Part shown: positions 1-64,000 of the stretch, in pieces
Numbering within the stretch: the stretch's first letter is position 1
How the letters are laid out: the number at the start of each line of letters is the position of its first letter
Assembly: GCF_000143415.4 (NCBI RefSeq)
Contig: NW_003314276.1
Span: 2,169,072-2,233,071 of the forward strand
Origin: Selaginella moellendorffii
Lineage: Eukaryota; Plantae; Lycopodiophyta
Length of the DNA stretch: 64,000 nucleotides
Direction: 5' to 3'
Translations under genes and position numbers: made by a program
The notes under the pieces: model-generated
What the model saw: the letters and a program-made list of their open reading frames with translations, nothing else
What the model was told of the DNA's origin: nothing
Databases searched by the model: none

Positions 1-356
1 GAGATTTACAACATCACAACAAATTAATTCCCAAGTTGCACTTGTATTGCTTTTTGTAATGTTCTACTTTTGGTGAGTCTTTAATCCCTTACAAACATAT
101 ATATTTGATATATTTAATGCTTTTTGAGATGGATCCAAATGTTAAAATTTGGATTCACCACAATGAGGGGTTTATAACATTGAGAAAGAATTAGATGTTA
201 GAATTGTATTTGAATTTAAAATATTTATTATGGAATATTATTTACAAGTTACACATAAAATAACAAAGTGCATTTCTTAAAGTTTAACTCAAATGGATTT
301 TATAGTAATAATGAAATATTTATTAATACTAATTATTAAATATTTAAATAATAATT

Positions 357-3300
357 TCTGAATGCGTGGAATATGGAAAGAGAATACAGAAAATATCCAT
401 CTCAATTAGCCCAAGAACCCTAGTTTATATAGAGGAGTAAGTGGTCTGGATTGAAACCAATTCGACGTCTACCAAAATCCCACTACATAATATTAGTATA
501 CAGCATTGTAGTTGTACAGGTGGACCTCAGATCATCTCCTCCTCTCCGAATAATGGAAGGCCATTAGGGTTCTCTTGCAGATGGGCCAGGATCTAAAGGA
601 ACGTTATGAGGAAGCATTGGCGAATCTGTAGGTAGTATTAGTTGTTGTTGATCCCTTTGTACGAAGCATTTCAACTGCTATATATGCATAATTTCTAGAG
701 GATCGGCTTGCTGGATGTCATGCCTAACTTCATAAACTTGTGGTCCAACTTGCTATAACACCCAATATGGTCCTTTCCACTGAGCAAGGAGCCCCTTAGA
801 TAAACCATGTATTATAAGATAGGGAAAACAGAGTAATATTAAGTCATCCACTTTGTACTTTGCAAATGGACGATGATGGGAGTTGTAGCGCCATTGTTGT
901 CCCACTTGTACATGGCCTAAGTGTTCGGCAGACTCTGCTCAGACAAGTGGAAGAATGCTCATCAAATACTGATCCCACAATCTAGCATTGGCAGCTTGTG
1001 ACAATCGCGAAAGGTAAACCCAGCTTCATTAGTAATATTGAACCATGACCATACAGGAGTTTATATGGTGAAGCACTAACAGAACTCTGCACCCCTATGA
1101 CATATGCATATTAAAGAGATGGCAACTAACCACCCCAATCCAAATGCTGAAAGTTCATATACTTCGCGATCATTCCTTTGAATGTCCAAACGAGCTGTTC
1201 TACCAAACCGTCTAACTATGGATGATAAGCACTCGTGAAAGTGTGGCATATCCCTAATCTAGACGTCAAAACATGAAATGCCTCAGCTATAAATGTAGGA
1301 CTATTATCTGAAAGAATTCACTCCGAACAAGAATGCTGGAACACCACTCGATTGAGGAAGAAGTATCCAGCAGTTGTAGAGGCGCTAGCAAGAACACCAA
1401 CTTCCACCCAATGAGTGAAATAGTCAGAAGCAATAATAACATATTCATTACCAACTGCCGACGGTGGAAAAGGTCCCATAAGATTAAATGCCACCAACTC
1501 AAATAGACGGGAAACTACAATTGACTCCAACCATTTATCCGCGGCATGAGGGGGAGTATTATGAGCTTGGCACCAAATGCAACTATGCACATACCGGATA
1601 ATATCACATCGCATCTCCGGCTAATAGAAAAACTTGCGCAGCTTCTCAGTCATATGATGATGTCCTATAAAACAGGAAAATCATGGTAGGCATGGAGAAA
1701 CCGTTGAATAAAGATAGAAGGCACCACTAGCCGTAAATGATCATCAATATCCATCTCCACAAAATAAAAAAGGCCGTTTTCAGGCAATATTGAGAATATA
1801 AGGCAATATAAGGCGTCTTCAAGGTGATATTGAGAATGTCTCAAAGGACAGTTGACAGGTAACTTTTTATACCCAAAGTCGCATTTGTGACAGCCGGTCA
1901 ACTACTACAACACAAAAACTGTTGGAGGAATTGAAAAAGGGAAGAGCAAAATAACACAGAAACATAGGAGGAAGTAATAGGCCAACAAAAGTAATGGACG
2001 TAGAGGTAGAAGCAAAGGGACAAAAAGGTATGGAAGTGAGAGGAATGGATGAAATATAAGGAAGTATAAGACAAAGGGAGAAGCCTTAAAGTCATATTTG
2101 GCATGATTGCATTGTAACCAATCCATAGGTCAAAAGCTTGACTTGACACCACCCGCAATGACTGCAACCCAAGCTCGAGATCACCTACATACATAATTAG
2201 GTCCACCTCATCCCGTGCACATGCATATATATAACTGTTGCTATAAAGAATGAAAATTGACTCCATCGCATAGCACAAATGTAGACGGCAACATATGGCA
2301 TTAAGTCGAGCAATAAAAGACAGAGAGAATAATAGGAGACCACTTGTTATAAAAATAAGCTTGGAAAGTAAACACTTGATGAACTGGTGCCAAATGAACC
2401 CTTTGATGATACTCCTGAAAGAAATATGGAAGGGTCACTAACTTATTTGTGCAAGGTCCTTTCATTATTCATGTGACTCCTCATTTCCCAGATGCATCTC
2501 AGTATCCAAACCTTCCACTACAGTAGCACCAACAAAACATTGTTGATGCCAAGGTCTCCACCCAAGAAATGGTGACCGCCAATCTGGAAAACACTGACAA
2601 CACTGATAAGTGTGACCAACTTCATCACACGCTCAACAACAAATATCATGGCCATAACGACGTCCTTGCCCTTGTCCTTGGACTTAAGCAACAGTAGCAT
2701 CAACCTCCATTGGAACATGACCATTATCCACATGAAGTGAAGTTGTAGGATATGCAGTGAGAAGTGAAAGAGGTGACATCTTATAATGTTGTGCAAAGCG
2801 AAGAGCATCGTCAAGGGTGGCTAGAGCAAGTGCATGCACAAGTCTGACAAAATCTTGACGAAGTGCTGGCCACAACATTCCTAGCTTGATCCGCTTTAAC
2901 ATGTTTGAGCCCGCACGAAGCATGAGGCTTTGGAAACAAACGCCAAATTCCATTACTAACTTAGATGGCCCTTGACAAAGATGATGCAATTGTTAAAAGG
3001 CATCATTATAATTATTGCCATGTTCGAATGTGCATTTGAAGACGTCTGGAAGAACATTCCAATCCCCACGAGTGGCTGCCCTCAGACCATTGTACCATTG
3101 CAATGCCGTCCCTTGAAGACATGTGGGAAACTCACGCAAATGTTAAACATCATCCCAAAAATGATATGTGGCAATTATTGTGAAATGATTAAACCAATAG
3201 TACACATCATCCCAAAGATTCCCACGAAAGAACTCTGGCCAAACGCGAATATTGGCACCAAAGGCAGGAGGAGCTATACCACGTGCCATGAATGCCACCA

Positions 3301-3807
3301 TCAATTGAGTTTGGTTATCCAATCACAATCGCATAGCATCAAACAATTGCACCAATTGCTGCTCCAGAGTCAAAGGAGGAGACTGTTGATCTACCATAAA
3401 GATGAATGAAAATAAAAAAGCAAAAGAAGATAAATGAAAAAAATAGCTAAAAGGAAAGGGAGATCTGAACAATGCAAAAACTAAATCGAAACAAAAATCC
3501 TAAAAAAGGAAAGAACAAGTTAAATCTAAACAATGGAAAAAGTTAAATCTAAACAATACAAAAATTTAAACTATAATCCCAAATCTAAGCACTCCTCAAG
3601 GACAATCAAAGGTGCTCTTTATCTCTACCAATATGACTGCATAGAATATAGAAAGGGAATATAGAAAATATATATCTCAATTATTCCAAAAACCATAGTT
3701 TATATACAGGAGCGAGTGGTCCAAAATGAAATCAATCCGACAACTACTAAAATCCCACTACGCTAATATTAGTATATGGCATTGTAGCTATACACTTGGA
3801 CCTTACA
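357..3807 (-). mobile_element. Ty3/gypsy LTR retrotransposon family A, copy A1 (degenerate; RT-RNaseH deleted)
   Basis: LTRs of about 175 bp at about 357-531 and 3632-3807. The PPT (minus-strand GGAGAGGAGGAGATGA) adjoins the left LTR and a PBS-like TGGTAGAGATAAAG adjoins the right LTR. Integrase remnants (HSCIWCQ...FNLMGPFP...DYFTHWVE) and gag remnants are present. Deletion junction at about 1790-1835. Confidence 0.9.
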
Positions 3808-4739
3808 TTCTGTAAATTAGGTGACAAGGCAAAACCTCTATTAATTAGGAAATATTGCCACTCATATTTAAATATTATTTAAATTACTATTTTTTAAAAA
3901 TGCCTCTTTAATAAAAATATTGCCATTAAGAAAATATTCTTTAGTGTACTAGTATATTTTAAAGCTTTATTCTTAATGACTCCTTTTGTTGACCTGGCTC
4001 TCTCTATTAGCAGATTGTACATCACCTAGTAAGCTTTTAATGATTAGTTTCTTTGAATTGATCAAGAGTGCCCAATATCTCTATTTGTTTGTTCAGGGGC
4101 TATGAGATACCAAAAGCAAATGTGCTTAAACTTTGAAAGAATGTGAAGATGATGTTTCCAATTTTGAAATTTTGTAAGAAAGAAAAGTTGCTCATTTTAA
4201 AAGACTTTTAGCTCTACAATTATGTAGCTAAATATGCTTACTAGCAAACCAAAATACCAAATAATATCAGTGTTACTAAAAACTATAATAATAATATATA
4301 CTATAGTAATAATATTCACTAGAGGAGGAGGAACAAAGCTAGTGTTTTGCTTTGCACTGTTATTCAAGAGGATGAGTAAAGCAATTGGTAAAACCAACAC
4401 AATATAAATCAAATTGGTATGATCTGGAACAGCTTTGCAAGGAGTAGAAACCTTCCAAACCTCATCTCTTAAAAAGCTCTTGAAATGCCAGGATGATATC
4501 TAGAATTGGAATTTTGGGATCGACACAAGCATCTCCAAATATGTTCGATTATTGGATTGTTCCAGGCGTTTTGACCGATTTTACTCTGGAGGAGCTGTGG
4601 ATCAATATCAATGTTGCACCGTGAGAATATCAAAACAGCAATGAATAGATATTTATCTTGTGTTTCTTTTTCCCGCGTTCAAGTCTGACAATCCACAGCG
4701 TCACCAGCTACTCGTTAAAACCAAAAGTAGTCAAGGGTT

Positions 4740-5658
4740 AGGTTATAATCTTTCTCGCTTGGATTTTTCTATTGTCGAAGCTCACATCGAGCAGACCACC
4801 ATGGACACCATCCTCGAGGAGGCCCGACGCTTGCCCGCCGAGCTCCAGCGCCCTGGAGTGGCGGCCACGACCGACCTTCACACCCGCGACCTCCAGCTCT
4901 AGCTCCAGCACATCGAGCAGACCACCATCTGATGCTCGCCACGACGATCCAGCTCCAGCAGCAGCAGTGTACCATCATCATCACGGTGATGGAGCTCCTC
5001 TGGTTGTTCACCACCATCACCAGGGTCACCACCATGGAGGACGCCACAACCACCACCACCACCACCACCACCACAACCACCACCAGCACCACCATCGTCG
5101 CGACGGTCACGACGCAGCAGTGGCCACACCAACACCCGCAGCAGTAGTTACAGTGGTTCGGAGGACGCCATGGTCGCTGCTCCAGCTTCTTCTCTGGGTT
5201 TTGGTTGCGATCTTGGTGCTGCTCGCGTGCTTTTTGCTCGTGCGATGGATGTTATCTCGAAGGAAGCAGCGCAGTAATGCTATCTTTCAGGATCCCAGGT
5301 GGCAGATCGAAGTTGTAGTGGACGATCCTCCAACTGAGAAGAAACAGCTGGAAGCTCACACTCGTGGTTCGCACAGCAATGGCACTCTGGGATTCTCCTC
5401 TAAGTGTCCTGCCAACACTGGCAGTGACACGTAAGTCAGCTATGTTGCATGCGTTGTCACATGGAAGATTGTGTACAAACAATCTTCAAGGAGATGAAGT
5501 TGCAGAGCAAGAAGACAGCAGGCTCTTGCTCACGGACGGTGAAGATCACATACAAGGGTCGACTGGTGGAAGTCACCAGACTTGGAAGTTATTCCACAGC
5601 TGGCTGGGAAAATGGACTGGGTTTCCACAGAGCAAGAACCTACCAAGTTTCAATTTGA
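4740..5658 (+). pseudogene. His/Pro/Ala-rich single-pass membrane protein (AGP-like ectodomain), frameshifted copy 1
   Basis: Poly-His and APAP/PALAPA tracts, then a hydrophobic helix WSLLQLLLWVLVAILVLLACFLLV followed by basic RWMLSRRKQR. No in-frame ATG; frameshifted relative to copy 2. Confidence 0.55.
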
Positions 5659-5950
5659 CTGAGCTATCCTCTAGAGTGACGGGGGAGCAGCCTCCAAAGG
5701 CCAGAGAAGTTGCTTGAGACGAAAGGTTTGAGAAAAGGTAACGTACTACTTTTGCTCTCTGTTCTTGCAGGCGCTCAAATCTCAACTTCGATGAGAAGAA
5801 GCAGTGCAGGGCATAGCAGCCAGATAAGTTTCTCCAGAGTCAAGAGCATCATAAGCCGGGAATCAAGCAAGTGCAATTGTGAAAGTATGGTCGAAGTCTA
5901 CACTGCGGCTTGCAACACAGGTTGTTCAACAGGATGGGACGAAGAACAGG

Positions 5951-6272
5951 ATAGGTTGGGCTACCTCGCAAATTGTGAATACAAAGCCGATGCATTCGTC
6001 GCAAGCAGCCTCGTGGACATGTGGAAGCATCAGAAGTGTTGAGGAGGACAAATAAACATGACGTTGGTTGGCTGGAACACGATCATCATGGGACATGCAC
6101 GTCTTCTATCAGATGCAACGAGACTTTGCTCTTGAGCGCTACGAGCAAACCGGCAGCCAAACGCTCAGACTTTTCATGGTGGCGCTCAAGGCACGCAGTG
6201 ACTTAGCAGAGAAGAGGCTCCACTCGCAGATCCAGGAGAGAAATCTGGACGGAATCCACTACTCACGTGCTC
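5951..6272 (+). pseudogene. PLS-class PPR gene fragment
   Basis: Frameshifted motifs YKADAFVASSLVDM, DVVGWNTIIMGHA-like and NAQTFMVALKA..SDLAEKRLHSQI, typical of PLS-PPR L/S/P motifs. Confidence 0.7.
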
Positions 6273-6304
6273 GCTCAGTGTAGAGACATGCCTGCCATTC
6301 GAGA

Positions 6305-6400
6305 AGTTTTCCGCCCCAAGTTCAGAAGTACTCTGGTGTCATTGTCACGATGACACACTTCTCATTTGGAGTAACTGGAGAGTGCCCTACGAAGCATGAT
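6305..6400 (+). pseudogene. ABCB (P-glycoprotein) TMD2 exon fragment, degraded copy
   Basis: Paralog of 22306-22428 (SFGVTGE..TKH). Confidence 0.5.
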
Positions 6401-6923
6401 GGTCATAGGTATTATAATTTTTCACTAGTTCATAGCTTTTTTGTTTTGTTTTATAACCTTCACAAGGTATTTAGTTTACGCGATTCTTAGGCCAAGATGG
6501 TCAAGCTAGTTAGAAGTCCCTATCTTTAAGCTGTTTTGAGGAAATTGAAGCTTGGCAATGAAAAGTTGTGGAAGCTTTGGAGCTTATCTCCTTACACATA
6601 TTCTTTTGACTTTTTCATCAATGACATGCTATTTCAGGGATGGGAATGGACATACAATTTTATTGTGGAGAGGGTATTACAAAGTGTTACTCATGTTGCC
6701 TTGGAAGGTTACTTTTCTTTTAGGTGCTTGGGAGTTGCCTGAGAACTAGGAGTGCTGTGTCAGAACGAGGGAACTCCATCGTATCACAGAAGGAATATGC
6801 TTTAATTCTGAAGCCGTCAATCAAACCCAAACAACCTGAAAACAAGCAAAAGGATCTTAGCTAGCACACCATGGTGAAGAGATAAAAATATTTGAGAAAA
6901 TACTTATCTCATAAATAATTTTC

Positions 6924-7152
6924 TTGGTTTACTTGATAGTAGTAATAATTTAATTGAGCAATATTGATAAACATATTTATAATTTATAAATCAAGATTAT
7001 ATCAATAGTAGAATAGAAAAGAATATACTAGAAGGAAATTTTATAAATTATAAACATGTTCACAAATTATAAAGAAAAGATTAATCTAAATGAACAACAA
7101 CCATTAAATAGGAGAATATCCAAGCATCTTCAAGTTTTCTTAAGCAAACCAA
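6924..7152 (-). mobile_element. Putative AT-rich MITE
   Basis: Imperfect TIRs TTGGTTTACTTGA / TTAAGCAAACCAA. The internal sequence resembles 26711-26949 and 52700-52969 in the opposite orientation. Confidence 0.55.
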
Positions 7153-7768
7153 TTATAGATCTATGGTGTTTGGTCACTTAAACTTACACAAGCTTATTCA
7201 CAAACCTATTTCATTAACTTGTGTACTCATGAATATATAGAACTTTTTTTCCCAAACTTATATCATTAAACCGATATAAAAACATGGGACTTACGTTTTT
7301 CCAATGTTTTGTTGTAGATTAGATGTTATATTCTTCTTTCAACCATGCCCTATACAAATATACAAACTTCATAATTACAATTCAACTTCTTTAAATCTTT
7401 CCTGATTTCATATTAGTGGAAGAGAAACACCAAACATATAAAGATTATATGTTTGGTGTAAGAAAGCAAAGACAATATATTCAAAGGCAATATAGTTAAA
7501 AAGTAAATATGATTATCAATCAACAATACCATAATCACAAGTATATAGTTTTCAGTTAAGAAAGTGATATTGTAAATGGGAGAATTCATAATGGAGATTA
7601 TACGTAAATTGGTCGTGTAAGAAGAAGCTATTTAAATTCTAGAAAATGTTTAAGAAATAATCTTATAATTTGTTTAAGCTGTTTTATATTTAGGCGAATT
7701 TAAATATTATTATGAGTAGAAGTTGAAGAACCCTAAAAGGTTGGCAAGAGGTTTTACAGAAATTAAAG

Positions 7769-8875
7769 TTACACAAAGCATTTTAGACCGCAAGGGCCGG
7801 TCGCAAAAACCCGGTGGCAGTTCAGGCACTTAAAACCTCCAGTCAACCCCTTGTCAACGCACACCACCTCGTCCTCCTCGTCAACGCGGTCAGCAATAAT
7901 GTCAACGGGCACGTTGACCACGCCTGGATCGCCGTTGCTGGGGGGCAACTTGGGCAAGGCGTCCTCGATCTTGGTGCTGATGATCTTGCTCTTGCGCGAC
8001 ATCTTCCTCGCGCAGTGGTGGGCGGCCAGTGCTGTGCTCGATTCAAACGCGAGCTTACAACGGGAGCACTCGACAACCGCCGCTCCCCCAGTCGATTCAA
8101 GACGGCAACCATCCCCTTTACGAGATCCCTCCGCCACAGTGGCGTCGGCGCCGCCGCCAGTCGGATCAATGGCCCGGGAGGAACACTTGATCCTAATCTT
8201 CAATGGTTGCCACTGCGGCAATGGATTGTCATGGATCACAACCTTGGAAGAATTCTCCTCCCCCTCTTCCTCCATGGCCACCTTCTCGACCATCAAAGCT
8301 CCCATCTTTTTCTTCTTTTCCTCCTCCTCCCTGGCCCAGTGCCGGAGATAGACTTGCTCCAGGCTCGTGTCGCTCTCGTAGTCGGGCTCCTCGATCACCT
8401 CCTTGATTTTGATCTTCGCGGGGCTGCGCGGAGCGATAGCGGCGGCGGCCCTCGCGATCCGCGACTCCGGATGGCATCGCATGTGTCCCGACAGCCCTTT
8501 GATCGATACGAACTCCTTGCCACACTCTGGGCACTCGTGATCCTTGCCCTTGCTGCTCAGTTTCTTCTTCTTGATCTGCTCCTCCGCAAACTTGAGGTTC
8601 TTCTTAGGATTTGCCCTCAGCGCATACAACCCATTGCATCCCCCGGCCCGCTGGACGTCGTCGCCGGAGCTCCGGTCGTCATCCTCGCTGTGATCGAGGT
8701 CTTGGAACAAGCTCTCCTCGACCAGGCAGTGCCGGAGCTGGGGATAGGCCTTCTTCCGCTTGGTGCTCCTCACCAGATCCTTTTCATGACGATCCTCACC
8801 CACCTGTCCATTCTGCTGCTGCTGCTGCTCATACTCATGCTCTTGCTCCACGATCTTCCTCTTCGCCGATCTCAT
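7769..8875 (-). CDS. C2H2 zinc-finger protein (ZAT/C1 type), 3'-truncated, possibly pseudogene
   Basis: YALRANPKK motif; finger CPECGKEFVSIKGLSGHMRCH; degenerate finger CSRCKLAFESSTALAAHHC. The last finger FKCLNCHRVFATG is cut before QALGGH. ATG at 8875; intronless. Confidence 0.8.
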   Translation of the reverse strand: MRSAKRKIVEQEHEYEQQQQQNGQVGEDRHEKDLVRSTKRKKAYPQLRHCLVEESLFQDLDHSEDDDRSSGDDVQRAGGCNGLYALRANPKKNLKFAEEQIKKKKLSSKGKDHECPECGKEFVSIKGLSGHMRCHPESRIARAAAAIAPRSPAKIKIKEVIEEPDYESDTSLEQVYLRHWAREEEEKKKKMGALMVEKVAMEEEGEENSSKVVIHDNPLPQWQPLKIRIKCSSRAIDPTGGGADATVAEGSRKGDGCRLESTGGAAVVECSRCKLAFESSTALAAHHCARKMSRKSKIISTKIEDALPKLPPSNGDPGVVNVPVDIIADRVDEEDEVVCVDKGLTGGFKCLNCHRVFATGPCGLKCFV

Positions 8876-8972
8876 AGCTAGCCACCGATTGACTGATCGA
8901 CCGCGCAAGAAAAAACCGAACCCTTTCCTCTTACAACGAATTAGGGCACACTTCCTTGTTCCCGCCACAGCC

Positions 8973-8974
<2 letters not shown>

Positions 8975-9003
<29 letters not shown>
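8975..9003. repeat. (CT)n/(GA)n microsatellite upstream of the ZF ATG
   Basis: About 14 CT units. Confidence 0.9.
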
Positions 9004-9006
<3 letters not shown>

Positions 9007-9156
9007 TGGTTAAAAATTAGAGGCGAACAAAAATTCTTCTCTATGATCGACTGCATGGTTTGATCTCTCTTCCTTGCGAAATTCCAAAGCTTTGCTGCTG
9101 TTAGCTTGAAGGGGAGGAAAAAACAAGAAAAAAAAATGGTCACAAAATGGTCACCT

Positions 9157-9174
9157 TTGGACTAAAGGGAGCCC
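9157..9174 (-). promoter_or_regulatory. Putative miR319/miR159 target site in the RKD 3' UTR
   Basis: The plus strand TTGGACTAAAGGGAGCCC matches miR319 UUGGACUGAAGGGAGCUC at 16/18 positions, and both differences are G:U wobbles on the minus-strand mRNA. The site is 9 nt past the stop codon. Confidence 0.75.
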
Positions 9175-9183
9175 TGAATTTTT

Positions 9184-9865
9184 TCACTGCTGCTGCTCCG
9201 TGGATCCATCGTTGTGGGAAGAATCAGAGTTTCCACCGCCGGTGCCACCGTTTCTACAGGGAGCTACCGCTCGCTGCCGCTGCTTGTAGCTGGCTTTGAA
9301 GATTTCCTGGCGGAACTGCTTGGTTCGATCGTCCAGCTCCATCCCCGGGCTCTCCTCCATCTTCTTCTTCTGCTTCTCCAGCTCGTGAATCACGTGGATC
9401 ACTGGGTTTGGAGCGTTTCCATCCGAATCCTTGGCTAACTCCTGGCAAGTAAAGCCAGAAGTTCACGGAAGAACTTTCGACGAAGAACAAGGAAAGAACA
9501 CTAACCTGGCTCTTATGTATCAAGCTCTCAAGGCTCTTGAGCTTGCGGTGAGGCCAGCGGGGGATGCCAAACTCGCGGCACCACTTCTTGAGCACGGTGA
9601 GGCCGACTTTGAGCTCGTTGGACGCCTGAGTGATTGGCATGGTGAAGTAGCGGGAGAGATCTTCGAGGCTTATGTCCATCATCCTCTCAGTTGGGCCGAG
9701 GAAGCCACTGCACGTCACCTTGTTGCTCACATCAACCAGGTCGTTTGCTCCGTCGCAAATGGTGACTATAGCACCTGCATTGGTGTTGCCATCGCCGCCA
9801 TTGCCACCACCACCATTCCCACCACCCTTGATTCGGTTGAATCTAATTGAGCTTCTTGACATCAT
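9184..9865 (-). CDS. RKD: RWP-RK domain transcription factor, RKD subfamily (2 exons: 9865-9506, 9441-9184; 5' end uncertain)
   Basis: SLEDLSRYFTMPITQASNELKVGLTVLKKWCREFGIPRWPHRKLKSL. A GT-AG intron at 9505-9442 restores the frame to the RKD C-terminal motif ELDDRTKQFRQEIFKASYKQR. No PB1 domain. Confidence 0.88.
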
Positions 9866-12253
9866 AATTAACCAATTCCCAAGTTGCAATTGCAAATACT
9901 TCTTTTAGCATTAAATTTTGAAAGTTTTTCATCCTTTTGCATAGGATGTTAAACTTTGGATTCATCATAACGTTTAAACATAAGGTGAAAAAAATAGACA
10001 TTGGTATTGTATTAACTTAATATAAATATATACTTAAACAATCAGTATAAATACTAATGATTAAATATTAAAATAATAAATTGTTTTCTAAATTAGGTGA
10101 TAATACAAAACCTCTGCCAAAAAGATTAGATGGTGGTACTTTCATACAGATTTAAATATTACTTAAATTACTAATTTTATTTAAATACCTGATTAATAAA
10201 ACTGTTTGCAATGAAAACCTTACTAGAATATTCTTTAGTGTGTCAAAATATTCTTGTCCACTCCCTTGGCTCACTATTTACTTGCTCCTTGTATTAACAA
10301 ATCATTTTTTATAAAGCATAATCCTTGATGGTGATAGCTATTTGAGAGAGATGCCATTTTAAATTTATTTTTAAACACCACTAAATAACATATACCAAGT
10401 TGGAATAGGACACCAACATTTTATAGTTTCATGAGTAACAAAGCATAAATAAATTCATGAGGTACTAAAATTCTATATAATGGTGGTATAAACGAAGTTT
10501 TAATTAGCTGAGAGAGGAGTTACCTTTTCCATTGGGAAATAAGTTTACATGAATGCACAGAGAAATGTATTCAAGTTGAACACCATGATGCGTATAAGTG
10601 GTTTTGCTAGAGTTTAAAAGGTACAAGCACTTTAGAAGATACAAACAATTAATACAAATTTATATATTTATAGTGGGTTGGAGGTAATGATTATAAAAAA
10701 TGTAATTCTAAAACTACAAACTTGGCTGACATAATTGTTTGTTTGTTTTCCACATTTAAAGACTTTAGTTATTTCTCAAATAAAGAAGTACTCGCATTGA
10801 TCTATTTATTAATTCTCTTTCTTTAGTAAATGAGTTTTGAAATACTTGATATGCAAGTATTAACAATAAATCTTATTGAAATTTAGCACATGATATGGTT
10901 ATAAAAAATAAATTGCTCTAAATGTGTATTTAGTTATAAAATTTGCTATAATGACTTAGTCGTCTCTATGCTATAGTGGATCTTCATGCACTTTTATATA
11001 AAATGCCAAGTTATAAAAAAACTAGACATAAGTTTATATATTTATAGTGGGTTGGAGGTAATGATTATAAAAAATGTAATTCTAAAACTACAAACTTGAT
11101 GGAATTTTTATCTACTGCAACATTGACACAACTTCTTGGTCATAAAGTCATAAAAGTGATGAGATCAACTTTAAATGATTTTAGAATTTAATTTGCAATA
11201 AAACTAATTAAGAACCTTGAAACTGTCAGAAGAAAGGGATAAGTAAGCGAGCCTATACAACCAACAATTTTGCCCTGTCTCAAATACGAGTATAGAACGA
11301 GGAAGACTAGTGCTCTTGAGCAACAAAAAGCCTATGTGCTTCCAAGTTAAATTAAGAGAGATTCATAGAATTTAGTTATACATTGATTTGAAACAAGTTC
11401 TATAGTCATATGTTTTTCTTGGATTGGAGGAATATTATATAGTAAGAAAATTATGACATGAACTTTACACACTCCAGTTGATTGTTTTTGTGGACAACAA
11501 CAATATGGCAATCCTCCACAATATTGTGATTAATTCATATAGTTATGTTCTACAAAATTTCTACATACATAGTTTATGTAGTGTCAATTATCTAGAAACC
11601 AAGACATATACTATGTATTTGGTTAGTTGAAGAAGGGGTAAAATTGATAAATTTGGAGCCTCAAGTTTTAGTTGAAGCAAGCTTTAAATTTGAGAAAAAC
11701 ACTTTACAACCATAACCACAAGCTCAATCTTAGCACTTTTCTTAAAAAAATTTAAAAATGAGAAAGAGATAAAGATGTGAAAATTACATATACATAGTCA
11801 AAGGAAGCAAGGCAACATACTCAATACCATTATAGTTGAAGGTGGAAGTTAAAATTCTCATCATTACAAGTATATAATTCTCAATTATCGAATTGATATT
11901 ATAAATACAGAGATTTACAAAATCACAACAAATTAATTCCTAAGTTGTACTTGTATTGCTTTTTGTAATGTTATACTTTTAGTGAGTCTTTAATCCCTTA
12001 CAAACATATATATTTTATATATTTAATGATTTTGAGATGGATCCAAATCTTAAAATTTGGATTCACCACAACGAGGGGTTTATAACATTGAGAAAGAACT
12101 AGATATTTGAATTTGAAATATTTATTATGAAATATTATTTATAAGTTACACATAAAATAACAAAGTGCATTTCTCAAAGTTACACTCAAATGGATTTTAT
12201 AGTAATAATGAAATATTTATTATTACTAATGATTAAATATAAAAATAATAAAT

Positions 12254-15200
12254 TTTGAGTGTATGGAATACGGAAAGAGAATACAGAAAATGTGCATCTC
12301 AATTAGCCCAAAAACCCTAGTCTATATACAAGAGTAAGTGGTTCGGATTGAAACCAATCCAACGGCTACCGAAATCCTATTACGCTAATATTAGTATACG
12401 GCATTGTAGTTATACAGTTGGACCTTAAATCATCCCATCCTCTCGGAATAATGGAAGACCACTAGGATTCTCTTGTAGATGGTCCAAGATCTAGAGGAAC
12501 GTCAGGAGGAAGCATCGGTGAATCTGTAGGTGGTATTAATTGTTGTTGATCCCTTTGTATGAAGTATTTCAACTGTTGCATATGCACAATTTCTAGAGGA
12601 TTGGCCTATTAGATGTCATATATAACCTTATAAACTTATGGTCCAACTTACCACAACACCTAATACGGTCTTTTCCACTGAGCAAGGAGCCCTTTTGATA
12701 AGCCACATACCATAAGATAGGGAAAATAAACTAACACCAAGTCATCCACTTTGTACTCTGCAGGTGGATGATAATGGGGGTTGTAGTGCTGTTGTTGTCC
12801 CACTTGTACACAGCTTAAGTGTTTGGCAGGCTCTACTCAGATAAGTGGAAGAATGCTCGTCAAATACTGATCCCACAACTTAGCATCGGCAACTCATGGA
12901 AATTGCGAAAATAAACCCAGCTTCATTGATAATATTGGATCATGACCCATATAGGAGTTTATATGGTGAAGCATTCTGACTGTGGATAATAAGCACTTGT
13001 GAAAGTGTGGCATATCCTTAATCAAGATGTCAAAATATGAAATGCCTCAGCCATAAATGCAGGACTATTATCCAAAAGAATCCGCTTCGGACAAGAATGC
13101 TGAAACAATACTCAATTGAGGAGGAAGTATCCAACAGCAGTTGGAGAGGCATTAGCAAGAGCACCAACTTCCACCCAATGAGTCAAATAGTTAGAAGCAA
13201 TAATAACATATTCATTATCAGCAACCAACCGTGAAAAATGTCCCATAAGATCAAATGCCATCAACTCAAATGGATGGGAAACTACAATTAACTCTAACTA
13301 TCCTTCCGCAACATAAGGGGGAGTATTACGAGATTGATACCAAACGCAGCTATGCACATACCAGATAATATCACATCACATCTCCAGCCAATAGAAAGAC
13401 TTGCACAACTTCTCAGTTACATGACGATGTCCCATATGCCTACCTAGAACAAGAGAATCATGGTAGGCATGGAGAAACTGTGGAATAAAGACAAAAGGCA
13501 TCACTAGCTGTAAATGATCATTAGGATCCGTCCCCTCAAAATAAAGAAGGCCGTTTTCAAGGTGATATTGAGAATGTAAATGCCGGAATGTTAAGTCATT
13601 AGGAAGTGATGCAAAATTCTCAAACCCATTTCGAAGTCTTCAAATCCATAGCTCAATATTTTGAGCCTTGCGAACCTCATCAAAAGAAAGTAGATCTTAC
13701 TTTACACCTTGTGGACACTAAATGTCAAGTGCAGGAACCGCCGATAGCACAAAATCCTTGTCTAGAAAATCCACAAGTGTTAGAACAATAAGCTCATCAA
13801 AAACATGAGAAAAGAGTGAAGAAGGAAGAGGAGCTTGACAAAGGGCATCAGCATTAGTCATAGAACTCCCTAGGTGATGAACAACATCAAAATTATATAT
13901 CTGAAGCTTCAAAGCTCACCAAACAGTACAAGCAACTAAGTTCTTTTGCTTTAATAATGAAATAACGTTAACATGATCATCTTCTAGTAACGTTTGAGAA
14001 CCATGTAGATATGCATGAAGTTTCTCGAAACCCCAAACTACTGCTAAACACTCCTTCTCTGTCGTGGAGTAGTTCACCTCCACTGGTTGTAACGTACAAC
14101 TTATATATGCAATAGGATGGCGCTGACCAAGCACACTCGGGCTCTCTTGCATCAACACACTTCTAAAACCAATATCAAAAACATCCACGCTCAAAATGAA
14201 AGGTCAAGTGTAGTCAAGATACGCAAACACTAAAGGAGTTGTCAATAGTTCTTTGAGATCTATAAACACCCACTCACAATCCGGAAACTAGATAAAAAAT
14301 GGCATTGATGACTTTAGCAATGTTTGCAATGATGCAGTGCGATCAAAAAGATGATCCACAAAACGACCGAGATATTGCACCTTGCCCAAGAAGCACTGTA
14401 TATCATTGACACACTTCGGAGCAGAGAACTTTAGAATAGCCACAAGTTTGTTAGGATTAACTTGCAAGACTTCATGAGAAATACGGTACCCAAGATAAGT
14501 CGTGTTTTTGGACCCAAATATGCACTTCAACCGCTTTAGCTTTAAACCAACATCCTGTAGCCAATCCAACACTTTACATATATCACGGATGTGCTCCTCC
14601 CACATCCCCTCTGAGTGGATCAAGACATCATCAATGATGTCAGTAGTCACCTCCGACATATCACAAAGAACCTCATCTATCATCTACTAAAAAATTACTG
14701 AAGCATTGTTCAAGCCAAACGGCATCACCAAGAACTCGTATAAACCAAATAGTATACAAAAAGTAGTTTTAGGAATATTTTCTTCAACCATTGATACTTG
14801 CTAATACCCAGAAGCAAGATCTAACTTGGTGAACTGATAATTTCTCCCTAGATGATCCTGTTAAACGAAGTGATAATCCTAGATGTGTACCTTCTTCCTC
14901 ACATTGCTGATCTTTTAATGATAGTCAATACAGAAACAAATACTCCCATCAGGCTTTATCATAAAATGAGGTTCACATGTTTAAGGACTTCATAACTTCT
15001 GAATAACACCCTTCTCCAACATTTCTTTGATGTTTGCATATAAAATTTTGATCTTTTTGGGTGACCGACGATGAATAGGAACCTTAATTAAACAAGCACC
15101 CCCGACGTATGGCAATCTTGGCCCTAGATGATAGGTCAAATTCAAAGAGATCAACACACTCCTTTATGAGCCAGTATAGCACACGTGGTTTTAACCTTTT

Positions 15201-18200
15201 ATCCTATGGTGATTTACCATAGGATAACCATAAAGTGGAACTTAAACCCTCTATGTGTTACGTGTCATTCAAAGGATAACGGAGCGGAACCTAAGTTTCA
15301 GGGCCTTGGGCCACTGAATGAAAAAATGGTGCCAAACTCCCAAGCATGAAACCAAGGAGCGATGGCATTGGAGCACAAAATGACTCTTGAGCATATACCC
15401 CAAGGAGTAAAGGGACAGAAGCATAGAGTAACTTAGAATAGCCATAGAGCATCTAACATCCCAATGCTAGGACTAGCACACAAAATAGAGCCAAAAAGAG
15501 TCTGGCGCTATTTCAACATACTGGTGGCTTAACGCAAAGATATGGGTACTCCACCAATTAGCATGGTATGGAGCTTAAGCTTAGACTCAAGCCAAACGTA
15601 GAACAAAGATAAATATGCAAATAAAAGCTAAACTGTGTCTTAGGTTGATTAGCCATGCCCAACCTACCCACTATCCCTATTATATATTTGGAACCCCCCA
15701 TAACCTCCCCCCCCTGAAGAACACACACTTTGGGCTTTCAACCCAAGCTTCCCTTAGTACCAAGGGTTAGTCTCTAAAACAAGCTCAAAACTTATTAAAT
15801 ATGGAATGTCCCTAGATTGTGAATTTGGATATGGGACAAACACCATTGTGTTCAAGACAATCTCTACATTTTGTAAATATGCCAAATGAGCAAATTTAGA
15901 CACTTTCCGTAAATAGCATTTGGGACTGGAATGAGACTAACACAAAGGGCATGATAGCGAGGGTGTTTGGTAAACACAGTAAGCTATCATTCAATAATAT
16001 TGAGGGACTAGTCTCAATATGCGAGGGTTTTTGTCAAGCCAGTGTAAGATAGAGCAAAAAAGAATTAAGAGTCAAGCCGAGTATGCTCAGCTAGAAACAC
16101 ATAGGAGTTCCTACCTTATGTCCATCTGGCTAAATACAGGTGTTAAGCCCAGTTTACTAACACTTGAACAAGAGAGGCTGATAAAGGGAACCAGCAATAC
16201 CGACCTCTTGCCGTCATGGTAGTAATGAAAGAATATCCGAAATGACAGCTGAAAAATAACTTTCAATACCTGAAGTCACATTCATGACAGCTGGTCAATT
16301 GCTGCAATACAAAGACTGTCAGAGGGATCGAAAAAAGGAAAAGCAGAATAAGACAAAAACATAGAAGGAAGTAGTGAGGGGACAAAAGTAATGGAAGTAA
16401 AGGTAGAAACAGAGGGACAAAGAGGTACAAAAGTGAGAGGAATGGATGAAATATAAGGAAGTATAAGATAAAGGGGAGAAGCCTCAAAGTCACACTTGGT
16501 ATAATTGCGTTGCAACCAATCCATACCAAAGGTGAGGTCAAAAACTTGACTCAACACCACCTGCAATGACTGCAACCCAAACTCGAGATTGCCTACATGC
16601 ACAACTAGGTCTACCTCAACCCATGTGTACAGCTGTTGCCATAAAGAATGAAAACTAGCTCCACTGCATAGCACAAGTGTAGGCGGCAACATGTGGCAAC
16701 AAATCGAGCAATAGAAGATAAACTCAAACCTGTATCAACTAACATAGAGAGAATAATAATAGACCACTTATTATAAAAATGAGCTTGGAAAGTAAACATT
16801 GGATGAACTAGTGCCGAGTGAACCCCTTAATGATACTCCCGAAAGAAAGATGGAGAGGTCACTAACTTATTCATGTAAGGTCTCTTCGTTACTCACACGA
16901 CTCCTCATTTCCCAGATGCATCTCAATATCCAAACCTTCCACTACAACAGCACCAACAGGACGTTGTTGATGCCAAGGTCTCCACCCAGGAAATAGTGGC
17001 CACCAATCTAGGAAACGCCGACAATGCCGACAAGTGTGACCAATTTCATCACATGCCCAGAAACAAACATCACAGCCACGACCACGTCCTCACCTTTGTC
17101 TTTGGACTCAAACAATAGTAGCATCAACCTCCATTGAAACAAGACTATCATCCATAGGAAGTGGAACTGAAGGACGTGCACCGAAAATTGAAAGAGGTGA
17201 CGTCTCATAACATTTTGTCAAGTGAAGAGCATCATTAAGGGTGGTTGGAGCAAGTGCATACACAAGTTTGACAAAATCTTGACGAAGTGCTAGCCACAAT
17301 ATTCCTAGCTTGATCCGTTCCAACATATTTGGCTCCGCACGAAGCAAGAGGTTTCAGAAACAAACACCAAATTCCATTACTGACTCAAATGGCCCTTAAT
17401 GAAGATGATGCAATTGTTAGAAGGCATAATCACAATCATTGGCATGTCTGAATGTGTGTTTGAACACGTTCGGAAGAACACTCCAATCCCCACAAGTGGA
17501 TATGCTCAAACCATTGTACCACTACAATGCCATCCCTTGAAGATGTGTGGGAAACTCATGCAAACATTGAATATCATCCCAAGAATGATATGTGGCAATC
17601 ACTATGAAATGATCGAACCAATGGTATATATCATACCCAAGATTCCCAAAAGAACTCCGGCTAAACGTGAGGATTAGCACCAAGGGCAGAAGGAGCTGTA
17701 CCACGTGCCATAAATGCCGCCATCAATTGAGTTTTGTTGTCCAATTGATATTGCATAGTATCAAACAATTGCACCAATTGCTACTTCATAGTCAAAGGAA
17801 GGGACTGTTGATCTACCATGAAGATGAATGAAAAGGAAAGTGCAAAAGAAGATAAATGAAAAAAAAAGCTAGAAGGAAAGGGAGATGCAGACAATGCAAA
17901 AGCTGAATCTAAATCAAAATTTTGAAAGGAAAGAACAAGAAAAAGGAAATGAAAAAAGCTAGATCTAAACCAAAATCCCAAATCCAAACACTCTTCAAAA
18001 ACAATCAAAGGTGCTCCTCATGTCCACCAATGTGAGTCATAGAATATGGAAAGGGAATATAGAAAATATATATCTCAATTATCCCAAAAATCATAATTTA
18101 TATATAGGAGCAAGTGGTCCAGATTGAAACCAATTCGACGGCTACCAAAATGCCATTACAGTAATATTAATATATAGCATTGTAGCTGTACACTTGGACC

Positions 18201-18205
18201 TCACA
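12254..18205 (-). mobile_element. Ty3/gypsy family A, copy A2 (near full length, degenerate)
   Basis: LTRs at about 12254-12429 and 18031-18205. Domain order gag, protease (LVDTG), RT (IIDDVLIHS), RNaseH (NYSTTEKECLAVVW), integrase is the gypsy order. Many stops. Confidence 0.93.
15175..16289. mobile_element. Solo LTR, family B, nested in A2
   Basis: Interrupts pol. Ends TA(decayed TG)...CA with 5-bp TSD GCCAG/GCTGG (both CpG-decay products of GCCGG). Homologous to 58191-59043 and 63597-64000. Confidence 0.8.
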
Positions 18206-19393
18206 TTCTGTAAATTAGATGATAAGACAAAACCTCTATTAATTATGAAATATTGCCACTCATATTTAAATATTATTTAAATTACTATTTTTTAAAAAAT
18301 ACCTCTTTAATAAAAATATTGCCACTAAACCATTAAGAAAATATTCTTTAGTGTACCAGCATATTTTAAAACTTTATTCTTAATGACTCCTTTTGCTGAC
18401 CTAGCTCTCCCTATTAGCAGATTGTACATCACCTAGTAAGCTTTTAATGATTAGTTTCTTTGAATTGATCAAGAGTGCCCAATATCTCTATTTGTTTGTT
18501 CAGGGGCTATGAGACACCAAAAGCAAATGTGCTTAAACTTTGAAAGAATGTGAAGATGATGTTTCCAAATTTAAAATTTTGTAAGAAAGAAAAGTTACTC
18601 ATTTTAAAAGACTTTTAGCTATACAATTATATAGCTAAATATGTTTACTAGCAAACCAAAATACCAAATAATATTAGTGTTACTAAAAATTATAATAATA
18701 ATACATACTATAGTAATAATATTCACTAGAGGAGGAAAACAAGGCTAGTGTTTTGCTTTGCAATGTTATTCAAGAGGATGAGTAAAGCAATTGGTAATAC
18801 CAACACAATATAAATCAAATTGGTATGATCTGGAACAGCTTTGCAAGGAGTAGTAGAAAAATAAAGAGGTGCTTTTGGTTTTGTGAAAAAAAAACGAGTA
18901 GCTGGTGACGCTATGGATTGTCAGACTTGAACACGGGAAAAAGAAACACAAGATAAATATCTATCCATTGCTGTTTTGATATTCTCATGGTGCAACATAG
19001 CTCCATATTGATATTGATCCACAGCTCCTCCAGAGTAAAATCAGTCAAAACGCCTGGAACGATCCAACAATTGAACATATTTGGAGATGCTTGTGTCGAT
19101 CCCAAAAATCCAATTCTAGTACTCATCCTGGCATTTCAAGAGCTTTTTAAGAGATGAGGTTTCACCACCATGGACACCATCCTCGAGGAGGCCACGAGCC
19201 AGCACCAGCTTTAGCTCCAGTTCTTCAAGGTGACGCTCCAGTTCGAGCCCGAGCACCAGCTGCTTTCGTTCACCCTGCTCGCGGCCACCCTGCTCACCTA
19301 GCTCCAGCGCCTGCTATCCGTGATCATGCTCGCCACCACCATCCAGCTCCAGCGACAGCAGTGTACCATCATCATCACAGTGATGGAGCTCCT

Positions 19394-20512
19394 TGTGAGC
19401 GACTAAATTTTCCATTCTACTTTAGTCACTTAACCACACCTCTGACCACTTGGAGGAGTCTCATTCACAACCTCCATAAGTCCAATCCAGGACTTAGGAC
19501 TTGCTAGCCCCGAGAATGGCATCCATGCCACTCAACATTTGCACTTGGTCCAAGTGCTCCACGTGTCCGATCCCATGACCAACACTCAAAGGTACCACCG
19601 ACATAGCAGCCCGTTACGCTAAGGCCATGCCCAATCACCTTTGCCACACTGGTAGTCCAATACCACTTGCATCACCGTCTTGGCTCTCCAAGACGAGGCA
19701 AACCATCCGTGAGTGGTCATCTCAGATCCACTCCTTAGCATCCTTAGGATGCCCACCGACAAGGGGAATAGCCTTCCCCAATATCCCTCTGTCAGTCCCC
19801 ACTAAGTCCCTTTCTGCCCCTGGCCGTGTTTGCCAACACTGCCACTGGATCAAGACCCACAGGCCCGACCACTAAGTCCCACGGTTCTCTAGGACTTCCT
19901 CACCACACGACTGTGTCCTTGGTCACTACCCCAGAGGACTGCTCCTCTTCCTTTCCACAGTCTGGGCCTTTGGGACAACATTTCGGAACACCGTGGCCTT
20001 ACGCGAGCCACCTGGGTACTCTCCTCGCCTTTTGCCCTTGGGTGCTCTAGCCATGGGATTAGAGCGGGTTCTATTGAGCCACACCAGGTATCCAAGTAGG
20101 TAGTGCCACCCACACTTGGACTGGGAGCATCGGCCAGTCGATCTCCCGGGGGAACTAGAGCCGGCTCTTGAACACTTCACCAAGCTACCCCGCTTGTCGG
20201 TCTGTGTTCACTCTAGTCTTGGACTTCCTAGTGGGCAGCTCATCACCCAACACTGGGTCCGGCCTTCCTGGGCCAAACTGGCCTTTCCTGGCCAAACTGG
20301 CTCCACTGCAGTCCTCCCCCTACTATACTTTTGGAGCTCACCAAACCCCCCAGGGTTTGAGAGACGAACGCTTTGGGCTTTCACCCTCTCAGACTCGAAC
20401 TCGGACTCGGACTCGAACTCGGACTCGGACTCGGACTCGGACTCGAACTCGGACTCGGACTCAGGCTCGGGCTCGGTCTCGGCCTCGGCCTCGGTCTCGT
20501 TCTCGGTCCTGA

Positions 20513-20553
<41 letters not shown>

Positions 20554-21154
20554 ACTTCGGACTCCATCTCGGACTCCATCTCGGACTCCATCTCGGACTC
20601 CATCTCGGGTCCATCTCGGACTCCATCTCGGGTCCATCTCGGACTCCATTTCGGGTCCATCTCGGACTCTATCTCGGGTCCGTCTCGGACTCCATTTTGG
20701 GTCCATCTTGGGTCCACCTCGGACTCCATCTCGGACTCCATTTCAGGTCCATCTCGGGTCCACCTTGGACTCCATCTCGGACTCCATCTCGGACTCCATC
20801 TCGGGTCCATCTCGGACTCCACTTCGGACTCCAACTCGGGTCCATCTCGGACTCCACTTCGGACTCCAACTTGGGTCCATCTCGGACTCCACTTCGGACT
20901 CCAACTCGAGTCCATCTCGGACACTTCCACGTGTCATGTGTTGGTCCTTTTGGGTCCCTTTTTGGAGCCTTGCTTTTTGCTCGCTTCGTGCTCGTTCCTC
21001 GAGCACTTCGTTGGGAGTTCCACTCCCGCTCTTGACTTTTCAAGTCGGACCTTTTAGTCCAAACATGTTACGCTCGTTTGGCTCTCGCTTCAGCCACTAC
21101 CACGTGGCACCCTTTCCGGCTCCACTTTGGGGCCTAGGGATTTTGTGTCTCACA
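19394..21154. mobile_element. Solo LTR-like insertion (family C, 1761 bp)
   Basis: TGTGAG...CTCACA termini; perfect 5-bp TSD CTCCT (19389-19393, 21155-21159); empty site in copy 1 (GGAGCTCCTCTGG, about 4991). Confidence 0.9.
20390..20922. repeat. Tandem array inside the solo LTR: hexamers GACTCG/GTCTCG, then 11-12-mers GGACTCCATCTC/GGGTCCATCTC
   Basis: Directly visible; explains the low-complexity ORFs in all frames. Confidence 0.95.
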
Positions 21155-22051
21155 CTCCTCTGGTTGTCCACCACCATCACCATGGTCACCACCATGGAGG
21201 ACGCCACAACCACCACCACCACCATCGTCCCGATGATCACGACGCAGCAGTGGCCACACCAACACCCGCAGCAGTAGTTACAGTGGTTCGGAGGACGCTG
21301 TGGTTGCTGCTCCAGCTTCCTCTTTGGGTTTTGGTTGCGATCTTGGTGCTGCTCGCGTGCTTTTTCCTCATGCGATGGATGTTATCTCGAAGGAAACAGC
21401 GCACTAATGCTATCTTTCATTATCCCGGGTGGCAGATCGAAGTTGTGGTGGACAATCCTCCGACTGAGAAGAAACAGCTGGAAGCTCACACTCGTGGTTC
21501 GCACAGCAATGGCACTCTGGGATTCTCCCCTGGGACTCTAAGTGTCCTGCGACGTGTAAGTCAGCTATGTTGCATGCGTTGTCACATGGAAGATTGTGTA
21601 CAAACAGTCTTCAAGGAGACGAAGTTGCAGAGCAAGAGGACAGCAGGGTCTTGCTCACGGACGGTGAAGATCACATACAAGGGTCGACTGGTGGAAGTCA
21701 CCAGACTTGGAAGTTATTGCACAGCTGGCTCCGAAAATGGACTGGAAAATAGAGCAAGAACCTACCAAGTTTCGATTTGACTGAGCTATTCTCTAGAGTG
21801 ACGGGGAAGCAGCCTCCAAAGGCCAGAGAAGTTGCTTGAGACGAAAGGTTTGAGAAAGGTAACGTACTACTTTTGCTCAAATCTCAACTTCGATGAGAAG
21901 AAGCAGTGCAGGGCATAGCGGCCAGATAAGTTTCTCCAGAGTCAAGAGCATCATAAGCCGGGAATCAAGCAAGTGCAATTGTGAAAGTATGGTCGAAGTC
22001 TACACTGCGGCTTGCAACACAGGTGGTTCAACAGGATGGGACGAAGAACAG

Positions 22052-22268
22052 CAAGCATGCGAGTAGTTTATTCCGTCCAGATTTCTCTCCCGGATCTGCG
22101 AGTGGAGCCTCTTCTCTGCTAAGTCGCCACGTGCCTTGAGCGCCACCATGAAAGTCTGAGCGTTTGGCTGCCTCCTGAACACTTCTGATGCTTCCCAAAG
22201 TCCACGAGGCTGCTTGCGACGAATGCATCCGCTTCGTATTCACAATTTGCGAGGTAGACCAACCTATT
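22052..22268 (-). pseudogene. PLS-PPR fragment, inverted relative to copy 1
   Basis: Reverse complement of 5951-6272 with about 105 bp deleted. Confidence 0.75.
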
Positions 22269-22305
22269 ATTGCTCAGTGTGGAGACATGCCTGCTGCTTG
22301 AGAAG

Positions 22306-22428
22306 TTTTCCACCCGAAGTTCAGAAGTACTTTGGCGTCACTGTCACGGTGACACACTTTTTCTTGCACTACTCATTTGGAGTAACTGGAGAGCGCCTTA
22401 CGAAGCATTTGAGAACTGATGTTTATAG
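22306..22428 (+). pseudogene. ABCB transporter TMD2 exon fragment
   Basis: EVQKY...THFFLHYSFGVTGERLTKHLR resembles the ABCB consensus QHYSFGIMGERLTKRIR and ends at a GT donor. Confidence 0.65.
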
Positions 22429-23122
22429 GTATTTTAGTTTTTTTCACTAGTTCATAGCTTTTTTGTTTCCGTCCTATAGCCTTCACAAGATGCAATTTTA
22501 ATGTGAAAAGGGTATTAGAAAGTCTTTTGCGCATTTTACCTTTTGGAAGGTATTTATCACTCAAAGCAACCATACTTCTAATTTAAGTGTTTGGGAGCTG
22601 CCTGAGAACTAGGAGTGCTGCGTCAGAACGAAGGAACTATCATTGAAGACCAATCTCATGAATTCGAAACTTAATCAAAATGAGAGAAAAGGTTTCTTTG
22701 GGAGCTTGTAGCTGTCAATGAAACCTAAACAAAGATGGTTCGTGAAAACAAGCAAAAGGATTTTAGGCGGCACACCATGGTCAAATATTAGAGACAATTG
22801 TGCTCTGAATCATTCTCTCACGAATGTTTATTTATATATGCCGATACAATTATGGTGATTGGTCTTTTAAATATATAATTGCAGTGCTAGCCAAAGCTTA
22901 TCAAAGCGTGCTTTAGGTCTTCAATGGGTTACTTCTCGAGACCTCTAAAGCTTACCTCAGATGAATGTCTTATACTTTATTTACCATTAGCTAAAATTGC
23001 TTGCTAGATTAATGGTAGTTGTTTTTTTAATTTATACATGCATTTTTTTGTCTCGCTCTCTTCCATGAAGAGATTTATAATGCATTGTTGTCCCACAAGT
23101 ACATATACAATTTATAAAATTT

Positions 23123-24457
23123 ATGCACGGGATAAAAATGGATATGACTTCATGTACTCAAGCTTTGTGCAATTTCGCCCGAAAAAAATTGATCAATCAA
23201 GCCCAGATAGTCTTTCAATCAATGCCAGAGTGGGATTTGATTGCGTGGAATGGAATGCTTGCCGCATATGCCACAGCTAGGCATTTGGCTGCTACCAAAT
23301 CCCATTTCGATTCCATGCCCGAGAGGAGCCTCGTCTCCTTTAACACAATGCTCTCGGCATTCTTGGTGGCAGGGGAAATGGAAGGAGAAGAGGCGATCAA
23401 AGTGGCAGAGCTCTTCTTCGCCCAGATGCCCAACCGCGACCTCGTCTCTTGCAATGCGATGCTGGACGCGTATGCCAAGAGAGGGCATCTGTGCCGCGCA
23501 CGTATCCTCTTCGCCGCCATGCCAGAGCACGACGCCATCACGATCACCACCATGATCCACACGCTCGCTCGGGGCTCGGGAGATTTGGAATCGGCGCGGT
23601 TTTTCTTTGATTCTACCCCCGTCCGGGACGAGCTGTGTTGGAACGCGATGATCACCGCGTATGCCCAGCGCGGGCATACCGTCGAAGCGAGAAAGCTATT
23701 TGATTCCATGCCCGCCAAGATCGATTCTTCCTGGAATTCGATGCTCTCGGCTTACATCCAAGCATCAGATCTGGCGAGCGCCGAGGATTTCTTCTTACGT
23801 GCCATGGCCGAGTGGAATCTCATCGCCTGCACAGCGATGCTCGCAGCGTATGCCCAAAACGGGCATCTGTCCAAGGCCGAGGAGATCTTCGCGGCGATGG
23901 AGGAGGCGAGCTTGGTTTCCTGGACCGCTATGCTCGACGGATACGCGCGCAATGGATTCGTTCGAAACGCTGCCTCGATCTTTCACTCCATGCCGGAGAG
24001 AAACTTCGTTGCGTGGAGTGTCATGGCTTCTACGTTTGCTCGCAAAGAATGCCATCGCCACCTTTCGAGAAAGACGAGCGAATTCTTAGTTTTGGCTGAC
24101 GTCTCAGTGTGGAACTCTCTCCTGGCCTGTTGCGCTCAATCCCAGAGCGCTAGCCTTTGCTCGCAAAGAGCGTTCCAGATCTTGAGCTCGATGAGTTGCG
24201 ATGGGTTACATCCAGATGAGAGCTCTTTCGTCTCGATCTTGCTGGCTTGCAGTCGATCTGGCCACGTTGATGCTGCTCGTCGATGCTTTAGCTGCCTAAG
24301 CTCGGATTTCTTCGTGGTGCCCAGTAAGAAACTCCATAGCTGCGTCATTGACACACTATGTCGGGCAGCGTTTCGCCGAGACGCAAGCGAGCTTGTTTTC
24401 AGCATGCCTTTCAAGCCAGACTCGGTGGACCTGAGCTCGATTCATCAACTTTTGTAA
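23123..24457 (+). CDS. PLS-class PPR protein (SS-motif array + P2-L2-S2, stops at start of E domain)
   Basis: About ten 31-aa repeats (FDSMPERSLVSFNTML...), then PDESSFVSILLACSRSG, HSCVIDTLCRA and SMPFKPD. No E/DYW domain and no obvious transit peptide. Confidence 0.88.
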   Translation: MHGIKMDMTSCTQALCNFARKKLINQAQIVFQSMPEWDLIAWNGMLAAYATARHLAATKSHFDSMPERSLVSFNTMLSAFLVAGEMEGEEAIKVAELFFAQMPNRDLVSCNAMLDAYAKRGHLCRARILFAAMPEHDAITITTMIHTLARGSGDLESARFFFDSTPVRDELCWNAMITAYAQRGHTVEARKLFDSMPAKIDSSWNSMLSAYIQASDLASAEDFFLRAMAEWNLIACTAMLAAYAQNGHLSKAEEIFAAMEEASLVSWTAMLDGYARNGFVRNAASIFHSMPERNFVAWSVMASTFARKECHRHLSRKTSEFLVLADVSVWNSLLACCAQSQSASLCSQRAFQILSSMSCDGLHPDESSFVSILLACSRSGHVDAARRCFSCLSSDFFVVPSKKLHSCVIDTLCRAAFRRDASELVFSMPFKPDSVDLSSIHQLL

Positions 24458-24496
24458 GACATCGAGTGGATTGATCTAAGAGTTTATCGAAGACTT

Positions 24497-24712
24497 TTAG
24501 TTACCGGTTGATCCATTCGTTGGCACGACCACCCGACTCGTCCATGTCGATGAAGAGGCTCACGGCCTTGCCAATGCGTGGCCTCTCTTTTGTCTTCTCG
24601 AGGCTGGAGCGAATCACCGATACGGCTCCCCAGCACTTGAGAGTGTTGGCCACATCGTCCAAGTGTAGGAGATATTCTTCCTCCCTCAGTGGAAACGATC
24701 TCTAGAAGAAAA
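24497..24712 (-). pseudogene. Duplicated last exon of the DUF3067 gene
   Basis: Near-identical to 34157-34373, including the acceptor site; upstream exons absent. Confidence 0.9.
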
Positions 24713-25780
24713 TATGTAATTGTTCAGGGCTTGAATGCTTCTAGACACTAGATCAAACTTCAAATTTAAATCATAGAATCTCAAAACTTGTCAAGATTCC
24801 TTGGGAGTTAATTCATATGTTGTTTAGAATTGTGGCAAAATCGAGACCTCTCTAATCTCAAGAGATTACATTCTTGTCGTCACGTCCAGGATTTTATGAG
24901 AGAGTGATCAAAGAGTTTCAAATCACATATGATCAGAAACTCTGGTCTTATATGAGAGCTCTGGGTTTTTGTGCTGCAGTCTCTGTTGTATGGAAGGATT
25001 TTTACTCCGCTCGCAGCTGTGCACTGAGAGTGGAAGAACTGGATCTCGCGTCGCCGCTGATTACTGCGAGGATGTTCACAGATGCCAGTCTGGAGCGCAA
25101 TCTAGATTCCCGATCGCCATGGTGAAGGCTTAGGAGATCACGTCGGCCTGAAAACCTCAATAGCGGCGGTGGTGGTGTAGACCTGACGTATCGCCGCGGC
25201 ATCCACAACTTGGATCATCTTGTTCCACCTTGACTGCGGCAAATCCCGTGTCTCGGCATCCACGCGTTCCAGGCCACAATTTTCTTGCGAGCGCGCGATC
25301 ATGTTGGAAGGTTCCGTCCACATTCATGGAATATCCCAATTTTCAAATATAGATTTACATGCTAAACAAACATTTTATAAATCTCATGGTCCTCCTGTCT
25401 AGACTGAAAGTCGCTTCCAAAACCTTGTAACTCAACTTCGGTCCAAACAAAGAAAAGGATTCTCAATGGTGGTCCATAATGCTAAGTTTGAGTTAGTACT
25501 TTAATTCTTGAGAATTTGCCTATTGAGGTGTTGAAAAAGGTTGGGGCTAAGTAATTTTTGAGCTGAGCTCAATTCAATGAAAGTCAATATAATCCACAAA
25601 ATGTAAAAGTTGATATTCAAATGATTGGTTTAGGACAAACCAACAATGTTTTTAGACGGACGTGCACTAAAACTCTTTCTTAAATTAACTTAAAACATAT
25701 TTTTAGTCCAAGAAAAAGCTAAATAGGTCAACTCTAAAGTGGTTGATGGTGAAAAGCTAATTTATTTGCAAGTAGTAATA

Positions 25781-26356
25781 TTAAAGTAGTTTTAACTTGA
25801 TCTGGAACAAAGGATTCTTGCTGTTTAAAATGGCCAAAACTATGGCGTGATTTTCCCCCATGTTGATCAAATAGTGAAGAACTCCACGGGGAATTATAAA
25901 CAAATCGCTCGTGGTCAAATTCCTTGCAAAGAGCCTGTTGTTAGTGTCCACAAAGCCGGCCTCCACAAATCCCTTCTCCACATAGATGAGCTTGCTTGCC
26001 CGAGGATGAGCGTGAGCTCTCGCAACTCCTTTGGGGCCGAGATAGTTTCGCGCCACGGACAATCCCATCGTGTTGAGTCCCGGAAATGTGCTGACAATAG
26101 CTTGAGCGAAATCAAACGCATTGGGCTTGTGTGAGGTATCCACCTTGGTGCGAAACAAGCTCGAGTGGAAGTCTTTTGAAGATACCTCTGAGTATGGCTT
26201 GCACTTCATGAAACCTTCACTAATATTGTTCCGTGGGATGCAAAAGTCCTGGATTGGATCGGGATCTGCAGCTCTCACAAGGACAAGAATGTGGCAGTCG
26301 TTTAAGGATGAGAGGAATAGAGAAAGCAATAAAAGTGAATACAATTGCATAGCCAT
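25781..26356 (-). CDS. Germin-like protein (cupin), C-terminally short
   Basis: Signal peptide, ADPDPIQDFC, FPGLNTMGLS, HAHPRAS(K), IPRGVLHY; intronless. Confidence 0.9.
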   Translation of the reverse strand: MAMQLYSLLLLSLFLSSLNDCHILVLVRAADPDPIQDFCIPRNNISEGFMKCKPYSEVSSKDFHSSLFRTKVDTSHKPNAFDFAQAIVSTFPGLNTMGLSVARNYLGPKGVARAHAHPRASKLIYVEKGFVEAGFVDTNNRLFARNLTTSDLFIIPRGVLHYLINMGENHAIVLAILNSKNPLFQIKLKLL

Positions 26357-26710
26357 GGGATGTTATAAGTTAACTGATGCGTGATTTTATTTGCTCTCGT
26401 GATTTGGACACCACGTAAAAGCTGGTAACTTAAGTCAAACTTGTGACTGTTGCTAAGCATTACAAGCAAAGACACGTGGTGTATGAAAATTATTAGTAAT
26501 AGGGAAGAACATTATTTGTTATTAATGTAAAAAATAAAAATGAGATAACTTAGTTGTTATCTCATTCTCAAATACTTACACAACAAAGCTATTAAGTAGC
26601 TCTATAAACTAATTTATAGTATAGTTTATTGAGAATAACTATATATCCGGTGATATAAATGCACAGCTGATTAAACATATGAAAATATAAAGTAAATTCT
26701 TAAAGCATTT

Positions 26711-26949
26711 TTGGTTTGCTTGAGCAAACCAGTGTAAGAATATGCTTGAATATTCTAGGATATTTATATTAGTTTTTTATATATAATGTATAAACACGTT
26801 TATAATATATAAACTTTCCCAAACAGTTCCTAGTACATTCTAGTTTATTCCACCATTCACAATAATATTAATTTCGTGTTTATCAAATTATAAACATTTG
26901 ATTAATTGAATTAATAAATAAGAATAACACTACTATTGAGAAAACTAAG
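26711..26949 (+). mobile_element. Putative AT-rich MITE (same family as 6924-7152)
   Basis: TTGGTTTGCTTGA ... TTGAGAAAACTAAG ends; shares ATTAATAAATAA.AATAACACTACTATT with 52930-52957. Confidence 0.55.
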
Positions 26950-27205
26950 CATTGTTACATGGGTAACAAATTATTCTAATTTTTAGTATAAAATAAATTG
27001 AAAGGTATATTTAATATCTCAAATATGAAAATATCTTGATCAAAACTACAATCAGAAATTATTTTGTAAATTTTTAAGTTTAAAAATGGGATTCTTACTA
27101 CTTTATATTCTATAACTATATCATCATCATAGATAAAAGATAATCTTGGAAACTATATGTGAACCATCACAAAAATGATATTTGTTAAAAAAACTTATAA
27201 TACAC

Positions 27206-30200
27206 TGTGAGTGCATGGAATATGGAAAGGGAATACAGAAATATGCATATCAATTAGCCCAAAAACCCTAGCTTATATACAGGAGTAAGTGGTCTGGATT
27301 GAAACCAATCCAATGGCTACCAAAATCCCACTACGTAAATATTAATATACAGCATCGTAGCCATACACTTAGCCCTCACATCATCCCCTCCTCTCGGAAT
27401 AATGGAAGGCCATCAGGGTTCTCTTGTAGACGGGCCAAGATTTAGAGGAACATCAGGAGGAGGCATCAGTGGATCTGTAGATGGTATTAACTGCTCTTAA
27501 TCCCTTTGTATGAAACATTTCAACCACTGCACATACACAATCTCCAGAGGATTGGCCTGTTGGATGTTATGCCGAACCTCATAAACTTGTGATTCAACTT
27601 GCCGTAACACTTGATATGGTCTTTTCCACTGTGCAAGGAGCCCCTTAGATAAACCACATACCATAAGATGGGGAAAACGGACTAACACTAAATCATTCAC
27701 TTTGTATTTCGTAGGTGGACGATGATGGGAGTTGTAGTGCCATTGTTGTCCCACTTGTACGCGGCCTAAGTGTTCGGCAAACTCAACTCGGACAAGTGGA
27801 AGAATGCTCATCAAATATTGATCCCACAACCTAGCATCGGGAGGTCGTAGCAATTGCAAAGGTAAACCCAGCTCCATTGGTAGTATTGAATCATGACTAT
27901 ATAAGAGTTTATATGGTGAAGCACCAACAGAACTCTGCACCCTTGTGACATAGGCATACCAAAGAGATGGCAAATAACCATCCCAATCCGAATGCTGAAA
28001 GTTCACATACTTCGCAATCATCCCTTTGAATGTCCGAACGAGCCATTCCACCAGACCGTCTGATTGTGGATGATACGCACTCATAAAAGTGTGGCGTATC
28101 CCCAACCGAGACGTCAAAACATGAAATGCCTCAGCCATAAATGTAGGACCATTATCCGAAAGAATCCACTCTGGACAAGAATGCTGAAACACCACTTGAT
28201 TGAGGAGGAAGTATCTAACAGTAGTTGCAGAGGCGCTAGCAAGAGCACCAACTTCCACCCAACAAGTCAAGTAGTCAGAAGCAATAATAACATACTCATT
28301 GTTAGTAGTCGACTGTGGAAAAGGTCCTATAAGATCAAATGCGACCAACTCAAATGGACAGAAAATTGCAATTGACTCCAACCGTCCTTCTGCAGCACAA
28401 GGGGGAGTATTACGAACTTGGCACCAAACGCAGCTACGCACATACCGGATAATATCACGTCGCATCTCCGGCCAATAGAAAAACCTGTGCAGCTTCTCGG
28501 TCACACGACGATATCCCATATATCTACCTAGAACAAGAGAATCATGGTAGGCATGGAGAAACTATGGAATAAAGATAGAAGGCACCACCAACCGTAAATG
28601 ATCATCAGGATCTGTCCCCACAAAATAAAGAAGGCCATTTTCAAGACGATCTTGAGAATGTAAATCAGTGGAGAAGGAAGAGGAGCTCGAGAAAGGGCAT
28701 TAGCATCAGCCATAGAACTCCTTGGGCGATGAACAACATTAAAATCATATATATGAAGCTTCAAAGCCCACTAAGTAGTACGACCAACCAAGTTCTTTCA
28801 CTTCAATAATGAAGTAACGATAGCATGGTCACCTTCAAGTAATGTCCAAGAACCATGTAGATATGCATCAAGTTTTTCGAAACCCCAAACTACTGCTAAA
28901 CACTCCTTCTCTATCGTGGAGTAGTTCACCTTTACTAGTTGTAACGTACAACTTATATATACAATGGGATGACGCTGACCAGGCACACTCAGGCTTTCTT
29001 GCATCAACACAGCTCCAAAACTAATATCAAAAGCATCTATGCACAAAATAAAAAGTTGAGTGTAGTCAGGATATGCCAAAACTGGAGGAGTCCTCAACAG
29101 CTCTTTGAGATCCACAAACGCCTGCTCACAATCTGAAGACCAGATGAAATATGACATTGATGACTTTAGCAATACTTACAACGGTGCAATGCAATTAGAA
29201 AGATGATCCACAAAACGACTGAGATACTGCACATTTCTTAGGAAGTGCTACACATCATTCACACACTTTGAAGTAGGGAACTTTAGAATGGCTACAAGTT
29301 TGTCATGATCAACTTACAAACCCTCACGAGAAATACGGTACCCAAGATAAGTTGTGTCTTTGGATCTAAACATGCACTTTGACCATTTCAGCTTTAAACC
29401 AATGTCCTGTAGCCGATCCAACACTTTACACACATCACGAATGTGCTTCTCCCACGTCCCCTCTGAGTGAATCGAGACATCATCAATGAAGTCAGCAGTC
29501 ACCTCCGGCATATCACAAAGAACCTCGTCCATCATCTGCTGGAAAGTTGCTGGAGCATTGTTCAAACTAAACGGCATCACCAAGAACTTGTACAAACCAA
29601 ACGGTGTACGAAAAGCAGTCTTAGGAATATCTTCTTCGGCCATCGGTACTTGCCAGTACCCAGAAGCAAGATCTAGCTTGGTGAACTAACGACTTCACCT
29701 TAGATGATCCAAGAGATTAGTAGTGTGAAGAAGAGGGTACATATCTGAGATCATCACTTCATTTAACGGACGATAGTCGATGTAGAAACGAATACTCCTA
29801 TCAGGCTTCGTCACAAAATGAGGTTCACATGCCCAAGGACTCCGCAATTTTCAAATAACACCCTTCTCCAACATCTTCTTGACGTTTGCATATAAAATCT
29901 TGATCTCCTTGGGTGACCGACAACGAACAGGAACCTTGATTGGACGAGCATCCCTGGTTGGAATCGGATGATATGTGGCAATCTTGGCCCCAAACGATAG
30001 GTCAAATTCAAAGAGATAAGAATACTCCTTCATGAGCTAGTCAACAGCTGCAACACAAAGATCGTCGAAGGGATCGGAAAAGGGAAGAGTAGAACAAGAT
30101 GGAAACAAAGGAGGAAATAGTGGGGGAACAAAAATAATGGAAGTAGAGGTAGAAGTAGAGGGACAAAGAGGTATGGAAGTGAGAGGAATGGATGAAACAT

Positions 30201-32653
30201 AAAGAACTATGAAACAAAGGGGAAAAACTTCAAAGTCACACTTGGCATGATTACATTATAACCAATCCATACCAAGAATGAGGTCAAAAGCTTGACTCAG
30301 CACCACCCGTAATGACTGCAACTCAAGCTCGAGATCGCCCACATGCACAACCAGGTCCACCTCATCTCATGCACATGCATGTGTACGGCCATTGCCATAA
30401 AGAATGAAAATTGGGTCTGCCGCACAACGCAAGTGTAGATGACAACATGTGGCAACAGGTTAATCAATAGAAGATAAACTCGAACCTATATCAACCAACA
30501 TGGAGAGAATAATAGGAGACCTCTTGTTATAAAAACGAGCTTGGAAAGTAAACACTGGATGAACTGATGTCGAGTGAACCCCTTGATGATACTTCCGAAA
30601 GAAAGATGGAGGGGTCACTAACTTATTTGCGCAAGGTCCCTTTGTTACTCGTGTGACTCTTTGTTTTCCGGATGCACCTTGGAGTCCAAACCTTCTACTG
30701 CAGTAGCACTAACAGGACATTGCTGACGCCAAGGTCTCCACCCAGGAAATGGAGGTTGCCAATCCAGAAAGCACCGACAATGCCGATAAATATGACCAAC
30801 TTCATCATATGCCCAACAACAAACATCACAGCCACGACCATGTCTTTGCCCTTGTCCTTGGACTCGAGTAGCAGTAGCATCAACCTCCATTGGAACAGGA
30901 CTATCACTTATACAAAGTGGAGCTGAAGGACGTGCAACGAGAAGTGGAAGAGGCGACGTCTCATAATGTTGTGCCAAGCGAAGAGCATCATCAAGGGTGG
31001 TAGGAGCAAATGCATGCATAAGTCTGACAAGATCTTGATGAAGTGTTGGCCACAACATTCCTAGCTTGATTCGCTCCGACATATTGGGCTCCGCACGAAG
31101 TAAAAGACTTCGGAAATGAACGCCAAATTGCATCATTGACTCAGATGTCCCTTGGTGTAGCGCATGTGATCATGGGATGAGATTTGGATATACTGTCACC
31201 GTGGATCCTTGGAACCTTGGGGGATAAAATGGGGATAAAATAGCCACTAAGGGCTCTCTCATCAAGCAATTGCCCCTTTTCCAGTTGGCTTAAGGGGAGA
31301 GAGATAAGGTGCGCTACAGTTGGTATCGGAGCAAATGGCACGGGTTCGATTCCCATTGATTAGTGGCTACCTAAAATATAATATACCCTTGAGCAAGGTA
31401 TATTCCTACCCCTAAATTAGAAAATTGTACGTATTGGGCATCCATGCGTACGTCCTTCCTCTTGTGGAGCATCCCAGACGAAGGTATCCACCGTGGGACT
31501 GCGGTACGGGTGGATGACTAGTTGCCTCACATGGAATAGCTGGTCTACACAATGGAAGGATTGGTAGATTCAGTGCGGAAATGGAGGTGCTGGTTCCCCT
31601 TGGCTCAGTAGGGGTTGTTAGTCAATAGTCAATGAGGACATTGACATCTCTGAAGGGGGGGTGAGTGTAGCGCATGTGATCATGGGATGAGATTTGGATA
31701 TATTGTCACCGTGGATCCTTGGAACCTTGGGGGATAAAATGGGGATAAAATAGCCACTAAGGGCTCTCTCATCAAGCAATTGCCCCTTTTCCAGTTGGCT
31801 TAAGGGGAGAGAGATAAGGTGCGCTACACTTGGCGAAGACGATGCAATTGTTGGAAGGCATCATCACAATTGTCGGCATGTTCGAAGGCGCGTTTAAAGA
31901 CGTCCGGAAGAACACTCCAATCCCTACGAGTAGCTATGCTCAATCCATTGTACCACTGCAACGCCATCCCTTGGAAACACGTGGGAAACTCACACAAACA
32001 TCGAGCATCATCCCAAGAATGATATGTGGCAATTACCGTGAAGTGATCGAACCAATGGTACACATCATCCCCAGGATTCCTGAGAAAGAACTCCGGCCGA
32101 ACGCGAGGATTGGCATCAAGAGCAGGAGGAATTGTATCACGTGCTGTGAATGTCGCCATTAATTGAGTTTGGTTGTTCAATTGCAAGCGCATAGCATCAA
32201 GCAATTGGACCAATTGCTGCTCTAGAGTCAAAGGAGGAGATTGTTGATCTGCCATGAAGATGAATGAAAAAGAAAGAGCAAAAGAAGAGAAATGACAAAA
32301 AGCTAGAAGATCTAGACAATGCAAAAAGTTAGATCTAAACCAAAATCCTAAAAGGGAAGAACAGAAGAAAGGAAATGGAAAAAGCTAGATTTAGATGATG
32401 TAAAAGCTAGATCTAAATCAAAATCCCAAATCCAAGCACTCTTCAGGGACAATCAAAGGTGCCCTTCACTTCCACCAATGTGAGTGCATGGAATATGGAC
32501 TGGGAATACAGAAATGTGCATATCAATTAGCCCAAAAACCCTAGCTTATATACAAGAGCGAGTGGTCCAGATTGAAACCAATCCAACGGTTACTAAAATC
32601 CCACTATACTAATATTAGTATACAGCATCATAGCCGTACACTTGACCCTCACA
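27206..32653 (-). mobile_element. Ty3/gypsy family A, copy A3 (best preserved)
   Basis: LTRs at 27206-27380 and 32479-32653 (TGTGAG..CTCACA); flanks ACAC/ACAC. Integrase ORF of 340 aa (HHCC remnant, DDE core, GPY/F-like motif, no chromodomain); RT KTAFRTPFGLYKFLVMPF..FIDD; PBS TGGTGGAAGTGAAGGG; [18 protein letters not shown]. Confidence 0.96.
31156..31828 (+). mobile_element. TRIM (non-autonomous miniature LTR element), young, nested in A3 gag
   Basis: 163-bp LTRs (31156-31318, 31666-31828) differing at one base; PBS TGGTATCGGAGC (tRNA-iMet type); [17 protein letters not shown]; TSD CTTGG. Confidence 0.95.
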
Positions 32654-32756
32654 ACACCATATTTGTTTATTTTATGGAAAACAAAATATATATTATAATT
32701 TTTCAAATGTTTCAAACAAAAGAAAAAAAATTAATCACTTGATTCAGTTTAGACAA

Positions 32757-33308
32757 TGTAGTGCACCTTTTTTCTCTTCCCTTAAGCCAACTGGAAAAGG
32801 GGCAATTGCTTGATAAGAGAGCCCTTAATGGCTATTTTATCCCTATTTATCCCCTAAGGTTCCAAAGATCCATGATGACAGTATATCCAAACTTCATCCC
32901 ATGATCACATGAGATTGTAATAGTAAATAAGGATATTGATTATTACCTTCGTCCATATTTCCGCACTAAATCTACCAATCCTTCCATGATCAGATGAGAT
33001 TGTAATAGTTAATAAGAATATTGACTATTACCTTCATTCGTATTTCCACACTGAATCTACCAATCGTCTGTATTTCCGCACTGAATCTACCGTACCGCAG
33101 TCCCACAGTGGCCCATACATACGATTTCAAATTTAGGTAAGAATATACCTTACTCAAGGGTATATTATATTTTTAAGTAGCCATTAATCAATAAGAATCG
33201 AACTCGTGCCATTTGCTCTGATATCAATTGTAGCGCATTTTATCTGGAAAAAAGGCAATTGCTTGATGAGAGAGCCCTTAATGGCTATTTATGATCACAT
33301 GTGCTATA
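32757..33308 (-). mobile_element. Degenerate second copy of the same TRIM
   Basis: Reverse-complement LTR remnants at 32757-32911 and 33229-33308; PBS remnant GCTCTGATATCA; TSD GACAA. Confidence 0.88.
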
Positions 33309-33510
33309 GACAAGGAGGTTTATATAAAGAGTTTTAAATAATAATTATTGTCTTTGAGTGGAAAAATTTCTTATTTACAATTGTGTTTCCTATTTAATTA
33401 TAAATATTTATATATTAATTTAAATAATCAATGTTTTCAATTTTTTAATCATATCAAAGGTTTGTAACATATGCAACACCTTGGCATTTTTTATTCTATG
33501 TGACATGAAA

Positions 33511-34093
33511 GATGAGGTGATCAAAGTGGCAGAGCTCTTCTTCAGCAATGCAATGTCAAGCGAGCCATTCACTCCATCATGACCGAAGCATGATCACTAT
33601 CATGATCCATACACTTGCTTGGGGCTCCAGAGATCTGTGTGCTGGAATGCGATGACTACTGCATATGCCCAGCGCAGGCATACTGTCGAAGCGAGAAAGC
33701 TACTGACTCCATGCCCGCCAAGATCGATCTTCCTGGAATTCGATGCTCTCGTCTTCAGATATTCGCTCGCTTTCTTGGAAAACTGGTGATGGCGAGCAAA
33801 CGCGGAAGCCGTGACACCCCAGGCAGCTTTTCCGGCATGGAGTGGAAGATCGAAGTAGCGTTTCGAACGAATCCATTGTGCGCGTAGCCGTGGAGCATAG
33901 CAGACCAGGAAACCAAGCTCGCCTCCTTCATCGCCGCGAAGATCTCCTCGGCCTTGGACAGAAGCCCGTTTTGAGTATATGCGATCACACGCTGTACCGG
34001 GCAGCGTTTCGTCGAGATGCGAGCGAGCTTGTTTTCAGCATGCCTTTCAAGCCAGACTCGTGGACTCTTAGCTCGATTCATCAACCGTTGTAA
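33511..34093 (+). pseudogene. Degenerate copy of the 23123-24457 PPR gene with an internal inversion
   Basis: Matches 23390-23750 and 24350-24457 directly; 33761-33984 matches 23842-24084 in reverse. Confidence 0.88.
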
Positions 34094-34160
34094 GAAGAGA
34101 TCGACCAAAATCAATCAGTGGATCCATCCGAGAGATGAAAGACTTTTTCGAGAGCTTTAG

Positions 34161-34996
34161 TTACCGGTTGATCCATTCGTTGGCACGACCACCCGACTCG
34201 TCCATGTCGATGAAGAGGCTCACGGCCTTGCCAATGCGTGGCCTCTCTTTTGTCTTCTCGAGGCTGGAGCGAATCACCGATACGGCTCCCCAGCACTTGA
34301 GAGCGTTGGCCACATCGTCCAAGTGTAGGAGATACTCTTCCTCGCTCAGTGGAAACGATCTCTGGAAGAAAACATAGCCATAGAAGCTCGAGTTTACGCA
34401 AGAATCTAGCTCCAAAGTACCTGTTCTCGATATTTCCACATGACATTCATGGCCAAGTATTGCTTCCCCAAGAATTCCTGTGGATGGATCGTGAGCAAGC
34501 ATCGAAAACACTGTCCTTTGCTGGAAGAAGTTCTTCGAGTCTTACCTTCTTGATGAGCTGAACGTCGTAAGATCTTCCATACTTCTTTCGAATCAGGCCC
34601 GCCAGATCAATCCCGCTGAAGCTCATCTCGTTCTTGTCCACGCTCTTTTCCAGGTCCTCCCGGAATCTCTCGGCATCTGCCTACACAGCGCGAGTCACAA
34701 GAACCAGAAATATTACCGAGAGAAGACCGCGATCGATCGCATTGCCTACTCACATCTGCTGGATTCCACTTCAGATCCTCGCTCTCTTCTTCATCATCGC
34801 TCTCCGACGAATCTCTGCTCGCGGCGGAGGCCCTTACTTGGACGAAGCAGCACCTGATCGCCGGCTGGCACGACGACGAGAAGGCTACTGCCGCTCGAAT
34901 CCCAAATTTCTTCGTCTGGATCAATCCACCGCAATCCAAGAGAGCGATCGAGGCCGCGCGATCCGATGCCGCCGCGCAAGCGCTGAGCTGCTTCAT
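34161..34996 (-). CDS. DUF3067 family protein, probably plastid-targeted (4 exons: 34996-34754, 34680-34546, 34477-34421, 34361-34161)
   Basis: Spliced LIRKKYGRSYDVQLIKKEFLGKQYLAMNVMWKYREQRSFPLSEEEY...RPRIGKAVS; GT-AG introns; Ser/Ala-rich N-terminus. Confidence 0.9.
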
Positions 34997-35165
34997 TGTT
35001 GCCCTAGATTATGCCCGCCCGCCATCGCCAAGCTCATTGGCCATTCATTCCCGCCACGTATCTTTGCTGACCTGGCATTTTCTTGCCCACAAGTTTGAAA
35101 GCATTGGTTTTAGGTCATTTTATTTCTATCGTTCTAGCTGGGAGCTATGCTCCCGCGCTATCGTC

Positions 35166-37062
35166 ATGGATCCCCTTCTTAGCAGCTCGTTGGTAGGGCA
35201 TGGCGTGAGAAGCATTGATCTCCACAGCAAGCTATTGCTACTCGGTGGATTTAGTTATGGCAGTAGTCCAGGAATCCAGAAAATTTCATCTGCGCGGAGG
35301 TTCAAGGCTTCTGGATCATCCGCAGCGGCGGATAAGCTCATCGACGATCGCAGCGCCGAGGATTCACCAGTTAGCTCCTCGATTGGAGTGAAGGAGCCGG
35401 TCTACGAGGTGAAAATCTCTCTCGGCTTATATTCTCAGCTAACTATTGCTTTCCAGGTTCTACAAGTGGATCCCAGAGGGAATGTGATCAAGAAAGAAGT
35501 TAGCCGGCGACAATTGCTAAAGACCAGCGGTAAGAGGTAGTGAGCTTGGTTTCTTTCTTGCTGGATTGGTGATGTTTCTATGTTTTCTTGGTCAGGTTTG
35601 AGGCTACGTGATATAAGGAGCGTAGACCCGTCGCTATGGGTCACAAACTCGATGCCATCCTTACTGGTAATCCTCGTGTTTCTCTTGGAGGATTTCTATC
35701 ATGTTTGTTTTGCTAGAGCTGGATCAGGTACGAGACAATGCGATATTGTTGAACCTCGGTAGCTTGAGAGCAATTGCTACTCCCGAAAGTGTTCTTCTCT
35801 TCGACCACAAGAAGTAAGAAAGAAAGTGATCGTCTTGCTTGTGGTGATTTGCTCACACTGCTGCAGCATTGGTGCACAGCTGTTCCTGGAGACCATCGTT
35901 CAGCGACTTAACGTAGAAAATTCTGGAAGCGTGTCAATGCCCTTTGAGCTTGAGGTAGGCAACCTCTTAAGAAATATCACAGACTCTTAAGCTGAATTGG
36001 TTAGCTAGGTAATCGAAGCAGCATTGATTTCCAGAACGCAGAGGCTGGAACAAACCTTGATGAAGGTTGAACCTAAAGTAAGAATCATCGATCGCTAAAC
36101 GCTGGCCTTGTGTAACGATTAAATGAACAGGTGTTGGCGTTGCTGGAAATATTGCCAAATAAACTCACAGGGGATGTTCTGGAGGACCTTCGAGTTAGCA
36201 AGCAATCACTGGTAGACGAGCTTTCTTGCACGTATAATTCGTGACCTTTGAACATTTCAGGTGGAACTCATAGCGAAGTCAGACGCTCTGAGACAAATGC
36301 TTCTCGACTTGCTTGAAACTCCACAGGACATTCGTAGGATGGCGATCCTCGGGCGCAATTGCAGACTGGGCAATAACGGGTCATTCGAATGCGTCGTATC
36401 AGCTGATAAGCAAATCGCCGAAGGTATCGTGGATATGATTTGCGATTTTCTTGATTGAATGATTTTTCCAGACGAAGAAGAGGAGATCGAGATGCTTATA
36501 GAAAACTACCTGCAACGGTACGTGCGTTTAAGTTTGAACAAATATGGATTTTCACTCGATTCTATATGATAGAAGCGAGTCATGTCACGGCCAAGCGCAA
36601 AAGCTCCTTGATTCCGCTAGAGAGATGGAGGACTCCATTGCTGTAAACTTGAGGTATGGATCCCAAAATCGGAGTAAACCATGACTTGATCGTTTCCTTT
36701 GTAAACTTTCAGCTCCAGACGGCTTGAAGTTGGTCGCCTGGAACTCTTGCTCCAGGTAGCAACATTCTGCTCGGCCCTGGGTGCTCTCATCGCAGGTAGA
36801 GTCTCTGGATTATAGTTGTTCTCCCTGCAAACTCTAATTGCAAAACACACGCGCAGGGCTCTTCGGGATGAACTTGAGATCCTATTTGGAAGAACGCACT
36901 GTAAGAACGGTTTTCCTTTCGTGCATCTCACAGCAGTGCTAACGCTCCAAGCCTTCGTGATTGCAGTACGCGTTTTGGCTCACCACGGGGGGAATAATCG
37001 TCGGGGGCATCATGCTGTTCTTGATGATGTACAATTATCTCAAACAGCGACGGATTCTCTAA
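35166..37062 (+). CDS. MRS2-11: Chloroplast CorA-type magnesium transporter (about 13 exons)
   Basis: SRRQLLKTSGLRLRDIRSVDPSL, MPFELEV, EEEEIEMLIENYLQR, GLFGMNLRSYLEE (GMN motif), two C-terminal TM helices. Confidence 0.93.
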
Positions 37063-37346
37063 GAGGTACTTTTCAGTTTCTTCGTTTCTTCGCACACATT
37101 TATAAAAGCTGTGCAAGTGATTGCGATGACTGTCCAAATCTAGGAAGGTACTTCGATGCTCTTTAGTGCTAGGCTGAGTTGGAACGCATCGCACGAGAAG
37201 AAAGCGGACGAGCATTACGCTCTTCTTTTGCATAAAAGGATGCTGCCACAGAGATGGTGTTGGAGGACGCAGAGAAAGTTGGTGCTCGCGATTCCTTGTC
37301 GGACGATACCAGATCATTCCACTAGGGAAGAGCAACCGATCATCGG

Positions 37347-39150
37347 ATGGCAAAGCTCGCGGGAACGATCGTTTGCTGCTACTGGATCACTGTGGTGGCC
37401 TCCTCCTCCTCGTCTCCCGCGATCGGAGTGAACTGGGGGACGTTTGAGTCCGTGAAGCTGGATCCCAGAGCAGTGGTGGAGATGCTCGAGGCCAACGGGA
37501 TTGGAAGAGTGAAGCTCTTTGACGCGGATCCAGCGGTCGTGGGCGCTTTCAGGAACAGCAAGATCGAGCTCACGGTGGCGCTGCCAAACGAGATGCTGCG
37601 GCTGGTGGGATCGCTCCCGGCGGCAGCTCGCAATTGGGTTCGTAGGAACGTGACGCGCTACATCCGAGAGAACGTCAATATCAAGTAAAAACTCTCTCTC
37701 GATCGATCGTAGAGAAAGCTAGAAAAAAGAAAAGCTTGCCTGGATGGATCATGGCTGTTTGGCTGCTTGATCGATTGCTCCCAGCTTTTGGAGCATCTGG
37801 AACATAGATGAAAGTCGATGAGTGGTAACTTTAGCGTTTCTAGCATCTGGAAAGTCCATGAGTGGTTTTGTCTGATCGATTGTTACCAGCTTTTCCAGCA
37901 TCTGGAACATAGATCAAAGTCGATGAGTGGTAGCTTTGATCGATTACTACCTCGATTGACGTCCAAAACTTTGTCCATCCAGGTATGTAGCGATCGGCAA
38001 CGAGCCCTTCCTCAAGAGCTACAATGGGAGCTATCAATCCTACACGTACCCAGCGCTGATCAACATCCAGAACGCGCTACGCGGCGGCGACGAAGGCACC
38101 CGCGCCGTCAAGGCAACCATCCCCATGAACGCCGACGTGCTGGCGGAGACCGTACCCATGGTCCCATCGGCGGGCGCATTCCGTACCGATGTGGCCGCCG
38201 AGATGATCCGCATCGCCGCCGCGCTCGCCGATCACGCGTCGCCCTTCACGATCAACATCTACCCCTTCCTCAGCCTGGCGCAGGATCCATTCTTCCCCAA
38301 GGAATTCGCCTTCTTGGACGGCGCCGCCCCGCCGCTCGTCGATGGCGATCGATCCTACTCCAACGCCTTCGCCGCCGCCTACGATACCCTAGCCGCGGCG
38401 CTCGCGAGGATCGGCTTCCCGGACATGGCGATCGTGGTGGGAGAGATCGGCTGGCCGACCGAGGGGCATCCCGACGCCACCGCTACAAATGCTCAGCGAT
38501 TCAACCAGCGGCTCGTGGATCACATCCTGGACGGCGCCGGGACGCCGATGCGCGCGGGGCCGATGGAGATCTTCCTCTTCGCGCTGCTCGACGAGGACCA
38601 GAAACCTATCGCGGCTGGAAACTTCGAGCGCCACTGGGGAATCCTCGCATCCGACGGGGCGGCAAAGTACACGCTCAACCTAACAGTTTTGGGCGGGACA
38701 ACTTCAAATTCAAATTCAAATTCAAATTTGAATTTGAATTCTTCCCGCCCGGCTATGGCGCTGAACGGGGTTATGGTTCGTCACCTCCCCAGCAAGTGGT
38801 GCGTGCTCAATCCCGACGCCGATGTCACGCTCGTCGGCCAGAACATGGAGTACGCTTGCAGCTTCGCCGATTGCACGCCGCTCATGTATGGGGGATCGTG
38901 CAACGAGATTGGGGGCGATGGGAACGCCTCCTTCGCTTTCAATAGCTACTTCCAGATCAATCAGCAGGAGCGCCACTCCTGCCACTTCGATGGATTGGGG
39001 ACAATCACCAAAGTGGATCCATCGCTGGGATCTTGCGTCTTCCGGATTGGAATCCAGTCGGCCGCCACCAGGAGGAGCCAGAGCTGGATCACAGCAGTAG
39101 CTTTAATCTTTCCTCTCTTTTCCTCGCAAATACTTACATCGCTTCCTTGA
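37347..39150 (+). CDS. Glucan endo-1,3-beta-glucosidase (GH17 + X8, GPI-type tail); exons 37347-37684, 37983-39150
   Basis: IGVNWG, VKLFDAD, YVAIGNEP, IVVGEIGWPT, GNFERHWGI, X8 WCV...ASFAFNSYFQ. Confidence 0.95.
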
Positions 39151-39195
39151 AAATCGATCACTTCCATCCCTTCTCCTCTCGCAATCGCTCAAACA

Positions 39196-40837
39196 TCAAA
39201 ATCTTTCCAGCTTCCAGAGGGCGATGAGAATCGCGCTCGCCGCAACCAGCAAATCTCTGATCGAGTAGCAACCATTTCTTCGTGATCCACCGGAGCTCTC
39301 ACTGCTGGTGCTGGTGCTGTTGCTATCACCACCGCTAGAACCAGGCGAGCGAGGCGAGGTCGACGATGAATTTGTGGTGGCGATCTGGATCTTAAACTGG
39401 CACGTCCCGGACGAGGGGCTGGTCTTGGTGATCGTCGCCAAGCCATCGAAGTAGCAGCTCGTGTTGAGTTGATCGTAGAGCTGGTAGTAACTGTTGAAAG
39501 CATACGAAGCTTTCGCGTCACTACCCATCCCATCACACGAGCTGCCGGGGACGATCGACGTGCAATCCGAGTGAGAGCACGCATAGTCCATGTTGTTCCC
39601 CAGTCTGGCGATATCACCGCTCGGATCCAGCACGCACCACTGCCGGGGAAGATACTTGACACTGCTCGCGTTCACCAAGTTGGCCGTCGCGTTTCCACTG
39701 CCTTGAAGATCTAGCCTGTACTTGGCCTTGCCATCGTAGCCGAAGATCCCCCAGTGCCTCTCAAAGTTTCCTGGCGAGATGGTCTTTTGATCCTCGTCGA
39801 GAAGGCTGAAGAGGTAGGCCTCGAGCGGAGGCCTCCTCAGCGGCGTGCCGGACTGTAGGACGTGACGGATGAAAGCCTGGTTGAATCTGACAGCGTTGGC
39901 GACGTTGGCGTTTATGTCCCCGTCGGTCGGCCACCCGATCTCTCCGATGATGATCGTCATGTTGGAATAGCCGGCTTTCGTGAGAGCTGCCACCAGCAGA
40001 TCATAGCTCGCGTCGAAAACGTTGGTGTAGCTGAGGTTGCCATCCACTAGCGGGAAGTCAGTGCCGTCGAAGAAAGCGAAGTCCCTTGGAAAGTGTGGGT
40101 CTTGCTGGAGGCTGAGGAACGGATAGACGTTGATAACGAAGGGCGCGTTGTGCTCGGCCAGGGCTTCCACAACTTTGAGGACCTGTGGTGCTATGTCTGG
40201 ACGGAAAATCCCTCCTGAAGGTAATGTCGAGTCGCCATTGCTAAGAACGTCCCCGTTCAACGGTATAGTGGCCTTGATGCTCTCACCCAGTCCTGCACTT
40301 ACCAGAGCATCCTGGACGTTTTTCAGTGCCGGGTACGCCAAGTTGTCATAGCTTCCATTGTACGCCTTGAGAAATGGCTCGTTTCCTACGGCCACGTATC
40401 TGCAAGTAGCTATAGTAATATAAACATGATCTGTGTCTCACGACAAAACAATGACGAAACACTTACTTTATCTTGACCCCGTTCTTCGCTGTCCTGTATC
40501 GAGTGACATTTCTACGCACCCAGTTCCGAGCCGCTGCAGGAAGTGTAGCAACCAGCTCCAGCATCTCGTTGGGAATTGCTATCATCAGCTCCATATCTGT
40601 TCCCCGAAACGACTCCATCACTCCAGGATCTGCATCGAACAGCTTCACCTTGGAGATCCCATTCGCTCGAAGCATCTGGACAACGGTTTTGTTGGGAAGC
40701 CTGTGAGATGCCATTGTCCCCCAATTCACACCGATCCCTGCAGCCTCCGAGTGCCTTGAGCTGCACCACACCATGCACAACAGCAGTAGCTGCCACCACC
40801 ACTGCAGCCGGAGCGAGGAGCTCCGTCTCGAGATCAT
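39196..40837 (-). CDS. Glucan endo-1,3-beta-glucosidase (GH17 + X8 + Ser-rich linker + GPI signal); exons 40837 (or 40888)-40467, 40399-39196
   Basis: IGVNWGTMASH, YVAVGNEP, IIIGEIGWPTDG, X8 domain; same intron position as its neighbour. Confidence 0.95.
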
Positions 40838-41363
40838 CCCGATGGGCTGCAAACTGCTGTTACGCTTGTTACGCTTGTTCCTCTTCATGCGCTTAGAAAC
40901 GCTCCAGGGAGGAGCGTTTGGAAGCCTGAACGCGAGAGGGACAGCGAGCCTGCATCCAACGCATCTGTCAGAAATCCGGGCGATGGATCACCAACCGCGC
41001 ATAAAAAAAAAACATGCTACCTTGTCTGATATACTTACGGCCACGCTAAGTAGGTGCCTTGTTGCGTTGTCGTCTTCGGAGAACAATGAAGGAAGGAAGA
41101 GTTTGAGTCGTTGACGACTCCATTGAGCCTGTCCATGGTGTAAAATCTCCAGAGTCAGGGAATTTGTAAGGCGTCTTAAATCGGACAAGCGAGCGGTCTA
41201 CGTCAAAGGCACCCACCTCTTCTGCGCGCGTTCACATGACTCTCTGTGCGCCTATAGGGAGAGCATCCATGCGTCCTTGCAGAAAAGTGGCTTCCAAGGG
41301 AAGCATTCAGTTCAGTGCGCCACGTAGAATAATAAACAAACTGGACTAGGAACCTGAGATAAT

Positions 41364-42600
41364 TTACCGATTTTTCAAGGAATCGGCATTGAACTTCAAC
41401 TCCTGGAACATCCTCGTCACCCAGTTAGCGTTGCTCGAGGAAGACCCTTTGGCTTGCTTAAGAATAAGCCGGAGTTTCTCGTAAGAAGGCTTCTCAGGCT
41501 CGACAGCGATGCACTCGCTTTCGCCAGAGCCATCCGTGAGGAAGACCTGGATGTCATTCATAGCACTCGTCAACACAAGGAAAAAAACATGGAGAAAGGA
41601 AACGGAGAACGACGTACAACCTGCCAGCTCCCTGGATGTCTTTTAAAAATCTTCACGTTGTCTCCTAAGATTCGGAGCTGCTGCAAGTAATAAACCATAG
41701 AAAAGCTCTTGACGAAGTCCTCTTTCAATTTCTTCTTTCCTCCAAACCCAAAGTCGGAGATCACCTGTGTGAAAAAAGATCAACAAGAGCTCGAAAAGCT
41801 TTCAAACAGCTAGCTTACTTGCCCGTCTCGCCACTCAGCATTCATAAGTATAAGAGGCCGATCGATATTCCTGCTTGCCATTTCCTGGATAACATCCAGC
41901 GTCTCCGCTGTTGGAAACAGTACCAAAGCCACCTGGATGACAATGGAATCGATCCGATCAGACCAAAACTTAACGCTCTAGAACTCTTACATTTCCATTC
42001 TCCCAAGCACCCACGGCATCTCCTTCGTCGATGAGGTATTTTTTGAGCTCGCCACCGCTAGAACTTTCATTCTCAACAGGAGTGATCCTCGAGAGAAGAG
42101 ACGAGACCATCGGTGCCGCAGCTTTGAATCGCTGCTGGATTCCTCCCTAGCAAAGCACAGCACACTAGTCCACAGCATGAGCAACGAAAGAACACACGAG
42201 AGAACTTACGGGCCAATCGTCGAGGTCGGTAGCTCCGATCAGTGGAAGCGGCATTTCAAGTTGGAGACGCTTGGAACCATCTCTCATCGCTTGCTTGCAC
42301 GCGATTCTTGCCTGGAATGTGAGGAATTCCTCTCCATTCTTCCCAAGAACAGCAACACCTACCTGATCAATGCTCTCCTCCAGAGTATCCGGCAGTGGGA
42401 AGATTCTTGGCGGCGCTCCAGCCTAGAGCACGCAAACAAGGAAATCGCATCGACTAGATGAAACAGCAGCAAAAAACCTGAGAAGAATCCTGGGCCGCAT
42501 TTCTCACTGGTCGATGCTTCCTCTGGAGCTGGTGTGGCGGCGCGGCGCCTATCGATCGCGCCACGATCCACGACGATCGCTCGAGTCCTAGAAGAATCAT
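41364..42600 (-). CDS. DUF1995 family protein, probably plastid-targeted (7 exons)
   Basis: Spliced P.TLEESIDQARIACKQAMRDG.KRLQLEMPLPLIGATDLDDWPGGIQQRFKAA...RPLILMNAEW...SDFGFG...HPGSWQVF. Confidence 0.82.
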
Positions 42601-42666
42601 CAGGAAAATATTTTGGCCTAGGGTGTAGAGAGGAGAGCTAAGAACCCTAATATTTCTTGGGGAGCT

Positions 42667-43348
42667 ATGGCGGGCGCGTCGGCCGCGGGCGTGATGGAAG
42701 AGGTGAGCAAGCTGAGCGTGGATCAGATCCGGCAGGTCAAGGATCAGGTGGATGGCGAGCTCAGCGTGCTCCAAGACAGCGTCAACAACATAAGAACTGC
42801 AGCGAATCGATTCGAGATGGCTGCCAAGGCGCTCCAAAATCTCTCGCAGCATCCCAATGGTGGGAAATGTAGCTATGAAAATGCTCTAACTCTCTCTCTT
42901 TTCGATCAATTCAGGCAAGAAGCTCCTGGTTCCACTCACGGCATCGCTCTACGTTCCTGGAACGCTTCAAGACGTTGAGAAAGTTCTTATAGACGTTGGA
43001 ACAGGCTACTACATTGAGGTATAGAAGTTTTTCTCTCTTCTTTCTAGAGTTTCTAGCCTCGTTGTTTCTTTCCACGAGAGATCATCGCAAGTTCTACTGT
43101 TGTGTCTAGAAATCTGTCACCGATGGGAAGGATTACTGCGACCGCAAAATCAACTTCTTAAAAGCCAACCACGAGAAGCTGATGGAGGTAAGCTTTTTCC
43201 TTGTTTCTCTTTTGTTCTTTCTTCGTGTCCGATGCGAGATTTTGTTCTTCTGGAACTCGAACAGGTAGCTTCCGAGAAGAGGAATGTGGCCGAGCAAGTC
43301 AATATGGTTTTGCAAGCCAAGCTACGCCAAGTAATGGCCTCGAAGTGA
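42667..43348 (+). CDS. PFD5: Prefoldin alpha subunit 5 (4 exons)
   Basis: [37 protein letters not shown]...YCDRKINFL. Confidence 0.95.
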
Positions 43349-44548
43349 CTTCAAACAAGACCAGGATCAGCCAGGAAGCTCTTACTTTTTCTACTTTTGA
43401 CGCTTCTCACGAGCGTAGTTCTCACAGGAGCTGATCTTTTATACTGCGAAGATCATTTGCAAACTCTTGGAAGTTTTCGACCAGCGTGAAAACACCGAAT
43501 GCTCTTTTGATTCAATCCAGGCGCGGCTGGCTGGAAACTCTTATTACAACAAACCCGATTGTCACTACTACGTTCTACGCTCCACCACCCGCGACAAAGC
43601 GGAGAAGAGAGAATCTCTCCTCCATGATCGCACAACGCGGCATGTATACGAATCGAGACCGCGGATGGTGGTGCACAGCAGCAAGAGTGTCAACAAAGGG
43701 GGCCAAAATGAACGAATATTTGCAACTTTTGATGGGTGTCGGTGACTATAGAGAAGGGAAAAAAAAACGTATTTTTTCTGCCAAGAGATGAAAAGAGATG
43801 ATAATGCCCGATGATGCTCGATCATGGTGTTGATGAGAGAAGAGTGTAGTGGAAGCAGCAGCAAATCTCTCCTTCCAATCCAACACTAAACGAGAGAGAA
43901 GATTGATCATGAGAAGAGAAAGCCAGGAAGAAGATAGATAAACAAAGTGGTGGAAAGGAGAAGAGAGAAAGAAAAGGAAAAAGTATGGTGTGAGGGAGTG
44001 ATGGATGGAAAACGAAAGGGGAGGAAGGAGTGATGATGAATGCAGTGGCAGTAGCAGCAGTGGCAGTGGCAGCAGCAGCAGTAGCAGCAGCAGATCTAAC
44101 TTTTGTTTCGGGCTCGCACCTCTGATGTAGACGCCACAGCGGTTGGTTGCCACGAAACCAAAATCGCTTTGTCTTCCCTTGCTACTGCTTGCTGGCCGAT
44201 GATGACGATCGGTGATCCAACCTGGTTATCGATCGGTGGGAAGGAAGAATCGCTCGAAAACGCTGCTCCAACCACCGAAGAGCCTTTTTGCGGGTGAGAG
44301 AACTTTGGCAGCGAAGCAGCATTGTCTCCCCCCTCCAGATCTAGAAATTGTCACCACCTGCTCTCGGCTCTCGATCCAATCGATGCTATGCCACTGCTCC
44401 CACTCAATCCATCAGGAAAAACCACTCTTTTCCTTGGCTTGGCGCTGGAATTTGGACGGGGATCTCACCCAATGGCGTATAGGACAGAACTCTCGCAAAA
44501 CTCCCGGAAGAAAGAAGAACGAAAGAATCCCTCGTGTGTGGCCTGCTA

Positions 44549-46219
44549 CTACCTAGACGATCGAGAGTCATCTCGGCTACTATCTGGCTGTTGCTGCTGC
44601 TGCTGCTGCTGCTGCGATTGCTGCTGCTGCTGCTGTTGGTGCTGCTGCATTTGCTGCTGCTGTTCTTGCGGATCGTGATGCCCGCCTCGCGTACCGTAGG
44701 GGCCGCCCTGGAACGCCGCCAGCATCCCCAGATGGCTGCTCTCCGGCGGCTGCTGGCCAAGGAGCATCGACGTGAGTTGTCCCAAGTGGTGGCCGCCGCC
44801 GCCGCCGCCGGTACCGCCCGGCTGTAAGTCGAGGCCCGGCAGTATCCGCGGCGGCATGATCGTCACGCCGCCGGGCAGCACGGACCCCGTTAGCGGCATC
44901 ATCGGGCTGCCTTGTGTCACTTGCTGTGCCGTGCGGTACAGCTGCGACGCGCCACCGCCGCCGGCCCCACCGCCGGCGGTATTAAACGTCCAGATTGCCT
45001 GCTCCGCCACGCCGCCGCCGCCGCCGCCGCCGCCAGTGGGCAGCATCCAAAACGCGCTGGGCACCATCAATCCCTGCTGCATTGTCTGGTGCTGGTGCTG
45101 CTGGGTGGATCGCGCGGCGGCGCTGGGGCTCCGGCCGAGCGTGATTCCCTGGGGATCCGGGGGATCCCTCAGGCTGCTCAGCAATCCCCGGGGACGCTTG
45201 CGGTAGTGGCCGCTGCTCTCGGGGCTGCCGCTACCGCCGCCGCCATCGCCGCCGCCACCACCGCCGCTACCGCCCTCGTCCACGTCCCCAGCGCTGCCCA
45301 GTAGCCCCTCGTGCTGGAAGCCCACGACCAGCTCCTCCCCCGGCTGCCCTAACAGCCCGGATCGCAGCCTTGTCTCCTCGCTACTCTCGGTCGCCCACCC
45401 CTGCGCCGCGGCGGCCCTAGCGGCGGCGGCAGCGGCGGCGCTTTGCTGGCGGAGCTGCTCTAGCCGGTGCTGGTGCCCCGCCGCCGCCGCGAGCTCCGCC
45501 GCCTCCCGCTGCTGCTGCCCTAGCGCCGCCAGGCCGATGGAGGTGTGGAGGCTGGCGGATCTCCCGGAGCCGGAGCTCCGGAGCGAGCCCTGGAGCGTGG
45601 CGGCGATGGCGGGGATGGTGCCCGTGCCCGTGGCGGCGATGATGGCCGGCTCCGCCTGCTGGAGGAGCCACTCGATCGTCTCGCCGTCGGACTTGTGGCC
45701 CAGCTCGCGCGTGAGCTGGAATATTCGCGCCGCGCACACCGCCGGCATCCGGATCCTCCGCCCCCGCCCCTCCACCTTGGTGTGCCGGTCCTTGGTGCTA
45801 GCGCGCTTGGATGGCGGCTTCTTGGGCGGCGCTGCCGGCGGCGCCGCCGCCTGTTCTTGAGCTTCTCCCCCGCCGCCGCCACCCCCGGCGGCCTTCCCAA
45901 CCGCTATAGCCGACGCCGCGGCTCCTGCTCCTCCTCCTCCTCCCGGCTGCTCCGCCGATGGCCCCATTGGAGATTCGTGCTGGGAGCCTCCCATTGCCGC
46001 CATTGCCTGGGCGATAGCTCCGCCTTGCGCAGCGGCGGCGGCGGCAGCAGCGGCGGCGGCTTGAGCTTGCAATCTATAGCGTTGCTGTTGATGTTGCTGC
46101 TGCTGGTAGAATTGCTGCTGCTGCTGCTGTTGCTGCTGTTGCTGCTGCTGCTGCTGCTGGGAGGACAATCCACTCTCCGAGCTTTGGGAGTCGGATTTGC
46201 CATGGCTGGCAGGATCCAT
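44549..46219 (-). CDS. Class I (PCF) TCP transcription factor, intronless; alternative in-frame ATG at 46627
   Basis: [62 protein letters not shown]; poly-Q/A/G tracts. Confidence 0.96.
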
Positions 46220-47115
46220 ACGCTGCCGAGGAGCCCCTAAATTCTTGCGACTAGCTCGACCACCACCACCACCACTCTCCTCCTGTTCCTCCTCTTCCTG
46301 TTCGTCCTCTTTCTCTACAACTACGAACGCGATCCAACTCTGTACCGCATGAACTACAGAGACGATGACGATGGTGACGCTCAGGCATCCAGGCACGAAT
46401 CGGAGCAAATCCTCCACTGTTCCTCCGCCGCCTCTGGAATTCGCCGCCCCGCCACGCCCGCGCCCCGCTCGCTCGCCTCGCCTCAGCAGATGCCAGCAGA
46501 GGGCAAATCCCCGAGCATTGCCCCGCCAATTCCTCCGCTCCCGCGCGGCCTTGACGGATCCTCCCGGCTGTAGCAATGCTGCTCCTCCTGCGCAACCTCG
46601 CCGCCTCTCACCGCCGCCACGCCTCATGCTGCCTGGTTTCCGGGCGGATTGGCGAGCTAGATCCGAGAGAGCGGCGGCGGCAGCAGCGACATTTGCAGCC
46701 CACCCAGCCGCTGCCCATCAGAGCCCCTTGGTGTAGCGCAATTCCCCTCAAGTGCCCATCACTCCAATCGATCTATCCGGCCCAGTGTTCTTGGAAGAAG
46801 CGCGAAAGAGGAAGGAATTCGCCCAACAAGGAGAGGAGAGGAGACAAGAGCGAGCGACCTGTCACTGTTAAACCCCCGCTATTGTGGTTTGGGAGAAATC
46901 CAACCATGGCAAACCTCCATCAACCTTAGATTCTCGTCAAGGACCACCTTGAATGAATGCTAAATCGATGGAAAATCCAACTCTCCCCCCTATGGCACTT
47001 GGCTGCCCGAGCGGTGGATGGATCCAGCAAAAGCTTCCTTGATGTAAGCAATCAAACCGCCTAAAGTTCCCTCCTATAGAGGCTAGAACTCCTCCGTGCT
47101 GCTGTTCTTCCCGGA

Positions 47116-47522
47116 AGAAGAGAGTGAGGAAGAGAGAGAAAGAGAGTGAGAGGAGAGAGAGTGAGAGAGAGAGAGAGAGAGCTCTTCACTGGCAGTGTGA
47201 ATATCTCAGGGTCGTGGCTTTGTTTGGCTCTCGTTCTCACAAAAGAGAGACAAAGGCGACGACGCGACGATCCGGGCCCATAGCCTCTCCTCGTCGCAGC
47301 GCTTCCATTTCCATCACTTCAATCAACAGTCGTCGTCATCGCCGATCGGGCCCAGCACCACTCTCTCTCTTTTTACCGCCTGCAATCGATCGATGGATGG
47401 ATGGATGATCGGCCACTGTGACAGCGATCCCGCGACCCGGGAGGAAGCGCTAGAATTGGCAAGAGAGAGAGAGAGAGAGCGCTAGATCAAACGTAGGAGT
47501 GAAGATCTCTCTCTCTCTCTCG
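47116..47522. repeat. GA/TC dinucleotide tracts upstream of TCP (candidate BPC/GAGA sites)
   Basis: GA-rich 47116-47181, (GA)n 47462-47479, (CT)n 47506-47521. Confidence 0.6.

Positions 47523-64000: not shown

What the first reader, a model, noticed from the sequence alone, without database searches (positions are those of the whole stretch)
9157..9174. miR319/159 target site right behind the RKD stop codon: candidate miR319-RKD module in a lycophyte-type genome
Seen: the minus-strand mRNA reads GGGCUCCCUUUAGUCCAA starting 9 nt after TGA. It pairs with miR319 (UUGGACUGAAGGGAGCUC) over nt 1-18 with only two G:U pairs (nt 8 and 17) and perfect pairing at nt 9-11. No miRNA* arm is visible, so this is a target rather than a MIR gene. 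Known: angiosperm miR319/159 targets are class II TCP and GAMYB, whereas RKD is a reported miR319 target in the liverwort Marchantia. Inference: regulation of the germ-cell regulator RKD by miR319 may be ancestral and retained in vascular plants. The site is also only about 280 bp upstream of the ZF ATG, so it could lie in a ZF 5' leader or a read-through RNA.
Basis: partly seen in the sequence, partly recalled or inferred. Interest (0 to 1): 0.82.

Follow-up and report, generated by a model that had tools for sequence, protein, structure and literature searches.

The report
Spikemoss RKD miR159/319 target site
Just behind the stop codon of a germ-cell regulator gene (RKD) of the spikemoss Selaginella moellendorffii lies a real, anciently conserved binding site for the miR159/319 microRNA family; it extends to lycophytes a regulatory pair already proven in liverworts and predicted in mosses and ferns, so it is a solid gap-filler, not a new kind of thing.

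Summary
GGGCTCCCTTTAGTCCAA lies at 9174..9157 (minus strand), 9 nt after the TGA of a two-exon, 205-aa RWP-RK (RKD) gene. It pairs with miR319 nt 1-18 with two G:U. It also pairs with the 20-nt miR159 reported from this species, with no mismatch and three G:U.

- **Not chance:** it is the only such site in the window (score 1.5; next best 4.5).
- **Not a MIR gene:** there is no hairpin.
- **Source:** Selaginella moellendorffii, scaffold GL377580.1, by a 100% match over 4,079 nt.
- **Conservation:** the same site lies 2-3 nt behind the RKD stop in Sphagnum balticum, Sphagnum-like and moss-like contigs and in the fern Lygodium, and about 40 nt behind it in a fern-like transcript. It is the only invariant block in these 3' UTRs.
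- **Transcription:** spliced RNA contigs from four runs carry the site in RKD mRNA.

Caveats:

- Those contigs come from a 96.5%-identical twin copy, not the window copy.
- The window copy has radical substitutions in its DNA-binding domain (K83N, R95W) and was not seen in RNA.
- Cleavage is untested.
- The ancestral miR159/319-RKD idea, ferns included, was published in 2017 (PMC5426797).

Verdict: new member of a known kind, of moderate interest.

The parts
9157..9174 (-). Core target site, complementary to miR319 nt 1-18 with G:U at nt 8 and 17. The predicted slice lies between 9167 and 9166.
9156..9175 (-). The same site in the miR159 / CUUGG-isoform register. It pairs over 20 nt with UUUGGAUUGAAGGGAGCUCU, with no mismatch and 3 G:U. 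The predicted slice lies between 9166 and 9165.
   Evidence: miRNA sequence from the supplement of PMC5569507
9184..9186 (-). RKD stop codon (TGA), 9 nt upstream of the core site.
9184..9441 (-). RKD exon 2 (85 codons plus the stop). It encodes the conserved C-terminal region.
   Evidence: splice joint; tblastn to homologs
9442..9505 (-). 64-nt GT..AG intron, removed in the RNA contigs.
   Evidence: table 5: joint 9440/9505, CT..AC on the + strand
9506..9865 (-). RKD exon 1 (120 codons) with the RWP-RK domain. The window copy carries N83 and W95 where all homologs have K or R.
9014..9183 (-). Minimum 3' UTR. This stretch is covered by the same spliced RNA contigs as the RKD exons (twin copy, 1 substitution and a 1-nt indel). 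The contigs break at the GA repeat, so the true 3' end is unknown.
   Evidence: table 8
9133..9154 (-). GTGACCATTTT repeated twice, directly after the site. A GGTGACC motif also follows the site in Sphagnum.
8964..9013 (.). (GA)n microsatellite between RKD and the zinc-finger gene. The RNA contigs end here.
7769..8875 (-). Downstream C2H2 zinc-finger ORF on the same strand, ATG 282 nt after the site. No contig joins it to RKD.

Best explanation
The stretch is a genuine, inherited target site for the miR159/319 microRNA family. It lies at the very start of the 3' UTR of an RKD (RWP-RK) transcription-factor gene of Selaginella moellendorffii.

**Proposed mechanism.** A 20-21-nt miR159/319-family RNA loaded in an AGO1-type Argonaute pairs with 9175/9174-9156/9157 of the mRNA. 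It slices opposite its nt 10/11, which means between 9167 and 9166 in the miR319 register or between 9166 and 9165 in the miR159/CUUGG register. This removes RKD mRNA from cells that express the miRNA and so confines this germ-cell and reproductive regulator. Marchantia works this way: there a miR319-resistant RKD phenocopies mir319 mutants.

**Shown here:**
- the complementarity and its uniqueness in the window;
- the absence of a hairpin;
- the same site at the same place in moss and fern RKD genes;
- its presence in spliced RKD mRNA of a 96.5%-identical twin copy.

**Taken from the literature:** miR159/319-family small RNAs exist in S. moellendorffii, and the module is validated in liverworts.

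**Inferred:** slicing in Selaginella and its biological role.

The copy in this window is probably the weaker partner of the pair. It has derived radical substitutions in the RWP-RK domain, has lost one G of the site's G-run, and was not detected in RNA.
For: - **Pairing:** miR319 nt 1-18 pairs with 2 G:U. The 20-nt miR159 (Smo-miR159-3p.2357 of PMC5569507) pairs with 0 mismatches and 3 G:U, score 1.5 against a next best of 4.5 in the window.
- **Uniqueness:** it is the only match in the window.
- **Species:** S. moellendorffii.
- **Orthologous sites behind the RKD stop:**
  - Sphagnum balticum OZ233189.1, TGA-GT-TGAGCTCCCTTCTGTCCAAA;
  - Sphagnum-like and moss-like contigs L003, L004 and L002;
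  - fern-like transcript L006, about 40 nt after the stop;
  - Lygodium japonicum, TAG-CGT-AGGGGCTCCCTTCCGTCCAAAGG.
- **Conserved block:** alignment A2 has one invariant block, GCTCCCTT..GTCCAAA, in otherwise unalignable UTRs.
- **Negative controls:** Amborella RKD1 and the S. moellendorffii RKD2-like locus have no site.
- **Transcription:** RNA contigs of 4 runs from 4 studies join 9811-9505 to 9440-9014 with the GT..AG intron removed. The site is unchanged in them apart from an extra G that extends miR319 pairing to nt 19.
- **Accessibility:** the site is essentially unstructured in the predicted mRNA fold.
Against: - No cleavage data exist for Selaginella RKD. The only S. moellendorffii PARE study reported nine peaks, and none was RKD.
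- The RNA contigs are 96.5% identical to the window, so they are not from this copy. No contig of the window copy itself was seen.
- The window copy differs from the twin by 10 non-synonymous and 6 synonymous changes. At least seven of the non-synonymous changes are derived here at conserved positions, including K83N and R95W in the DNA-binding domain. It may therefore be a decaying allele or duplicate.
- Its site has 3 mismatches to nt 19-21 of a 21-nt miR319.
- The exact mature miR159/319 isoforms of this species are uncertain. The miRBase smo-miR319 is a 5p product, and some 3p reads in PMC5569507 do not map to the genome.
Confidence: 0.72

Rival explanations
1. Relic site in a dying copy. 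The site is real by descent, but the RKD copy in this window is a silent, degenerating allele or duplicate. On this view nothing is regulated at this locus, and the working module sits in the 96.5% twin.
For: - Window against twin: 10 non-synonymous and 6 synonymous differences, with the window derived at K83N, R95W, R56L, A137V, V138I, R162Q and A166E.
- Run-specific differences among twin-type transcripts are 5 synonymous to 1 non-synonymous.
- Only twin-type contigs appear in the four RNA runs.
- DNA runs hold only about 0.3 of the window's 31-mers, which is what a 96.5% copy gives.
- The site's G-run is one G shorter than in the twin and in Lygodium.
Against: - The ORF, the splice sites and the in-frame 9-nt indel are all intact.
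- Contigs drop minor variants, so absence from contigs is not absence from RNA.
- The 3' UTR is nearly identical to the twin's.
- This rival concerns only this copy. It does not touch the existence of the module in the species.
Confidence: 0.3
2. Chance complementarity with no function.
For: With 3 mismatches allowed, 15 of 100 shuffles of the window give at least one match.
Against: - The real match has no mismatch. For 18 paired positions with up to two G:U, the chance is about 1e-4 per window and about 1e-7 for a 200-nt UTR (my own arithmetic).
- The next best site in the window scores 4.5 against 1.5.
- The same sequence sits at the same place in moss and fern RKD genes.
Confidence: 0.02
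3. The site acts in the 5' leader of the downstream zinc-finger gene, or in a read-through RNA, rather than in RKD mRNA.
For: The zinc-finger gene is on the same strand and its ATG is only 282 nt downstream. The RNA contigs break at the GA repeat, so the RKD 3' end is unmapped.
Against: - The contigs that hold the site also hold both spliced RKD exons.
- No contig joins the site to the zinc-finger ORF.
- In other lineages the site travels with RKD's stop codon.
Confidence: 0.04
4. The + strand, which reads UUGGACUAAAGGGAGCCC, is a degenerate MIR319 gene.
For: The + strand reads a miR319-like 18-mer with two transitions.
Against: - There is no complementary arm within 300 nt.
- The folds are no better than shuffles.
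- Rfam gives no hit.
- The stretch lies inside a spliced mRNA of the opposite strand.
Confidence: 0.01
5. The block is conserved for a reason unrelated to miRNA, for example as a protein-binding or translation-termination element.
For: It lies next to the stop codon in several lineages, and a GGTGACC motif follows it in both Sphagnum and Selaginella.
Against: - The invariant positions coincide with the miR159/319 pairing.
- The two variable positions lie where miR159 and miR319 differ from each other, or next to that position.
- In Marchantia, mutating or deleting the site gives the mir319 mutant phenotype.
Confidence: 0.03

Closest known systems
Marchantia polymorpha MpmiR319-MpRKD module (Lin et al. 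2016, PMC4788410; Futagami et al., bioRxiv 10.1101/2023.09.29.560093; review PMC10721683)
   Same: [quoted passage not shown]
   Different: In Marchantia the module has degradome evidence and genetic proof from a miR319-resistant transgene. Here there is sequence and conservation evidence only. The host is a lycophyte with at least two RKD types, and one of them (RKD2-like) lacks the site.
Predicted miR159/319 sites in RKD 3' UTRs of the fern Lygodium japonicum and the moss Physcomitrium patens (Berruezo et al. 2017, PMC5426797)
   Same: The position behind the stop is the same (Lygodium: 3 nt after TAG). Selaginella and Lygodium also share the GGGCUCCC variant, which gives G:U at miR319 nt 17, and the trailing AAAGG. 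That paper already proposes that the interaction is ancestral in land plants and lost in seed plants.
   Different: That paper did not examine lycophytes. The Selaginella site has UUUAG where Lygodium has UUCCG, so it pairs with canonical miR319 through a G:U instead of a mismatch.
Angiosperm miR319-TCP and miR159-GAMYB modules
   Same: The same miRNA family and the same slicing mechanism at near-perfect sites.
   Different: Those sites lie inside coding sequence of unrelated transcription-factor families. The TCP gene in this window (44552-46627) has no miR159/319 site.
TAS3 5' miR390 site next to the stop codon of a short ORF (Iwakawa et al., bioRxiv 10.1101/2020.09.10.288902)
   Same: A miRNA site is kept within a few nucleotides of a stop codon over long evolutionary time.
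   Different: TAS3 uses a different miRNA and Argonaute (miR390-AGO7 with SGS3), and the effect shown there is ribosome stalling that boosts secondary siRNAs. Nothing of that kind has been tested for RKD.

Membership tests
Canonical plant miRNA target site (miR159/319 family) | Near-perfect complementarity: no mismatch at miRNA nt 2-12, pairing at nt 10-11, low penalty score. | tested here: met
   Against the 20-nt miR159: 0 mismatches and 3 G:U (unweighted 1.5, Allen-type 2.5). Against a 20-nt miR319: 2 G:U and 2 mismatches at the 3' end (3.0 / 3.5)..
Canonical plant miRNA target site (miR159/319 family) | The site lies in sense orientation in a mature transcript. | tested here: inconclusive
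   Met for the 96.5% twin: spliced contigs from 4 runs cover 9811-9014. The window copy itself was not seen in RNA contigs.
Canonical plant miRNA target site (miR159/319 family) | The site is conserved in orthologs while the flanks diverge. | tested here: met
   Sphagnum balticum, Sphagnum-like, moss-like, fern-like and Lygodium sequences all have it. The invariant block is GCTCCCTT..GTCCAAA.
Canonical plant miRNA target site (miR159/319 family) | The cognate miRNA is expressed in the same species. | not testable with these tools
   [quoted passage not shown] Reads UUUGGAUUGAAGGGAGCUCU and CUUGGAUUGAAGGGAGCU are reported from S. moellendorffii (PMC5569507 supplement). Counts are low and some isoforms do not map to the genome.
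Canonical plant miRNA target site (miR159/319 family) | Slicing opposite nt 10/11, shown by degradome or 5' RACE. | not testable with these tools
   The published S. moellendorffii PARE reported nine peaks, none of them RKD.
RKD subfamily of RWP-RK transcription factors | RWP-RK domain present. | tested here: met
   Pfam PF02042, E = 2.7e-24, residues 64-112.
RKD subfamily of RWP-RK transcription factors | Short protein without the GAF-like and PB1 domains of NLPs. The best homologs are named RKD. | tested here: met
   205 aa with no other Pfam domain. The hits are RKD2-like, RKD5 and RKD1 proteins. The tree is unresolved.
RKD subfamily of RWP-RK transcription factors | Conserved basic residues of the domain (ASK/R..LKVG and LKK[RK]CREFG). 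| tested here: not met
   The window copy has N83 and W95, whereas the twin and all 60 homologs inspected have K or R. This bears on whether this copy is functional, not on its descent.
MIR159/319 gene | Long fold-back precursor with a miRNA/miRNA* duplex. | tested here: not met
   No inverted repeat, fold z-scores of +1.13 and -0.30, and no Rfam hit.

The most novel reading that the evidence does not exclude
The miR159/319 site has stayed within about 2-9 nt of the RKD stop codon since mosses, lycophytes and ferns diverged, and it is 'just downstream' of the stop in Marchantia. This placement may itself be functional. A terminating ribosome and the miRNA-Argonaute complex would compete or cooperate on the same nucleotides. 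Repression of RKD would then be coupled to its translation, by analogy with ribosome stalling at the stop-adjacent miR390 site of TAS3.
Probability: 0.15. Interest if true: 0.7.

Novelty: new member of a known kind. Interest (0 to 1): 0.36.

Why it matters
RKD controls germ-cell and egg identity across land plants, and miR319-RKD is one of the few miRNA-target pairs proven in a liverwort but absent from seed plants. A site at the same place in a lycophyte means the pair is now seen or predicted in liverworts, mosses, lycophytes and ferns. This strengthens the view that it was present in the common ancestor of land plants and lost on the way to seed plants. It also points to a specific S. moellendorffii RKD gene pair, apparently missing from protein sets, as the one to study. 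It gives an exact nucleotide at which to look for cleavage in existing degradome data. The contrast inside one genome, between RKD copies with and without the site and between a conserved and a degenerating copy, is a small natural experiment on how such modules are lost.

Tried and rejected
- **MIR gene on the + strand:** rejected. There is no hairpin and no Rfam hit.
- **Second RKD copy or second site in the window:** none found.
- **Species from a 936-aa PPR protein:** uninformative, with best hits at only about 31% identity and no exact record. The TCP ORF gave the exact match.
- **Fetching the twin copy:** a word search with exon 2 found nothing. The first search found no protein more than 82% identical, so neither copy seems to be in the protein collection.
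- **Diphasiastrum RKD loci (P0027, P0028):** not on record, so Lycopodiaceae could not be checked.
- **Zinc-finger ORF look-up, to see neighbouring gene calls:** not on record.
- **RKD tree to place the window copy and date the loss in RKD2-like:** unresolved because the domain is short. All 17 rows I chose were used.
- **Contigs L005 and L007:** too short to reach the stop codon, so their lack of a site says nothing.
- **Earlier findings by sequence:** blank.

Full report
**1. The observation**

On the minus strand the window reads ...CAGCAGTGA-AAAAATTCA-GGGCTCCCTTTAGTCCAA-AGGTGACC.... The TGA is at 9186-9184 and the 18-mer at 9174-9157, nine nucleotides after the stop.

The 18-mer pairs with miR319 nt 1-18.

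It is the only match in the window on either strand.

I also scored every position of both strands against the 20-nt miR159 reported from this species, UUUGGAUUGAAGGGAGCUCU (Smo-miR159-3p.2357, supplement of PMC5569507).
- The site scores 1.5: no mismatch and three G:U, in a register shifted by one base (9175-9156).
- The next best of about 128,000 positions scores 4.5.

The site therefore fits miR159 at least as well as miR319. Sequence alone cannot tell which member of the family would act.

**2. Not a MIR gene**

The + strand reads a miR319-like 18-mer, but nothing supports a precursor.
- There is no complementary arm within 300 nt.
- Folds of the + strand on either side are no better than shuffles (z +1.13 and -0.30).
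- Rfam finds no family in the whole window.
- In the predicted fold of the mRNA strand the site is essentially open.

**3. The gene**

The site follows a two-exon gene on the minus strand:
- exon 1: 9865-9506;
- a 64-nt GT..AG intron: 9505-9442;
- exon 2: 9441-9184.

It encodes 205 aa. Exon 1 carries an RWP-RK domain (PF02042, E = 2.7e-24) and no other domain. The best homologs are RKD proteins of Sphagnum, Selaginella, Diphasiastrum and seed plants. It shares the HRKLKSL..LIH signature with the two lycophyte RKDs and an alga, whereas mosses and ferns have HRKMKSL.

**4. The organism**

Earlier notes of this scan called the genome Selaginella, so I tested that.
- The 692-aa TCP ORF of the window is encoded exactly in NCBI GCA_000143415.2, S. 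moellendorffii scaffold GL377580.1.
- The fetched 4,079 nt are 100% identical to window 43549-47627.
- Record coordinate equals window coordinate plus 2,169,071, so the site is at GL377580.1:2178228-2178245.

**5. Is the site inherited?**

The literature already answers this for other lineages.
- In Marchantia, RKD mRNA is cut by miR319 (degradome, PMC4788410).
- A miR319-resistant MpRKD phenocopies mir319 mutants.
- Berruezo et al. 2017 (PMC5426797) predicted the same site in the RKD 3' UTR of the fern Lygodium japonicum and of Physcomitrium. They found none in seed plants and proposed an ancient interaction lost in seed plants.
- Their Lygodium transcript reads TAG-CGT-AGGGGCTCCCTTCCGTCCAAAGG. 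It shares with Selaginella the GGGCUCCC variant and the trailing AAAGG.

I extended this with genomic and transcript contigs of RKD homologs.

| Source | Locus | Sequence or position behind the RKD stop |
|---|---|---|
| Sphagnum balticum OZ233189.1 | L009 | TGA-GT-TGAGCTCCCTTCTGTCCAAA |
| Two Sphagnum-like contigs | L003, L004 | The same sequence |
| Moss-like contig | L002 | TGA-GT-TGAGCTCCCTTCCGTCCAAA |
| Fern-like transcript | L006 | GAGCAGCTCCCTTCGGTCCAA, about 40 nt after its stop |

In an alignment of these UTR starts the only invariant block is GCTCCCTT..GTCCAAA (A2). The two variable positions lie opposite miR319 nt 7-8; miR159 and miR319 differ from each other one position further along, at nt 6 in that register.

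The controls have no site within 2 kb: Amborella RKD1 (L010) and the other annotated S. moellendorffii RKD (RKD2-like, L001). I found no paper that reports the site in a lycophyte.

**6. Is it transcribed, and in which RNA?**

Contigs of 890-963 nt from four runs in four studies (coded organisms A and C) cover 9811-9505 and 9440-9014. The 64-nt intron is skipped, reading CT..AC on the + strand, which is GT..AG on the minus strand.

So the site lies in spliced RKD-sense RNA, with at least 170 nt of 3' UTR after the stop. No contig links it to the zinc-finger ORF, whose ATG (8875) lies 282 nt downstream on the same strand. The contigs break at the (GA)n repeat at 8964-9013, so the 3' end is unknown.

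Two cautions apply. The runs are only guessed to be RNA, although the removed intron and the transcriptome-sized contig sets fit RNA. Contigs also cannot show transcript ends or levels.

**7. An unexpected point: the contigs are not from this copy**

The contigs differ from the window at about 25 positions (about 96.5% identity). They also have an in-frame 9-nt insertion after 9190 and one extra base in the site's G-run, giving GGGGCUCCC as in Lygodium. That extra G extends miR319 pairing to nt 19. The DNA runs hold only 0.25-0.30 of the window's 31-mers, which is what a 96.5% copy would give.

Sixteen coding differences are shared by all four runs. Ten are non-synonymous and six synonymous.
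- At seven or more of the non-synonymous ones, the twin has the residue found in other RKDs and the window has a derived one.
- These include K83N (ASKEL to ASNEL) and R95W (LKKRCREFG to LKKWCREFG) in the DNA-binding domain.
- The others are R56L, A137V, V138I, R162Q and A166E.

Differences private to single runs are five synonymous to one non-synonymous. The 3' UTR differs by only one substitution and the 1-nt indel.

The twin therefore looks like the constrained, expressed gene. The window copy looks like a relaxed allele, haplotype or duplicate. I could not fetch the twin, so whether it is an allele or a paralog stays open. Neither copy appears in the protein collection, so the gene may be unannotated.

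**8. Mechanism and confidence**

The best-supported reading is a canonical plant miRNA target site. An AGO1-type complex carrying a miR159/319-family RNA pairs with the start of the RKD 3' UTR. It slices between 9167 and 9166 (miR319 register) or between 9166 and 9165 (miR159/CUUGG register) and so restricts RKD expression.

- **Shown here:** pairing, uniqueness, positional conservation across mosses, a lycophyte and ferns, and presence in spliced RKD RNA of the twin.
- **From papers:** family members exist in S. moellendorffii, and the module works in Marchantia.
- **Inferred:** slicing and a biological role in Selaginella.

The one PARE study in this species found nine peaks and none was RKD. 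That is weak evidence, because RKD is likely to be rare in the tissues sampled.

My confidence that this is a genuine inherited miR159/319 site that works in the species is 0.72. My confidence that the window copy itself is silent or decaying is about 0.3. The two readings are compatible.

**9. Novelty**

The kind is known, and the evolutionary inference, including retention in vascular plants (ferns), was published in 2017. Four things are new here:
- the lycophyte instance;
- its exact genomic place;
- the evidence from named Sphagnum and other contigs;
- the within-genome contrast between RKD copies, with and without the site, constrained and relaxed.

This is a new member of a known kind.

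The most novel reading still open concerns the placement of the site. It lies 2-9 nt from the stop codon in Sphagnum, Lygodium and Selaginella, and next to the stop in Marchantia. That adjacency may itself be functional and link translation termination to RISC action, as ribosome stalling does at the stop-adjacent miR390 site of TAS3. The fern-like transcript, with about 40 nt of spacing, argues against a strict requirement. I put this reading at 0.15.

Noticed in passing
window 44552-46627 (-): An intact 692-aa TCP transcription-factor ORF (PF03634, E = 1.8e-31), identical to a gene of GL377580.1. TCPs are the classic angiosperm miR319 targets, but this one has no miR159/319-complementary site (no hit at score 5 or below).
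   Followed up: partly
window 9133-9155 (-); L009:9498-9507; L003:5519-5528: Directly after the miRNA site, Selaginella has AGGTGACC followed by a tandem GTGACCATTTT GTGACCATTTT. Sphagnum has TAGGGTGACC at the same place and the moss-like L002 has TAGAGTGAC. This may be a second small conserved element, or chance.
   Followed up: no
window 9184-9865 (-) and its unseen twin: Neither this RKD gene nor its 96.5% expressed twin was found in the 5.8-billion-protein collection. The best hit was 82% identical over the domain, and a search with exon 2 found nothing. The gene is probably missing from S. moellendorffii annotations.
   Followed up: partly
L001 (S. moellendorffii GL377565.1:1626864-1631888): The annotated S. 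moellendorffii 'RKD2-like' gene (252 aa) has no miR159/319 site in its 3' UTR or within 2 kb downstream. Only one RKD lineage of this species has kept the site.
   Followed up: partly
window 8964-9013: A (GA)n microsatellite of about 25 units lies between the RKD 3' UTR and the zinc-finger gene. All RNA contigs break there.
   Followed up: no
window 7769-8875 (-): A C2H2 zinc-finger ORF (368 aa from the first ATG; zf-C2H2_6, E = 2.8e-10) lies on the same strand, 282 nt after the site. Short low-depth contigs of one run cover 8424-8707 with a few differences, so a twin of this gene may also be expressed. Its exact product is not on record.
   Followed up: partly
window 49807-52617 (+), 23123-24457 (+), 39199-40395 (-), 27500-28519 (-): Other content of the window: a 936-aa P-type PPR gene (17 repeats; best named relative only 31% identical), a second PPR ORF, a GH17 glucanase with an X8 domain, and a retrotransposon integrase fragment. 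Genes are GC-rich (50-66%) and sit in AT-rich spacers (27-38%).
   Followed up: no
Literature: PMC5569507, supplementary files 1 and 4: Several low-count 'Smo' miR159/319-3p reads (for example CUUGGAAAGAAGGGAGCUCCU with 47 reads and AUUGGUCUGAAGGGAGCUUC with 134 reads) are identical to sequences that are thousands of times more abundant in fern libraries of the same study. The authors say the first of these does not map to the genome. Carry-over between samples is an alternative to their explanation of an incomplete genome.
   Followed up: no
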